From NCBI GenBank assembly GCA_944383905.1, contig CALWRI010000003.1:48845-112844 (forward strand): a stretch of 64,000 nucleotides of DNA, given 5' to 3'. The position numbers and the translations under genes are program-made. Position 1 is the stretch's first letter. Every line of letters starts with the position of its first letter. A model generated the notes under the pieces. It was not told the DNA's origin. It saw only the letters and a program-made list of their open reading frames with translations, and ran no database searches. Positions 1 to 64,000 of the stretch are shown piece after piece. This DNA comes from an uncultured Christensenellaceae bacterium (GTDB taxonomy: Bacteria > Bacillota > Clostridia > Christensenellales > UBA3700).

Positions 1-636
1 CCGTCCAATCTTCCGCCCGCGGGAGAGATCGACCATATGGAAGAACCCGTCGTCAAGGCGTTTCTCTACACTCCGCCCGAGTACGTCGGTCCGATCATGG
101 AGCTGTGCCAGGACAAGCGCGGCACATTCCTCGACATGACCTATCTCGAAACGACGAGAGTAAAGATAGAATACGAAATGCCGCTCAACGAGATAATCTA
201 CGACTTTTTCGACTCTCTCAAATCGCGCACGCGCGGCTATGCGAGTCTGGACTACGAGATAATAGGCTACAAGGAGAGCGATCTCGTAAAGCTGGATATA
301 CTTCTCAACGGCGAGATATGCGACGCGCTCAGTCTCATCGTACACAGGGACAAGGCTTACGCGAGGGGCAGGGGAATTGCGGAAAAGCTCAAAGAGGTCA
401 TTCCGAGACAGCTTTTCGAGATCCCGATACAGGCGGCGATAGGCGGCAAGGTCATCGCCCGCGAGACGGTCAAGGCAATGAGAAAAGACGTTCTCGCCAA
501 GTGTTACGGCGGAGACATAACCCGCAAGAAGAAGTTGCTCGAAAAGCAGAAAGAGGGCAAAAAACGTATGCGCCAGATAGGCTCCGTCGAGGTGCCGAGC
601 GAGGCGTTCATGACGATACTCAAGTTTGACAAATGA
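1..636 (+). CDS. lepA: Elongation factor 4 (LepA), C-terminal part; 5' end lies upstream of the window
   Basis: The frame is open from base 1. The tail ...[11 protein letters not shown]...[50 protein letters not shown]... is the conserved LepA C-terminal domain. hemW follows, as in Bacillus lepA-hemN synteny. Confidence 0.9.
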
Positions 637-1748
637 GCGCTGCCGGGATATACGTTCACATACCTTTTTGTCGCTCGAAGTGCAGATACTGCGACTTTGT
701 TTCCGCTTGCGGGAGCGAGGAGAAACAGAGGAGATACGTCAAAGCGTTAGTGCGTGAAATCTACACGGGCAGGGAAATTTATCACGGCGAAGCCGACACC
801 TTGTATATAGGCGGAGGCACGCCGTCTTGTCTTTATAAAGGAGCGGTGCACGAGATCGTCAAGGCTCTCGACGACGCTTTTTCACCTTGTCTTAAGGAGT
901 TTACGACGGAGTGTAATCCCGACTCTTTCGACAGAGAAAAAGCGGCGGAGCTCAAGGACGCGGGAGTCACGAGGATAAGCCTCGGCGTGCAGTCTCTCGA
1001 CGACGGCGTTCTGAAAGCGCTCGGTCGCAGGCACGACTCGGAACAAGCGAAAGAAGCCGTGAGGCTGGCAGTCGCCTGCGGCTTTGACGTGAGCGCCGAC
1101 CTTATGCTCGGACTGCCCGGGCAGACGATGCAGGACGTGGCGTCCTTTTGCGACTTTGCGGCGGGAGAGGGAGTAGCTCACGTTTCGGCATATATGCTCA
1201 AAGTCGAGGAGGGCACGCCGCTTGCGCGCGACGTCGAAAACGGGCTCGAGTTGCCGTCGGACGACGAAAGCGCGGAGATTTACGACTTTGCGTATTCGAC
1301 GCTGTCGAAACTCGGATACGAGCGCTACGAGACGAGCAATTTTTGCAGGCGCGGCAAGCGCTGTCTGCACAATATGAAGTATTGGACAATGGGCGATTAT
1401 CTCGCTTTCGGAGTCGCGGCGCACGGCAAGATCGGCAATAGGAGATATTTTAACTGCGGCGACGTCGACGAATACGTCGAAGCGGTCGAAAGCGGCGCGC
1501 ACGTTTACGAGACGGAGGAGATGTTGAGCGAGGACGACGTAATCGAAGAAAGCGTGATGCTCGGACTGCGCCTCTCCGACGGAGTCGACGTCTCGACGCT
1601 CGGGCGCAGATTTTCTTTCCGTTTCGAAGACAGATACGCAAAAGCATTGAAAGAAGCGGAAAAATACATCGTTTTCAAGGACGGAACTTTGAAGATAAAA
1701 GACGAATACGCGCTTGTCGCAAACGCGATAATAGGAATGTTCGTCTGA
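633..1748 (+). CDS. hemW: Radical-SAM heme chaperone HemW (oxygen-independent coproporphyrinogen III oxidase-like)
   Basis: 371 aa with the N-terminal CxxxCxxC motif (CRSKCRYC) and a GGGTPS box. An ATGA start/stop overlap links it to lepA. Confidence 0.85.
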
Positions 1749-1779
1749 CCTGCGGACTCGTCGTATACGGTATTTAAGA

Positions 1780-1812
1780 GAAAAAGCGGAACTTGCGTCC
1801 CGCTTTCTTTTT
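1780..1812. terminator. Bidirectional intrinsic terminator (hemW / zinc-ribbon ORF)
   Basis: AGCGGAAC-ttgc-GTCCCGCT stem, flanked by an A-run upstream and a T-run downstream. Confidence 0.7.
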
Positions 1813-1959
1813 TTAGTCCTTGGTAAAAGTCGTGTTGCTGCAGTTGGGGCAAGGCGGCATTTTGTCTTCCATGCCCAGCTTCAGACTGAAGCCGCAGTTG
1901 GTGCAGACGTAATTGCCCTTGCCGGGCTTGGAACCCGTGCTGTACTGTTGAGTCTTCAT
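1813..1959 (-). CDS. Small zinc-ribbon protein (48 aa), absent from the ORF track
   Basis: The reverse-strand ORF reads MKTQQYSTGSKPGKGNYVCTNCGFSLKLGMEDKMPPCPNCSNTTFTKD and has two CxxC pairs. AAGGAGG lies about 8 nt upstream of the ATG. The stop abuts a bidirectional terminator. Confidence 0.6.
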   Translation of the reverse strand: MKTQQYSTGSKPGKGNYVCTNCGFSLKLGMEDKMPPCPNCSNTTFTKD

Positions 1960-2081
1960 AGCGTTTACCTCCTTTGCACACTCGTGCTATGTAGGGAGCC
2001 TGTCGCAAAATATTATTTACGAGACATTCAAAATATATTCAAATACTTGCGCGACAATCTCGTTTGTTATATCATAGTAAT

Positions 2082-3113
2082 ATGGGAAAGAAGAAGAAAG
2101 AGGCGGTCGCGGTCGACGGTAACGGCGCGGCTGTCGCAAAGAGTGAGTCAAAGTTTACCAAATTCAAGCGCAGGAAGCGCATATTGTTTTTGTGCTTCAA
2201 TTTCGTCTATATACTTGCGTATATGGCGTATACGGCTTACACGCTTATCAGTCAGAACGCGGGCATATTCTGGTTGCCTTACGCGTTCGGCGGGTTTATA
2301 GTAGTGTATCTCGTGTTGTTTGTCATATCGCTCGCAATGGCGAAAAACGAGAGACGGCAGGAAAACGCCGTGAAGGATTACAAGAGCGGGCTGAAGATAA
2401 TCAAAAAACTTCTCAAGCTCATCAATCTCGCTCTTGCGATCGCGGTCGTAGCAAATACCGTGGCGATCGGCGGGATCAACCTGTTTTCGCTCATCTTGTC
2501 ATGCGTGTCTGTGCTGTACGTCGTGATACAGATTTTCAGAGAGATACGCAAGATGGTCAAACGTCGCAAAAAACTCAAGATAAAAGAGCAGAAAGAGGAT
2601 TGCGACAAGCGTTTTATGAACGACGTGAAAAACATTTGGTACGGCAAGGATAAAGGCGGAGACGAAAAAACCGCGGATAGCGTTGACGAGGTCGCCGCCG
2701 CGCCTGTCGGCGAGTCCGGTGAAGAATCCGAATTTTTCGAAGAGTCGAGCGCTTCCGTCCCCGAAGCAGAAGTCGTTGCGTCGGGCGGAGAAGAGGCGAT
2801 TGCCGAAGATGAAGAAGTCAAAGCACCCGTCGCCGCATCGGAAAAGAAAAAGAGCGCGATCGAAAAGAAGTTTTCGGAATTCGGAAAAGTTGCCAACAAG
2901 AAATTCAACGAGGTAAAAAAGACGGCAACAGATAAATTCGAGTCTGTAAAAAAGTCCGCTACCGAAAAGGCGGGCGCCGTAAAGGACACCGCGGAAAGAG
3001 CCAAAAAGATAAGCGAACGCGCGAAAGAATATTACGACGAGCGCAAACAGATAGGCAAAAAGCCCGCGAAGACCTCAAAGGACAAGTTTTCCGACAAGAG
3101 CAAAAACAAATGA
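2082..3113 (+). CDS. Hypothetical membrane protein with a Lys-rich, 11-residue-periodic C-terminal tail
   Basis: I take ATG 2082 as the start (the ORF track begins at TTG 2064). The protein has a basic N-terminus and about four hydrophobic segments, then an acidic linker. The tail is repetitive: KKFNEVKKTAT / DKFESVKKSAT / EKAGAVKDTAE / RAKKISERAKE. Its stop overlaps the next start (ATGA). Confidence 0.6.
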   Translation: MGKKKKEAVAVDGNGAAVAKSESKFTKFKRRKRILFLCFNFVYILAYMAYTAYTLISQNAGIFWLPYAFGGFIVVYLVLFVISLAMAKNERRQENAVKDYKSGLKIIKKLLKLINLALAIAVVANTVAIGGINLFSLILSCVSVLYVVIQIFREIRKMVKRRKKLKIKEQKEDCDKRFMNDVKNIWYGKDKGGDEKTADSVDEVAAAPVGESGEESEFFEESSASVPEAEVVASGGEEAIAEDEEVKAPVAASEKKKSAIEKKFSEFGKVANKKFNEVKKTATDKFESVKKSATEKAGAVKDTAERAKKISERAKEYYDERKQIGKKPAKTSKDKFSDKSKNK

Positions 3114-3562
3114 ATATAATAAAAATAATTACGAGAGAAGGAAAGTCGGAGGCAATCTCTCTGATCGGGGAGACGTTTGACGAATTCGACGCTTCTTACT
3201 ACACAAGGCAGGGCGCGGATAAATTCCACGCCTTTTTCCGCGACGAAAAGAATTTTGAAGACTGTGAATTTTTCGGCGCGTTCGAGGAGGATAACGACGA
3301 ATTGCTCGGAGTGATCGTCACAAAAGACAATCGCAGGCACATCGTTGCGTTTTTCGTCAGAGGTAGGCACCACAAAAAAGGGATCGGCAAGGCGCTGTTC
3401 GGATACGTCGTGAGCAGCAGGAAGGGCAACAGGACTATCACCGTCAACGCCGCCCCTTACGCGACGGAGATATATCACAGGCTCGGCTTTACCGATACAG
3501 ACGCGATGAAAGAGGACGGCGGACTGAAATATACGCCGATGAAATACGAGATAAAGGACTGA
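3110..3562 (+). CDS. GNAT-family N-acetyltransferase
   Basis: 150 aa with the acetyl-CoA-loop-like motif VRGRHHKKGIGKALF and a C-terminal ...YHRLGF... Translationally coupled to the upstream gene. Confidence 0.75.
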   Translation: MNIIKIITREGKSEAISLIGETFDEFDASYYTRQGADKFHAFFRDEKNFEDCEFFGAFEEDNDELLGVIVTKDNRRHIVAFFVRGRHHKKGIGKALFGYVVSSRKGNRTITVNAAPYATEIYHRLGFTDTDAMKEDGGLKYTPMKYEIKD

Positions 3563-3568
3563 AACGAA

Positions 3569-3605
3569 AAACGCCGACGGATAGCCCGTCGGCGTTTGGT
3601 TTTGC
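3569..3605. terminator. Bidirectional intrinsic terminator (GNAT / M28 peptidase)
   Basis: 12-bp stem AAACGCCGACGG-atagc-CCGTCGGCGTTT between convergent genes. Confidence 0.8.
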
Positions 3606-3618
3606 CTTGATCGTGTTG

Positions 3619-4836
3619 TCAGGATAAACCTTTTTCGTCGTATTCGTTTATGAAATCCACGGTGATGTCAAGCACTTTGGACAGACATTCGGGACTTAAG
3701 TTGTCGTAATTGTCGAGACGGGTGTGGTAATACTCCTTGACTTCGGGAGCCATTGCCGCGATGCAGGCGGACTTTCTTCCTGCCTGCGCAAACGCCGCCG
3801 CGTCCGTCGCACCCGCGTAGACGCTGCCGTATTTTAGCTCCATACCGTTTTTCGCCGCAGCGCGCTTTATGAGCTCGCAGGTCGGCATATCCAGTTTTAC
3901 CGTACCGTTGAGGTCCTTGTTGTATATCACGAGATGTTCCAGCTCGCGCAAAGTTTCGTAGGTGACGTAGACGGTCTCGACGTCCTTCCAGATCTCGGGA
4001 TTGTTGCGGCAGAAGAATTTTGCCCCGCGCAGTCCCGCTTCTTCCGATCCGGTTACGAGCGCGACGACTTCGGTATTCTCGAGGCGTATGCCGTTTTCGT
4101 GCATGAGCTTGAGCACCGCGATGGACATATAGCATGCGGTCAGATTGTCGTTTGCTCCGGGAACGGGTCTCCTGATGTCGGAGAAGAGGAAGAAAGCAAT
4201 ATAAAAGGGTACGAAGATCACCGAGGCTATGCCCAGGTAGAGGGGTACGCCTTCTGGCGTGCCGATGACTCTGCCGTTGACGACGCAGGCGATGATCACG
4301 CATCCGAGCAGATATATCACGCCGATTATCGGTATGATTATGCTTGTAAGAAAGAGCTTGTATCCGCCGACGTAATGCCAATGCCATTCGTAAGTCGCGT
4401 CGGAGTGTCCGTTGAGAACTATGCGGCGTTTGAGCTCGCCCTTCGGTTTAATGCCGCCCCATACGTTGCCCGATTCACGTTTTTTGAAGAGCCAGTCTAT
4501 CGTCTCGCGGTAGAACACGAACTGACCCACCATCGGTATCAGCGCGAGAAGTATGCAGGCGATGCTGACGATGGGCGCGAAGAAATAAACGATAATGCCC
4601 AGCATCATAAATACGCCGACGAAATAAGTCCAGCCGAAAAATGCGTGGGGAGCCACTTTGAAACTCTCGCCGTGAGAATCGTCGCCGTATTCCGCAATCT
4701 GCGACTTCATGTATTCGAGGGCTTTGCGCTCTCCGTCGTTGCCCGGGTCGCGAGGACCGAAGTCTTTGACGACGTGTTCGATCTCGTCGCAAATGAACTT
4801 TACGGCGTCGCCTTTTTGCTGTCTGGTAAAATCCAT
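3619..4836 (-). CDS. Membrane-embedded M28-family metallopeptidase (aminopeptidase-like)
   Basis: 405 aa with M28 ligand-type motifs NGHSD, PGANDN, GSEEAGLRGA and YYHT. There are about four hydrophobic helices. An AGAGGTGG ribosome-binding site precedes the start. Confidence 0.7.
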   Translation of the reverse strand: MDFTRQQKGDAVKFICDEIEHVVKDFGPRDPGNDGERKALEYMKSQIAEYGDDSHGESFKVAPHAFFGWTYFVGVFMMLGIIVYFFAPIVSIACILLALIPMVGQFVFYRETIDWLFKKRESGNVWGGIKPKGELKRRIVLNGHSDATYEWHWHYVGGYKLFLTSIIIPIIGVIYLLGCVIIACVVNGRVIGTPEGVPLYLGIASVIFVPFYIAFFLFSDIRRPVPGANDNLTACYMSIAVLKLMHENGIRLENTEVVALVTGSEEAGLRGAKFFCRNNPEIWKDVETVYVTYETLRELEHLVIYNKDLNGTVKLDMPTCELIKRAAAKNGMELKYGSVYAGATDAAAFAQAGRKSACIAAMAPEVKEYYHTRLDNYDNLSPECLSKVLDITVDFINEYDEKGLS

Positions 4837-5018
4837 AATCCACCTCTGTTACATATAATACAAATATTATACAATATGTTTTTAGCGCTTGTCTATACAA
4901 AAATTAAGTTTTTTCGTTTTCTCCTCTCGGTGTTCAGGGATATAAACAAGGTGCGTTTACAATTATTTTACTTGCATACCGCAGTGATGTATGAGATAAT
5001 ATATTAAAGGTAAAAAAT

Positions 5019-5333
5019 ATGAAGAAAAAACTCGTTCTGATAACCGTACTGATCGTTTTGGCAGCCGTGCTCGCAAGCGCGACGTGCTTCGCGGCGGAAG
5101 AAGCCAATATCAAACCCGTAAAGGATATGGGAGATATATTCTTTTATATCCTCGCCGCAGTGCTCGTCATTGCGGTGATAGCTATTTTTGCGGTGTTCAG
5201 GTACAGCAAAAAGTTTGTCATAAGAGAAAGAGAAAGACTCATCGAGCAAAAGAAAGAATACGTCCCCGCAAAGGAGATCCGCATCCTCGACAAAAACGAA
5301 GCGGAAAAAACAGCGGCGACGAAAAAGAGCTGA
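5019..5333 (+). CDS. Small single-pass membrane protein (signal peptide, one transmembrane helix, basic tail)
   Basis: 104 aa. The N-terminal signal-like segment ends in CFA-AEE. A second hydrophobic helix (FFYILAAVLVIAVIAIFAVF) is followed by a K/E/R-rich tail. The gene has its own promoter-like -10 (GATAAT) and its own terminator. Confidence 0.5.
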   Translation: MKKKLVLITVLIVLAAVLASATCFAAEEANIKPVKDMGDIFFYILAAVLVIAVIAIFAVFRYSKKFVIRERERLIEQKKEYVPAKEIRILDKNEAEKTAATKKS

Positions 5334-5352
5334 CCGCACGACTTTTCCCGCG

Positions 5353-5380
5353 TTCCTCCGGAAGGGGGAATTTTTATTTA
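5353..5380 (+). terminator. Intrinsic terminator after the 104-aa membrane protein
   Basis: TTCCTCC-ggaa-GGGGGAA followed by TTTTTATTT. Confidence 0.6.
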
Positions 5381-5443
5381 TTGTTGAAAAGCGCGGGCAG
5401 ACATGATATAATGGTAAGGAAATAAACTTACGGGGGACAAACC

Positions 5444-5866
5444 GTGAAGAAGAAAAAAACAATGATCGCTCTTGTCGTACTTGTCGTCGCGCTTGCGACG
5501 CTCTGCGCCTGCGTGCCGAGCAGAGATGCGTGCAAGACCAAGTACGAGAACGCCGGATACAAAACGACTCCGCTTTCGGCAAACACTCTCGATCTTTCGG
5601 GAGAGGACGTCGACTATATCTATTGCGGGGTGAGAGAGGCGTCCGAAGATTATATCAGGGTAGTCTGCTTCAAAAAGAAAGACAAGGCGACCGAGTATGC
5701 CGAAAAGGTGAATGCGGAATACGACGAAGGTCCTTATATTGTGGAACAGCACGGCAAAGTCGTACTTGTCGGATCGCAGAACGCGATCGACATTTACAAC
5801 AACAAAGGCGGGCTCGTCGAAGACGGCGCCGGCAACGACGAGGGCGGGGAAGAAACCGCGGAATAA
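5444..5866 (+). CDS. Small lipoprotein, paralog 1 of a three-member family
   Basis: GTG start with a GGGGG ribosome-binding site. The lipobox is LCAC. It shares the family anchors KYENAGY, VVCFKKKDKATEYAEK and G..V.VGS..A.D.Y with the ORFs at 6227 and 7001. Confidence 0.6.
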   Translation: MKKKKTMIALVVLVVALATLCACVPSRDACKTKYENAGYKTTPLSANTLDLSGEDVDYIYCGVREASEDYIRVVCFKKKDKATEYAEKVNAEYDEGPYIVEQHGKVVLVGSQNAIDIYNNKGGLVEDGAGNDEGGEETAE

Positions 5867-5908
5867 ACGCTTTGCAAAAGGCGCGAAACAACTGAAAATA
5901 TAACTGCT

Positions 5909-5934
5909 GCCGCGGCTGTCCGCGGCGCTTTTTT
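5909..5934 (+). terminator. Intrinsic terminator after lipoprotein paralog 1
   Basis: GCCGCGG-ctgt-CCGCGGC followed by GCTTTTTT. Confidence 0.8.
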
Positions 5935-6226
5935 AATGTTTACGGTTTTGTAAAGATAGGCGGTCTCGTTTATGGTCGCGTTTTTTCGAAAAAATCGCCG
6001 CGTTTACTTTTCAGGGCAATGTCCCCGAAGTACAGGCGGAATATTTCCGTGCGTATCGTACAATGTGTGCATAAATATACAAGGATCGGCGAAAAGACAG
6101 AAAAATAAAACGATTATACGCATAAACTTAAAATATTAATCTTCTTTTCATAAATTTTACATTATTTTCTTGAAAGTTTATAAACGCAATGCTATAATTA
6201 ATGTATCTTAACCTGAGGAGGTTTTT

Positions 6227-6613
6227 ATGAAGAAGTTTATTACGGTTACATCTATAGTCGTACTCGCGATCGTTCTCGCGACTATGCTTATGGCTTGTAC
6301 GCCCAGCGAAGAATCGCTCACCAAGAAGTATGAAGAGGAAGGATACACCGTTACGAGCGTAGATTCCGATAAAGCACAGGAATATCTCGATAAATATCTG
6401 GAAGAAGATTCTGAAGAAATTCCCGTGAAATACGTACTTGTCGTGACCGACGGCGTTTTTGGTATCAATGTCGTACCCGTATGCGTTGTTATCTGCTTTA
6501 AGAATTCCGACGATGCGAAAGCGGCATACGAAGGAAATGAAGATTCGGATACCGTCAAGAAAAAGGGCAACGCTATTGCTTTCGGTACGGCAAAAGCTTT
6601 GGAACTGTTCTGA
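6227..6613 (+). CDS. Small lipoprotein, paralog 2
   Basis: Strong GAGGAGG ribosome-binding site and lipobox LMAC. Family anchors are KYEEEGY, VICFKNSDDAKAAYE and ...AFGTAKALELF. A TTGAAA-N17-TATAAT promoter lies upstream and a terminator downstream. Confidence 0.65.
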   Translation: MKKFITVTSIVVLAIVLATMLMACTPSEESLTKKYEEEGYTVTSVDSDKAQEYLDKYLEEDSEEIPVKYVLVVTDGVFGINVVPVCVVICFKNSDDAKAAYEGNEDSDTVKKKGNAIAFGTAKALELF

Positions 6614-6635
6614 TAATCAAAACGTACAAAAAAAT

Positions 6636-6663
6636 ACGGGCGCGAAAGCGTCCGTTTTTTTTT
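6636..6663 (+). terminator. Intrinsic terminator after lipoprotein paralog 2
   Basis: ACGGGCGC-gaaa-GCGTCCGT followed by a T9 run. Confidence 0.8.
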
Positions 6664-6964
6664 GACCCGGCTGTATTGCGGCAAAATTTTAAACCGTTCG
6701 GGTCGGGAGATCGAGAGGTCGGGGAAAAGACACGGGCTTTATCGCGGCATTGAATACGGTTAAAATATCTTTAAAAATAAATATCTTACCGGACAAGACC
6801 TTGAACGGCGCCGGCTGATATCGGCAGACAGTGGTCTTTTTATATTTAAAGACGGCAAAAAATCTGCCGCAGTCATATTTGTTATTTACTGCTTTTGTCG
6901 GGAGAAAATACCGGCAAACAGAGTAATTGAGTAGAAAAGCAGCGATTTTTATTGTCAATAAAAG

Positions 6965-6993
6965 TTGCAACGCGAGTCAAAAAAAGTTATAAT
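6965..6993 (+). promoter_or_regulatory. Promoter giving a leaderless transcript for lipoprotein paralog 3
   Basis: TTGCAA-N17-TATAAT, then 7 nt (TTGATGT) to ATG 7001. Confidence 0.55.
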
Positions 6994-7000
6994 TTGATGT

Positions 7001-7366
7001 ATGAACAAAAGAAGAGCGTTTTGGGTAATATTGATAGCGATCGCGGCGGCGGTAATGCTGACGTTCGTTTCGTGCGCGACGGAAGAATCCGCCCTGAAAG
7101 AAAAGTATGAGCAGGCGGGCTTTGACGCACAGGCTTTCCCTTTCGAAAAGGCAGACGTCGACAAAGATCTCGTCGATTTTGCCTATCACGGCATCAAAAA
7201 TGCAAATTCGTCCAACGTGGAACAGGTATTTGTAATCACGTTCAAAAGCATTGACGAAGCGAAGACTTATTTTGAAAAACACGTCAAAGACCAAGACAAA
7301 CCCAACATGATAAGATACGGCAGGGCGGTCGTTTACGGAAGCAAGGAAGCCGTGGATCTTTATTGA
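7001..7366 (+). CDS. Small lipoprotein, paralog 3 (apparently leaderless)
   Basis: Lipobox FVSC. Family anchors are KYEQAGF, VITFKSIDEAKTYFEK and ...VYGSKEAVDLY. There is no SD; TATAAT ends 7 nt before the ATG. Confidence 0.6.
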   Translation: MNKRRAFWVILIAIAAAVMLTFVSCATEESALKEKYEQAGFDAQAFPFEKADVDKDLVDFAYHGIKNANSSNVEQVFVITFKSIDEAKTYFEKHVKDQDKPNMIRYGRAVVYGSKEAVDLY

Positions 7367-7394
7367 GACCTCAGTCCGGCAGAAATTTTCAGCA

Positions 7395-7418
7395 AAAGTC
7401 CCGACGAGGGACTTTTTT
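7395..7418 (+). terminator. Intrinsic terminator after lipoprotein paralog 3
   Basis: AAAGTCCC-gacga-GGGACTTT followed by TTT. Confidence 0.8.
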
Positions 7419-7568
7419 ACTGCGTTTTTTGCGACGCCGTTACAACGCGGAGGCTTCATGAAGACGTCAGTCATTCTCGGGAGACGGTCAAAAGCGCGGG
7501 CGTTTTGTTTGACTTGGAGATATATTTATATTATAATAAAATTCCGAATTAATTTTGAGGTTGGTTTT

Positions 7569-8819
7569 ATGCAAACACAAGACAAAAATCTTGCAGAAGA
7601 CGTGCAAAAGGCAACCCAAGAGGAAGTAGTAGTTTCAAATCCCCCTCAAACCCCGACAAAATCTCAAAAAGTTCGGGCAACGCTCAAAAAACTGTCCAAA
7701 AGGTGGTTTATTGACGCATTTACGGGTATGGCGCAGGGACTGTTCGTCACCCTGATCGCGGGTACTATCATAAAGACGATAGGCACGCTGATCGGCGACA
7801 ACGCGGTTGGCAGACTGTTCACTACGTTGGGGCAAATAGCTTCGATACTGATGGGCGCCGGCATCGGCGCGGGTATCGCAAGCCATCTCAAAGCGAGCAA
7901 ACTCGTGATATTCGCAAGTATGGTCGCGGGCTTCGTCGGAGCATTTTCGGATAAATTTATCGGTTCTGCGGCGGATTTTGTGCCGGGAACGATGACCGAC
8001 ATATCCGCACTTCTCGGCGTGGGCAGTCCCGGCAACCCGATCGGCGCGTACGTTACGGCGCTTGCGGCGACGGAGATAGGATCTCTCGTTTCGGGCAAGA
8101 CAAAGCTGGACATACTTCTCGTGCCGCTGTCCTGCCTGTTGACTGCGCTGTTGTTCTCATACGTCGCGTATCCGTTCATCTGGCTCATCAATATGCTGGG
8201 CAAAGGCATTGCGATAGCCACGGATTTCACCCCGTTCTTTATGGGGATCGTGATCTCCGTCGTGATGGGCATACTGTTGACGATGCCGACTTCGAGCGCG
8301 GCGATATGGGTCGCTGTCGCAAGTCCGATACTTTCGGACGCTACGGCGAGCAGCGCGAACGTGGAGGCGATGTATATCGCCGGCGGAGCCGCTGTGGTCG
8401 GTTGCGCCTGCCAGATGGTCGGCTTTGCGGTGATGAGTTTCAAGGAAAACGGCTGGAGCGGCATCATATCGCAGGGACTCGGCACGAGTATGCTTCAGAT
8501 CCCCAACATAATGAGGAATCCGCGCATATTCATACCGCCGATAGTTGCGAGCGCCGTTTGCGGACCCATCGCGACCTGCGCGTTCAAGCTCAGATGCGGC
8601 TCGTCGGGCGGAGGAATGGGTACCTGCGGTTTTGTGGGTATAATAGATGCGTTCAATTGCAGCGTTACGACGGGCGATATGCCGTGGTGGCTTTTCCTGA
8701 TCTGCGTGATATTGCTGTTCTTCGTGCTGCCTGCGGTGATTTGCTGGGCGCTCGGACTGCTTTTGCGCAAGGTGGGCTGGATAAAAGAAAACGACTTAAA
8801 GCTCGATTACAACAACTGA
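7569..8819 (+). CDS. Polytopic membrane protein resembling the PTS EIIC_2 family (putative transporter)
   Basis: I take ATG 7569 as the start (GAGG upstream); the ORF-track start at 7458 lies inside the promoter region. The segment ...KRWFIDAFTGMAQGLFVTLIAGTIIKTIG... and the many Gly/Ala-rich transmembrane helices resemble proteins annotated as PTS sugar transporter subunit IIC (PF13303), as recalled from memory. Confidence 0.55.
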   Translation: MQTQDKNLAEDVQKATQEEVVVSNPPQTPTKSQKVRATLKKLSKRWFIDAFTGMAQGLFVTLIAGTIIKTIGTLIGDNAVGRLFTTLGQIASILMGAGIGAGIASHLKASKLVIFASMVAGFVGAFSDKFIGSAADFVPGTMTDISALLGVGSPGNPIGAYVTALAATEIGSLVSGKTKLDILLVPLSCLLTALLFSYVAYPFIWLINMLGKGIAIATDFTPFFMGIVISVVMGILLTMPTSSAAIWVAVASPILSDATASSANVEAMYIAGGAAVVGCACQMVGFAVMSFKENGWSGIISQGLGTSMLQIPNIMRNPRIFIPPIVASAVCGPIATCAFKLRCGSSGGGMGTCGFVGIIDAFNCSVTTGDMPWWLFLICVILLFFVLPAVICWALGLLLRKVGWIKENDLKLDYNN

Positions 8820-8837
8820 CGGGCTGACGGAGGTAAT

Positions 8838-10622
8838 ATGCAAGTCAAGACGAGAGACGAAATTGAAGAAAAGTATACCTGGAAAACGGAGGATATGATC
8901 TCCGGCAAAGAGGAGTGGGACAGACTTTACGGTCTCGTGAAGAACGGGATCGCGGAGATCGTTGCGTTCAACGGCAAGCTCAAGGACAAGGAGAGCATTC
9001 TCTCTTGTCTCAGGACGTCCACTAAACACGAGGACGCGCTCGGCAGAATGTTCTGTTACGCGCACATGAAACGCGATCAGGACGTCGGCAATTCAGAGAA
9101 CAAGGCGCTTTTCGACAGCGTAAGAAATCTCTATATAGCGTATGCGGGCGAGACGAGCTTTATCATGCCGCAGTTGACCGCTCTCGACGAAAAATTCCTT
9201 GCGTCTCTCTCAAAAGACAAAGATTTTTCCGATTACAGTTACGTCATCGAAGGGATAATAAAAGACAAAAAGCACACTCTCGGAGAGAAAGAGGAAAGAC
9301 TGCTTGCCATGACGCAGATGTTTTCTTCAGTTCCGCAGGAAGCGTTTTCCATGCTCAACAACGCAGATATACGCTTCGAGCCGTTTACGGACAGCAAAGG
9401 GGAGGAGATAAAACTCTCGCACGGCGTGTACAGCCTGATGATGCAGTCGACTTGCAGAGAGGATCGCAAAAAGGCGTTCGAGAGCATGTATCACGCTTTT
9501 GAAAACAATATAAACACGATCGCGGCGCTTTACAACGGCAACGTGCAGAAGAATGTGTTTTATGCACGCGTCAGAGGGTTCGGAAGCTGTCTCGCGGCGG
9601 CGGCGCACGGCGAAGACGTCCCGACGGCAGTTTACGAGAGGCTGTCAGAGTGTATAGATTCCAACGTCGGCAAGCTGCACGAATATCTCGAATACCGTCG
9701 CAGGAAGATGGGCGTGGACGAGCTTCATATGTACGATCTGCACGTCCCCGTCGTCGAGGGATGTGAAATGGGCATGGATTACGAGGACGCATGCAAGCTC
9801 GTCGTCAAGGCGCTCGCTCCGCTCGGAGAAAATTATTGCAGGCTGCTTGAAAAAGCGTTTGCGGAAAGATGGGTCGACGTCTACGAAAACAAGGGTAAGC
9901 GTTCGGGCGCTTATTCGACCGGCTGTTACGGCTGTCATCCCTACGTCCTTCTCAACTACCAGCGCACGACGCACGACGTGTTCACGATAGCTCACGAAAT
10001 GGGACACAGCATGCACACCTATTTCTCCAACGAGACACAGCCGCTGCCCAAGGCGGACTACAAGATTTTCGTTGCGGAAGTTGCTTCGACTGTCAACGAG
10101 ACCCTTCTTCTCAATTACCTTATCAGAAATTGCAAAGACAAGAAGGAAAAAGAGTTTCTGTTGTCGTATATGCTGGATATGTTCCGCACTACCGTGTTCA
10201 GACAGACGCAGTTCGCGCAGTTCGAGTACGAGGCTCATACCGCGGCGGAAAAGGGAGTCGCTCTTACGCCCGAGTATCTCAACGATCTCTATTACAGGCT
10301 CAACTGCAAGTATTACGGAGGAGAAAAGGTCGTCAACGACGATCTGATCAAATACGAATGGAGCAGGATCCCGCATTTCTACACCGCGTTTTACGTCTAC
10401 AAGTACGCGACGGGACTCATCAGCGCGGTCTGCATAGCTGCGGATATTCTCGAAAAGGGTCAGAGCGCGCTCGACGACTATATGAAGTTTCTGAGCGCGG
10501 GAGGAAGTATGCCGCCCGTTGAAATTCTCAAACTTGCGGGCGTGGATCTGACAACGGACGTTCCGTTCCAAAAGGCGATGAAGGTAATGCAGGATTATCT
10601 TACGGAGCTCAAAGCTCTGTGA
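8838..10622 (+). CDS. pepF: Oligoendopeptidase F (M3B family)
   Basis: 594 aa with the HEXXH zinc motif in TIAHEMGHSMH. Length and overall sequence are PepF-like. Confidence 0.9.
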   Translation: MQVKTRDEIEEKYTWKTEDMISGKEEWDRLYGLVKNGIAEIVAFNGKLKDKESILSCLRTSTKHEDALGRMFCYAHMKRDQDVGNSENKALFDSVRNLYIAYAGETSFIMPQLTALDEKFLASLSKDKDFSDYSYVIEGIIKDKKHTLGEKEERLLAMTQMFSSVPQEAFSMLNNADIRFEPFTDSKGEEIKLSHGVYSLMMQSTCREDRKKAFESMYHAFENNINTIAALYNGNVQKNVFYARVRGFGSCLAAAAHGEDVPTAVYERLSECIDSNVGKLHEYLEYRRRKMGVDELHMYDLHVPVVEGCEMGMDYEDACKLVVKALAPLGENYCRLLEKAFAERWVDVYENKGKRSGAYSTGCYGCHPYVLLNYQRTTHDVFTIAHEMGHSMHTYFSNETQPLPKADYKIFVAEVASTVNETLLLNYLIRNCKDKKEKEFLLSYMLDMFRTTVFRQTQFAQFEYEAHTAAEKGVALTPEYLNDLYYRLNCKYYGGEKVVNDDLIKYEWSRIPHFYTAFYVYKYATGLISAVCIAADILEKGQSALDDYMKFLSAGGSMPPVEILKLAGVDLTTDVPFQKAMKVMQDYLTELKAL

Positions 10623-10637
10623 CAAGAGGGGAAACAT

Positions 10638-12194
10638 ATGGCTAATCAGCGCAGAAAAGAGGAAAACAGCAATACCGCGGTGGCGCTTCGTCGCACTTTG
10701 CCGCATAATCTCGAGGCGGAAAACGCGGTGCTCGGCGCGTTCCTGACGGACGCGGAGATACTCGCGGATATGCTTGCGGGGCTCAAGGAGGACGACTTCT
10801 ATTCTCCCGCAAACCGCGTCGTGTTCGCCTGCATACGCGATCTCGCGGCGAGAAGCGTGCCTGCGGACATCGTCACCGTGACGGGCAAGCTCGAAAAGGA
10901 CGGCAAGCTTGAAGAAGCGGGCGGGCTCGAAAGGCTGGAAGAGCTCGCGGATACGCTGCCGTCGACGGCAAACTGCGAGTATTACATAGAGATAATCAAG
11001 AGGGACGCTCTGATGCGCCGCATAATCGGCACTTGCGGAAAGGTCATCGACAACGCTTTTACGCTTGACGACTCGCAAAAAGCGCTTGCGTTTGCGGAGG
11101 CTTCGATCTACGAAATAGGCACCGAAAACCAGAGGGGCGAGCTTGTGCCGATCGGGGAGCCCACTCTCGAGGTCGTGGACAGACTTGCGGAAGTTTTCCG
11201 CACCAAACAGCCCGCGACGGGACTTATGTCTCACTATCGCAACCTCGACAGAATGACAAACGGCTTTATGCCCGGTCAGATGATAATCATTGCCGCGCGT
11301 CCCGGTTGCGGCAAGACTTCGTTCGCAATGAGTATTGCGACTAATATCGCAAAGTACGAACCGGAAAAGGTGGTCGCGGCGTTCAACCTGGAGATGTCTT
11401 CGCAGGAACTCGTGCAGAGGATACTCGTGTCGTTGACGGGTATAGACAACTCGACGCTTATCAAGGGCGAGGAAACGCAGGATCAGCTGCAAAAGCTGTT
11501 CGAGGCGCACGAGAAACTGCGCGACAGCAAGCTGTTCATCGACGATACCGCTTCGCAGACCGCGGAAGAGATCATGTCAAAATGCCGCCGCCTCAAGGCA
11601 AAGCAAAAGAGACTCGATCTCGTGATAATAGACTATCTGCAACTTATGAGCCCGAGCAGGAACAGAGACGGCAACCGTCAGCAGGAAGTCGCAGATACCT
11701 CGCGCTTCATAAAGATGATGGCAAAGGAGCTCAAAGTCCCCGTCATAGTGCTTTCGCAGATGTCGCGCGATATAGAAAAGAGAGAGGACAAGACTCCTAT
11801 GCTTGCCGACCTTCGTGAATCGGGATCGATCGAGCAGGACGCGGATATGGTATTCTTCCTTAACAACGCGGACGGAGACAACGAGGACACTGTTGAGAAG
11901 AAAAACGTCAGCCTTATCATCGCCAAGCACCGTAACGGCGCGACGGGCACTGTCTACTACGTTTTCGACAAGAAACACATGCGTTTTTCCGTCGCGGTCA
12001 ACAAGAAACATGCGGAAGTCGCCGCTCCCGAACAGACGGGACCGGAAAGCGTCGGAGACGTGGCGAGCGAATTGCGCGAGGACGACTATTACGTCGAGGA
12101 CGAATTTGCTCCGATCGAAGAACCTGCGGGCGATTTCGATCTGTCGGAGCTGCAGGACGCCGCGGATTTCATGCCGCCGTCCGACGGAGAATAA
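10638..12194 (+). CDS. dnaB: Replicative DNA helicase (DnaB/DnaC-type) with an additional acidic C-terminal tail
   Basis: N-terminal LPHNLEAENAVLGA, Walker A ARPGCGKTSFA, IIDYLQLM, and RESGSIEQDADMV. About 65 extra acidic residues follow the canonical end. Confidence 0.92.
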   Translation: MANQRRKEENSNTAVALRRTLPHNLEAENAVLGAFLTDAEILADMLAGLKEDDFYSPANRVVFACIRDLAARSVPADIVTVTGKLEKDGKLEEAGGLERLEELADTLPSTANCEYYIEIIKRDALMRRIIGTCGKVIDNAFTLDDSQKALAFAEASIYEIGTENQRGELVPIGEPTLEVVDRLAEVFRTKQPATGLMSHYRNLDRMTNGFMPGQMIIIAARPGCGKTSFAMSIATNIAKYEPEKVVAAFNLEMSSQELVQRILVSLTGIDNSTLIKGEETQDQLQKLFEAHEKLRDSKLFIDDTASQTAEEIMSKCRRLKAKQKRLDLVIIDYLQLMSPSRNRDGNRQQEVADTSRFIKMMAKELKVPVIVLSQMSRDIEKREDKTPMLADLRESGSIEQDADMVFFLNNADGDNEDTVEKKNVSLIIAKHRNGATGTVYYVFDKKHMRFSVAVNKKHAEVAAPEQTGPESVGDVASELREDDYYVEDEFAPIEEPAGDFDLSELQDAADFMPPSDGE

Positions 12195-12209
12195 AGAGAA
12201 AATCAGGTA

Positions 12210-12248
12210 AAAAGGCAAACGGCGATCCCGTTTGCCTTTTACTTTTTC
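12210..12248 (+). terminator. Intrinsic terminator after dnaB
   Basis: AAAGGCAAACGG-cgatc-CCGTTTGCCTTT followed by a T-rich tail. Confidence 0.8.
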
Positions 12249-12275
12249 ATTATGCTGGGTCTGAAGGCATATACT
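12246..12275 (+). promoter_or_regulatory. Possible sigma-E-type sporulation promoter for yqfC-yqfD
   Basis: TTCATTAT, then 14 nt, then CATATACT. This resembles the sigma-E consensus (-35 xCATAxx, -10 CATACAxT) as I recall it. yqfCD is sigma-E dependent in B. subtilis. Confidence 0.3.
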
Positions 12276-12302
12276 TGAAAGAATAATGTGTTGGAGAGAC
12301 CT

Positions 12303-12566
12303 ATGGCTTACAGAGACGAACTCAAAGAAAAATTCGACGCTCGATTCGGAGACGGTCTTGCGACTTTTGTTTTTACCATGTTCGGACCGCGCGCCGCGGC
12401 GGTGGAAGGAGCGAAGAGAATAGTCTATTATGACGACAAGTGCGTGAAATTCGCGGTCGGCAAGCGTATTCTCGAGATAAGCGGAAACGGGCTTCAGCTT
12501 TGTTCCTGCAACGGTAACGAGTATTACGTCAGCGGAGAGATACTCAAGGCGGAGGTGTCCCGATGA
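12303..12566 (+). CDS. yqfC: Sporulation protein YqfC (YabP family)
   Basis: A small ORF directly upstream of, and overlapping, yqfD. The YabP-like segment is ...RIVYYDDKCVKFAVGKRILEISGNGLQL... I take ATG 12303 as the start, preceded by GGAGAG. Confidence 0.7.
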   Translation: MAYRDELKEKFDARFGDGLATFVFTMFGPRAAAVEGAKRIVYYDDKCVKFAVGKRILEISGNGLQLCSCNGNEYYVSGEILKAEVSR

Positions 12567-13705
12567 CGGCGAAAAGAACGGTCGCAAGCGTCAGAGGCGC
12601 AGATCTGTCGGGCTTCGTCAGCGCGGCGAACAATGCGGGGATAGCGTTGTGTGATATAAAGAAAGATGGCGATGAGCTCACCTTTTGTTGCGGCGGAAAG
12701 GACGAAAAGAAGTTGCGCGCTTTCGCCGCGAGGCGGGGGTTGTATTTCGAGGTAAAAAACAGGCGGGATTTCAGATTTTACGCGCGCGCCTTATTAAGAC
12801 ATATAGGGGCGGCAACCGCGCTCGTCGTCGTATTGGCGAGCTTTGTCGCATCGAGGTTTTTCGTGTTTTCCGTCTCCGTCGAGGGAGTGGGAGCAGACAG
12901 CGCGGCGCGGATAGTCGAAGCGCTCGAAGAGGCAGGCATAGACAAGATCACGGCAAAGAGCGGGATAGATCTGTCAAAAGTTGAGGAGATAGCCGTCGGA
13001 GCGGACGAAAATCTCGCTTCCGCAGAGGCGTATATCGACGGGGTCAGGCTCGTCGTCAGCGTGCGCAGGCAGTTGCCCGAACCCGTGCCCGAAGAGGAGA
13101 ACGGAAAGATAATTTCATCCGTCGACGCGATTGTCACGAGGGTCGAGGTGTCGGGCGGCACCGCGCTCGTAAAGGCGGGAGATACGGTCAGGAAGGGGCA
13201 GACTCTGATCGACGACGTGATCATTGTCGGAGACCCGGCGGATCCCGAGCACGAAGAGATAGAGACCGCTGCGAAAGGCGACGTTTACGGCAGGGTGTGG
13301 TATACGGAGAGGTTGACGATCCCGGTATCCCGCACAGAATATCTGCGCACGGGGAGGGAGTTTGAGTCAACCGCGCTGCTCGTCAGGGGCAAGACCGTGC
13401 TGGGCGCGAAGTCGGATCACGGTTTTGCGGATTGGGAAAGCGTGTCGTCGAGGACGGACGTCAAGGCGATCGTGCCGTTTACGCTCGTGACGACGAAATA
13501 TTACGAGCTCGAAGCGGTCACGGTCGAGACGGACGAGGTATACGTTCAGGAGCAGGTTTACGGGGCGTTTGCGCGTCTTACGGCAAGTCTTGATGAGAGC
13601 GCTGTCGTCAGATCGAGCTATAAATCTCAAAAAAAAGTAGACAATTATATTATTATTATATTATACTATGAAGTAGAGCAACTCATCGGTTGCAGGGAGG
13701 CGTAA
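12563..13705 (+). CDS. yqfD: Sporulation protein YqfD (stage IV)
   Basis: 380 aa with one transmembrane segment (ATALVVVLASFVASRFFVF). It sits between yqfC and phoH, as in B. subtilis. Confidence 0.75.
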   Translation: MTAKRTVASVRGADLSGFVSAANNAGIALCDIKKDGDELTFCCGGKDEKKLRAFAARRGLYFEVKNRRDFRFYARALLRHIGAATALVVVLASFVASRFFVFSVSVEGVGADSAARIVEALEEAGIDKITAKSGIDLSKVEEIAVGADENLASAEAYIDGVRLVVSVRRQLPEPVPEEENGKIISSVDAIVTRVEVSGGTALVKAGDTVRKGQTLIDDVIIVGDPADPEHEEIETAAKGDVYGRVWYTERLTIPVSRTEYLRTGREFESTALLVRGKTVLGAKSDHGFADWESVSSRTDVKAIVPFTLVTTKYYELEAVTVETDEVYVQEQVYGAFARLTASLDESAVVRSSYKSQKKVDNYIIIILYYEVEQLIGCREA

Positions 13706-14688
13706 TTATAGTTACAAGGAAGATAAACGTCACCGACGTCGCGCCCGTAATGGCGCTGTTCGGTCAGTTCGACGAAAACCTGTCCTATCTCAATCGCACT
13801 CTTGACGTGAAGATAAATACGATAGGCGGAACGCTTACGGTGAGCGGAGAGGACGAGGACAAGACGGACCGTGCCGTCCGCGTCGTCAACGCGTTGCTCG
13901 AACAGGCGAAAAAAGAACCGCAGATCGGCAAGGCGACGATAGATCTCGTCGTGGACGCCGTGGACAACGACAGCGAGCACAAGCTGGAAGACGTCACAAG
14001 AGTGATCGCTCATACCGCAAAGGGCAAACCGATACGCGCAAAGACTTACGGACAAGCTCTTTACGTCGAGGCGATAGCAAAAAACAGCGTCGTGTTCGGC
14101 ATCGGACCCGCCGGAACGGGCAAGACCTATCTTGCGGTCGCGCTTGCGGCGCTTGCATACAAAAACAAAGAAGTAGAAAAGATCATACTCACCCGTCCCG
14201 CCGTCGAAGCGGGAGAGAAGCTCGGCTTCCTTCCGGGAGATCTCGGCGCGAAGGTGGACCCGTATCTGCGTCCGCTTTACGACGCTCTGCAGGAGATGTT
14301 CGGTCTCGAGACCTTCAACAGGCTCACCGAAAAAGGGGCGATAGAGATCGCGCCGCTCGCGTATATGAGAGGCAGGACGCTTTCCAACGCGTTCATCATA
14401 CTCGACGAAGCGCAGAACGCCACAAAAGAGCAGATGAAGATGTTTCTCACCCGTATGGGAGAGGGAAGCAAGATCGTCGTTACGGGAGACGTCACGCAGA
14501 TCGATCTGCCGCGCGACACGATGAGCGGTCTCACTCACGCTTCCAAAATACTTGACAATATTCCCAAAATAGCGATAATAAAACTCACCGCGAAAGACGT
14601 CGTGCGCCATCCGCTCGTCCAGGCGATAGTCACGGCATACGAAAAGGCGGAAAAACCGCGCGGTGAACAGACAGAGGAGAACTCATAA
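13690..14688 (+). CDS. phoH: PhoH-family ATPase (start codon uncertain)
   Basis: Walker A GPAGTGKTYLAVA and ...IILDEAQN... TTG 13690 has no clear SD. GGGAGG at 13695-13700 hints at a slightly later non-ATG start. Confidence 0.88.
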   Translation: MQGGVIIVTRKINVTDVAPVMALFGQFDENLSYLNRTLDVKINTIGGTLTVSGEDEDKTDRAVRVVNALLEQAKKEPQIGKATIDLVVDAVDNDSEHKLEDVTRVIAHTAKGKPIRAKTYGQALYVEAIAKNSVVFGIGPAGTGKTYLAVALAALAYKNKEVEKIILTRPAVEAGEKLGFLPGDLGAKVDPYLRPLYDALQEMFGLETFNRLTEKGAIEIAPLAYMRGRTLSNAFIILDEAQNATKEQMKMFLTRMGEGSKIVVTGDVTQIDLPRDTMSGLTHASKILDNIPKIAIIKLTAKDVVRHPLVQAIVTAYEKAEKPRGEQTEENS

Positions 14689-16133
14689 TGTCACAGGAGA
14701 AAAAACAGGCGGCACTTCGCACAACGGCGATAATGTGCATACTTTTTCTTGTCGCGGCGCTCACAGTGATATTGGGCATGATGCTCACGCTCAACAACTG
14801 GAATGTGTTTGCACACTACGACAGGATTTTAGCGCTTACCGTCGCCGTTTTCGTGTTGTTTGCCGTATTTTACGTTTATCTCAATTACAGCTCCAATTCG
14901 CGCTCGCTCGAAAGCATGAGCAAGACAAAACTGCTCGCGGTCGCGTATACGGCGATAGTCTTCGGGATACTGATCTCGTGCGCCGCAGGCTCCTATCTCA
15001 ACTGGTACGCTTTGCCGCTCGCGTTCGTGTCGCTTCTCGTCGGCATACTCATCCGAGTCAGAGTGGGCGTTATGGCGACGATAATCGCAGGTATGTCCGT
15101 CATGATAATCTCACCTGCGACGGAGCTTATCGGCGACGCGCCGGCAGTCATGTCGGTAGTGCTGGGGTGCTTTACGGGCAAGCTTTCCGGTTTTGTAATG
15201 GCGTTTCTGATAAGAAAGAGATACTCCCGTTTCAAACTCACATGGGGAGCGCTTATCGTCTCTCTCGCAATGATGCCTTTCAGCGTGCTCATGAGCATAC
15301 TTTATATCAGTGATCCGGAATTGCTGCTCAACAACGCGATAGCTACCGCGATAGGCAACATGCTCGCCGTCGCGCTCATTACGGCAAGCCTGCCGCTTTA
15401 CGAACGTATCTTCAACGTCTGGACGGATTTCAGATTGCAGGAGCTCATCACGTTGCGTCAGCCCCTTCTCAAAAAGCTCAACGAGGAGGCGCCGGGCACT
15501 TTCAGTCACAGTATGGCTGTCGCCAATCTTGCGGAAAACTGCGCTGTGGCGATCGGGATCAATCCGTATATGGCGCGTGCCTGCGGCTATTTCCACGATA
15601 TAGGAAAGAGCAAGAATCCGCAGTTTTTCATTGAAAACCAGAAGGACGGCTACAATCCTCACGACGAGCTCATTCCCGAGGTCAGCGTCAGCATGATAAC
15701 CCGTCATACGACTGCGGGTTACGAAATGCTCAAGGCGGCTCATATGCCGGAGGAGATATGCAAGGCGGCTATCGAACATCACGGCGACAGTCCCGTCAGC
15801 TATTTCTATATGAAGGTCAAGAGCATTACCGAAGGAGATGTCGACGACAAGGAGTTCTGTTACGAAGGACCTTGCCCGACGACCAAATACAGTGCGATAA
15901 TAATGATATGCGATATATGCGAGGCGATGTTCAGGGCAAAGCCGCCCGAGGATATGCAGTCTCTCGAAAAGGCGGTCGACGGGGTGATCAAGTCTCGTCT
16001 CAACGAAGGGCAGCTCGACGACTGCGGACTCACCATGCACGATCTCAAACTGATAAAACAGACTATATGCCGCGCGATACCCGCTTCGATGCACAAGCGT
16101 ATCGACTACGACAAGGCGAAGGAGAGAAGATAA
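14688..16133 (+). CDS. pgpH: 7TM-HD phosphohydrolase (PgpH/YqfF-like), short form
   Basis: About seven hydrophobic helices are followed by an HD domain (...GTFSHSMAVANLAE..., YFHDIGKSK). It keeps the conserved position between phoH and ybeY. Confidence 0.8.
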   Translation: MSQEKKQAALRTTAIMCILFLVAALTVILGMMLTLNNWNVFAHYDRILALTVAVFVLFAVFYVYLNYSSNSRSLESMSKTKLLAVAYTAIVFGILISCAAGSYLNWYALPLAFVSLLVGILIRVRVGVMATIIAGMSVMIISPATELIGDAPAVMSVVLGCFTGKLSGFVMAFLIRKRYSRFKLTWGALIVSLAMMPFSVLMSILYISDPELLLNNAIATAIGNMLAVALITASLPLYERIFNVWTDFRLQELITLRQPLLKKLNEEAPGTFSHSMAVANLAENCAVAIGINPYMARACGYFHDIGKSKNPQFFIENQKDGYNPHDELIPEVSVSMITRHTTAGYEMLKAAHMPEEICKAAIEHHGDSPVSYFYMKVKSITEGDVDDKEFCYEGPCPTTKYSAIIMICDICEAMFRAKPPEDMQSLEKAVDGVIKSRLNEGQLDDCGLTMHDLKLIKQTICRAIPASMHKRIDYDKAKERR

Positions 16134-16615
16134 TGATCTGCGTATACGACGAGGACAAGTTGCTCGACGGCGAGATCGACGTCGAATTGCTCGAAGAGAT
16201 ATGGTGCGAGTTGCTTTCGGCGCTCGGACTCAAAGACGAATTCGAGGCGGAGCTCACCGTCGTCGGAAAGGACGAGATAAAGGCTCTCAACCTTCAGACG
16301 AGAGGGGTCGACGCAGTGACCGACGTTTTGAGTTTTCCGTCGATGAACGTGACGTTACCTTTTGACGAAAAGGCTCACGAGGAGGACAAAAATCCCGGCA
16401 CGGGAAACTACATCCTCGGAGACATAGCGCTTTGCGCGGAAAGAGCCGTGGAGCAGGCGGGAGAGTTCGGACATTCGGTGAAACGCGAGGTATGTTATCT
16501 CGTGCTTCACGGGCTGTGCCATCTTTTCGGCTTCGACCACGAGACCGAAAAGGACAAGCGCAAAATGAGAAAGGTCGAAGAAGACGTGCTCACCGGGCTC
16601 GGTATCACGAGATGA
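16133..16615 (+). CDS. ybeY: rRNA maturation endoribonuclease YbeY
   Basis: Zinc motif HGLCHLFGFDHE. A TAATG overlap links it to the upstream stop. The longer ORF-track reading (from 15758) is an in-frame run inside pgpH. Confidence 0.9.
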   Translation: MICVYDEDKLLDGEIDVELLEEIWCELLSALGLKDEFEAELTVVGKDEIKALNLQTRGVDAVTDVLSFPSMNVTLPFDEKAHEEDKNPGTGNYILGDIALCAERAVEQAGEFGHSVKREVCYLVLHGLCHLFGFDHETEKDKRKMRKVEEDVLTGLGITR

Positions 16616-16977
16616 GGTCGGGAATGACGGAAGCCGCGTTGCTCGAAAAACTCAAAGAAAGCGCAAAGAGCGCCGCAAGGTCCGCATACTGTCCCCATTC
16701 GGGTTACGCGGTCGGCGCGGCGGTGCTCGCGGATGACGGCAGAATATTCGACGGTTGCAACATAGAGAACGCATCGTATTCTCTGACCGTGTGCGCGGAG
16801 AGAGTGGCGATATTCAAGGCGGTTTCCGCGGGCGCGAAGAAGATAACGGCGCTGTACGTTTATTCCGATTCCGGCAAACCGCCGTATCCGTGCGGAGCGT
16901 GCAGACAGGTGTTGTCCGAGTTCTGCGACGACGCGACGATCGTGGTCTCGGACGGAAAGACGGATATGATCACGTAG
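16612..16977 (+). CDS. cdd: Cytidine deaminase
   Basis: 121 aa with CAERVAIFKA (C-A-E) and PCGACRQ zinc and catalytic motifs. ATGA overlap with ybeY. Confidence 0.88.
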   Translation: MRSGMTEAALLEKLKESAKSAARSAYCPHSGYAVGAAVLADDGRIFDGCNIENASYSLTVCAERVAIFKAVSAGAKKITALYVYSDSGKPPYPCGACRQVLSEFCDDATIVVSDGKTDMIT

Positions 16978-17081
16978 CTTGAAAAGCTGTTGCCGTACGG
17001 TTTCAGATAATAGCAAAAAACAAACACGGGCGCGGGAAAATACGCGCTTTTTGAATATCGGAGAAAGATAAAGAGGTAAAC

Positions 17082-17984
17082 ATGAAAGCAGGATTCGTGA
17101 CAATAGCGGGCAAACCAAATTCAGGCAAATCCACGCTCACCAACGCGCTTGTCGGCGAAAAGGTCAGTATCGTCTCGAGAAAGCCGCAGACCACCCGCAA
17201 CAGGGTCATCGGCATAGTGAACGGGGAGAAGGACGGAGAAAAATACCAGGCGGTCCTCGTGGATACGCCGGGCATACACAAACCGCGCAATATGCTGTCC
17301 GAGTTTATGATGAAAAGCGTGGACGTCGCGCTCGAAGGCGTGGACGCCGTGATATACATGATTGCCTGCGACAAGAAGCAGGACGAGCACGACGACGCGT
17401 ATGTCAGACGTTTCGCAAAGAGCAAAGTCCCTTTCATTCTCGTCGTCAACAAGTGCGACGAGGTAGAGGAAACTGCGATCGTCGAGCGTATAGAGAGATA
17501 CAAGGACGTCGAGGGCATACAGGCGATCATACCCGTGTCCGCGCTCAAGGGCAAAAACGTGGATATGGTGCTGGACGAGATCGTCAAGGCGTTGCCCGAT
17601 GGCGAGCCGTTCTATTCGGAAGATCTTTACACGGACAGAAGCTTGCGTTTCCTTGTCGCGGAAATAGTCAGAGAAAAGGCGTTGAGACTGCTCGGAGACG
17701 AAGTGCCTTACGGCATCGGAGTTTCAGTCAACAAGTTCGAGGAGAGAGAAGACGGAGTCACGGAGATCGACTGCGACGTCGTTTGCGAAAAGCAGGCGCA
17801 CAAGGCGATCGTGATAGGAAAGGGCGGGGAGATGATTAAAAAGATCTCCACGAGCGCCCGCGTCGATATGGAAAACCTCATCGGAGCAAAGGTCTTTCTT
17901 ACTCTTTACGTCCGCGTAAAACCCGACTGGCGCGACAGCAAAGCGGTAATGAACGAGTTGGGGTACGACAAAAAGAATTTATAA
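17082..17984 (+). CDS. era: GTPase Era
   Basis: G1 motif GKPNSGKSTL, DTPG, NKCD, and a C-terminal KH domain. Confidence 0.93.
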   Translation: MKAGFVTIAGKPNSGKSTLTNALVGEKVSIVSRKPQTTRNRVIGIVNGEKDGEKYQAVLVDTPGIHKPRNMLSEFMMKSVDVALEGVDAVIYMIACDKKQDEHDDAYVRRFAKSKVPFILVVNKCDEVEETAIVERIERYKDVEGIQAIIPVSALKGKNVDMVLDEIVKALPDGEPFYSEDLYTDRSLRFLVAEIVREKALRLLGDEVPYGIGVSVNKFEEREDGVTEIDCDVVCEKQAHKAIVIGKGGEMIKKISTSARVDMENLIGAKVFLTLYVRVKPDWRDSKAVMNELGYDKKNL

Positions 17985-18044
17985 ATAACGTCTTTCGGCG
18001 TATATTTGCCTTTTGATTGCAGATACCATTTACGGAAGGTGAAC

Positions 18045-18146
18045 ATGCAAGATTTAAGGCATACGCTCAAAAGACTTTTTCAGAGTACCGGAGAAATAAG
18101 ATACTATCTTATGCTCAAGGCGCTTGAAGATGAAGAAAAAGAATAG
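18045..18146 (+). CDS. yqzL: YqzL-like small protein (33 aa), absent from the ORF track
   Basis: MQDLRHTLKRLFQSTGEIRYYLMLKALEDEEKE with GGAAGGTG upstream. It sits exactly between era and recO, like B. subtilis yqzL. The motif ...TG.I..YL.LK.LE... matches my recollection of the family. Confidence 0.6.
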   Translation: MQDLRHTLKRLFQSTGEIRYYLMLKALEDEEKE

Positions 18147-18204
18147 ACGGCGACATTTGCGTTATTTCGCGCAGGCGATCGATACGGGATAAGCCGCAAG
18201 AGGT

Positions 18205-18753
18205 GTGCACTTGGATATTGTGAGCTTGGACGGTCTTTGCATAAGGGCGACCGATTACAAAGACAACGACAAACTTATCACCTTATATTGTGCGGAGAAG
18301 GGCAAGATAACCGCGACGGCAAAGGGCGTTAAAAGCGTCAAAGCCAAGCTCAAATTTTGCGCTTCTCCTTTTTGCTTCGGCAAATATCAGCTCGCTGCGA
18401 AAAACGGCAGATACACCGTGGCGGGCTGCGACGTCTACGACGGATTTTTTTCCCTGACGTCGGATATAGAGAGTTATTATGCGGGAGGCTGCGTGCTAGA
18501 AGTCCTCGACAAGACGACCGCGGAAGGAGACTTTTTGGGAGAGCTTTTCACCTCGGCTTTAAGGACTCTCAACGAGCTGTGTTACGGGACGGACGGCACT
18601 GATTGCCGCGTCGTGCTCGGGAACTTTCTTAAAGAGGCGGTCAGGGCGCTCGGCTTCGGAGAAAAGGAGATGACGCTGGCGGAATACCCGAGATATTTTT
18701 CCGGCGTTCTCGGAGTGAGACTCAATTCTCTCAACGAGTTGCTCAGACTCTGA
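18205..18753 (+). CDS. recO: DNA repair protein RecO, short form (182 aa)
   Basis: N-terminal OB-fold-like sequence (...ATDYKDNDKLITLYCAEKGKITATAKG...) in the post-era position. GTG start. No CxxC zinc-finger module is present. Confidence 0.7.
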   Translation: MHLDIVSLDGLCIRATDYKDNDKLITLYCAEKGKITATAKGVKSVKAKLKFCASPFCFGKYQLAAKNGRYTVAGCDVYDGFFSLTSDIESYYAGGCVLEVLDKTTAEGDFLGELFTSALRTLNELCYGTDGTDCRVVLGNFLKEAVRALGFGEKEMTLAEYPRYFSGVLGVRLNSLNELLRL

Positions 18754-18930
18754 AAGTGCACAACGTCAGTCGCAAATTGTCTGAAATGATGGTAGTTTTT
18801 CAAGCTCCGAATTTTTTTTACGCATATACGCGCATTTTTTTGTATATAATATAGTTTTTGCAGTTTTCCGCTTGAAAAAATCTTTTCTATATTGTATCAT
18901 ATTGTTGTAATTTACAACAGGAGGTTTGAT

Positions 18931-21600
18931 ATGACAAAATATGTCTATTTGTTCAAAGAAGCCGACGGCGATAATAAGGCGTTGTTCGGCGGAAAAGGTG
19001 CCAACCTTGCAAAGATGACGAGTTGGGGCATGCCGGTTCCGGAAGGCTTCACCATCACCACCGAGGCTTGTACCAAATATTACGACGACGGAGAGAAAAT
19101 CTCGGACGACGTCATCGATCAGATTTTCGACGCCCTCGCTAAAGTCGAAAAAGAGGCGGGCAAGAAATTCGGCGATGAGGAAAATCCGTTCCTCGTATCC
19201 GTTCGTTCGGGCGCGAGAGCGTCGATGCCGGGCATGATGGATACCATCCTCAACCTCGGTCTCAACGACATCTCCGTCAAGGGTCTTGCGAGAAAGACCG
19301 GCAATCCGCGTTTCGCTTACGACTGCTACCGCAGATTTATACAGATGTTCTCCGACGTCGTTATGGGTTCCCCCAAGAGCTCCTTCGAAAAGATCATTGA
19401 CGAGCTCAAACACGAGAAAGGCGTCGTTCAGGATACGGAGCTTACCGCAGAAGACCTGCAGGAGCTCATCGCTAAATTCAAGAGATTCTACAAAGAGGAT
19501 CAGGGAGACGATTTCCCGCAGGATCCCAAGGTTCAGCTCATCGAAGCCGTCAAGGCGGTTTTCCGCAGCTGGAACAACCCGCGCGCTATCGTATACCGTC
19601 GTATGAACGATATCCCCGGCAGCTGGGGTACCGCTGTCAACGTCCAGTCGATGGTTTTCGGCAATATGGGCGACACCTCCGGCACCGGCGTTGCGTTTAC
19701 CCGTGACCCGTCTACCGGCGAAAAGAGACTTTACGGCGAATATCTGATGAACGCACAGGGCGAAGACGTCGTCGCAGGTATCCGTACCCCGATGAAGATC
19801 GACCAGCTCAAAGAGAGCAACAAAGCGGTTTACGACCAGTTTGTAAAGATCGCAAACCGTCTCGAGCAGGAAAACAAGGATATGCAGGATATGGAGTTCA
19901 CCATCGAACAGGGCAAGCTCTATATGCTCCAGACCAGAAACGGCAAGAGAACGGCGAGAGCTGCGATCAAGATCGCTTGCGACCTCGTCGACGAAGGCAT
20001 GATCACCAAGCAGGAAGCTCTCCTCAAAATCGAGCCCAAGCAGCTCGACGCGCTCCTGCATCCGACCTTCGATCCCGCTACCCTGAAGAAGGTAAAAGAG
20101 ATCTCCAGCGGTCTCCCGGCATCCCCCGGCGCGGCTTGCGGCAAGATCTCATTCAGCGCGGAAGAAGCTGTTGAGAGAGCGAAGAACGGCGAAAAGGTCG
20201 TCCTCGTCAGACTCGAGACCTCTCCCGAGGATATCGAAGGTATGTATGCCGCAGAAGGCGTACTGACCGCGAGAGGCGGCATGACCTCCCACGCGGCGGT
20301 CGTTGCGAGAGGTATGGGCGCGTGCTGCGTTGCGGGTTGCCCCGACCTCAAGATCGACGAAGAGAAAAAGTTGCTTTACATCAACGGCAAGAAGTTCACG
20401 ACAGAGGATTATCTCTCGCTGGACGGCTCTACCGGTAAGATCTACGCGGAGAAACTCCCGACCCAGCAGGCTACCGTTACCGGCGACTTTGCAAAGATTA
20501 TGGATTGGGCAGACCTCAACCGCGCTTTGCAGGTCCGCACCAACGCGGATACTCCTCACGACGCAGAAGTAGCCGTCGGCTTCGGAGCGGAAGGCATCGG
20601 CCTTTGCCGTACCGAGCATATGTTCTTCGCCGAAGACAGGATTCCCGCGGTCAGAGAGATGATCGTTTCCAAGACGGAGACCGAACGCCGCAGAGCACTC
20701 GACAAGCTCCTGCCTATGCAGAGAAGCGACTTCGAAGGCCTCTACAAGGCTTTGAAGGGCAGACCCGTTACCATCCGTTTCCTGGATCCGCCGCTCCACG
20801 AGTTCGTACCGCACAAGGACGAGGAGATAGCAGATCTCGCAAAGACGATGGGTCTCACTTTCGAAGAGCTCAAGCAGACCGTTGAGAACCTGCACGAATT
20901 CAACCCGATGATGGGTCACAGAGGCTGTCGTCTCAGCGTTACCTATCCCGAGATCGCGGAGATGCAGACCAGAGCGGTCATCGAAGCGGCAATCAACGTA
21001 AGCAAGAGCGAAGGCTTCAGCGTTATCCCCGAGATAATGATCCCGCTTGTCGGCGAAGTCAAAGAGCTCAAGTACGTCAAAGACGTCGTCGTGGCTACCG
21101 CAGAGAAGGTCCTCAAAGAGAACAACACCGCTATGGAATATCACATCGGCACGATGATCGAGATCCCGAGAGCGGCTCTCACCGCAGACGAGATCGCGAA
21201 AGAGGCGGAGTTCTTCTCCTTCGGTACCAACGACCTGACCCAGATGACCTACGGCTTCTCGCGTGACGATGCAGGCAAGTTCCTCAACGACTATTACGCA
21301 AAGAAGATATTCGAGTCCGATCCGTTTGCGAAACTCGACCAGGTGGGCGTCGGCAGACTCATGCAGATCGCTATCGCAGGCGGCAAGAAGACCAGACCCA
21401 ATATCAAGCTGGGTATATGCGGCGAACACGGCGGCGATCCGTCGACCATCGAATTCTGCCACAACATCGGTCTGACTTACGTTTCCTGCTCGCCCTTCCG
21501 CGTACCGATCGCAAGACTTGCGGCTGCACAGGCTAATATCCTGAACCCGAGAGTCAAGAAGACCAACGCAGACGGCACCAGATACATTCAGGAAAACTGA
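18931..21600 (+). CDS. ppdK: Pyruvate, phosphate dikinase
   Basis: MTKYVYLF...GGKGANLAEM-like N-terminus, phospho-His loop TARGGMTSHAAVVARG, and C-terminal GICGEHGGDP. An AGGAGG ribosome-binding site precedes ATG 18931. Confidence 0.95.
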   Translation: MTKYVYLFKEADGDNKALFGGKGANLAKMTSWGMPVPEGFTITTEACTKYYDDGEKISDDVIDQIFDALAKVEKEAGKKFGDEENPFLVSVRSGARASMPGMMDTILNLGLNDISVKGLARKTGNPRFAYDCYRRFIQMFSDVVMGSPKSSFEKIIDELKHEKGVVQDTELTAEDLQELIAKFKRFYKEDQGDDFPQDPKVQLIEAVKAVFRSWNNPRAIVYRRMNDIPGSWGTAVNVQSMVFGNMGDTSGTGVAFTRDPSTGEKRLYGEYLMNAQGEDVVAGIRTPMKIDQLKESNKAVYDQFVKIANRLEQENKDMQDMEFTIEQGKLYMLQTRNGKRTARAAIKIACDLVDEGMITKQEALLKIEPKQLDALLHPTFDPATLKKVKEISSGLPASPGAACGKISFSAEEAVERAKNGEKVVLVRLETSPEDIEGMYAAEGVLTARGGMTSHAAVVARGMGACCVAGCPDLKIDEEKKLLYINGKKFTTEDYLSLDGSTGKIYAEKLPTQQATVTGDFAKIMDWADLNRALQVRTNADTPHDAEVAVGFGAEGIGLCRTEHMFFAEDRIPAVREMIVSKTETERRRALDKLLPMQRSDFEGLYKALKGRPVTIRFLDPPLHEFVPHKDEEIADLAKTMGLTFEELKQTVENLHEFNPMMGHRGCRLSVTYPEIAEMQTRAVIEAAINVSKSEGFSVIPEIMIPLVGEVKELKYVKDVVVATAEKVLKENNTAMEYHIGTMIEIPRAALTADEIAKEAEFFSFGTNDLTQMTYGFSRDDAGKFLNDYYAKKIFESDPFAKLDQVGVGRLMQIAIAGGKKTRPNIKLGICGEHGGDPSTIEFCHNIGLTYVSCSPFRVPIARLAAAQANILNPRVKKTNADGTRYIQEN

Positions 21601-21661
21601 TAACGTCAAAACAAAACGAGACCGTCGCCCGAAAGGGCGGCGCAAGGTGAAAAACGCGATA

Positions 21662-21697
21662 AACGGCATAATCTTTCGTGGTTATGCCGTTTTTTTA
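21662..21697 (+). terminator. Intrinsic terminator after ppdK
   Basis: 10-bp stem AACGGCATAA ... TTATGCCGTT followed by a T7 run. Confidence 0.8.
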
Positions 21698-21880
21698 TTA
21701 GTTTTAGTTGTTTATACGGGTTTTGTCCGCTTACAAACGGTTTTACCGCTTTTCGTATCGGCGAAACTTTTTATACGTTAACAAAGAATTGAGGCGGGAT
21801 TTTGCAAGATTTGATTTGATTTGTCGAGTAAAATTTAGATAATTAAGTAAAAATAATAAATATATTGCCAATCAAAAATA

Positions 21881-21894
21881 CGAACAAATGTTTG
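21881..21894. promoter_or_regulatory. LexA (Cheo/SOS) box upstream of dinB
   Basis: CGAACAAATGTTTG compared with the Gram-positive consensus CGAACnnnnGTTCG. It overlaps the -35-like TTTGCA. Confidence 0.6.
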
Positions 21895-21920
21895 CATTTT
21901 TACAATATATATAGTATCAT
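21891..21920 (+). promoter_or_regulatory. Candidate dinB promoter with leaderless geometry
   Basis: TTTGCA-N18-TATCAT, then 6 nt to ATG 21927. No SD is present. Other -10-like hexamers lie nearby, so the assignment is tentative. Confidence 0.4.
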
Positions 21921-21926
21921 ATAGAT

Positions 21927-23153
21927 ATGAAAACGATATTGCATTGCGACGCCAACAACTTTTACGCGTCGGTCGAGTGTTATCTCAATCCGTCGCTCCG
22001 AGGGAAGTTCGTAGCCGTTTCGGGCAATCCCGAAAAGCGGCACGGCATAATTCTCGCAAAAAACCAGGCGGCGAAAAAATGCGGGGTAAAGACGGGGGAG
22101 ACGATCTGGCAGGCAAAGCAGAAGTGCCCCGATCTCGTCTGCGTTCCTCCGCACTTTGACACTTACGTCGATTTCAGCAACAGGATATTCGATATATATT
22201 CGCAGTACACCGACAGGGTGCAACCGTTCGGTATTGACGAATGCTGGCTGGACGTCACCGGATCAAAGCGGCTTTTCGGAGACGGCAGGACGATTGCGGA
22301 TACTTTGCGGGAGAGGATAAAAAGAGAGATCGGAGTGACGATCTCCGTCGGGGTATCTTTTACCAAGATATTCGCAAAGCTGGGCAGCGATATGAAAAAG
22401 CCCGACGCTACCACCGTCATAACTCCCGAAAATTTCAGGGATCTGGTCTGGAAGCTGGATTGCGCCGACCTTCTTATGATCGGACGCAGGACGGCGGAAA
22501 AACTGCACAAGATCGGCATATTCACGATCGGAGATCTTGCCAATACCGACGTTGAAATACTGCGCAGACTCCTCGGCGTGAACGGTGTGAAACTGCACGA
22601 AAGCGCCAACGGCATAGAGGATGACGAAGTCAGGTACAGTTATGAAAAGTACGTCCCGAAAAGCGTGGGAAATTCTACGACTCTGCCCGCGGACGTCAGT
22701 ACGAGAGAGCAGCTGTGCGCCGTCGTCTTCGCGCTTTGCGAAATGGTCGCCACGAGAATGAGAAAGCACGGATTTGTGGGCGAAGGGATAGGCATCGGGC
22801 TTCGTTTCAACGATTTGTCGCATATCGGCAAACAGAGCGCCATGCCGCCCACTGACAGCGCGATGCAGCTTTGCGACTGCGCGATGAGCCTTGTCGACAA
22901 GATATATACTTTCGGCAAAGATCTCCCCGTCAGGGCGGTCTCGGTCGGGGTTTTCGATCTGCTTACGCAGGGATCGGAAAGACAGACGAGCATTTTTGAC
23001 AGCGAAGAAATGCACGGGCACTCTCTCGGCACTGCGCTCGACAAGATACGCTCCAGATACGGCTACAATTCCATCCTGTCCGCTTCGGTATTGCAGAACG
23101 CGGTGATATGCGACGGTCTTGAGGACAGCGATTTTCAGCCTTTCAAAAAATAA
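21927..23153 (+). CDS. dinB: Y-family DNA polymerase IV
   Basis: N-terminal ILHCDANNFYASVE and ...SIDECWLDVT... An SOS box lies upstream. Confidence 0.9.
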   Translation: MKTILHCDANNFYASVECYLNPSLRGKFVAVSGNPEKRHGIILAKNQAAKKCGVKTGETIWQAKQKCPDLVCVPPHFDTYVDFSNRIFDIYSQYTDRVQPFGIDECWLDVTGSKRLFGDGRTIADTLRERIKREIGVTISVGVSFTKIFAKLGSDMKKPDATTVITPENFRDLVWKLDCADLLMIGRRTAEKLHKIGIFTIGDLANTDVEILRRLLGVNGVKLHESANGIEDDEVRYSYEKYVPKSVGNSTTLPADVSTREQLCAVVFALCEMVATRMRKHGFVGEGIGIGLRFNDLSHIGKQSAMPPTDSAMQLCDCAMSLVDKIYTFGKDLPVRAVSVGVFDLLTQGSERQTSIFDSEEMHGHSLGTALDKIRSRYGYNSILSASVLQNAVICDGLEDSDFQPFKK

Positions 23154-23216
23154 AAAACGGCGGGCAGACGCGCCCGTTGAAAGACGCTCTCGGAAAAGGG
23201 CGTATTTTATTGCCAG

Positions 23217-23250
23217 ATTGTAAACTTGTTTTGTCAATTCGGTTTACAAT
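23217..23250. promoter_or_regulatory. BirA (biotin repressor) operator overlapping a -35-like TTTACA
   Basis: Perfect 9-bp inverted repeat ATTGTAAAC-N16-GTTTACAAT, about 40 nt upstream of the bioY-bioB ORF. It matches the TGTAAAC...GTTTACA architecture of known bio operators. TTTACA-N17-TAATAT follows. Confidence 0.75.
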
Positions 23251-23289
23251 CACGCGCAGATATGATAATATTGTCTGCGGAGACAAGTT

Positions 23290-24819
23290 ATGGCAAAAAT
23301 GCGTTTGCAATCAAGGGAAAGATTGAAAAAACTTATGTTGACGGCGACGTTCACCGCGCTGATAACGGTGGGAGCGTTCATAAAGATACCTATCATGACG
23401 GTGCCGTTTACGATGCAGTTTCTGTTCTGCAATCTGGCGGGCATATTGCTCGGCGCAAAATACGGCACGCTCGCCGTGGCGCTTTATCTCGCGCTCGGAC
23501 TGTCCGGGGTGCCGCTGTTTACGGGCGGAGGCGGGATAGGATACGTCTTTCAACCCACGTTCGGTTGCCTGATCGGGTTCGCGGTCGGGGCTATGGTCGC
23601 AGCGCTGATATGTTCGCGCGGCAGATATTCGTATCCGCGCATGATCGCGGCGGGCGTTGTCAACGTGTTCATCGTCTATTCTCTCGGAATGATATATTAC
23701 GCGCTGATGATGAAATACTATTTCGGCACGCCGAAGGAAGCGGGATGGATAATCGTCAACTTCTGTCTGATTTTCCTGCCGATGGATTTCGTATGGTGCG
23801 CGGTTTCCGCCGTCGTCGCCAAGCGGGTATTGCCGCTCCTTTACAAGAACGATCCGGAAAAGATGCTTCGCATAAGCACGTTGTACGAGTTGAAATGCAA
23901 GGTTCTGAACGGCGGCGAGATCACATACAAAGAGGCGAAAAGGCTGAAATACGTTTCGCTCGGAGCCCTGTGCGCGGCGGCGGACGAAATAAGGGAGCGG
24001 TTTTGCAAAGACGCGTTCGACCTGTGCGCGATAGTCAACGCAAAGAGCGGCGGATGCGGCGAAGACTGCAAGTTCTGCGCGCAGTCGGCGCATTACGGCA
24101 GCAAGGAGAGGGGAGAACTGATAAGCAGCGAAGAATACGACAGAGCGTATGCGGCGGCGGAGAGCGCGGGAGTAGCGGCGCTCGGAGCGGTCACGGCGGG
24201 ACGCGCGCTTTCGGACGCGGAGATCGACGCGGCGTGCAGACTTTACAAGGCGCACGAAGGCGGCAAGGTAGAAAGGTGCGTATCTCACGGACTTCTTTCC
24301 GAGAAGCAGATAAAAAGGCTGAAAGACAGCGGCGTAACGCGCCTGCACAATAATCTCGAGACCTGCGAAGGATATTTTCATAAAGTGTGCACAACGCACA
24401 CGCACGCGCAAAAACTGCAAACGGTTCGCGCCGCGAAAGAAGCGGGATTGAAGGTTTGCAGCGGCGGCATAATAGGTCTCGGAGAGAGCATGAACGACAG
24501 GATAAAACTTGCTTTCGAATTGAGAAACGAGGGCGTTTTCTCTGTGCCGATAAACATACTCGACCCACGCAAAGGCACGCCTTGCGAAAACGCGAAACCT
24601 ATTTCTTACGACGAGATCAGGCGTACCGTGGCGATATTCAGATTTATATTGCCTGACGTCTTCATAAGACTCGCGGCGGGCAGACGCGAACTTTCCGACA
24701 AGGGCGAAAAGCTGTTCAGGGGCGGAGCGAACGCGGCGATAACCGGAGACTTTCTGACCGTCAAGGGCGTGTCGGTCAATGACGACGTAGTATGTTTTCA
24801 GAGAAAAAATTCAAGATAG
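23290..24819 (+). CDS. bioB: Fusion protein: BioY biotin-transporter S-component (N-terminal) plus biotin synthase BioB (C-terminal)
   Basis: A single 509-codon ORF. Residues about 1-185 are hydrophobic and BioY-like (FTMQFLFCNLAGILLG, GGGGIGYVFQPTFGCLIGF). Residues about 190-509 carry radical-SAM CGEDCKFC, LKVCSGGIIGLGES and IRLAAGRR. A BirA operator lies upstream. Confidence 0.85.
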   Translation: MAKMRLQSRERLKKLMLTATFTALITVGAFIKIPIMTVPFTMQFLFCNLAGILLGAKYGTLAVALYLALGLSGVPLFTGGGGIGYVFQPTFGCLIGFAVGAMVAALICSRGRYSYPRMIAAGVVNVFIVYSLGMIYYALMMKYYFGTPKEAGWIIVNFCLIFLPMDFVWCAVSAVVAKRVLPLLYKNDPEKMLRISTLYELKCKVLNGGEITYKEAKRLKYVSLGALCAAADEIRERFCKDAFDLCAIVNAKSGGCGEDCKFCAQSAHYGSKERGELISSEEYDRAYAAAESAGVAALGAVTAGRALSDAEIDAACRLYKAHEGGKVERCVSHGLLSEKQIKRLKDSGVTRLHNNLETCEGYFHKVCTTHTHAQKLQTVRAAKEAGLKVCSGGIIGLGESMNDRIKLAFELRNEGVFSVPINILDPRKGTPCENAKPISYDEIRRTVAIFRFILPDVFIRLAAGRRELSDKGEKLFRGGANAAITGDFLTVKGVSVNDDVVCFQRKNSR

Positions 24820-25082
24820 ACGACGGGTTTTGCGGTTTTGACATCGTATTTTATTGCGCTTTGACGGACGAGTCCCGTAAAGTCTGTATTGAAAAAATAA
24901 CAGACTTAACAAAACAATTATAAAAAATACGGGGAGTCAGAGACGACGGCGTCATACTCGATATGTGAAGTTCTATGGCGTTTCTGCGACGGCGTGATTT
25001 TCGTTGCCAACGATCGCGCTTGCCGTTGGCGTGTTTTATACTGTTGTTTACTTGGTAAAAACAAAATAACCGTCGGATTTTA

Positions 25083-25111
25083 TGCGGACCATTAAAGGTC
25101 CGCAATTTTTA
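25083..25111 (+). terminator. Orphan intrinsic terminator in the bioB-galU gap
   Basis: TGCGGACC-attaaa-GGTCCGCA followed by ATTTTTA. It lies about 265 nt after the bioB stop, with no convincing ORF in between. Confidence 0.6.
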
Positions 25112-25206
25112 TAAATCATATAACTTTATTTACAAAACGCATAAAATATAGTATAGTAAAAATATAGAAGGATTCCGCATTGCAGATGCGGTAAAAAGGA
25201 AGGATT

Positions 25207-26082
25207 ATGAAGAAAATCAGAAAAGCAGTCATTCCCGCCGCGGGTTTCGGCACGAGATTTCTGCCCGCTACCAAGGCGATCCCCAAAGAGATGCTCCCGA
25301 TAGTGGACACGCCGACGTTGCAATACGTCGTCGAGGAAGCCGTCAAGAGCGGCATTACGGAAATTCTCATAATCATCGGCAAAAACAAGAAGTGTATCGA
25401 GGACCATTTCGACAAGGCGGTCGAGCTTGAACAGATACTCGAAAGAGAGCACAAGGACGCCTATCTCAAAGTCGTAAGGGATATTACGAATATGGCGCAT
25501 ATCCATTACGTCAGACAAAAAGAAATGAACGGTAGCGGCAGCGCGGTGCTCGAAGCCGAAGCGTTCATTTCAGGAGAGCCTTTTGCGGTAATGTACGGCG
25601 ACGACATCGTTTACAACCCAGAAAAGCCCTGTCTCAAACAGCTTATCGACGCATACGAGACCACGGGTAAGTCGGTGATCGCCTGCCAGGAAGTGCCTGA
25701 AAGCGAGACGAGCAAGTACGGCATCGTGCGCCCGGGACAGACGAAGGGCAGATATGCCGAAGTGCTCGAGCTTGTCGAAAAGCCCAAGCCGGGTACGGCG
25801 CCGTCGAGACTTGCGAATATCGGCAGATACGTTCTGACTCCCGACATCTTCGATCTGATAAAAAAATGCAAGCCCGCACCCAACGGAGAGATATATCTCA
25901 CCGACGCGATAGAGATGATGGCAAAGAGCACCGGCGTGTACGCTTATGCGCTTGAAGGCAGGCGTTACGACGTCGGCGACAAGCTGGGATTCATACAGGC
26001 TACGATAGAGTACGCTCTGCGCGACAATACGCTCAAGGACGGATTGACAAACTATATAAAGACGCTTTCAAAAGAACTTTAA
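25207..26082 (+). CDS. galU: UTP-glucose-1-phosphate uridylyltransferase
   Basis: N-terminal KAVIPAAGFGTRFLPATKAIPKEMLPIVD signature. 291 aa. Confidence 0.93.
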   Translation: MKKIRKAVIPAAGFGTRFLPATKAIPKEMLPIVDTPTLQYVVEEAVKSGITEILIIIGKNKKCIEDHFDKAVELEQILEREHKDAYLKVVRDITNMAHIHYVRQKEMNGSGSAVLEAEAFISGEPFAVMYGDDIVYNPEKPCLKQLIDAYETTGKSVIACQEVPESETSKYGIVRPGQTKGRYAEVLELVEKPKPGTAPSRLANIGRYVLTPDIFDLIKKCKPAPNGEIYLTDAIEMMAKSTGVYAYALEGRRYDVGDKLGFIQATIEYALRDNTLKDGLTNYIKTLSKEL

Positions 26083-26088
26083 GATACT

Positions 26089-26116
26089 GCACCCGCGCCG
26101 CGGGTGCTTTTTTTTG
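26089..26116 (+). terminator. Intrinsic terminator after galU
   Basis: GCACCCG-cgccg-CGGGTGC followed by a T8 run. Confidence 0.85.
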
Positions 26117-26185
26117 AATAAAAATAGTTTACGGCGGCAGGATTAATGTATCTGAATAATATACGGAAAAAGCGGGCGGAGAAGC

Positions 26186-26213
26186 GATTTTGCAAGCCGC
26201 AGATTTTGCAAGC
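26186..26213 (+). repeat. Tandem exact 12-mer direct repeat upstream of the ctsR promoter
   Basis: GATTTTGCAAGC at 26186-26197 and at 26202-26213, a 16-bp period. A near-copy, GATTTTGCAAG, occurs at 21798-21808. Confidence 0.7.
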
Positions 26214-26307
26214 ACGTCGTGACGAGCGTTAAGGGCGGGCGCAACTTCGCTTTGCGCGACGCAGCGAAAAAAAACTGAAAATTTTTCAAAAAAATCGCAC
26301 AAAACTA

Positions 26308-26335
26308 TTGACATACGCAAAGATCGTGATATAAT
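26308..26335 (+). promoter_or_regulatory. Near-consensus sigma-A promoter of the ctsR operon
   Basis: TTGACA (26308-26313), a 16-nt spacer, then the extended -10 TGATATAAT (TATAAT at 26330-26335). Confidence 0.7.
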
Positions 26336-26344
26336 TTAGTCGAA

Positions 26345-26362
26345 AGGTCAAAGAAAGTCAAA
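26345..26362 (+). promoter_or_regulatory. CtsR operator (tandem heptad direct repeat)
   Basis: AGGTCAAAGAAAGTCAAA fits (A/G)GTCAAA-NAN-(A/G)GTCAAA. It lies just downstream of the predicted transcription start. Confidence 0.8.
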
Positions 26363-26452
26363 TTTTTTTTAGATCTTGAAAAAATCACCTTTCGCGACTT
26401 GAGCAAAGACGGCGGAGGGAATAAGGGCTTCGGGGTCCGAAGGAGGCGGAAA

Positions 26453-26908
26453 ATGGCGAATATATCCGACAGCATAGAAAAATTCATATTGTCGTTTTTC
26501 GACGACGGGGACGACAGCGTACAGCTTTCGAGAAACGAGCTGGCTCATTATTTCAACGTATCGCCGAGTCAGATAAATTACGTTCTGACGACGCGCTTCG
26601 GGGTGGACAGAGGTTATTATATCGAGTCGAGACGAGGCGGCGGCGGCTTCATTATGCTGGTCAGGCTGTCCCAGGACAAGGAAGATCTGCTCCCCGCGCT
26701 GGTAAAAGAGATTGACAATATCGACGAGCTGACTTACAACAAGGCGGCGGACGTCGTGGACAGGCTCGAAAGAGAGGAAATAATCACTCCCGCGGAAGCG
26801 GACATCATAAAGAGCGCCGTGAGCGACAAGGCGCTGCAATCGGTAGCGGTGGAAAATCTGCGCAAAAACGTGTTCAGAGAAATTCTCATCGCTTTAATAA
26901 GGAGGTAA
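26453..26908 (+). CDS. ctsR: Class III heat-shock repressor CtsR
   Basis: MANISDSIEKFI... N-terminus and the glycine-rich loop IESRRGGGGFI. An AGGAGG ribosome-binding site is present. The CtsR box lies upstream, and mcsA-mcsB-clpC follow. Confidence 0.92.
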   Translation: MANISDSIEKFILSFFDDGDDSVQLSRNELAHYFNVSPSQINYVLTTRFGVDRGYYIESRRGGGGFIMLVRLSQDKEDLLPALVKEIDNIDELTYNKAADVVDRLEREEIITPAEADIIKSAVSDKALQSVAVENLRKNVFREILIALIRR

Positions 26909-26913
26909 CAAGT

Positions 26914-27474
26914 ATGGCAACCAACAACGGAAAACTTCATATGTGTCAGGTGTGCGGCAAAAGACCCGCAACCGTATTCATAAAGAACAGCATAAACGGC
27001 AAGACGATTGAAAAGGAGCTTTGCGCCGAATGTGCGCAGCAGCTTCGCGACAACGGAATGCTCGAGGACATTTTCACAAACGGGATAAACGGATTTTTTT
27101 CCTCGATAATGGGAATGCCTATGGCGGAAGAGCCCGTCGTCAGAGAAAGGACGTGTCCCAACTGCGGAATGACCGAAAGGGCGATAAGGGAGAGCTACAC
27201 CTTCGGGTGCAGCGAGTGTTACGACACTTTCCGCGATCTTGCCAACGAATTCGTATACAAGCTGGGCGGCTCCGAGCACAGGGGCAGGACTCCCAAGGGA
27301 GGCGCGGCGGCAGTTTCGTCGGGCGGATACGAGGAGACGAGAAAGAAGGAGCCCACGCTCGAGGAACGCATAGAGGAGCTTGAACGTAAAAAGAAAGAAG
27401 CGGTGGCGAGAGAGGATTACGAAACCGCTTCGCAGATAAAGAACAAAATCGAAAAACTCAAAGGGAGGGGCTGA
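26914..27474 (+). CDS. mcsA: McsA (UvrB/C-motif zinc-finger activator of McsB)
   Basis: CxxC pairs (CQVCGK, CAECAQ, CPNCGM, CSECY) and a C-terminal UVR motif (REDYETASQIKNKIEKLK). Confidence 0.88.
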   Translation: MATNNGKLHMCQVCGKRPATVFIKNSINGKTIEKELCAECAQQLRDNGMLEDIFTNGINGFFSSIMGMPMAEEPVVRERTCPNCGMTERAIRESYTFGCSECYDTFRDLANEFVYKLGGSEHRGRTPKGGAAAVSSGGYEETRKKEPTLEERIEELERKKKEAVAREDYETASQIKNKIEKLKGRG

Positions 27475-27476
27475 AA

Positions 27477-28475
27477 ATGGATAACAGAGTGGACGACGTG
27501 GTGGTATCGACGAGAATACGTTTTGCAAGGAACGTCAAGGATCTGCCTTTCCCCAAGAGACTGAGCGGACAGGAGGAGATATATTCCGTACTGATGAAGG
27601 GCGTCAAAGAGGCGTGCGACGGACTTTTCAAATCCAGGTTTTACAAGATGTGCGACATTGACAGTCTGCTAGCGCAGTCTTACGTCGAAAAGCATCTGAT
27701 AAGCAACGATCTCGTCAAAAACGTCAACTTCGGCGCGCTGGTCGTCAGTGAAGACGAGGATGTCGCCGTCATGATAAACGAAGAAGACCATATCCGCGAA
27801 CAGTGCGTCGTCGAAGGCTTCGACCTGGACGGCGCTTACAGAAAGCTGGTGAAGGTGGACGAGGCGATAGCCGCAAAACTGAATATCGCCTTCGATCCCA
27901 AACTCGGTTATCTGACCGCGTGCCCGACCAATCTCGGCGCCGCGATGCGCGCTTCGGTCATGGTATTTCTGCCTGCGTTGACTCTGACGAAAAAGATCAA
28001 TTCTCTCATCAACGATCTTCAAAGGCTGGACTTCACGACGAGAGGCGTCTACGGCGAGGGCAGCGGCGCGCAGGGATTTATGTATCAGATCTCAAATCAG
28101 GCGACCGTCGGCAAGAGCGAAGAAGACATAATCAACCTCGTGAAAAAGACGGTTTCGAGGATAATAGAAATAGAACGCAAAGAAAGGGAAAACCTCAAAA
28201 AGACGCACGGCGTCGAGCTTCAGGACAAGATCATGCGTGCGTTCGGGATCCTGACAAACTGCTATCTGATCGATTCCGCGGAGTTCTCCGAGCTTCTCGG
28301 ATACGTCAAGCTGGGAGTTGCGTTGGGATACGTTTCGAGGGATATGGCTAAAATAAACAAATTACTGACTCTCTCTCAACCCGCAATGCTGTGTATGCTC
28401 GCGGCAAAGGTATTGCAGCCGCGCGACAGAGACAAGGCAAGAGCGGCTCTGGGCAGAAAGTTTCTTCAGCAATAA
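27477..28475 (+). CDS. mcsB: Protein arginine kinase McsB
   Basis: ATP:guanido phosphotransferase fold motifs (...NEEDHIR..., [13 protein letters not shown]...). It occupies the expected operon position. Confidence 0.9.
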
Positions 28476-28489
28476 AGGAGGTAACGGAC

Positions 28490-30997
28490 ATGAGTAATTT
28501 TTCAAGCGAATGCGAAGAAGTCATCCGCGGCGCGCAGAGATACGCGTCGATCTCGGGAGGACTTCTGGGAACAGAACATATTTTAATGGGTATGGTGACG
28601 GCAAAAGGATGCCGCGCGTATGCCATACTGCAAAGATACGGCATAACGGAGGAAAGCCTCATCGGGCTCGTGGAAGACAACGGTGAGAACAATCCCAACA
28701 TCGTGCTCTCCAACAGAGTGCGCACGATAATGAGATACGCCAACAGCATTTCAGGCTCTATGGGGCGTGACAAAATCGGCTCGGACGCGCTTTTGTATGC
28801 GATGTTCGCGGAGCCGGACAGCGTGGCTATCAGAGCCATCGCGTCGATCGCCGATCCCGAGGAGGTCAAAAACGGCGCGGCGAAATCTCTTATCGGATCG
28901 CAGTCGCAGTATTCGGGCGGCGAGAGTTCTTCGGGTCTGTTCGACTCGCAGGATTCGTCGGCAAAGTCGGGCAAGCTCTCCGAAAACCTGCTCAAATTCG
29001 GCAGCGATCTGACGCAGAAGGCGAGCGAAGGCAAGCTCGACCCGATAATCGGCAGAAGCAAGGAGATCGAAAGGATAATCCAAATACTGTCGAGGCGTAC
29101 CAAAAACAACCCCGTGCTCATCGGCGAGCCGGGCGTGGGCAAGAGCGCGATAGTCGAAGGGCTCGCGCAGGCGATAGTCAAAGGCGAAGTGCCGGAGACT
29201 CTGAAAAACAAGACCGTCTATTCTCTCGACATCACCAGCCTTGTTGCAGGCAGCAAATACCGCGGCGAATTTGAGGAAAAACTCAAAAACGTGATAAACG
29301 AGATAAAGGCGAACGGCAACATAATCGTGTTTATCGACGAGATTCACATGATCGTCGGCGCGGGAGACTCCAAGGACGGAGCAATGGACGCCGCAAACAT
29401 CCTCAAACCCATGCTCGCGAGAGGAGAAATGCAGACGATCGGCGCGACCACGATCGAGGAATACCGCAAGTTTATCGAAAAGGACAGCGCTCTCGAGAGA
29501 AGATTCCAGCCCATAACCGTGGATCCGCCTTCAGTCGAAGATACCGTGACGATCCTCAAAGGCATCAGAGAGAAGTACGAGACCCATCACGGCGTGAAGA
29601 TTACGGACGAGGCGCTCGAAGCGGCGGCGGAGATGTCCGACAGATACATCAGCGACAGGTTCCTGCCAGACAAGGCGATCGACCTTATCGACGAGGCTTC
29701 GTCAAAGAAGAAGACCGGATCGTTCACTCTGCCCAAAGAGGTCAGAGATCTTGAGGAAAAAGAGGCGAAACTCTCTATCGACGAAAAGGCGTGCGCTTCC
29801 CGCGAGGACTACGAAGGCGCGGCAAAGATACAGAAAGAGAAGAAAAAGGTGCACGAGGACATACTCAAAGCCAAGGAAGAATGGATGAAAAACCGCGGCA
29901 AAGAGGATCTGACCGTAACCGCGGACGATATTGCCAACGTCGTTGCGAGCTGGACGTCCATCCCCGTCGTCAAACTTACGGAGAGCGAGGCGGACAGACT
30001 GCTCAAAATGGAAGACATACTTCGCAAGAGAGTTATCGGACAGGAAGAGGCGATCAGCGCGGTCGCAAAGGCGGTCAGGCGTGCGAGAGCGGGTATAAAA
30101 GACCCCAAGAGACCCACGGGATCGTTCATATTCCTCGGACCCACGGGCGTCGGCAAGACAGAGCTTTGCAAAGCGCTCGCAGAGGCGATGTTCGGCGATG
30201 AAAACATGCTTGTGCGCATTGATATGTCCGAGTATATGGAAAAGGAGAACGTCTCCAAACTGATCGGCTCCGCGCCCGGTTACGTCGGCTACGACGAGGG
30301 CGGGCAGCTCACGGAAAAAGTGAGGAGAAAACCTTATTCGGTCGTGCTTTTCGATGAGATCGAAAAGGCGCACCCCGAGGTCTTCAACATCCTGCTTCAG
30401 ATACTCGACGACGGCAGACTGACCGATTCTCACGGCAGGACGATAAACTTCAAAAACACGATCGTAATCATGACTTCCAACGTCGGCGCGGGCGAGATCA
30501 AGGCTTCGAGACTCGGCTTCGGCAGCAAGGACGAGGAAAAGAAGTACGAGGATATGAAGGAAAGGCAGATGGAGGCTTTGAGAAAGAAATTCCGTCCCGA
30601 ATTCCTCAATCGTATCGACGACACGATAATCTTCCGTTCGCTCAACGACGACGACATGAGAAAGATCGTAGATATGCTTCTCGGACAGTTGTCCAAGCGC
30701 CTCGAACAAACGCAGATCACTCTCGACGTGACCGACAAGGCGAAAGAGTATATCGTCAAAGAGGGCAGCAACGTCGAGTACGGCGCGAGACCTCTGCGCA
30801 GGGCGATCCAGAAGATGATCGAGGACGAACTTTCCGAAAAAATCCTGATGAAACAGGTCAAGGAAGGCGACGACGTCAAGGTCGACTTCGACGGTGAAAA
30901 ACTCACGTTTACTTCCTGCAAGAAGGAAGAAGAAAAGGAGGCTCCCGCGGAAAAAGACGACAAAGACGCCCCCGATGGCGGCGCAAAGGAAGAATAA
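28490..30997 (+). CDS. clpC: AAA+ chaperone ATPase ClpC
   Basis: Clp_N repeats, two Walker A boxes (GEPGVGKSA and GPTGVGKTE), and a UVR-like linker ([15 protein letters not shown]). An AAAGGAGG ribosome-binding site precedes ATG 28490. Confidence 0.95.
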
Positions 30998-31013
30998 GAA
31001 ATCCGCATATAGG

Positions 31014-31046
31014 GCGGCGGCGGAGAGATCCGCCGCCGCTTATTTC
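31014..31046 (+). terminator. Intrinsic terminator after clpC
   Basis: 11-bp stem GCGGCGGCGGA-gaga-TCCGCCGCCGC followed by TTATTT. Confidence 0.75.
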
Positions 31047-31093
31047 GTTGAGTGTTTCGGGCGCGGATGACGCGATTTTTTCTCAAAGACCGA

Positions 31094-31128
31094 AAATGTA
31101 ATTTTTTTGTTTCAAATGCAATTTTTTT
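31094..31128 (+). repeat. 15-nt direct repeat upstream of the ZIP transporter gene
   Basis: AAATGTAATTTTTTT (31094-31108) and AAATGCAATTTTTTT (31114-31128), a 20-bp period. Confidence 0.65.
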
Positions 31129-31189
31129 ATACGGTTTCGCGAAAGCGGTAGTATAATGGTATAGGATAATGAGTTGAGAGGTGTGCCGT

Positions 31190-31990
31190 ATGAGCAACGA
31201 GGGCATTGTAGCTTTGGGTTTTTCGTTGATATTTCTTTTTACTTGCGCCGGTTCCGCGACCGTATACCTGTTCAGGGGAGAGATCTCTCCCAAGCTCAAC
31301 ACGCTTTTTCTCGGTTTTGCGGCGGGCGTTATGATCGCAGCGACGATATGGTCGTTGCTTCTGCCGTCTATGGAAGGCGCGCTCGAGATATTCGACTACA
31401 ACAAGTACATGTCCGTGCTCCCCGCGGCGGTCGGCTTTATCGTCGGAGGTCTTTTTCTCGTGCTTCTCGACAAAGTCATACCTCACTTCCATTTCGGTAC
31501 CGACAAGGAAGAAGGACACAGGAGCAATTTTCAGAAGACGACAAAGTTTTTCCTTGCAGTTACGATACACAATATTCCCGAAGGCATCGCGGCGGGCGTA
31601 GCGTTCGGCGCTGCGGCTTCTCTCGGAGAACATTCCGCTTATATGTCCGCGCTCGGGCTTGCGATCGGTCTCGGACTTCAGAATTTTCCCGAAGGCGCCT
31701 CTGTCGCGCTTCCGATGAAAAACCTGACGGGCAGCAAACACAAGGCGTTTTTGCTCGGGTCGTTCAGCGGTATAGTCGAGCCGATATTCGCGGTGCTCGG
31801 GTATTATCTGTCCGCTTTCGTAAGCGAACTTCAGCCGTGGCTTCTCGCATTTGCGGGCGGCGCGATGATCTTCGTCGTAGCGGAAGACCTTATCCCCGAC
31901 GCGAAACTCGCGGAACATCCGCATCTCGGCACCTGGGGCGTGATGATAGGCTTTGTCGTGATGATGGTGCTCGACGTCGTGCTCGGCTGA
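31190..31990 (+). CDS. ZIP-family divalent metal (zinc) transporter
   Basis: About eight hydrophobic helices with ZIP signatures ...AVTIHNIPEGIAAGVAF... and ...GLGLQNFPEGASVA... I take ATG 31190 as the start, after GAGAGG. Confidence 0.8.
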   Translation: MSNEGIVALGFSLIFLFTCAGSATVYLFRGEISPKLNTLFLGFAAGVMIAATIWSLLLPSMEGALEIFDYNKYMSVLPAAVGFIVGGLFLVLLDKVIPHFHFGTDKEEGHRSNFQKTTKFFLAVTIHNIPEGIAAGVAFGAAASLGEHSAYMSALGLAIGLGLQNFPEGASVALPMKNLTGSKHKAFLLGSFSGIVEPIFAVLGYYLSAFVSELQPWLLAFAGGAMIFVVAEDLIPDAKLAEHPHLGTWGVMIGFVVMMVLDVVLG

Positions 31991-32011
31991 AATCAAATCG
32001 GTATAAATATT

Positions 32012-32042
32012 ACGGAGTCTTGCAAAAGGCTCCGTTTTTTTA
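32012..32042 (+). terminator. Intrinsic terminator after the ZIP transporter gene
   Basis: ACGGAG...CTCCGT stem followed by a T8 run. Confidence 0.8.
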
Positions 32043-32052
32043 TTTTCTCAAG

Positions 32053-32070
32053 CTTACAAAAAACTTACAA
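32053..32070 (+). promoter_or_regulatory. Candidate Pho box (PhoP-type direct repeats) upstream of pstS
   Basis: CTTACAA at 32053-32059 and again at 32064-32070, an 11-bp period. This fits the TT(A/T/C)ACA-N5 repeat logic and lies about 45-60 nt upstream of TACAAT (32113-32118). Confidence 0.5.
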
Positions 32071-32145
32071 TAGACTGACTTTTGCTTGATAGTTAAGAAA
32101 ATCCGCCTTTGATACAATCTTGTTGTACAACACAGGAGGTTTAAT

Positions 32146-32961
32146 ATGAAAGGCAAAAAAATATTGATGTTCGCAATGGTTTGCGTGATTGCCGCAGGTA
32201 TTTGCGCGGCAGCGTTTACGGGATGTTTCGGTTCGGACGCTAACGAAGTGATAATAACGGGTTCTACGTCCGTTACTCCGCTTATGGAGAAACTCGCAGA
32301 GGCATTTGAGGCAAAGAACGGCGACGTTACGATACTCATCACGGGTTCGGGTTCGTCCCAGGGTATAGCAGACGCACAGAAAGGAGCGTGCGAAATAGGC
32401 ATGTCGTCCCGTGTGCTCAAAGCCGAAGAGCTCGAAACTCTTGAGTCTATCGAGATATGCAAGGACGGTATAGCGATAATCGTTAATAAGGATTGCGAAC
32501 TCACCGACGTAACGAGCGATCAGGTTTACAATCTGTATGCAAACGGCACCGCTATCGGCAGCGTAAATACCCCCGTAAACCGTAGTAACGGCAGCGGTAC
32601 GAGAGACGGTTTCAACGAGCTTATCAAAAATTCCGAGGGCAACAGCCTTAAAGAACTCAAAGAGCTCAAAGGCGAAACCCAGGATCAGACGGGCAGCGTT
32701 ATCGAAAGAGTTGCGGGTGCAAAGAACGTTATGGGTTACATATCTCTCGGCTCTCTCAACGACAGAGTAAAGGCGGTAACTCTCGACGGAGTGGCAGCTA
32801 CCGTAGAGAATATCAAATCGGGTGATTACAAACTGCAAAGACCGTTCGTGCTCGCTGTCAAGAAAGACGCAGAGCTCAGCGACGCGGCAAAGAGATTCCT
32901 CGACTTCATACAGAGCGAAGAAGGCAAAAAGATCATCGCGGATTTCGGTTGCATAGTCTGA
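32146..32961 (+). CDS. pstS: Phosphate ABC transporter substrate-binding lipoprotein PstS
   Basis: Lipobox FTGC and ...ITGSTSVTPLMEKLAEAF...GSGSSQGI... An AGGAGG ribosome-binding site is present. Confidence 0.9.
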   Translation: MKGKKILMFAMVCVIAAGICAAAFTGCFGSDANEVIITGSTSVTPLMEKLAEAFEAKNGDVTILITGSGSSQGIADAQKGACEIGMSSRVLKAEELETLESIEICKDGIAIIVNKDCELTDVTSDQVYNLYANGTAIGSVNTPVNRSNGSGTRDGFNELIKNSEGNSLKELKELKGETQDQTGSVIERVAGAKNVMGYISLGSLNDRVKAVTLDGVAATVENIKSGDYKLQRPFVLAVKKDAELSDAAKRFLDFIQSEEGKKIIADFGCIV

Positions 32962-32962
32962 T

Positions 32963-34960
32963 ATGAATCGATCGGTAAAAGTTAATTCCAATACGGTAAA
33001 AGAAACCGTCGCCGGGATCGTGTTTTTCCTGGCGGCGTGTTTCGCCGTATTGTCGGTAGCCGCGATAATCGGCTATCTTTTATATGCGGGCGTGCCCGCG
33101 TTCAGAGAAATAGGCGTATTCAATTTTCTGTTCGGCACGACGTGGTCGCCCGGTTATTCGGGACCCGCATCGGAGAAATTCGGCATACTCCCGATGATAG
33201 TAGGTTCGACTATCGCCACGGGAGGCGCGTTGCTTTTCGGCGGTACGCTCGGCATAGCGGTTGCGGTATTCAACGTTTATTTCTGTCCTGAGAAACTCAA
33301 GATGCCGCTTACGCAGCTTATCAGCGTACTTGCAGGTATTCCCAGCGTTATTTACGGATATTTCGGCTTAAAACAGATCGTTCCCGCACTCGCGGCGATA
33401 AGTCCGAGCGGTAACGGTACGGGTATACTCGCGGTTTCTCTCGTACTCGGCATAATGATTCTTCCCACAGTGGCAAGTCTTGCAAAAGACGCATTGTCGG
33501 CTGTGCCCGAGGCTTATTACGAAGGAGCGCTCGCGCTCGGACTCACCAAGGAACAGAGCGTGTTCAAAGTTCTCGTCCCTTCGGCTAAATCGGGCATAAT
33601 GACGGCTTTGGGGCTCGGCATAGGCAGAGCGGTCGGAGAAACGATGGCAGTCATCATGGTCGCGGGCAATACGGTGCAGTTCCCTAAAGGTCTTTTCGAC
33701 GGCTTTATGACGCTTACGGGCAATATCGTTATGGATATGTCCTATGCGTCCGGAGTACACAGAAGCGCGCTTGTAGCGACGGGTTTCGTTCTGCTCATAT
33801 TCATACTCTTGCTCAACGGTATACTGTACGCAGTCAAGAGCGGCGGAAAAGGCGGAGAAAAGAAAAAGTTCCGTTTTTCTGTCAGCGGCAGCGAAGACGT
33901 TACGTCAAAAGGCAAAACGCGTTCCGCTGCGGGCAGAAAACTGTATGCGGCAAGAGTGAAGACGGCAGGCGCGTTGAATAAATGCATAGATGCGGTATCA
34001 TGTGCCTGTTCGAAAGTAAAGTCGGCTTTTTCGACAGCGTTTGAAAAAATATCGTTTGCTTTCGGCAAGGTCCGCTCAAAGATCTTCGGCACAGGAAAGG
34101 ACGAGAACGGCGACGTCGTTTACAGAACAAGGACGTTCTTTTACACTTTGCTCAAATGGCTGTGTTTCGCGGGCGCGGCGATAATGATCGCGGCGATCGC
34201 ATATCTTATCGGATTTATAGTAGTAAAAGGCGTTCAGGCGTTTATCGTGATAGGCTTTACTGACTTTTTATTCGGAAAAGCGGGAGCAGGCAAAAACTCT
34301 CTCGCGCCCGCTTTCGTAAGTACGGGCGCTCTTATCGGGATCGCGCTTGCGATAGCGTTGCCGATGGGAATATGCGCGGCGATATATCTCGTCGAATATT
34401 CAAAGAGCGGAAGCAGAGCTGTCAGGATAATACGTCTTTTTACGGATACGCTCTCGGGCATACCGAGCATAGTGTTCGGTCTTTTCGGCGTAATAGTTTT
34501 TAACGACGCGTTCGGGCTCGGATACAGCCTGATGTCGGGCGGACTCACGTTGTCGATAATGATACTTCCGACGATAGTTAGGTCGGTGGAGGAAAGTCTG
34601 ATAAACGTTCCGCTTGCATACAGAGAGGCGAGTTACGCTCTGGGTGCGGGCAAAATACACACTATCGGCAAAGTAGTTCTGCCGTGTGCTCTAAAAGGAA
34701 TTCTTACGGCTACGGTACTCAGTATCGGCCGTATAGTAAGCGAATCCGCCGCGCTTTTGCTCACCGCGGGTTCGGTAAAGAATATGCCGAGAAACGTGAT
34801 GTCGCCCGGCAGCAGTTTTGCGGTAATGATGTACATGTTCGCAAGCGAGGGACTTTACATGAACGAGGCATACGCTACCGCGCTCGTACTCATAGTGCTC
34901 GTAGTAGTTATAAACGCGCTCGTATTCGCGATAAGACCCAAAAAGGAGAAAAAAGCATGA
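32963..34960 (+). CDS. pstCA: Fused phosphate ABC transporter permease PstC-PstA
   Basis: 665 aa containing two complete permease modules. Each has an EAA-type loop (...[26 protein letters not shown]... and ...[26 protein letters not shown]...). A Lys/Ser-rich linker of about 100 aa joins them. Confidence 0.85.
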
Positions 34961-35748
34961 GGCACGATAACGGAATACAGAAATTCGAGCTCGGAGAAAT
35001 TGCCGTAAAGATGAAAGACGTCAATCTGTTTTACGGCGGATTCCAGGCTCTGAAGAATATTAACATGGACGTGAGAAAAGGCGAAATAACCGCTTTTATC
35101 GGTCCGTCGGGTTGCGGAAAATCAACGCTGCTCAAATGTATGAACAGGATGAACGATCTCGTTGAGGGGTGCAGGATAGAGGGAACTTTCGAGATAGGCG
35201 GAGAGAACATATATTCCCCCAAAATGCGCCTTCAGGCATTGAGGAAAAACGTCGGCATGGTCTTCCAGAAACCAAATCCTTTCCCTATGAGCGTCTACGA
35301 CAACGTTACATACGGACCCAAACTGTACGGGATAAAGGATAAGACCACGCTCGGCGAAATAGTAGAAAACTCTCTCAAAAGCGCGGCGATGTGGGACGAG
35401 CTGAAAGACAGGCTCAACAAGTCTGCGCTTGCGTTGTCGGGAGGTCAGCAGCAAAGGCTGTGCATAGCGCGCGCGTTGTCCGTACAGCCGCAGATACTGC
35501 TGATGGACGAGCCCACGAGCGCGCTCGACCCTATTTCTACGGGCAAGATAGAGGAGCTTTGCGAAGAGCTCAAGCAAAAGGTCACCGTGATAATGGTAAC
35601 GCACAACATGCAGCAGGCGGCGCGTATATCCGACAGGACGGGATTTTTCCTTCTCGGAGAACTCATAGAATACGATACGACAGAGAACATATTCTCTAAT
35701 CCTCGCAAAGAGCAGACCGAGCGTTACATCACGGGAAGGTTCGGCTGA
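34957..35748 (+). CDS. pstB: Phosphate ABC transporter ATPase PstB
   Basis: Walker [10 protein letters not shown], signature LSGGQQQRL, and Walker [16 protein letters not shown] overlap with pstCA. Confidence 0.95.
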
Positions 35749-35805
35749 TTGCCGAAACGCGCTTGATATGCGCAAAGACTAATGATATAATATCAAGGAG
35801 CAAGT

Positions 35806-36447
35806 ATGGAAAACGGACTCGAAAGCAGACTCAATAAGATCAAGACGGATTTCGCCAAGATGTGCAGGACCGTCGAAAGCATGCTCGCGGCAGCCAACGG
35901 ACTTCTGAAAAATCCGGATAAGACCGCGGCGAAAGACATAGTAAACAAGGACAAGCTCGTCGACGAGGCGGAGATGGACATAGAAAACGGGTGCATGAGG
36001 TTATTGCTGCGCAATCAGCCTTTTGCCAAGGATTTCAGGGACATATCATGTATACTCAAGGCGATAACCGACGTCGAAAGAATAGGCGACCAGGCGGCGG
36101 ATATAGCGGGGATCACGCGTTCTTTCGAAAAGGCAGAGGATTGCGTGCCCGTTCTGAAAATGGGAGAACTCGCTCTCGTTATGGTGAGGGGATCAGTGAA
36201 TTCGCTCCTCAACGAAGACGTAAAACTTGCCGAAAAAACGCAGGCGCTCGATGACGAAATGGACGGACTTTTTGACGAGGCTTGCACTGAAATCATAGAA
36301 AAGATAAAACAAAATCCCGCGTTTGCGGGTACTGCGGCTGAACTGCTTATGATTGCCAAATATTACGAGCGCATAGGCGACCACGCCGTAAATATCTGCG
36401 AGTGGGCAGAATTCGGCAACACCGGAATACACAGCAAACACCAATGA
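35806..36447 (+). CDS. phoU: Phosphate uptake regulator PhoU
   Basis: 213 aa with duplicated PhoU repeats carrying E(R)IGD motifs (DVERIGDQAADIA and YYERIGDHAVNICE). Confidence 0.9.
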   Translation: MENGLESRLNKIKTDFAKMCRTVESMLAAANGLLKNPDKTAAKDIVNKDKLVDEAEMDIENGCMRLLLRNQPFAKDFRDISCILKAITDVERIGDQAADIAGITRSFEKAEDCVPVLKMGELALVMVRGSVNSLLNEDVKLAEKTQALDDEMDGLFDEACTEIIEKIKQNPAFAGTAAELLMIAKYYERIGDHAVNICEWAEFGNTGIHSKHQ

Positions 36448-37103
36448 AGGAACTGATTTACATTATCGAGGACGACGAAGGAGTACAGGAAGTCTACGAA
36501 AGCGCTTTCGACGGGCTTTACGACGCGCGCATTTTCGGCAACGGCAAAGAGTTTTTCGAGGCGTTCAACAAGTGCAAGCCCGCGCTCGTGATCGTGGACA
36601 TAATGCTCCCCGATATGGACGGATATACTATAATATCCGACATCAGGGCGAGAGACGAGAGAATACCCGTCATCGTCGTGTCTGCGAAATCGGACGAAAT
36701 GAGTTTTGTAAAAGGACTGAACAAGGGCGCGGACGATTACATGGCAAAGCCCTTTTCGGTCATGGAACTTCTTGCCCGCGTAAAGGCGGGACTTCGCAGA
36801 GCGAAACTTTTCGTCAGAGTTCAGGGCGACTTCTCGATAGATAAAAACAATTACCGTATTTTGTATAAAGACAAAGATCTTCAGCTGACGCTCAAAGAGT
36901 TCAGACTGCTTGAGTATCTGCTGTCTTCGAGCGGAAGAACGGTACCGAGAGAAGAGCTCTTCAACGAGATATGGGGAGAGAACTTTATGGGAGAAACGCG
37001 CGCTCTCGATATGCATATCGCAGAGATAAGACTCAAGCTTTCCAAGGCGGGAGCACCAAACGCGATACAGACGGTGCGCGGGGTAGGTTACAGGGTGGAA
37101 TAA
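36444..37103 (+). CDS. OmpR-family response regulator (PhoP/PhoB-like)
   Basis: Receiver domain (IIEDDEG, VIVDIMLPDMDG, AKPF) plus a winged-helix output domain (...LTLKEFRLLEYL...VRGVGYRV). ATGA overlap with phoU. Confidence 0.85.
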   Translation: MKELIYIIEDDEGVQEVYESAFDGLYDARIFGNGKEFFEAFNKCKPALVIVDIMLPDMDGYTIISDIRARDERIPVIVVSAKSDEMSFVKGLNKGADDYMAKPFSVMELLARVKAGLRRAKLFVRVQGDFSIDKNNYRILYKDKDLQLTLKEFRLLEYLLSSSGRTVPREELFNEIWGENFMGETRALDMHIAEIRLKLSKAGAPNAIQTVRGVGYRVE

Positions 37104-38806
37104 TGAAAAAGAGGATAATCCTGCAAAGCTTTATCATATCGCTCGTTACGGCGCTCGTAGTGTTTTTTTCGAGCATAGCGACGCATTACAGCGTGCAGGA
37201 ACACAGGATAAAACAAGAGATCGCCGCAGACGCTGAAATGTTTGCGGACATTGTAAAAAACGATCCCGAAACTTTACATAATATTTCGGATTTCGGCAAT
37301 GCAAGGGTAACAGTTATATCAGAAGACGGCAAGGTTCTTTTCGACAGCGGCAAGAGCGACAGCGAAAATATGGAAGATCACTCGTCGAGACAAGAGGTTG
37401 TGTCCGCGCTTAAAGGATCTCCCGAGGTGGTCAAGAGATATTCTGAAACCCTTGGCAGATCGATGTATTATTATGCGCTTGCTATCGACACGGATCAAGG
37501 AAAACTCGTAATAAGAGTTGCCGAAAGCGCAAGCGATATATGGTCTTTCAGCGGCATTGCGCTCCTTTACGTTGCGATTGCTCTTATAGTCGCTTTCGTA
37601 CTTTCGTATCTGCTTGCGAATAATCTTTCGGGAAAAGTTGAGGACAGACTTACAGATCTGAGGGACGGTCTGAGGAGCGCTAACAGCGGCAACTATTCGC
37701 TGCGCCCGTGTTCTACGTCCGACGCTCTGGATTTTTCTATAATAAGCGAGCTCAACGAACTCGTCGCCGCTCTCAAAGAAAATTACGATTCCGTCACGAC
37801 GGAAAAGGCAAAGCTTGCGAGCATTATCGACAATATGACGCAAGGACTCGTCGTAGTGGACGGAAAAGGCTCCGTCGTTATCAGAAACAGTATAGCAGAA
37901 CAGCTGCTCGGCAAAATCAAGACGGGCGCGGCTCTTATAAACATGATAGACGACGAGGGACTTTACGGTAAGATAAATTCCGTACTCGATGCGGACGGCA
38001 ACGAAACTTTCCCTTGCGAATACCACGGCAGAGATCTCGTGTTAAACGTATTCAGGATGAAACAGTGGGGAGTGAGCGAAAACCTCGGCATCATACTCAT
38101 AAGCGACGTTACCAAAGAAAAGGAATTGTCAAGGCAGAAAAGCGTATTTTTTGCCAACGCGTCGCACGAGCTCAAGACTCCGCTTACCTCAGTGCAGGGG
38201 CTCAGCGAAGTGCTGCTGTCGAGGACGGACGAAAATTCTCCCGATTACAAATACATCAAGCGAATATATACGGAGAGCGTGAGGCTGCACAACATCGTGA
38301 TGGATATGCTGTATATAAGCAAGCTCGAATCGAGAGAAGTTGCGAGAAACAGAGAAAAGGTGTCGCTCAGAAACGTCATAGAGGATTCTACGCAGGCATA
38401 CAAGGACGAAATTGCAGCAAAAGAAATAACGGTTTCTTCAGAGGGAGATGCTGTCGTAGAGGGGGACGATCACAATCTCTACGAGTGTTTCAACAACATC
38501 ATAGGCAACGCCGTGCATTACAATAAGCAGGGCGGAAACATAAAAGTGACTCTCTCACAAGACGATACGGACGCTATAGTTTCCGTAGAAGACAGCGGCA
38601 TAGGTATAGCGGAAGAACATCTGCCTTATATCTGCGAGAGATTTTACCGCGTAGACAAGAGCCGCTCCAAACAGACGGGCGGTACGGGGCTCGGTCTTTC
38701 GATAGTAAAACACATTGTTGCGCTGTACGGCGGTACGCTGGATATAAAGAGCGAGGTCGGCAGAGGCACGACGGTGACCGTAAAGCTGCCGCTCAGGAGA
38801 AAATAA
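37103..38806 (+). CDS. Sensor histidine kinase (PhoR-like)
   Basis: Two transmembrane segments, the H-box FFANASHELKTPLTS, the N-box NAVHYN, and G-boxes DSGIGI and GGTGLGLSIV. A TAATG overlap links it to the regulator. Confidence 0.85.
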   Translation: MKKRIILQSFIISLVTALVVFFSSIATHYSVQEHRIKQEIAADAEMFADIVKNDPETLHNISDFGNARVTVISEDGKVLFDSGKSDSENMEDHSSRQEVVSALKGSPEVVKRYSETLGRSMYYYALAIDTDQGKLVIRVAESASDIWSFSGIALLYVAIALIVAFVLSYLLANNLSGKVEDRLTDLRDGLRSANSGNYSLRPCSTSDALDFSIISELNELVAALKENYDSVTTEKAKLASIIDNMTQGLVVVDGKGSVVIRNSIAEQLLGKIKTGAALINMIDDEGLYGKINSVLDADGNETFPCEYHGRDLVLNVFRMKQWGVSENLGIILISDVTKEKELSRQKSVFFANASHELKTPLTSVQGLSEVLLSRTDENSPDYKYIKRIYTESVRLHNIVMDMLYISKLESREVARNREKVSLRNVIEDSTQAYKDEIAAKEITVSSEGDAVVEGDDHNLYECFNNIIGNAVHYNKQGGNIKVTLSQDDTDAIVSVEDSGIGIAEEHLPYICERFYRVDKSRSKQTGGTGLGLSIVKHIVALYGGTLDIKSEVGRGTTVTVKLPLRRK

Positions 38807-38814
38807 CAAAAGCG

Positions 38815-38842
38815 AAAAGGAAGTCGTTGCGACTTCCTTTTT
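38815..38842 (+). terminator. Intrinsic terminator after the histidine kinase (end of the pst-pho operon)
   Basis: AAAGGAAGTCG-ttg-CGACTTCCTTT followed by TTT. Confidence 0.85.
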
Positions 38843-39013
38843 TGTATAGATATAGAAAAATGTATACATTTATGTATATTTTCGGGCAATGCAAAATTTT
38901 TGTCAAAACGGGGCAGAAATTTCAAAAAGCATCTTTTATTTATATTTTTTGTATGTTATAATATTGACAAGGAAAAGCTCTACGCGATTACGCGGGGGCG
39001 AAGGAGGCAAATT

Positions 39014-39550
39014 ATGCGTATAGAAATCAATGCAAGAAATTACCGTGTCAGCGACAGACTGAGAGAAATCATCGATAAAAAGATGGAAAAGTTTTCAAGA
39101 TATTTTGAAGACGACGCAAAAGCGGTCATAACTCTCAGAGAAGTGGGCAAAGACAAATACGCTATGGAAATCACAATCTTTTTCGGCGGCAATATGGTGA
39201 GGAGCGAAGTTGTCTCCGACAATATGTACAACAACATAGACATCGCGCTCCCCAAGATCGAAGGTCAGATCAGAAAGCACCGTACCAAACTCGGCAAGAG
39301 GATCAAACAGACCGCCATCGACGAAGCGAGCATATACGCGCCGCAGCCCGCGCAGGAAAAGAAGCGCGAGCTTGTCAGGACAAAAACTCTCGATCTCAAG
39401 AAAATCAGCGTCGAAGAAGCGCTTGAGGAAATGGAACTCGTAGATCACGATTTTTATATATTCCTCAACGAAAAGACGGGCAAAGTCAACGTCGTTTACC
39501 GCCGCACGGACGGCAACGCGGGACTTCTCGACCTGACTTATTCGGGATAA
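39014..39550 (+). CDS. hpf: Ribosome hibernation promoting factor, long form
   Basis: MRIEINARNYRVSDRLREII... N-terminal S30AE domain plus a C-terminal dimerisation domain (...VEEALEEMELVDHDFYIFLN...). A GAAGGAGG ribosome-binding site is present. Confidence 0.9.
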   Translation: MRIEINARNYRVSDRLREIIDKKMEKFSRYFEDDAKAVITLREVGKDKYAMEITIFFGGNMVRSEVVSDNMYNNIDIALPKIEGQIRKHRTKLGKRIKQTAIDEASIYAPQPAQEKKRELVRTKTLDLKKISVEEALEEMELVDHDFYIFLNEKTGKVNVVYRRTDGNAGLLDLTYSG

Positions 39551-39574
39551 GTCAATATCGGTACAGAAAAAACG

Positions 39575-39606
39575 ATCGCCGTCCGGAAGGGCGGCGATTT
39601 TTTTGT
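39575..39606. terminator. Bidirectional intrinsic terminator (hpf / minus-strand GNAT)
   Basis: ATCGCCG...CGGCGAT stem with an A6 run upstream and a T-run downstream, which merges into (TTTTTG)x4. Confidence 0.75.
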
Positions 39607-39623
39607 TTTTGTTTTTGTTTTTG
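39600..39623 (+). repeat. Hexanucleotide microsatellite (TTTTTG)x4
   Basis: Read directly from the sequence. It is contiguous with the terminator T-tract after hpf. Confidence 0.8.
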
Positions 39624-39659
39624 AAATACGCTCCGTCTGACGTAAGGAGCCGGGCAGGT

Positions 39660-40151
39660 TCAGACCTTTGCGCGCATGATATAGTCTTCCATTGCAAAGC
39701 CGCCGCCGATGTCGGTGTCGAGCGGACATTCCTTTTCAAAGCCGTTTGCGAGGTAGGCAGCGATCGCGCGTTGGTTGTACTTGTTGACGTGCAGGTAAAC
39801 GGAAGAGTAATTCAGCTCCGCCGCGCGTTTTTTGACAAATGACAGCGCGAGAGAGCCGTAGCCCTTGCCCCTGATCGAGGAGTGAAGGTAGAGTTTTGAA
39901 AGGAAGAGCGCGCCCTTTTCCTTTTCGAGCACAATGTACCCGCAGGTCTTGCCGTCTTCTTTCAACGCATAGAACTCCGCCCCTGCGTCGAAAAGGGAGA
40001 GCATCGCGCTTTCGCTCTGAAAATTGTTTACCATATAGTCGATCTGCGCGTCGGAGATTATTCCTTTGTAGCATTCGTGCCATACGACGTCCGCGAGGCG
40101 GGCGATCTCTTTTATCTCCGAGCGGTCGGTTATCGTGATTATTTCTGCCAT
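39660..40151 (-). CDS. GNAT-family N-acetyltransferase (apparently leaderless)
   Basis: 163 aa from the ATG at 40151. Acetyl-CoA loop IRGKGYGSLAL, and ...NQRAIAAYLANGF... The 437-aa ORF-track version is an upstream in-frame run with no start support. Confidence 0.75.
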   Translation of the reverse strand: MAEIITITDRSEIKEIARLADVVWHECYKGIISDAQIDYMVNNFQSESAMLSLFDAGAEFYALKEDGKTCGYIVLEKEKGALFLSKLYLHSSIRGKGYGSLALSFVKKRAAELNYSSVYLHVNKYNQRAIAAYLANGFEKECPLDTDIGGGFAMEDYIMRAKV

Positions 40152-40157
40152 GAGTAC

Positions 40158-40187
40158 ATTATAACGCCTGCGGGCGCGCGCTGTCAA
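40158..40187 (-). promoter_or_regulatory. Promoter giving a leaderless transcript for the minus-strand GNAT gene
   Basis: Read on the minus strand: TTGACA-N18-TATAAT, then 6 nt (GTACTC) to the ATG at 40151. Confidence 0.55.
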
Positions 40188-40214
40188 ACGCAGGCGCAAA
40201 CGCAAGCAAAATAA

Positions 40215-40243
40215 TTGTCTTTTGACTGCGGATAATATATAAT
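40215..40243 (+). promoter_or_regulatory. Promoter giving a leaderless transcript for the 1005-aa surface protein
   Basis: TTGTCT-N17-TATAAT, then 7 nt (AAAAAAT) to ATG 40251. No SD is present. Confidence 0.5.
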
Positions 40244-40250
40244 AAAAAAT

Positions 40251-43200
40251 ATGAAGAAAGCGGCTTTGACGATATTGATGATTCTTGTTGCGTGCGTGTT
40301 CGTCTTCGTATCCTGCGATACGAAGGACGACGTCACATACTATCAGGAGACCGTAGTCGGAAAATACGGCGACGGTATAAGTCTTATCGGCACCGTCACT
40401 CCGCAGGGAGAGATCTCGGAGTATGCCGATCTCCCGAGGGTGGAGAAAGCCGTATGCTTCGACACTCGTCTCGAAGGTTGGCATTTCTGCGGCGTTTACG
40501 TCGTCAGGGGAGAAAAGATAACCGTCACGTTGCCGGAAGAAAAGGCGGACGGTTCCGTCGTGGCGACGGTGGGCAGATACGAGGCTTCCGCGAACGCGTA
40601 CAGCGTGCCTCTCGACGAGCCGACGGTCACGTTCGAGTCTCCTGTCTCGGGACTTCTCGAAGTGGATCTCGGCGATTGTTACGGCGACGAATTCTGGACT
40701 CTTACCGTTTCGGGAGGGGTTGCCGCTTCGTATTTCAGACTCGGTCTTGACAGGGTCGCAGATTGGAAGAACAGCGCCGGATACGCCGTGGTGGACGCAA
40801 CGAACGTCAGGATATACCTGCCCGCGCAATACATCGACTCCGCCGACGACGTCGCGAAAGCGGCAAGCTGGTGGCGTTCGTTCTGCGAATACGCGGACGG
40901 TTACACGACAGGGATATTCGGGGAGGACAAACTTTCTCCGACGGATATTTACGTCGGCGGCAACGTCTCGCAAATAAGTTACGACAAAGAAAAAGACGTC
41001 CTTTTCCTGCCTTCGGACCTCGCGTCGGTCATGCTCGACGCAGAGGCGTTATCGCACGGCGCGGCGTGGGACGCGATGCTCGGTTTCTGCAAAGGCAAGG
41101 CGCTTTATGCCGGATTTGACGCGGCGGACGAAGTCGCGCAGATAATAGCGGCGGGCGCGTTCGTCACTCTGACGGACAGCGTGCTCGGCACGGATTCGGG
41201 CGACGAATATTGGATAAACAACGCTTACGACTGTCTCCGCCGCAGTCTCGCGGGCGAGCTGTCTGAATACGGAGATCTCGCGGTGTACGTCAACCTGATC
41301 CATTCTTTCGGAGAGAAAGAGGTTGCGGAAACAGCGGTCGGATATGCCGTACTTGAAGATGAGGACGGCTCGGAAGCAGAAGAAAAACCCTCTCTCGCGC
41401 AGTATTTCTGCAATACGTTTGCGCAAAAGGGGATAGATCTTGAGCCGTATATGAACGGGATTTTCGGACTCTCCGTCGAACAGACATTGTCTGATGCAAC
41501 CGTGTACGTCCCCGTGCAGAGCGCGTATGCGATCGGCGCGTCGGCGGGAGAGGACAAGACAGGCGTCACGGTCAATTCGGGAGAGAGGGTCGGATTCGAT
41601 TTTGCGGGCGCGGTCGTGACATCGGCGGAAAAAGTCGAGCTCGTCGAGGTCAGGCTCGGAGACAAGGAATGGAAGGCTGGCGAAGGCGGACTTTACGAAT
41701 ACAAACCCGTCGCCGACGTGAAGGAACAGAACTTCACCCTCGTATTCGAAGCGGACGGCGTGAAGACGGAACTGCATGGCAGGTTTACCTGCAACGTCGC
41801 GGTATCCGTGTTTTCGAGATACGAAAACGTGCCGTGGAGAGACATGAAGACCGCAGTCAAGGAATACGGGGAAAGCGGAGACAAATATCTCGTCTCGTCG
41901 AGCGCCGTTTTCAAGGCGGAAGTGCCCCAGAACGACGAAGTGGACGACGGCGTGTATACGTTCAGCGTCAACAACGGCGTGATACAGGTCGATGAGACCG
42001 CGACTTACGTCGTATACGTCAGGAGCAAGGGCATGACGCGCGTGGATTTCGGCGTGCCGCAGTATATGTTCACGATGTTTGAAAACACGCTCACCGTCAA
42101 CGAGTATACCGATCTTTTGTGTTATGAGATAGAGTTGCAGGAGGGGGTGTCCTACTATTACGACATCTATATCCTCGCGACGAAAGGCAACGCCTACGCG
42201 TGCCTCGGCATAAGCAAGAAGGGAGAGCAGACGATAGAGGACGTCGACGACGGATATCTCGTCTATTATCCGTTCGACCGCGACGATATTCAGACCTATT
42301 CCGCGCCCGAGCTCGTTCCGCAGAGTTTCGGGGTCAGCAGAGAGGGCGGGAAGAATTTTGAAGATCTCGGCACAAAACTCGTCGCTTATCCCAAAGCGGA
42401 ACAGGGATCATCGGCAGGAGCCGCGTGCGACGGCAACGACGACACATATTTTACTTCAAAGCCGGCTTTGACTCACACTTACGTCTATGAATTCGACGAG
42501 GCGGTGCAGGCGGATTATCTGATACTCCGGACGAACAATTCAGGCGTCGGTTTCGAACTGGCTGTCAGCGAAGACGGGACGGATTATACCGTATGCGACG
42601 ACGGGATCCTCAACAAGAATATCAACCGTACCTTCGTCAAACCCGTTGCTATAAAATACGTCCGACTGACGATGACGTCCGACGTAGAATTCGCAAGCGT
42701 CGTGAAAGATATTTACTGCGGAGTTTACACAAAAGAGGCGACGATCGTGCCTTCGAACAGCAGCAGGGTGCTTTATCAGGGCAAATGGCAGTACAAGACG
42801 GGCGGTATCAGCGTAAACGGCTGGATACTCGAAAGTTACGGCGACGACGCGGCGATTGAGTTCAACTTTTACGGCACGGCGATCTCGATCTATTGCGCAA
42901 CGGGCGACGTCTACGGAAGTATGCAGATATACGCAGACGGCAAGCAGTGCGGTCTCGTTGATCTGTACAGCCGTTCTACTCAATACAACCGCAACGTGTT
43001 TTCGATAGATTTCAACACGGCGGCGAAACACACGATAAGAATAGTTCCTTCTTCCAACGACGACATAATAAACCTCGATTATTTCTCGGTCGTATACGCG
43101 GAGCAGCACGAGGCGACGCCCGAAGTGGGCAATTTGTGGTATTTTGCGATAATCCCCGCGGCATTGGCGGCTGTCTTTGCGGTCTGCGCCGCGCTCGACA

Positions 43201-43268
43201 TCTCGGAAAGGCGCAAGAAAAAGCGCAAGAAGCAGACGGCGGACGTAAATGCCGACAAGCAAGAATAA
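40251..43268 (+). CDS. Large cell-surface protein: lipoprotein signal, M60-like module lacking HEXXH, PA14-like and F5/8 type C (discoidin)-like domains, C-terminal transmembrane anchor
   Basis: 1005 aa with N-terminal ...LVACVFVFVSC. The discoidin-like stretch is ...AACDGNDDTYFTS...YVRLTMTS... The C-terminus is LWYFAIIPAALAAVFAVCAALDI followed by RRKKKRKKQ. Domain names come from pattern recognition only. Confidence 0.6.
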   Translation: MKKAALTILMILVACVFVFVSCDTKDDVTYYQETVVGKYGDGISLIGTVTPQGEISEYADLPRVEKAVCFDTRLEGWHFCGVYVVRGEKITVTLPEEKADGSVVATVGRYEASANAYSVPLDEPTVTFESPVSGLLEVDLGDCYGDEFWTLTVSGGVAASYFRLGLDRVADWKNSAGYAVVDATNVRIYLPAQYIDSADDVAKAASWWRSFCEYADGYTTGIFGEDKLSPTDIYVGGNVSQISYDKEKDVLFLPSDLASVMLDAEALSHGAAWDAMLGFCKGKALYAGFDAADEVAQIIAAGAFVTLTDSVLGTDSGDEYWINNAYDCLRRSLAGELSEYGDLAVYVNLIHSFGEKEVAETAVGYAVLEDEDGSEAEEKPSLAQYFCNTFAQKGIDLEPYMNGIFGLSVEQTLSDATVYVPVQSAYAIGASAGEDKTGVTVNSGERVGFDFAGAVVTSAEKVELVEVRLGDKEWKAGEGGLYEYKPVADVKEQNFTLVFEADGVKTELHGRFTCNVAVSVFSRYENVPWRDMKTAVKEYGESGDKYLVSSSAVFKAEVPQNDEVDDGVYTFSVNNGVIQVDETATYVVYVRSKGMTRVDFGVPQYMFTMFENTLTVNEYTDLLCYEIELQEGVSYYYDIYILATKGNAYACLGISKKGEQTIEDVDDGYLVYYPFDRDDIQTYSAPELVPQSFGVSREGGKNFEDLGTKLVAYPKAEQGSSAGAACDGNDDTYFTSKPALTHTYVYEFDEAVQADYLILRTNNSGVGFELAVSEDGTDYTVCDDGILNKNINRTFVKPVAIKYVRLTMTSDVEFASVVKDIYCGVYTKEATIVPSNSSRVLYQGKWQYKTGGISVNGWILESYGDDAAIEFNFYGTAISIYCATGDVYGSMQIYADGKQCGLVDLYSRSTQYNRNVFSIDFNTAAKHTIRIVPSSNDDIINLDYFSVVYAEQHEATPEVGNLWYFAIIPAALAAVFAVCAALDISERRKKKRKKQTADVNADKQE

Positions 43269-43283
43269 TAAAGGAGAAAACGG

Positions 43284-43312
43284 AGGTCCGCGTTGATACG
43301 CGGATCTTTTTT
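43284..43312 (+). terminator. Intrinsic terminator after the 1005-aa gene
   Basis: AGGTCCGCG-ttgata-CGCGGATCT followed by TTTTT. Confidence 0.8.
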
Positions 43313-43432
43313 GCGCTTTTGCTGCCGGGGTCGGTCGGGTCGCCGAACGGCAGAGGAAGATATATAATAATGCGCGCGATTGTAGCAACGCAAAATTTTT
43401 TTCGTCAAAATTCAAAATCTGTCATCAAAGGG

Positions 43433-43460
43433 TTGACTTTTGCATACAATGGGGTATAAT
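43433..43460 (+). promoter_or_regulatory. Sigma-A promoter of the hrcA operon
   Basis: TTGACT (43433-43438), a 16-nt spacer, then TATAAT (43455-43460). Confidence 0.65.
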
Positions 43461-43465
43461 AAGAT

Positions 43466-43492
43466 TTAGCAGTCAAGGGGCGCGATTGCTAA
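43466..43492. promoter_or_regulatory. CIRCE element (HrcA operator)
   Basis: TTAGCAGTC-N9-GATTGCTAA compared with the consensus TTAGCACTC-N9-GAGTGCTAA. It lies immediately after the -10. Confidence 0.85.
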
Positions 43493-43534
43493 CAATTGCG
43501 TAAACCGATTGCCAAAACGTCAAAGGAGAAAAGC

Positions 43535-44554
43535 ATGGACGACAGATTGTCAGACCGCAAAAAAAGAGTTTTGCAGGCGCTTGTGGACAGCTATATCAGC
43601 GATCCTCAACCCATATCTTCGTCTGCAATTCAGGCAAAGTATATGCCCGAAGTTTCTTCCGCGACGATCAGGAGCGAACTTGCGACTCTCGAGGAGCTGG
43701 GCTATCTCGTTCAGCCGCACGTCAGCAGCGGCAGAGTGCCTTCTTCCAAGGCATACAGATTTTATGTCGACAGTATGCTCGAGGAAGGCTGTCAGGACGT
43801 GGCGGAACTCGAAAACAGATTCGATTCCAACTTCCGTACCGTCGAAGAGCTGGTAAAAAACACCGCAAAGGTCGTCAGCGACGCGACGAATTACACGTCA
43901 CTTATGGTATTCACCGGTACGGACAAAGTCGTGGTAAAAGAAGTCAGGCTCGTCGATCTTCTCGACGGCACAGCGCTCGTAATTATAATCACGGACAGCG
44001 GCGTGCTCAAGGACAAGATGGTATCCATACCCGCAGATGCGGAGGGCGGATACGTCGAGATCGCCAACAAACTGCTCAACGCCACGTTCGCGGGCAAGAA
44101 TCTTGCGGAGATACAGCATTACGAAGAGCCGATGGAACAGACTTTCAGAGCTTACAAGGATCTTTTCCGTCAGGTTTTGGAAATGATAGAAGAATACAGG
44201 ACGACGAGAGACAGTCAGCTCTATCTCGAAGGCGAGGACAAGATCTTTGAATATCCGGAGGCGAAAGACGTTGACAACGTCAGGAGTTTCGTTTCCATCA
44301 TTTCCAAAAAGGAAAAGCTGCACGATCTCGTCAAGGGCGACGGAGACGTCGAATTCGATGTCAAGATCGGCGGCGAAGAATCCGAAGACCTCAGGAATAT
44401 GGCGCTCGTTACCGCAAAATACACGATAGGCGGCAAAGAGGTCGGACACGTCGGAGTGATAGGACCTCAAAGAATGGATTATAAAAAAGTCATGTCGGTG
44501 CTCCGCAGACTGGGCGGCGCGCTGGATGACGGCGGAGACAACAAAAATGGCTGA
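43535..44554 (+). CDS. hrcA: Heat-inducible transcription repressor HrcA
   Basis: LSDRKKRVLQALVDSYI...SSAIQAKY...SSATIRSELATLEELGYL. CIRCE lies upstream and grpE-dnaK-dnaJ lie downstream. Confidence 0.93.
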   Translation: MDDRLSDRKKRVLQALVDSYISDPQPISSSAIQAKYMPEVSSATIRSELATLEELGYLVQPHVSSGRVPSSKAYRFYVDSMLEEGCQDVAELENRFDSNFRTVEELVKNTAKVVSDATNYTSLMVFTGTDKVVVKEVRLVDLLDGTALVIIITDSGVLKDKMVSIPADAEGGYVEIANKLLNATFAGKNLAEIQHYEEPMEQTFRAYKDLFRQVLEMIEEYRTTRDSQLYLEGEDKIFEYPEAKDVDNVRSFVSIISKKEKLHDLVKGDGDVEFDVKIGGEESEDLRNMALVTAKYTIGGKEVGHVGVIGPQRMDYKKVMSVLRRLGGALDDGGDNKNG

Positions 44555-45059
44555 AAAGAAAAACAAGACCGAAAAGAAAAAGGCTGCGGAAGCAGAAGTC
44601 GCGGAGGCGAAAGAAGCCGTGCTCGAAAGTCTGGGACAGGACGGCAACGCGGCATACGCAGAGCTTTTCGCGAAATACGTCAGACTTCAGGCGGATTTCG
44701 AAAATTACAAAAAGCGCAACAGAGAGACTGCGGCGGTGATGTATGAAGAGGGCGTCGCGGACGTCGTTTCGGACGTGCTTCCGACGCTCGATTATCTCGA
44801 AATGGCGATAGAGTCCCAAAAGGACGAAACTTTCAAAAAAGGGCTTGAGCTCGTCAAGAAGGCTTTTCTCGACGCGCTCGGCAAGTACGGCGTGGAGGAG
44901 ATAGAAGCGCTCGGCAAAGAATTCGACCCCAATTTCCACGAAGCGGCGATGAACAAGGACGATCCCGAAAACGCGGGCAAAGTCGTCCAGATCCTCAAAA
45001 AAGGCTATATCCGCAACGGCAAGGTGCTGCGTCACCCGCTCGTCGTTGTGGCTCAATAA
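44547..45059 (+). CDS. grpE: Nucleotide exchange factor GrpE (alternative start 44526)
   Basis: ...[12 protein letters not shown]... and C-terminal ...[21 protein letters not shown] lies 9 nt before ATG 44547. Confidence 0.9.
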
Positions 45060-45090
45060 CATAAAATACGATCAAAAGGAGTATATCATT

Positions 45091-46932
<1,842 letters not shown>

Positions 46933-46954
46933 AATAAAAATCAACATCGCACAA

Positions 46955-46988
46955 GTCTTACGGGGAGGAGAGATCCGCCCTGTAAGGC
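46955..46988 (+). other. Intercistronic stem-loop between dnaK and dnaJ
   Basis: GTCTTACGGGG ... CCCTGTAAGGC forms about 11 bp including G-U pairs, with a 12-nt loop. No U-tract follows. It sits directly before the dnaJ ribosome-binding site. Confidence 0.4.
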
Positions 46989-47000
46989 TGTTTAAGGACT

Positions 47001-48125
47001 ATGGCAAAGAACTATTACGAGATCCTCGGCGTCGATAAAAACGCAGACGAGGAGACTATAAAAAAGGCGTACCGCAAACTCGCCATGAAGTATCACCCCG
47101 ACAGATTCTCCACCGCAAGCGAAGCGGAGAAGAAGCAGGCGGAGGAGAAATTCAAGGAGATAAACGAGGCGCACGACGTGCTTTCCGATCCGCAGAAGCG
47201 CAGTAACTATGACGCTTACGGCAATCCCGACGGACCGCAGTTCGGCGGCGCGGGCGCGGGCGGCGGTTTCAGCGGATTCGGCGAAGGGTTCGGCTTCGGA
47301 GACATACTCAACGACCTTTTCGGCTTCGGAGGAAGAAACGCCAACCCCAACGCCCCCAAGAGCGGCGAGGACATTTCCGTCAGGCTAAATCTGACGTTTG
47401 AAGAAGCCTATTTCGGCGTTACCAAGCAGATACGCGTGATGAGAGACGAGGAATGCCCCGACTGTCACGGTACGGGTGCGAAAGACTCGTCTTCGATCAC
47501 CGTATGCCCCTATTGCAAGGGTACTGGTTATATCAAACGCGTGCAGAACACACCGTTCGGTCAACGCGTCGTTCAGACCGTATGCCCGCAATGCGGAGGA
47601 AAAGGCAAGGTCGTCGGCGACAAGTGCAGGACGTGCAGAGGCAACGGTTACGTCCGCAGAGAGGGCACCGTCACCGTAAAGATCCCTGCGGGAGTCGACA
47701 CGGGTATGAATATCATAGTCCGCAACGAAGGCAACTGCGGCAGAAACGGCGGCAAGAAAGGCAATCTCATTCTCGTCGTTTACGTCCAGGAGCATCCGCG
47801 TTTCAAACGCATGGGCAGCGACCTTTATATGGAGATGCCCGTCAGCTTCTACAACGCCGCAGTCGGCTGCAAAGTCGAAATCGATACCCCCAAGGGCAAA
47901 ACCGTCTGCACGATCCCCGAGGCGACGCAGTCGGGCACAAAGATCCGCATCAAGGGGTACGGCATGAAAAAAAGCAACCGCGAGGACTACGGCGATATGT
48001 ACATCACGATACGCGTCGAGACTCCGAGAGGGCTCAGCCGCAAGCAGCAGCAGGCGCTTCTCGAATTTGAAAATTCGCTGTCTGAAACGCAGTATCCGCA
48101 GATAAGAAAATTCAAAAAAGACTGA
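47001..48125 (+). CDS. dnaJ: Co-chaperone DnaJ
   Basis: J-domain HPD (KYHPDR), a G/F region, and four CxxCxGxG repeats. Confidence 0.95.
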
Positions 48126-48131
48126 AAGATC

Positions 48132-48158
48132 AAAACCGCTCCCGAAGGGGCGGTTTTT
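48132..48158 (+). terminator. Intrinsic terminator after dnaJ
   Basis: AAACCGCTCCC-gaa-GGGGCGGTTT followed by TT. Confidence 0.75.
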
Positions 48159-48338
48159 CATATCGGTTCTGTGCGCATGGCGGCGCTTATAAATTCTTTA
48201 TCTAAAGGTTTTATTGCAAAAGAGCAGCATACCGGATTTCGGAAAAGTCAGACTCCCGGTTTTCGGAGACGGGCGATATTTTGAAATCCGAAAAACTCCG
48301 ACAGAGATCAAAAGCGTTTTGACGGCTCGCTCAAACTA

Positions 48339-48367
48339 TTGCATTGCGCGCGCGTTTTGTTTATAAT
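48339..48367 (+). promoter_or_regulatory. Promoter giving a leaderless transcript for prmA
   Basis: TTGCAT-N17-TATAAT, then 6 nt (ATAGCT) to ATG 48374. No SD is present. Confidence 0.55.
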
Positions 48368-48373
48368 ATAGCT

Positions 48374-49306
48374 ATGAAATACAAAGAGATCACGGTCAAT
48401 ACGACCACCGAAGCAAGCGAGCTCGTCGCAGACATACTGTACAGCGCGGGGAGCAACGGCGTCAGTATTTTCGATAAAGAGGATTTTATAGAACTCATGA
48501 AAAGCGACGTGATATGGGATTACGTCGACGAGTCCGTTCTCGAAAAAAACGAAGTCGTCAAAGTCAAAGGATATTTTGAAGAAGAGGGCTTCGACGCCGT
48601 AAGAAAGTCGGTAGACGGAGAACTGAAAATGTTGAGGGAGAGGAGCTGTTTTCCGCTCGGCTCGCTCGAGGTTTCCGTTTCGGACGTCGACGACGAGGAT
48701 TGGGCAAACGTATGGCGCAAGTATTACAAGCCGATACCTTGCGGCAGAGTCGTCATCGTTCCGGATTGGCTCACATACGAACCCGTCGGAGATCAGAGGA
48801 TCGTCCGCCTCGACCCGGGCATGGCGTTCGGCACGGGCGAGCACGAGAGCACCCGCATTTGTCTCACCCTTCTTCAGAAAGAGGACGTGAACGGCGCCCG
48901 CGTTGCGGATATAGGCACGGGCAGCGGCATACTTTCGATCGCGGCGGCAAAGCTGGACGCGAAAGAGGTCGACGCATACGATATAGACGCTACCGCGGTC
49001 AAAGTCGCTCAAAAGAACTGCGCGCACAACGGCGTGGACGGCGTAGTCAGGGCGGAATGCGGCAATCTTCTCGACAAATGCAGCGGCAGTTACGATATTC
49101 TTCTTGCCAACATCACGGCGGATATACTCTCGGGTATGGCGCCCGACATCGGCAGATTTGTCAGAAAGGGCGGCGTCATCATAATTTCGGGTATACTTCT
49201 GCCTTACGAGGACAAGGTCAGAAAGGCGTTTGCCACTGCGGGACTTGTCGTCAAAGACAGGCTCGAACAGGGCGAGTGGTGCGGCTTCGCCTATACGAGG
49301 GACTGA
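48374..49306 (+). CDS. prmA: Ribosomal protein L11 methyltransferase
   Basis: MKYKEITV..., the ...DPGMAFGTGEHESTR... signature, and the SAM motif DIGTGSGIL. There is no SD; TATAAT ends 6 nt before the ATG. Confidence 0.9.
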   Translation: MKYKEITVNTTTEASELVADILYSAGSNGVSIFDKEDFIELMKSDVIWDYVDESVLEKNEVVKVKGYFEEEGFDAVRKSVDGELKMLRERSCFPLGSLEVSVSDVDDEDWANVWRKYYKPIPCGRVVIVPDWLTYEPVGDQRIVRLDPGMAFGTGEHESTRICLTLLQKEDVNGARVADIGTGSGILSIAAAKLDAKEVDAYDIDATAVKVAQKNCAHNGVDGVVRAECGNLLDKCSGSYDILLANITADILSGMAPDIGRFVRKGGVIIISGILLPYEDKVRKAFATAGLVVKDRLEQGEWCGFAYTRD

Positions 49307-50034
49307 TGGAGATCAGGAGATTTTTCGTTCCGCAAGAGGACGTCTGCGGTAATAAAATATATGTCAGAGGGGAAGAGTTCGTCCACATGACCAAGGTGCT
49401 CCGTCAAAAGAAGGGGTACAAAGTCGTCGTATGTTCGGGAGACGGCAAGGATTACATGGGCAGGATCGCGGAAATAAGCAAGGATCACGCGGTCATCGAA
49501 GTGGAGAGCGTAAAAGACAACGACAACGATCCTTCTCTCGACATCACGTTGTTTCAGGCGTTGCCGAAGGGCGACAAGATGAGTTTTATCGTTCAGAAGT
49601 GCACCGAGCTGGGCGCAAGAAAGATAGTTCCTTTCCTTTCAGATTATACCGAAGAAGACAAATTCAATCGAGACAGGATGCAACGCGTCGCGAAAGAGGC
49701 GTGCAAACAGTGCGGTCGTTCGCTTTCCTGCGAGATAGGAGAGCTTTGCGCGTTTTGCGACGTCGTGGCAGCTTTCGGCGGTTACGACTGCGTGATAATG
49801 TCTTACGAAAACGCGACTTGCGGCAAGGTGGGCGACGTAAAGGGACTCATGACGGCAAAAAAAATCGCAGTCGTGATAGGCAGCGAGGGCGGTTTTTCCG
49901 ATCGCGAAGTGAGTGCGGCGAAAGATGCGGGCGCGCAGATAGTCAGCCTCGGCAAAAGGATATTGCGTTGCGAGACAGCGGGGCTCGTGACGATAGCTCT
50001 GACTGATTACGAGAGAGGAGAGCTGGAAAGATGA
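49306..50034 (+). CDS. rsmE: 16S rRNA (uracil1498-N3)-methyltransferase RsmE
   Basis: MEIRRFFV... N-terminus and C-terminal ...GSEGGFS..E......G...VSLG.RILR.ETA motif. The start overlaps the prmA stop. Confidence 0.88.
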   Translation: MEIRRFFVPQEDVCGNKIYVRGEEFVHMTKVLRQKKGYKVVVCSGDGKDYMGRIAEISKDHAVIEVESVKDNDNDPSLDITLFQALPKGDKMSFIVQKCTELGARKIVPFLSDYTEEDKFNRDRMQRVAKEACKQCGRSLSCEIGELCAFCDVVAAFGGYDCVIMSYENATCGKVGDVKGLMTAKKIAVVIGSEGGFSDREVSAAKDAGAQIVSLGKRILRCETAGLVTIALTDYERGELER

Positions 50035-51278
50035 AGATAGTCGTCTTTAATCTCGGTTGCAAGGTCAACAAATACGAAAGCGACAGCATCGCGCGCGCTT
50101 TGAGAGAAAAAGGACACGACGTGTCCTGCGAGCTTGAAAGGGCGGATCTCTACATACTCAACACCTGCGCCGTAACAAACGAGGCGGAGAGGAAGTCCCG
50201 CCAATGCGTTACGCGTTGTCTCAAACTCAATCCCGACGCGAAAGTCATCGTGACGGGGTGCGCGAGCCAGGCAAACGCGTCGCAGTTTGAAAACAAAAAA
50301 AGCGTTGTGTTCGTGTCCGGGGTCGCGGGAAAGTCGCAGATCGCAGAAGAGATCGAAAGGTCGGGCACTGACGTATGTCCGCTTCCCGCGGTTTACGAGG
50401 AGATGAAGACGCCGTCAGTAGAGCGCACGCGCGCATACGTCAAGGTTCAGGACGGCTGCGACAACTTCTGTTCTTATTGTCTGATACCCTATCTTCGCGG
50501 CAGGAGCAGATCGAGGTCGGAAGAAAGCGTTATCGCAGAGTGCGGAGAGCTTGCAAAGGATACGGGAGAGATAGTGCTGACGGGCATCGATCTGTCCTCT
50601 TACGGCAAGAATACGGGCACGGATCTCGCCTCGCTCATAGGCAGACTTTCGGACGTCGATTGCCGCGTGAGAATCGGTTCTCTCGAGCAGGGAGTCATTG
50701 ACGAAAAGTTGCTTGACGCGACAAAGTCGCTCAAAAAGTTCTGCCCGCAGTTTCACCTTTCTTTGCAGAGCGGGAGCGACGCGGTACTCAAAAAAATGAA
50801 CCGTCATTACACGACGGCGGAATATCTTTCAAAGGTAGAACTTATAAGAAAATATTATCCGCAGGCGAATATCACGACTGATCTGATCTGCGGGTTTCCG
50901 ACCGAAACTGACGAAAATTTCGACGAGACGAAAGAGTTTCTCAAAACGGTCGGGTTCGGGCAGGTGCACGTCTTCGGCTATTCCGCGAGGAAGGGCACTG
51001 TTGCCGCAAAGTACAGACTGCTGTCTCCCGAGACCGTCGCGAAGCGTTGCGAAGAGGGTCAGGAGATCGCGACAAAACTGCACGAAAAATACCTCGGAAG
51101 CATGCTCGGTAAAGAGCTTGAGGTGTTGTTTGAGGAAGAACAGGACGGTTACGTCGCGGGTTACAGCCGGGAGTACGTCAGAGTGTACGCAAAAGGCGTA
51201 AGACAAAGCGAGATAAAAAACGTCGTCGCGACGCGGCTTTTCAGGGACGGTGTCGAGGCAACGGTCACGGAGGAATAA
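50031..51278 (+). CDS. mtaB: tRNA methylthiotransferase MtaB (radical SAM)
   Basis: N-terminal LGCKVNKYES, the radical-SAM motif CDNFCSYC, and a TRAM-like C-terminus. It sits in the position of B. subtilis yqeV. Confidence 0.88.
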   Translation: MKIVVFNLGCKVNKYESDSIARALREKGHDVSCELERADLYILNTCAVTNEAERKSRQCVTRCLKLNPDAKVIVTGCASQANASQFENKKSVVFVSGVAGKSQIAEEIERSGTDVCPLPAVYEEMKTPSVERTRAYVKVQDGCDNFCSYCLIPYLRGRSRSRSEESVIAECGELAKDTGEIVLTGIDLSSYGKNTGTDLASLIGRLSDVDCRVRIGSLEQGVIDEKLLDATKSLKKFCPQFHLSLQSGSDAVLKKMNRHYTTAEYLSKVELIRKYYPQANITTDLICGFPTETDENFDETKEFLKTVGFGQVHVFGYSARKGTVAAKYRLLSPETVAKRCEEGQEIATKLHEKYLGSMLGKELEVLFEEEQDGYVAGYSREYVRVYAKGVRQSEIKNVVATRLFRDGVEATVTEE

Positions 51279-51280
51279 AT

Positions 51281-51682
51281 ATGAACGACTGCATTTTCTG
51301 CAAAATAATCAAAGGGGAGATCCCGTCTTATAAGATCTACGAAGACGACAAGACCTATGCGTTTCTCGACATTGCGGACGATTGCGAAGGTCACACCCTC
51401 GTCATTCCCAAAAAGCATTGCACCAACGTGCTCGACTGCGAAGCGGAATACCTTGCGGCAACCGCGGCAACCGTTCAGAAGATAGCCCGTCATTACGTCG
51501 ACGACTGCGGCTACGACGGCGTGAATATCGTAAACGCGAGCGGAGAGGCGGCGCAGCAGAGCGTATTCCATCTGCATTTCCACATATATCCGAGGAAGAA
51601 TGGCGACGGGGTCGATCTGTTTCCGCTCAAAGGCAAGATCAATTCCGACATGGCGGCACTTGCCGAAAAGCTTTCGCTTTGA
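51281..51682 (+). CDS. HIT-family nucleotide hydrolase/transferase
   Basis: MNDCIFCKIIKGEIPS... and the histidine triad HLHFHIYP. Confidence 0.9.
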   Translation: MNDCIFCKIIKGEIPSYKIYEDDKTYAFLDIADDCEGHTLVIPKKHCTNVLDCEAEYLAATAATVQKIARHYVDDCGYDGVNIVNASGEAAQQSVFHLHFHIYPRKNGDGVDLFPLKGKINSDMAALAEKLSL

Positions 51683-51744
51683 CGCCGCACGGGCGAGGTA
51701 AGAGAAAAAGCGGGCAAAAAGCGTCAAAACAGCGACAAAAACTG

Positions 51745-51774
51745 TTGACAAAACCTTTTGCGGTTAATTATAAT
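51745..51774 (+). promoter_or_regulatory. rpsU promoter
   Basis: TTGACA-N18-TATAAT, about 50 nt upstream of the rpsU ATG. Confidence 0.6.
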
Positions 51775-51824
51775 ATTAGAGCAAATAACGAGATCGGTCC
51801 CGCAGGGAAAAGGAGGCGAAGAAT

Positions 51825-52004
51825 ATGTCTACCGTAAGAGTCGGTGAAAACGAATCTTTGGACAGCGCTTTGAGACGTTTCAAGCGTAAGTGCGCGAGAG
51901 ACGGCATTATCGGCGACCTCCGCAAGAAAGAGGCTTATGAAAAGCCCAGCGTAAAACGCAAGAAGAAGGCGGAAGCAGCTCGCAAGAGAATGTACAAGTC
52001 CTGA
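51825..52004 (+). CDS. rpsU: 30S ribosomal protein S21 (59 aa), below the ORF-track cutoff
   Basis: [59 protein letters not shown]. An AGGAGG ribosome-binding site and a TTGACA-N18-TATAAT promoter lie upstream. Tandem terminators lie downstream. Confidence 0.93.
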
Positions 52005-52009
52005 AATCG

Positions 52010-52033
52010 ACCGTCCGCAAGGACGGTTTTTTC
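52010..52033 (+). terminator. Intrinsic terminator after rpsU (first of a tandem pair)
   Basis: ACCGTCC-gcaa-GGACGGT followed by a T6 run. Confidence 0.85.
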
Positions 52034-52042
52034 ATGCAAGGA

Positions 52043-52072
52043 AAACAGACGGAGAAACCGTCTGTTTTTTTT
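52043..52072 (+). terminator. Second tandem intrinsic terminator after rpsU
   Basis: AAACAGACGG-agaaa-CCGTCTGTTT followed by a T-run. Confidence 0.8.
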
Positions 52073-52296
52073 GTTTTACGAAAAGGAGAGGGGAAGCGTC
52101 AAGACAAGTAATTTTATGTAAAAAAGCGTACTGAAAAATCGCGCCGTTGTCGAAAAAAGTAGGTTTTTCACTACTTTTGCAGAACCGCTTGAAATAAGTG
52201 AAAAATTCTTGCCAATGTGTGGATTAAAGGCGTATTATGCAGAAGTCGGCATTACGGGAAACGTAAAAACATCGACAGTGTGAGGAGAAATTAAAA

Positions 52297-52623
52297 ATGG
52301 TAGAGCAATGTGAAAAAAGTATGCACTTTCTGGCAAGACAGGCAAAGGGAAGAATGACGAGCGGCTATTACGGCTCGGCGGCGAGAAGAAACGGCAACGG
52401 GCGCACGGTCAGACAGTCGTTTGAAGACAAACTGCTGCACGACAAGATAACGGCTCTCGTGGCTTCAGGCACGGACAACAGAGACGCGATCGGCAGACTC
52501 GTCGACAAAAAGCTCATAGAGACCGCGGACGAGATAACGAGACAGAGACACGTCCTTCAGATCGCCGCGAGATACGTCAAGGAAAAGAGAGAGATGGCAA
52601 AACAGACAGCTTCGGCGCGATAA
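52297..52623 (+). CDS. Hypothetical protein (108 aa), family not recognised
   Basis: A GAGGAG ribosome-binding site lies 9 nt upstream, and the gene has its own terminator. The protein is basic and looks helical. I recognise no motif. Confidence 0.5.
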   Translation: MVEQCEKSMHFLARQAKGRMTSGYYGSAARRNGNGRTVRQSFEDKLLHDKITALVASGTDNRDAIGRLVDKKLIETADEITRQRHVLQIAARYVKEKREMAKQTASAR

Positions 52624-52633
52624 GCCGCAAACG

Positions 52634-52661
52634 TCCCGCTTTAACATGCGGGATTTTTTTT
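52634..52661 (+). terminator. Intrinsic terminator after the 108-aa hypothetical gene
   Basis: TCCCGC-tttaacat-GCGGGA followed by a T8 run. Confidence 0.75.
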
Positions 52662-52791
52662 GCTACTGTCGGCTTCGGCGCCGTTATTTTGCGCGTCGTT
52701 GTGAGTTATATCGATTGTCTTATCCGCGCGACTATGATAAAATATTTATATCGCAACGCGAGACAGGCGCATGCGTATCATAGGAGAAGAC

Positions 52792-55002
52792 ATGGATTAT
52801 TCAAAGCTACTCAATCCCGAACAGCTCAAACCCGTTTACGATACGGACGGCGCGGTGCTCGTGCTCGCGGGCGCGGGAAGCGGCAAGACGAGGGTGCTCA
52901 CTTACCGCATAGCTTATCTCATAGAACACGACAAGGTGGAGCCTTACAACATTCTCGCGATCACTTTTACGAACAAGGCGGCGAACGAGATGAAGGAGAG
53001 GGTCGCGGCGGTCACAGGCGCGCAAGGGGTCTGGATCTCCACGTTCCACTCGCTCTGCGCCAAAATACTGCGCATGGAGATCGCGGTAACGGGAAAATAC
53101 ACGGCAAACTTTTCGATATATACGGACAGCGACAGCGACAAGATAGTCACCCGCATAGTCAAAGAGCTGGGCATAGAGGACGGGGGCGAGCTCAAAAAGC
53201 AGATCCGCTTTCATATATCCAACGCGAAAAACCACGCGCTGACTCCCGAGGAATACGCCAAAAGGATAAACGGGATCCCGCATGCGGAAACCGTCGTCCG
53301 CGCATACGTCTCTTACGAAAGACAACTCGCGGCAAACAACGCGCTCGACTTTGACGATCTCATTCTCAAGACGCTTTTGCTTTTCAAAGATTACCCCGAA
53401 GTGCTTAAAAAATATCAGGAGCGTTTCAGATACGTCCACGTCGACGAGTTTCAGGACACGAACAAGATACAGTTTCTGCTCGTGCGTATGCTGGTCGGCA
53501 AGTACGGCAATCTGTTCGTGGTAGGAGACGACGATCAGAGCATATACGGCTGGAGAGGGGCGGAAGTGGGCAATATCCTCGACTTCAAAAAGCATTTCCC
53601 GTCGTGCAGGATATACAAGCTGGAACGCAATTACCGCAGCACGTCCAACATACTCGATCTCGCCAACAAGATAATTTCGCATAACTTCGAACGTATGGGC
53701 AAGACTCTCTGGACGGAGGGAGACAAGGGCGTCGGCGTCACTTACCGCAGTCTTTACGACGACAGACAGGAGGCGGATTTCGTCATCGGAGAAATGATGT
53801 CTCTCATGAGATACAACGGCTACAAGGCGGGAGACTTTGCGATACTCGTGCGTCAGACCGCTCTGACCAGACTTTTCGAAGAAAAGCTCGCGCTGTACAA
53901 CCTGCCTTTCAGATTGATCGGAGGACAAAAATTCTATGAGCGCAAAGAGATAAAGGACGTGCTCGCATACCTCAAGGTAGTCGCAAATCCGCGCGACAGA
54001 GAGAGCCTTGTCAGGATCATAAACGTGCCAAACCGCAAGATAGGAGAGGCGACGGTCGCAAAGCTCGCGATGAGTTGCGACGAGTCGGGATATACGCTCG
54101 CGGAAGGTTTGCTGCATTTTGAAGACCTCGGACTGACTGGAGCGGTGAAGACGAAGGTCGAACCTTTTGCGGAGCTGATCAAAGATCTGTTCGGGCACAA
54201 GGATATGCCGATTTACGATTTCGTGCAGTACGCGGACGAAAAGGTGGATTTCTGCAAGGATTACGATCGCAGCGAGGACGAGGGATTAAGCCGGATAGAA
54301 AACGTGCAACAGTTGTTCTCGTCCATAAAGGAATTTGCGCGCGACAACCCCGAAGCGGGTCTCGAAGAATATCTGCAGTCGGTCTCTCTCGTGTCGGATA
54401 CGGACGAAGCCGACGACGGAGAAAAGGTCACGGTCGCGACGGTGCACGGCGTCAAGGGGCTTGAATTCAGATGCGTGTTCGTCGTCGGATTGGAAGAAGG
54501 CGTGTTTCCGTCTTTGCGCGCGACGACGACCGAAAAGGAGATACAGGAAGAACGCCGCATAATGTACGTCGCCGTGACGAGAGCGAGAGAGAGGCTGTAT
54601 ATTACCAACGCGCAGAGGAGAATGCGCTTCGGCAGGATAGAGAGCGGACAGGCAAGCAGATTTCTGACGGAAGGAGGGCTTATCGCTCCGCGCCCGACGT
54701 ATCAGCGCCCCGACTTCGAAAGAGGAGCGCAGCCGTCTTTCGGCAAAAGCATAGACGATCTGCAAAGGAGCAGCGCGCGCAGAGCGCAGCCCGTCGTCGG
54801 GGCAAGCGTACAGACGGGAGGTATCCCAGCCGTCAAGAACGCGGACGTATCCCGTTTCAAGGTCGGCATGACCGTGGAGCACACGCGTTTCGGCGTCGGA
54901 GTGATAGAGTCGATAAGCGGCGAAAACGCAAAGATCCGTTTTGAAACGCTCGGTGTAAAGACGTTCAATATGAGGCTTGCGCCGATAAAGATCATAGTCT
55001 GA
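52792..55002 (+). CDS. pcrA: ATP-dependent DNA helicase PcrA/UvrD
   Basis: LNPEQ...VLAGAGSGKTRVLT, VDEFQDTN, GDDDQSIYGWRGA, and VTRAR. ligA follows. Confidence 0.95.
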   Translation: MDYSKLLNPEQLKPVYDTDGAVLVLAGAGSGKTRVLTYRIAYLIEHDKVEPYNILAITFTNKAANEMKERVAAVTGAQGVWISTFHSLCAKILRMEIAVTGKYTANFSIYTDSDSDKIVTRIVKELGIEDGGELKKQIRFHISNAKNHALTPEEYAKRINGIPHAETVVRAYVSYERQLAANNALDFDDLILKTLLLFKDYPEVLKKYQERFRYVHVDEFQDTNKIQFLLVRMLVGKYGNLFVVGDDDQSIYGWRGAEVGNILDFKKHFPSCRIYKLERNYRSTSNILDLANKIISHNFERMGKTLWTEGDKGVGVTYRSLYDDRQEADFVIGEMMSLMRYNGYKAGDFAILVRQTALTRLFEEKLALYNLPFRLIGGQKFYERKEIKDVLAYLKVVANPRDRESLVRIINVPNRKIGEATVAKLAMSCDESGYTLAEGLLHFEDLGLTGAVKTKVEPFAELIKDLFGHKDMPIYDFVQYADEKVDFCKDYDRSEDEGLSRIENVQQLFSSIKEFARDNPEAGLEEYLQSVSLVSDTDEADDGEKVTVATVHGVKGLEFRCVFVVGLEEGVFPSLRATTTEKEIQEERRIMYVAVTRARERLYITNAQRRMRFGRIESGQASRFLTEGGLIAPRPTYQRPDFERGAQPSFGKSIDDLQRSSARRAQPVVGASVQTGGIPAVKNADVSRFKVGMTVEHTRFGVGVIESISGENAKIRFETLGVKTFNMRLAPIKIIV

Positions 55003-55073
55003 AAAACTGCGGCGACCGCCGTGCATAACATACAAAAATTATCGTGCGGGTGTAGGTTATCCGCAACAGGTGA

Positions 55074-57020
<1,947 letters not shown>

Positions 57021-57059
57021 CGGCGGGGGCAGTCTTTGACGGAAAACAGTATATTTTTA

Positions 57060-57089
57060 CGACCGCGCGCAGGGCGATGCGCGCGGTCG
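57060..57089 (+). terminator. GC-rich stem-loop after ligA (possible terminator with a weak U-tract)
   Basis: Perfect 12-bp stem CGACCGCGCGCA-gggcga-TGCGCGCGGTCG, followed only by CGTTATATT. Confidence 0.45.
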
Positions 57090-57197
57090 CGTTATATTAA
57101 CGTGATAAATTATTTGTTTTTGCGCGGAAATAAACTTGTAAAAAATACGCGTTTGTGGTATCATTTATTTTGATTATTTGTATCGAGGAGGTTCCCG

Positions 57198-58079
57198 ATG
57201 ATCGTCAAAAGCATGACCGGTTACGGAAAAGGCGTTTACGAGGACGGACAACTCAGGCTCACGGTCGAGCTCAAAGTCGTCAATCACCGCTTTCTGGACA
57301 TTGCGGTCAAGGCGCCCAAACAATTCAATTTTGCCGAAGACGCTTTGAGAAAGACGATAAAAAACGGGCTTGTCAGAGGGCACGTCGACGTCTACGTCAA
57401 TTTCGAGGATAACAGAGAGATAAAAAACGAGGTGAGCGCGGATTACGCTTTGGCGGAGCAGTATTACGAACTCTCAAAGGGCATTGCGCAGCGCACGGGA
57501 CTGACGAACAACGTCGGAGTATACGAGCTTCTCAAAATGCCCGATGTCGTGACGATAAAAGTCGGCGACATGAACGAAGAAGAGCTGTTGAAGGCGCTTG
57601 ACTGCGCTTGCAGACAGGCGATAGAGAATCTCGACAAAATGAGAGTCAAAGAGGGCGAAGCCATGAAAGCGGACGTCCTCGCAAAGACCGCGGAGGTCGA
57701 AAAGCTCGTCGGACAGATAGAGGAACTCGCTCCCGGCATGACCGCCGTCCACCGTGAAAAAGTGCGCGAAAGAGTGCAGGAATACCTTGACGGCGTCGCG
57801 ATAGACGAAGAAAAATTCATCAACGAGATGGCGTTTTATGCGGATAAAGTCGCCGTGGACGAAGAACTTACCCGTCTCAACAGCCATATAGCGCATCTCC
57901 GTGCGATCGTCGAAAAGGGCGGCGCGATCGGCAAACAGCTCGATTTCGTCGTTCAGGAGATGAACAGAGAGGCAAATACCACGGGCAGCAAGTGTTGCGA
58001 CATCAACGTCGCCAATCTCGTGGTCGCGCTCAAGAGCGAGATCGAAAAGATCCGCGAACAGATCCAGAATATCGAATAA
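57198..58079 (+). CDS. yicC: YicC-family stress-induced protein (endoribonuclease YloC-like)
   Basis: MIVKSMTGYG... N-terminus and C-terminal ...LDFVVQEMNREANTTGSK... signature. Confidence 0.88.
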   Translation: MIVKSMTGYGKGVYEDGQLRLTVELKVVNHRFLDIAVKAPKQFNFAEDALRKTIKNGLVRGHVDVYVNFEDNREIKNEVSADYALAEQYYELSKGIAQRTGLTNNVGVYELLKMPDVVTIKVGDMNEEELLKALDCACRQAIENLDKMRVKEGEAMKADVLAKTAEVEKLVGQIEELAPGMTAVHREKVRERVQEYLDGVAIDEEKFINEMAFYADKVAVDEELTRLNSHIAHLRAIVEKGGAIGKQLDFVVQEMNREANTTGSKCCDINVANLVVALKSEIEKIREQIQNIE

Positions 58080-58105
58080 AATTTATTCCGTGAGGATTGT
58101 CTGAT

Positions 58106-58732
58106 ATGGAAAACAATAAAGTACAAAAAGGTCAGCTCATAGTCGTTTCCGGTCCTTCGGGCGCGGGAAAAGGCACCGTGCTCGCGCGCGCTTTCGGCAA
58201 ATATCCCAATCTGCGCTATTCGGTTTCGGTGACGACGAGAGCGCCGAGAGAAAAGGAAGTGGACGGCGTCGATTATTATTTCAAAAACATCGACGAGTAC
58301 ATGAAGATGCTGCATGACAACGAATTTCTCGAGCATCAATGCGTGTACGGCAACTATTACGGCACGCCGAGGAAGAAGGTCGAAGAGGCGCTCGAAAAGG
58401 GCTTTGACGTCGTGCTCGAGATAGACGTCAAAGGCGCGCTCGAGATAAAGAGCAAATTCAGCGAGGCGGTCATGATCTTCGTGACGCCGGGCAGCAGAGC
58501 CACCATCGAGGAGAGGCTCAAAAAGCGCTCCACCGAAAAAGAGGAAGAACTGATGGTGCGCATGGGTTCTGCGATAGAGGAGCTCAAACAGGCGGAGAAG
58601 TACGACTATATCGTCGTCAACGAAGACGCCGAAAAGTGCGCCGAAGACATCGGCGCGATAATCCGTGCCGAAAAGTGCAGCGCGGCAAAAAACAAGGTAT
58701 TTCTTAACAAACTTATCTACGGAGGTAATTGA
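58106..58732 (+). CDS. gmk: Guanylate kinase
   Basis: P-loop SGPSGAGKGT. I prefer ATG 58106 (GAGGA 9 nt upstream) to the ORF-track TTG at 58097. Confidence 0.92.
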   Translation: MENNKVQKGQLIVVSGPSGAGKGTVLARAFGKYPNLRYSVSVTTRAPREKEVDGVDYYFKNIDEYMKMLHDNEFLEHQCVYGNYYGTPRKKVEEALEKGFDVVLEIDVKGALEIKSKFSEAVMIFVTPGSRATIEERLKKRSTEKEEELMVRMGSAIEELKQAEKYDYIVVNEDAEKCAEDIGAIIRAEKCSAAKNKVFLNKLIYGGN

Positions 58733-58735
58733 TAT

Positions 58736-58936
58736 ATGATGATCGATCCACCCATCGACAAACTCATTAAAAAAGCGGAGTGCAGATACGCCCTCGTATG
58801 CGGCGTCGCGAAGAGAGCGCGTCAGCTCGACACGCAGTATCCCGACCTGCTCGAAGAGGCGGGCATGAAATCTTTGAGCTATGCGGCTAAAGAGGTCTAC
58901 GAAGGCAAAATAGTTATCAAGAGAGACAATCAGTAA
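58736..58936 (+). CDS. rpoZ: DNA-directed RNA polymerase subunit omega
   Basis: 66 aa with ...RYALVCGVAKRARQL... It sits in the conserved gmk-rpoZ position. Confidence 0.88.
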   Translation: MMIDPPIDKLIKKAECRYALVCGVAKRARQLDTQYPDLLEEAGMKSLSYAAKEVYEGKIVIKRDNQ

Positions 58937-60120
58937 TGCTTGAAAGTAAAAACGTATTGGTGGCGGTGACGGGCGGAATTGCCTGTTACAAGGTGTGCGG
59001 ACTCGTATCCGCACTGAAAAAGGCGGGCGCTTGCGTAAACGTCGTTATGACCGCGCACGCCTGCGAATTCGTCGCGCCGCTTACGTTTGAAACTCTTTCG
59101 GGCAATCCCGTCGCGTGCGATATGTTCGCGCCCAAAGAGCATTGGGAAGTGGAGCACGTTTCGCTTGCGAAAAAGGCGGATCTCGTCGTAATTGCTCCCG
59201 CGACCGCAAACGCGATAGACAAGCTCGCCGCAGGAATAGCGGACGATATGCTCACCACGACGCTGCTCGCGACAAAGGCGAAAGTGCTCGTGTGTCCCGC
59301 GATGAATACCGCCATGTACGAAAGCGAGGCGGTCACGCAGGGGATAAAGACGCTCAAAGCGCGCGGTTACGAATTTTTCGAGCCGGGTACGGGGCTTCTC
59401 GCCTGCGGCGACGTCGGCAAGGGCAGAATGGCGGAGCCGGAAGAGATATACGCCCGCGTTCTCGACATACTCATGCCCAAGCGCGATTTCGTCGGCAAGA
59501 CCGTTCTGGTCACGGCGGGCGCAACCCGCGAAGACATTGACGGAGTGCGTTTCATCTCCAATTACAGCAGCGGCAAAATGGGCGTCGAGATAGCCAAGGC
59601 GGTCAAGAACAGAGGCGGCAAAGTCATCCTCGTCGCAGGTTTCGTGACCGCAAAGATACCGGCATATATCGACGAAGTGATAAGCGTCGCGAGCACGCGC
59701 GATATGTACGACGCCGTTCTCGGCAACCTCGATAAATGCGACTTTGTCATAAAGGCGGCGGCTCCCGCGGATTACAGGGTCGAAAATGTCGCGGACGACA
59801 AGATCAAGGACAGCTCCGTCACGCTCAGGCTCGTCAAGAACCCCGACATAGCCAAGGCTGTCGGAGAGACGAAGGGCAACAGAAAGCTCGTCGTGTTCTG
59901 CGCGGAAAAGAAGGAGCTTATCCGACGCGCGAAAGCCAAACTCGAATCCAAAAACGCGGATATGGTTGTCGCCAACGACGTTACGAAAGAAGGGGCGGGT
60001 TTTGACGTGGACACCAATATCGCCACGATAATTCTCAAGGACGGCAGGACGAGGGAGTGCGAATTGATGATCAAAGCGTGCCTTGCCGAAATAATTCTGG
60101 ACGAACTGATTGCTTTATGA
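58936..60120 (+). CDS. coaBC: Bifunctional phosphopantothenoylcysteine decarboxylase / phosphopantothenate-cysteine ligase
   Basis: N-terminal flavoprotein domain (VAVTGGIACYK..., PAMN) plus the C-terminal CoaB domain (...ISNYSSGKMG...). Confidence 0.93.
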   Translation: MLESKNVLVAVTGGIACYKVCGLVSALKKAGACVNVVMTAHACEFVAPLTFETLSGNPVACDMFAPKEHWEVEHVSLAKKADLVVIAPATANAIDKLAAGIADDMLTTTLLATKAKVLVCPAMNTAMYESEAVTQGIKTLKARGYEFFEPGTGLLACGDVGKGRMAEPEEIYARVLDILMPKRDFVGKTVLVTAGATREDIDGVRFISNYSSGKMGVEIAKAVKNRGGKVILVAGFVTAKIPAYIDEVISVASTRDMYDAVLGNLDKCDFVIKAAAPADYRVENVADDKIKDSSVTLRLVKNPDIAKAVGETKGNRKLVVFCAEKKELIRRAKAKLESKNADMVVANDVTKEGAGFDVDTNIATIILKDGRTRECELMIKACLAEIILDELIAL

Positions 60121-62318
60121 TCTGCAAAGTGATAGTCGACATAAGCAACGGCGAAGTCGACAGGATTTTCGATTACGTCGTTCCCGACGGTCTCTGCGTC
60201 GGCAAAGGCGACAGAGTTCTGGTTCCCTTCGGCAATAAAAAGTTGGAGGGATTTTGCATTGATACGGCGGATAAGAGCGATTATGACGAAACAAAGCTCC
60301 GACCCGTCCTTTCAAAACTCGACGAATTTGCGTGCATAAGCGAAGAAATGCTCGCGCTTATGCGTTTTATGAAAGAAAAATTCTACCTTCGCTATATCGA
60401 CTGCCTGCGGCTTTTCATACCCGGGCAGATGAGAGGCGGCAAGGTCAGAGAACTCAAAAGGATATATGTCAGACTGTCTTCTGATTTCAACGACGAGGCG
60501 GCGCAAAAGCTGATACCCGCCCGTGCGAAAAGACAGCTCGAGCTCGTCGCAAAGCTCAAGGAAGGCGGCGAGTACATGAGCGTGATCGCGGAGGAGTTCG
60601 GAGCTGCGACGGTCAACGCGCTCGTCGAAAAAGGTCTTGTCGAAAAGACGGATAAACCCGTATACCGAAAACCCTATCGCGGGCTCGGCGGAGACGCGGA
60701 CAAGGTCAGGCTCACGCAGTCGCAGCAGGACGCCGTGGACAGGATATTGAACGGGGACAAGACCGTCTCCCTGCTGTACGGCGTTACCGGCAGCGGCAAG
60801 ACCGAAGTGTATATGAACGCGATACAGCGCGTTCTCGACGAGGGGAAAACGGCGATAATGCTTGTGCCCGAAATATCCCTGACCCCGCAGATGCTGCGCA
60901 ATTTCAGAGCGAGGTTTTCAAGCGGCGTCGCAATGCTTCACAGCGGATTGAGCCAGGGGGAGAGATACGACGAATGGAAACGCCTTCTGACGGGCGAAGC
61001 GCGCATCGTCGTCGGCGCAAGAAGCGCGATATTCGCTCCGCTCAAAAACGTGGGGCTCATCGTGATCGACGAGGAGCACGACGCAAGTTATTTCAGCGAA
61101 TCCAATCCGCGCTACAACACCTGCGACATAGCAAGGTTCCGCGCGCAGTACAACGGCGGCAAACTCGTCCTCGGCAGCGCGACTCCGTCGATAGAGAGCT
61201 ATCTTCTCGCCAAAAAGGGAGAGTATTCTCTCGTCAGTCTTCCCGACAGGATAAGCAGGCACGGTATGCCGAAAATAGAGATCGTAAGCATGAGCGACGA
61301 GCTTATTTGCGGCAACAACGGGATATTTTCGAGAAGGCTCGAAGCCGAGCTCAAAAAGACGATACAAAACGGCAATCAGGCGATACTCTTTCTGAACAGA
61401 CGCGGGCACAGCTCTTTCGCGATGTGCAGAAAGTGCGGATATATAGCAAAATGCGAAGACTGCGACGTGACGTTGACCTACCACTCCGTGGACAATATGC
61501 TCAAATGTCACTATTGCGGCAAACGCTACAAGATGCTCACGCAGTGCCCGGAGTGCGGAAGCAAGGAGATCAGGTACGGCAAGGTCGGCACGCAGCGCGT
61601 CGTGGAGGAACTGCAAAAGATGTTCCCCGGCGTCGGAATACTGCGTATGGACAACGAGACGACGACAAAAAAATCGGCATATCTCGATATTCTCGGCGCG
61701 TTCAAGGCGAAGGAAGCGCAGATACTCGTCGGCACGCAGATGATAGCCAAGGGGCACGATTTTCCCGACGTTACGCTTGTCGGGATCCTCGACGCGGACA
61801 TGAGCCTCTATTTCAGCGATTACAGGAGCGCGGAGCGCACCTTCCAGCTCGTCACGCAGGTCGCGGGCAGAGCCGGCAGGAGCGAAAAGGAAGGACTCGT
61901 CGTATTGCAGACCTATTCGCCTTCTCATTACGTTTACAGGTTTGCGAAGAATTACGATTATCCCGGGTTTTTCCTCAAGGAAAACAACGCGAGAGAGGTC
62001 ACTGGGTTCCCTCCGTATTCGACGATTCTGCGCGTATTGATGACGGGAGAGGACGACGAGACGGTCAAAAACTGCGCGAAAAACATGTTTGTTGACATCA
62101 GGGCATACGAACTCGAGAACAAAAACGAATTTCTCTTCCTTCAGGCGATGCGTTCGCCTGTCGCGAGGATAGAGAGAAATTACCGTTATCAGATCCTCAT
62201 GAGGATAAAAAGAGAGTACGAAGAACAGGTGACGCGGGAAGTTTACCGCATCATCGACGAAAATAAAACGAGGGGAGTGAGCGTTTTCGCTCAAATCAAT
62301 CCCCAAAGCATGAGTTGA
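60117..62318 (+). CDS. priA: Primosomal replication restart helicase PriA
   Basis: Walker A GVTGSGKTEVY, DEEH, and a Cys-rich zinc module (CRKCGY..CEDCD...CHYCG...CPECGS). ATGA overlap with coaBC. Confidence 0.94.
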   Translation: MICKVIVDISNGEVDRIFDYVVPDGLCVGKGDRVLVPFGNKKLEGFCIDTADKSDYDETKLRPVLSKLDEFACISEEMLALMRFMKEKFYLRYIDCLRLFIPGQMRGGKVRELKRIYVRLSSDFNDEAAQKLIPARAKRQLELVAKLKEGGEYMSVIAEEFGAATVNALVEKGLVEKTDKPVYRKPYRGLGGDADKVRLTQSQQDAVDRILNGDKTVSLLYGVTGSGKTEVYMNAIQRVLDEGKTAIMLVPEISLTPQMLRNFRARFSSGVAMLHSGLSQGERYDEWKRLLTGEARIVVGARSAIFAPLKNVGLIVIDEEHDASYFSESNPRYNTCDIARFRAQYNGGKLVLGSATPSIESYLLAKKGEYSLVSLPDRISRHGMPKIEIVSMSDELICGNNGIFSRRLEAELKKTIQNGNQAILFLNRRGHSSFAMCRKCGYIAKCEDCDVTLTYHSVDNMLKCHYCGKRYKMLTQCPECGSKEIRYGKVGTQRVVEELQKMFPGVGILRMDNETTTKKSAYLDILGAFKAKEAQILVGTQMIAKGHDFPDVTLVGILDADMSLYFSDYRSAERTFQLVTQVAGRAGRSEKEGLVVLQTYSPSHYVYRFAKNYDYPGFFLKENNAREVTGFPPYSTILRVLMTGEDDETVKNCAKNMFVDIRAYELENKNEFLFLQAMRSPVARIERNYRYQILMRIKREYEEQVTREVYRIIDENKTRGVSVFAQINPQSMS

Positions 62319-62325
62319 GGTATTT

Positions 62326-62769
62326 ATGGCGCTTCGGGACATTGTAAAAGACGGCAATGCCGTATTGAGAAAAAAGAGCAGAGAGGTCACCGTTTTCGAC
62401 GAGAAACTCGGCAAACTTCTCGACGATATGCACGAGACCATGCTCGCGGCGGACGGTTGCGGGCTTGCGGGACCCCAGGTCGGGTTGCTCAAGCGCGTCG
62501 CGGTCGTGGAGACTGACGAAGGATATTTCGAATTCGTCAACCCCGTCATCCTTTCGCAGTCGGGCAGCCAGCAGGGACCGGAGGGATGCCTTAGCGTTCC
62601 CGGCAGAAGCGAGGAAGTCGTCAGACCGTATAAGATAACCGTTCTGTTTCAGGACAGGAAGGGCAACAAGCTCAAAGGCACGTTCGAGGGATTTCTCGCG
62701 CGCGCCTGCTGTCACGAATTCGATCATCTCGACGGCATTCTCTATTATGACAAGGCGGTGAAGAAATGA
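62326..62769 (+). CDS. def: Peptide deformylase
   Basis: GCGLAGPQVG, EGCLSVPG, and HEFDHLDG motifs. Confidence 0.95.
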   Translation: MALRDIVKDGNAVLRKKSREVTVFDEKLGKLLDDMHETMLAADGCGLAGPQVGLLKRVAVVETDEGYFEFVNPVILSQSGSQQGPEGCLSVPGRSEEVVRPYKITVLFQDRKGNKLKGTFEGFLARACCHEFDHLDGILYYDKAVKK

Positions 62770-63710
62770 AGGTGATCTTTATGGGCACGCCCGATTTCGC
62801 CGTGCCTTCGCTCGAAGCGATAGTCTCGGCGGGGCACGAAGTCGTCGGCGTAGTCACGCAGCCCGACAGAGCGAGAAACCGCGGCGTCGTTTCGTATTGT
62901 CCGGTCAAGAGCAAGGCGATCGAATTGGGACTCAAGGTGTTTCAGTACGAAAAGATCAGGCTTGAAGGCAAAGACGAGCTTCGCGCTCTCGGCGCGGACG
63001 TCATGGTGACCTGCGCATACGGGCAGATACTCGACGAGGAGCTGTTGTCTCTCGCTCCTTTCGGCGTGCTCAACGTCCACGCTTCGCTTTTGCCGAAGTA
63101 CAGAGGATCGTCTCCGATACAGTGGGCGGTTATAAACGGTGAGAAAGTCACGGGGATAACCGTGATGAAGACAGCGCTCGGCGTTGATACGGGCGACATA
63201 ATGCTTCAGAAAGAAGTCGCGATATTGCCGGACGAGACCGCAGGGGAACTGTTTGACAGACTTGCGGTAAAAGGCGGAGAGGCGATCGTCGAGGCGCTTG
63301 CGCTCGCAGAGAGCGGAAATGCGCGTTTTACGCCGCAGGACGAGTCGCAGGCGACCTGGTTTCCGATGTTTACGAAAGACAGCGGAAAAATCGATTTTTC
63401 AAAGTCTGCCGAAGAGCTCGTCAATTTCATCCGCGGTACAAATCCGTGGCCGTCGGCTTTTTGCAGGCTGGACGGAAAGCTGTTCAAAATATGGAAGGCG
63501 AGAAAGCTGGGCGCGGACGAACCTTCGACCCGCAGATATTATGCTGTCGGAGAGACGGCGACCTTTTTCGGAAAGCTGTGCGTCGCGTGCGGCAAAGGAG
63601 AATTTCTCGTTTTGCTCGAAGTACAGCTCGAGGGCGGCAAGCGCATGACCGCGGAAGAATTCATGCGCGGACACAACGATCTGAACGGAGTCATGCTCGC
63701 AAATGAGTGA
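62766..63710 (+). CDS. fmt: Methionyl-tRNA formyltransferase
   Basis: VIFMGTPDFAVPSL..., HASLLPKYRGSSPIQ. ATGA overlap with def. Confidence 0.95.
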   Translation: MKVIFMGTPDFAVPSLEAIVSAGHEVVGVVTQPDRARNRGVVSYCPVKSKAIELGLKVFQYEKIRLEGKDELRALGADVMVTCAYGQILDEELLSLAPFGVLNVHASLLPKYRGSSPIQWAVINGEKVTGITVMKTALGVDTGDIMLQKEVAILPDETAGELFDRLAVKGGEAIVEALALAESGNARFTPQDESQATWFPMFTKDSGKIDFSKSAEELVNFIRGTNPWPSAFCRLDGKLFKIWKARKLGADEPSTRRYYAVGETATFFGKLCVACGKGEFLVLLEVQLEGGKRMTAEEFMRGHNDLNGVMLANE

Positions 63711-64000
63711 TCTGAAGGTTTGTTACAACATATTGTCGCAGGTCTACAAGCAGCAGGCTTACGGGTCCATATCTCTGACGAGCAAGCTCGGCGAGGCGAA
63801 AAACCGCGACTTTGTCACGCGGCTCGTTTACGGCGTGCTCCGCAACGACGTCAAATACGATTATTACATAGCGCAGATGACCGCGAAGAAACCGCAGAAC
63901 AGCGCCGTTATACTTCTCAAGATAGGAATGTATTGCGTCGAAGGTATGGACAGCATGCCCGATTATGCGGCGGTCAACAACACAGTCGAGCTCGCCAAGG
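63703..64000 (+). CDS. rsmB: 16S rRNA (cytosine967-C5)-methyltransferase RsmB, N-terminal NusB-like part; 3' end lies outside the window
   Basis: ATG 63703 overlaps the fmt stop. The translation MSDLKVCYNILSQVYKQQAYGSISL...FVTRLVYGVLRN... is typical of the RsmB/Sun N-terminus, and the position is def-fmt-rsmB. Confidence 0.8.
   Translation, partial: MSDLKVCYNILSQVYKQQAYGSISLTSKLGEAKNRDFVTRLVYGVLRNDVKYDYYIAQMTAKKPQNSAVILLKIGMYCVEGMDSMPDYAAVNNTVELAK

Follow-up and report, generated by a model that had tools for sequence, protein, structure and literature searches.

Unfused bioYB cassettes, in which the biotin transporter component BioY and biotin synthase BioB are made as two polypeptides from co-transcribed genes, are found in Christensenella hongkongensis, Pumilibacter muris and other Clostridia under a biotin-responsive repressor; Paracoccus denitrificans likewise has a bioYB operon, regulated by BioR, that pairs the two functions in this order (PMC4554459). 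Taken singly, the closest described proteins are BioY of Lactococcus lactis (PDB 4DVE), a group II ECF S-component, and the Type II BioB enzymes of Blautia obeum (8VCW) and Veillonella parvula (8VDW) (PMC10813225). At the pathway level, a biotin-auxotroph, dethiobiotin-salvage variant called A1 ("BioB + BirA only") consists of BioB without bioA/D/F neighbours plus BioY, encoded by separate genes, and BioY was proposed from this co-occurrence as the dethiobiotin carrier (Rodionov et al. 2019, PMC6593275). In gut and marine communities dethiobiotin is exchanged as a vitamer, and bacteria possessing BioB only can live on it. Its rescue of such bacteria has been documented, with the transporter unidentified there and the route by which it enters cells stated as unknown (PMC9561691).

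In the 64 kb stretch of DNA analysed here (the window), the two functions share a single gene. The ORF listing contained one ATG-initiated frame at 23290..24819 (+), with 509 codons plus stop and neither a stop nor a frame change inside; compared with the unfused cassettes, the stop codon between the genes is gone and the product is one 509-aa membrane protein. The original prediction had read this frame as an N-terminal BioY joined to a C-terminal BioB, and profile searches agreed with it on every part: residues 36-180 matched Pfam BioY PF02632 (108.5 bits, cutoff 25), residues 253-408 Radical_SAM (72.6 bits), residues 420-506 BATS (74.7 bits) and residues 212-505 the NCBIfam bioB equivalog TIGR00433 (331.9 bits against a cutoff of 225). 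All the peptide motifs that it had cited were present in the translation, whereas its use of E. coli as an example of an organism with a separate bioY was mistaken, YigM being used there instead. The AF2 model of the protein (pLDDT 85.8, pTM 0.80) superposed with Foldseek on solved structures of both BioY and BioB, and full-length homologues share the same architecture. This architecture and the integrity of both active parts indicate that its product is a genuine bifunctional membrane protein, as judged from the sequence.

The BioY half (residues 1-184, 23290..23841, + strand) is recognisable as a six-helix ECF S-component by Pfam, phmmer, AF2 and Foldseek; six long helices were counted, and the AF2 model has helices at residues 2-30, 43-71, 91-109, 115-144 and 151-184. 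It is about 26% identical to L. lactis BioY (4dve; phmmer E=1e-9, Foldseek TM 0.76) but, unlike that protein, bears a 320-aa enzyme at its cytoplasmic C-terminus. Its motifs include helix-1 A19xxxA23, LLGAKYGT and GVPLFTGGGG, and D166 is invariant. In the alignment with L. lactis BioY, A19-TFT-A23 falls on A-FMT-A, and the AxxxA motif, which in helix 1 of S-components serves docking to EcfT (PMC11109136), was kept in 27/28 and 30/31 fusions. S-components have cytoplasmic N- and C-termini and have to topple in the membrane (PMC4820897); since BioB is placed in the cytoplasm, a C-in topology of the BioY half is required. This was the more constrained of the two halves, with dN/dS of 0.07-0.12.

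The BioB half (residues 197-509, 23878..24816, + strand) is predicted from TIGR00433, PDB matches and Foldseek to be a radical-SAM biotin synthase resembling the Type II enzymes of anaerobes. The B. obeum and V. parvula enzymes are the closest to it in sequence and structure: its best PDB matches were 8vcw and 8vdw (246 and 239 bits), against 145 bits for the E. coli enzyme (1r30), and it superposed on solved BioB with a Foldseek TM of 0.89. C256-GED-C260-KF-C263 (24055-24078) forms the CxxxCxxC radical-SAM cluster motif, invariant in 31 fusions. Following the ligand definitions given for Type II BioB and its auxiliary 4Fe-5S cluster (PMC10813225), equivalents of B. obeum BioB C52, C138, C198, Ser140, His161 and Arg268 were found as the auxiliary-cluster cysteines C246, C330 and C390 and the further key residues S332, H353 and R465, in columns that were likewise invariant across the 31 fusions. 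The serine that defines Type II, at the position of E. coli Cys97 (B. obeum Ser106), is present in 28/31 fusions, and the window protein has Gly299 (..AALGAVTAG..) in its place; enzymes with glycine there are termed "Type G", and the study that set up the types could not tell how they hold the cluster (PMC10813225). The window enzyme thus differs from the B. obeum and V. parvula proteins in having Gly299 for Ser106 and in being tethered to the membrane through its N-terminal BioY. The dN/dS of this half was 0.11-0.22, and both halves are under purifying selection (dN/dS about 0.1-0.2).

The junction, delimited by the fusion alignment and the secondary structure of the model, comprises residues 185-196 (YKNDPEKMLRIS; 23842..23877, + strand), with a 4-residue break after helix 6 in the AF2 model, followed by the N-terminal helices of BioB. 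The linker is about 10 residues long in the window protein and variable in sequence among fusions, and one member (P0032) has a low-complexity linker of about 190 aa in the fusion alignment, which speaks against a need for strict geometry. At the site that corresponds to the junction, the closest unfused relatives carry either an ATGA overlap or TGA followed by a Shine-Dalgarno sequence and ATG. Met192 (23863-23865) is most likely a relic of the BioB start codon, being conserved in 14/14 members of the clade to which the window belongs; a Met is absent at this place from other fused clades.

Upstream of the gene, the perfect BirA palindrome over the -35 that had been predicted was exact in the sequence. 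The putative operator is an inverted repeat, ATTGTAAAC-N16-GTTTACAAT, at 23217..23250 (halves 23217-23225 and 23242-23250), and no second copy was found in the window even at 3 mismatches, for which 0.21 matches are expected by chance; the observed one has none. Its 8-nt half-sites, TTGTAAAC / GTTTACAA, are identical to those of E. coli bioO (TTGTAAACC-N16-GGTTTACAA), and a promoter is overlapped in both; the spacer between them measures 16 nt in the window operator and 18 nt in bioO, and bioO controls the divergent bioA / bioBFCD genes whereas the window site would control a transporter-enzyme fusion. Perfect half-sites with unrelated spacers stood upstream of 7/7 clade orthologues, and the operator was found in 11/13 fused loci and in 7/12 unfused loci of the bioY>bioB order. 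A bioO-type inverted repeat that overlaps the promoter and is conserved upstream of orthologues is what characterises a member of the regulon of a Group II BirA repressor. The promoter-like site (23243..23271, + strand, by consensus scan) has its -35 TTTACA (23243-23248) inside the right operator half-site, a 17-nt spacer and a TG-extended -10 TAATAT (23266-23271), with 9/12 consensus matches plus TG; because this -35 is covered by the operator, the gene would be switched on when biotin is scarce. A Shine-Dalgarno sequence, GGAGA, was read at 23279..23283 (+), 6 nt before the ATG.

A consensus scan also delimited the transcript. A terminator-like hairpin with a T-run at 23184..23203 (+), after the upstream dinB-like gene (Pfam IMS/IMS_C; stop 23153), would set the fusion gene apart from upstream transcription. 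On the other side, a hairpin of 8 bp (6 GC) with a T-run at 25083..25104 (+), in the 387-nt gap before a galU-like gene, probably ends a monocistronic transcript. A second, weaker hairpin lies at 25015-25033, and Rfam gave no matches over the whole window, including this downstream gap.

The BioY-BioB fusion is rare yet recurrent. About 34 protein clusters at 40-100% identity, from independent assemblies, bear it, and it is present in 9 GTDB species representatives; cluster 1 alone has 13 members with identical or near-identical 509-aa proteins on contigs of up to 142 kb. Among 1.84 billion representatives of clusters at 50% identity, only 4 full-length clusters have it. Orthologues at 63-76% identity preserve the reading frame, with synonymous sites saturated. 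Outside the window's clade, a 505-aa protein of Pumilibacter intestinalis named "biotin synthase BioB" (WP_338052330.1) has BioY, Radical_SAM and BATS domains, is about 48% identical and has a BirA operator upstream; it differs in stemming from an independent fusion event, in heading a bioYB-bioD-bioA operon next to birA and in having Ser at the type-defining position. Matches by tblastn that covered residues 1-500 in many genomes were rejected as fusions, as ORF/HMM classification resolved them mostly into adjacent genes, often in the bioB>bioY order with a distant BioY.

Unfused neighbours are widespread. In dozens of Clostridia bioY and bioB are adjacent in either order, about 40 species have such pairs, in both orders, without other bio genes, and C. 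hongkongensis and P. muris still keep the two genes separate. The clostridial unfused bioYB cassettes share with the fusion the BioY subfamily, the BirA operator and translational coupling. A single origin of the fusion was rejected: the fused state was monophyletic in 0/100 bootstraps, a minimum of 3 state changes was needed, and switches between fused and unfused occur within genera and families. The phylogeny and the junction sites of unfused relatives suggest that the fusion arose at least three times through stop-codon loss between translationally coupled bioY and bioB.

Consistently with the original prediction, neither bioA, bioD, bioF nor bioW was detected in the 64 kb window, and birA and ecf genes were not found in it either, by Pfam on about 50 large ORFs and by phmmer on ORFs of at least 90 aa with BioD, BioA, BirA and EcfA/A'/T as queries. 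Two ORFs, at 18766-20061(-) and 20149-21669(-), run antisense to the gene for pyruvate phosphate dikinase (18892-21600, + strand) and were discarded as its shadows. In the window's clade (the window and L007-L014), the flanks, covering 6-8 kb around 7 orthologous loci, had no bioD, bioA or birA, which fits the A1 variant; the window differs from that variant in having the fusion, as seen in one 64 kb window, and the supplement of the A1 study (PMC6593275) had no Christensenella biotin phenotype entries. In P. intestinalis and its relatives, the fusion heads a bioYB-bioD-bioA operon adjoining birA, so that dethiobiotin would be made inside those cells. A gene with HTH_11 and BPL_LplA_LipB domains adjoins the fusion in relatives, and in one fused relative (L001) an ecfA-ecfA'-ecfT-truA cluster lies 8 kb from it.

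We consider it somewhat probable (roughly 55%) that the gene specifies a bifunctional scavenging fusion that arose from a bioYB cassette and imports dethiobiotin for its own tethered BioB. The translationally coupled bioY and bioB genes, a cassette for biotin vitamers common in Clostridia, would have been joined by loss of the stop codon. The lone-gene transcript, from a promoter whose -35 lies under the BirA operator, would be on when biotin is scarce and would yield a BioY half of six helices, N-in and C-in, followed by a linker of about ten residues and a cytoplasmic Type II-like BioB. The BioY half would take biotin and presumably also sulfur-free dethiobiotin from the gut surroundings, a shared EcfAA'T module may serve inward delivery, and the tethered BioB would turn dethiobiotin into biotin at the membrane. 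Fusion would thereby set a 1:1 stoichiometry and co-localisation, and tethering might bring a kinetic advantage; we also infer that the source organism lacks bioA, bioD and bioF genome-wide. Several observations count against this mechanism: the fusion also heads operons that make dethiobiotin intracellularly, the state switches repeatedly and sister species manage with separate genes, the linker of P0032 runs to about 190 aa, neither an ecf nor a birA gene lies within the window, Gly299 stands where Type II has Ser, and a short-tethered, dimeric BioB might hinder toppling of the S-component. BioB of E. coli is a dimer.

The original prediction had also suggested that tethering could couple uptake of a precursor such as dethiobiotin to its immediate conversion. 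The functional link between BioY and BioB is borne out by gene adjacency, translational coupling and at least three fusions. The proposal is supported in part: the bioD-bioA operons, the switching between states and the linker of about 190 aa mean that the fusion is not needed for the pathway and that tight channelling is not implied. A dedicated dethiobiotin-salvage machine, in which the BioY half would have dethiobiotin as a physiological substrate and release it at the opening of the BioB barrel tethered to it, for conversion before it diffuses away, and in which a BioB-driven pair of BioY halves may work without an ECF module, seems rather improbable to us.

The fused state may instead be a frozen accident, a near-neutral by-product of stop-codon loss between overlapping genes, in which BioY imports biotin only, dethiobiotin comes by another route or bioA/bioD lie elsewhere, and the tether adds nothing beyond the 1:1 co-expression already provided by translational coupling; we hold this to be a possible explanation, with a clear minority chance. 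The genes already overlap by ATGA in unfused sister taxa, at least 3 independent changes of state fall within genera and families, bioYB-bioD-bioA operons carry the fusion too, the short linker varies in sequence and reaches about 190 aa in P0032, and the fusion is rare among BioB clusters. Moreover, since the state flips and sister species thrive with separate genes, the fusion itself may be nearly neutral. Against this reading, the fused state has been kept across a whole clade whose members are down to 63-76% identity and whose synonymous sites are saturated, it recurs in several lineages, and the fact that about 40 species pair bioY with bioB, in both orders and with no other bio genes, is hard to explain without a linked function. 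Quite unlikely, in our judgement, is a non-transporting BioY half that acts as an anchor or dimer scaffold for BioB, or a BioB dimer that templates an ECF-free BioY dimer: some BioY proteins do import biotin on their own, with no ECF module (cited in PMC11109136; PMC7478625), 5TMR sensor kinases are S-component folds joined to cytoplasmic domains (PMC11109136) and the window has no ecf genes, but selection constrains the BioY half more strongly than the BioB half (dN/dS about 0.1), the loops of the BioY half still show the motifs conserved in its family, it retains the AxxxA docking motif, which S-fold proteins that do not transport no longer have, and a fused relative has an ecfAA'T cluster.

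Two further readings concern the integrity of the product. Initiation at Met192 within the same ORF could still give free BioB beside the fusion, and this Met, present throughout the clade, falls exactly at the BioB start of unfused relatives. We nevertheless regard internal initiation as very improbable, because no Shine-Dalgarno sequence precedes Met192 in 8 clade members (the best AGGAGG match was 3-4/6 and misplaced) and because Met is missing at that site in the other fused clades. That a frameshift or a stop missed in assembly or sequencing joined two ordinary genes, a worry voiced with the original prediction, is almost certainly wrong: the same 509-aa product recurs on many independent contigs, orthologues preserve the frame, as do 34 clusters, 9 species representatives and isolate genomes (P. 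intestinalis, RefSeq WP_338052330.1), and purifying selection runs across the junction.

Returning to the scavenging fusion that we favour, a recurrent, selectively maintained fusion together with widespread coupled bioY-bioB pairs is Rosetta-stone evidence tying the transporter to the enzyme, and it offers a single-gene construct for testing BioY as a dethiobiotin importer. It also poses a question for the ECF mechanism, namely whether an S-component, which has to topple, can still do so with a 36-kDa Fe-S enzyme attached through a tether of ten residues. Should the salvage machine prove true, it would give ECF S-components a first transporter-enzyme "metabolon in one polypeptide" and would identify the long-unknown dethiobiotin importer.

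The literature searched, which is not exhaustive, held no description of a BioY-BioB fusion and only unfused bioYB operons, and a survey of the S-component fold (PMC11109136) did not mention one. Judging from these papers, the fusion is a previously undescribed variant of the two-gene biotin-scavenging cassette, which itself is common. In databases, RefSeq names the fusion proteins "BioB" only, an earlier call of the P. intestinalis protein was cut to 330 aa, and in one MAG the fusion gene was annotated as split partial BioY and BioB. Because annotation omits the BioY half, the vitamin-transport capacity of Christensenellaceae-like gut bacteria is under-called.

As the original prediction held, BioY and BioB are encoded in one uninterrupted frame. 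The ORF listing of the window gives a single ATG-started ORF of 509 codons at 23290-24819 (+), with a ribosome-binding site (GGAGA, read from the sequence, same strand) directly ahead of it. The Pfam matches are BioY (residues 36-180, 108.5 bits), Radical_SAM (residues 253-408) and BATS (residues 420-506), and TIGR00433, the NCBIfam biotin-synthase equivalog, is matched at 331.9 bits, its cutoff being 225. Everything described at first reading (ORF, domains, and palindrome over the -35) is present in the window.

The possibility of an assembly-joined frameshift, raised in the original prediction, was tested by homologues and selection, and both a frameshift and a chimeric join are excluded. 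The full-length query retrieved 34 clusters (90% identity; from assemblies in ENA, NCBI, Logan and JGI) that share all three domains in this arrangement and are 40-100% identical, before the next matches, ordinary 320-aa BioB proteins at ~53% identity. The cluster to which the window protein belongs counts 13 members, with contigs reaching 142 kb, and in the alignment the junction is kept in register across fusions. In the window's clade (the window and the orthologous loci of close relatives), dN/dS was 0.07-0.12 for BioY and 0.11-0.22 for BioB, with purifying selection covering both halves and the junction.

It had also been considered that the fusion might prove common and already characterised; it is rare, and public databases do contain it, under the name BioB only. 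An exhaustive search of 1.84 billion 50%-identity representatives, using a profile of 17 divergent fusions, found full-length fusions in only four clusters (P0016, P0158, P0033, P0159), besides some fragments, versus 1,676 BioB-like clusters (E<1e-30). Loci retrieved from GTDB species representatives were sorted by ORF/HMM classification into three groups. True fusions occur in nine genomes: Ca. Ornithoclostridium faecavium, six uncultured Christensenellaceae that match the window at 72-76% identity and share its gene order (Era-RecO-PPDK-DinB-fusion-GalU-CtsR), a MAG of an uncultured Clostridia member, and the isolate Pumilibacter intestinalis. In twelve, including Christensenella hongkongensis and Pumilibacter muris, the two are separate genes in the order bioY>bioB, with a BioY of the same subfamily; in ~31 Lachnospiraceae and Oscillospiraceae the order is bioB>bioY and the BioY is more distant. 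The P. intestinalis fusion is named only 'biotin synthase BioB' in RefSeq, an older, truncated call has just 330 aa, and in one MAG the annotation breaks the fusion into a partial BioY and a partial BioB.

The fusion does not amount to a new type of system, and its parts (BioY, Type II-like BioB, BirA operator, bioYB operons, and the dethiobiotin-salvage idea) are already known; an unfused bioYB operon has been reported, for example, in Paracoccus (PMC4554459). A literature search across 8 million full texts, in which absence is not proof, found no published description of a BioY-BioB fusion, and neither the Type II BioB paper (PMC10813225) nor the S-component fold survey (PMC11109136) mentions it. 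Further BioB fusions appeared among the 50%-identity representatives, outside the window (P0199, 534 aa; P0173, 607 aa; P0180/P0188/P0259, 765-953 aa): one joins a CbiQ/EcfT-like membrane domain to BioB (PF02361, 28 bits), one a class-I SAM methyltransferase, possibly BioC-like, and several a class-III, BioA-like aminotransferase. With the EcfT-like fusion, BioB would be linked a second time to a component of ECF transporters.

Both halves are intact. The BioY half aligns to L. lactis BioY (4dve), shares its signatures LLGxKYGT, GxPxxTGGxGG and FxPxD, and has the helix-1 AxxxA in register (A19-TFT-A23 vs A-FMT-A). This motif, the EcfT docking site that is lost in S-fold proteins no longer transporting (PMC11109136), is retained in essentially all fusions. 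Since S-component C-termini are cytoplasmic (PMC4820897), the BioB half would be placed in the cytoplasm. Its best structural matches are 8vcw (246 bits) and 8vdw (239 bits), versus 145 for E. coli 1r30; the former two are Type II enzymes of anaerobes whose structures contain an auxiliary 4Fe-5S cluster. Equivalents of Cys52, Cys138, Ser140, His161, Cys198 and Arg268 (ligand definitions from PMC10813225) are retained, the first five being invariant across fusions and the last present in 30/31. At the type-defining position (E. coli Cys97, Type II Ser106), where Type I has Cys and Type II Ser, the window has Gly299 (codon 24184-24186), as do P0004 and P0033, and Ser is found in the remaining 28 of 31 fusions. 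By its residue the window BioB is thus assigned to 'Type G', an uncharacterised class (PMC10813225). An AlphaFold2 model built from 31 fusions was confident (pLDDT 85.8, pTM 0.80) and runs from helix 6 (residues 151-184) through a four-residue break into the N-terminal helices of BioB; the model's only disordered part is the radical-SAM cluster loop, as expected without cofactor. The modelled halves superpose on 8vdw/8vcw (TM 0.89) and 4dve (TM 0.76); comparison of the model with solved structures found none spanning both.

The proposed BirA operator over the -35 was borne out. The palindrome ATTGTAAAC-N16-GTTTACAAT lies at 23217-23250, occurs once in the 64 kb even with three mismatches allowed, and with its right arm overlaps the -35 of a promoter-like site that has a TG-extended -10. 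Its 8-nt half-sites are identical to those of the E. coli bioA-bioB intergenic region, TTGTAAACC-N16-GGTTTACAA. All seven clade orthologues carry perfect half-sites upstream with completely different 16-nt spacers, which in this comparison is a clean phylogenetic footprint. A predicted operator lies upstream in 11/13 fused, 7/12 unfused bioY>bioB and 15/31 bioB>bioY loci, whose other regions contain essentially none; a Group II birA (HTH_11 + BPL) adjoins the cassette in relatives. Regulation of the fusion gene by BirA through the predicted operator is therefore well supported comparatively. In nine relatives' loci (L001, L005, L015, L016, L020, L021, L023, L024, L027), the birA/bioY intergenic region holds two predicted operators, one at the promoter-region -35 and the other over the bioY ribosome-binding site and start codon, suggesting that the divergent birA and bio transcripts are under dual control.

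The route to fusion is visible in the unfused relatives, where the stop of bioY and the start of bioB overlap (TTATGA) and the Shine-Dalgarno lies inside the bioY 3' end. In C. hongkongensis HKU16 (L017 6549-6582), bioY and bioB are in-frame, parted by a TGA and an 8-nt spacer in which the bioB Shine-Dalgarno lies (GGAGAAAAC ATG), and by sequence the pair is one point mutation away from fusion. Met192 (23863-23865) is kept in 14/14 clade members exactly at the bioB start site of unfused relatives, and no Shine-Dalgarno precedes it in any clade member examined; it is thus most likely a relic BioB start codon. In NJ trees of concatenated domains (100 bootstraps), the window's clade was monophyletic in 100/100 replicates, a separate Pumilibacter-type fused clade was sister to an unfused clade in 100/100, and the fused state was monophyletic in 0/100. 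Fitch parsimony required at least 3 fused/unfused changes (median 5), so that, on these trees, the translationally coupled pair has fused repeatedly. The main rival to the scavenging reading given below is that overlapping genes became fused by accident, with almost no selective effect. Tethering BioB to BioY may be beneficial.

Obligatory channelling from BioY to BioB is argued against by the repeated fused/unfused changes, by fused bioYB-bioD-bioA operons, in which dethiobiotin is made inside the cell, and by a ~190-aa linker in P0032. This BioY-BioB fusion (825 aa, on a 4.6-kb JGI metagenome contig) carries its low-complexity, repeat-rich linker (..KDKENESGRETS.. units) exactly at the BioY/BioB junction, and so shows that tether length is under no strict constraint. 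In the Pumilibacter-type clade and most unfused relatives, birA is divergent from bioY(-)bioB-bioD-bioA, and at L001 an ecfA-ecfA'-ecfT-truA cluster lies 8 kb from the fusion. The window's clade, C. hongkongensis and all bioB>bioY pairs have only bioY and bioB locally; consistently with the prediction that bioA and bioD were not visible, a phmmer screen of all ORFs of the 64-kb window found no BioD, BioA, BirA or Ecf proteins, and bioF, bioA and bioD may be absent genome-wide in this organism. Gut genomes with 'BioB + BirA only' have been classed as dethiobiotin salvagers, and BioY occurs in 87% of genomes with incomplete biotin pathways, leading the authors to suggest that it may carry dethiobiotin (PMC6593275); BioB-only marine bacteria grow on dethiobiotin by an uptake route described as 'presently unknown' (PMC9561691). 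This framework fits the window's locus, and we therefore read the gene as what would be a BirA-repressed, one-polypeptide form of the bioY-bioB vitamer-scavenging cassette, whose BioY half may take dethiobiotin as substrate and may depend on ECF partners. As a Rosetta-stone pointer to the dethiobiotin importer the fusion is useful, and it poses a small puzzle for how ECF S-components topple.

Within the window, the fusion gene lies between unrelated dinB-like polymerase (upstream) and galU-like nucleotidyltransferase (downstream) genes and is flanked on both sides by hairpins with T-runs, and so looks monocistronic. The 387-nt non-coding gap before the galU-like gene (24820-25206) holds terminator-like hairpins at 25015-25033 and 25083-25104 and a promoter-like site at 25129-25157, and matched no Rfam family. 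By Pfam scan, ~50 large ORFs encode the housekeeping functions of a Firmicute that forms spores (YqfD, PhoH, Era, RecO, PPDK, CtsR-McsB-ClpC, Pst-PhoU, HrcA-GrpE-DnaK-DnaJ, PriA). In this GC-rich sequence a long ORF need not be a gene: 18766-20061(-) and 20149-21669(-) (431 and 506 aa, without Pfam matches) were rejected as antisense shadows of the PPDK gene at 18892-21600(+). A 665-aa ORF at 32963-34960 has two BPD_transp_1 stretches, is flanked by a phosphate-binding-protein-like gene on one side and PstB/PhoU-like genes on the other, and resembles a PstC-PstA permease fusion; a 1005-aa ORF at 40251-43268, annotated solely by a weak F5/8 type C (discoidin) domain match, is possibly a surface or carbohydrate-binding protein.
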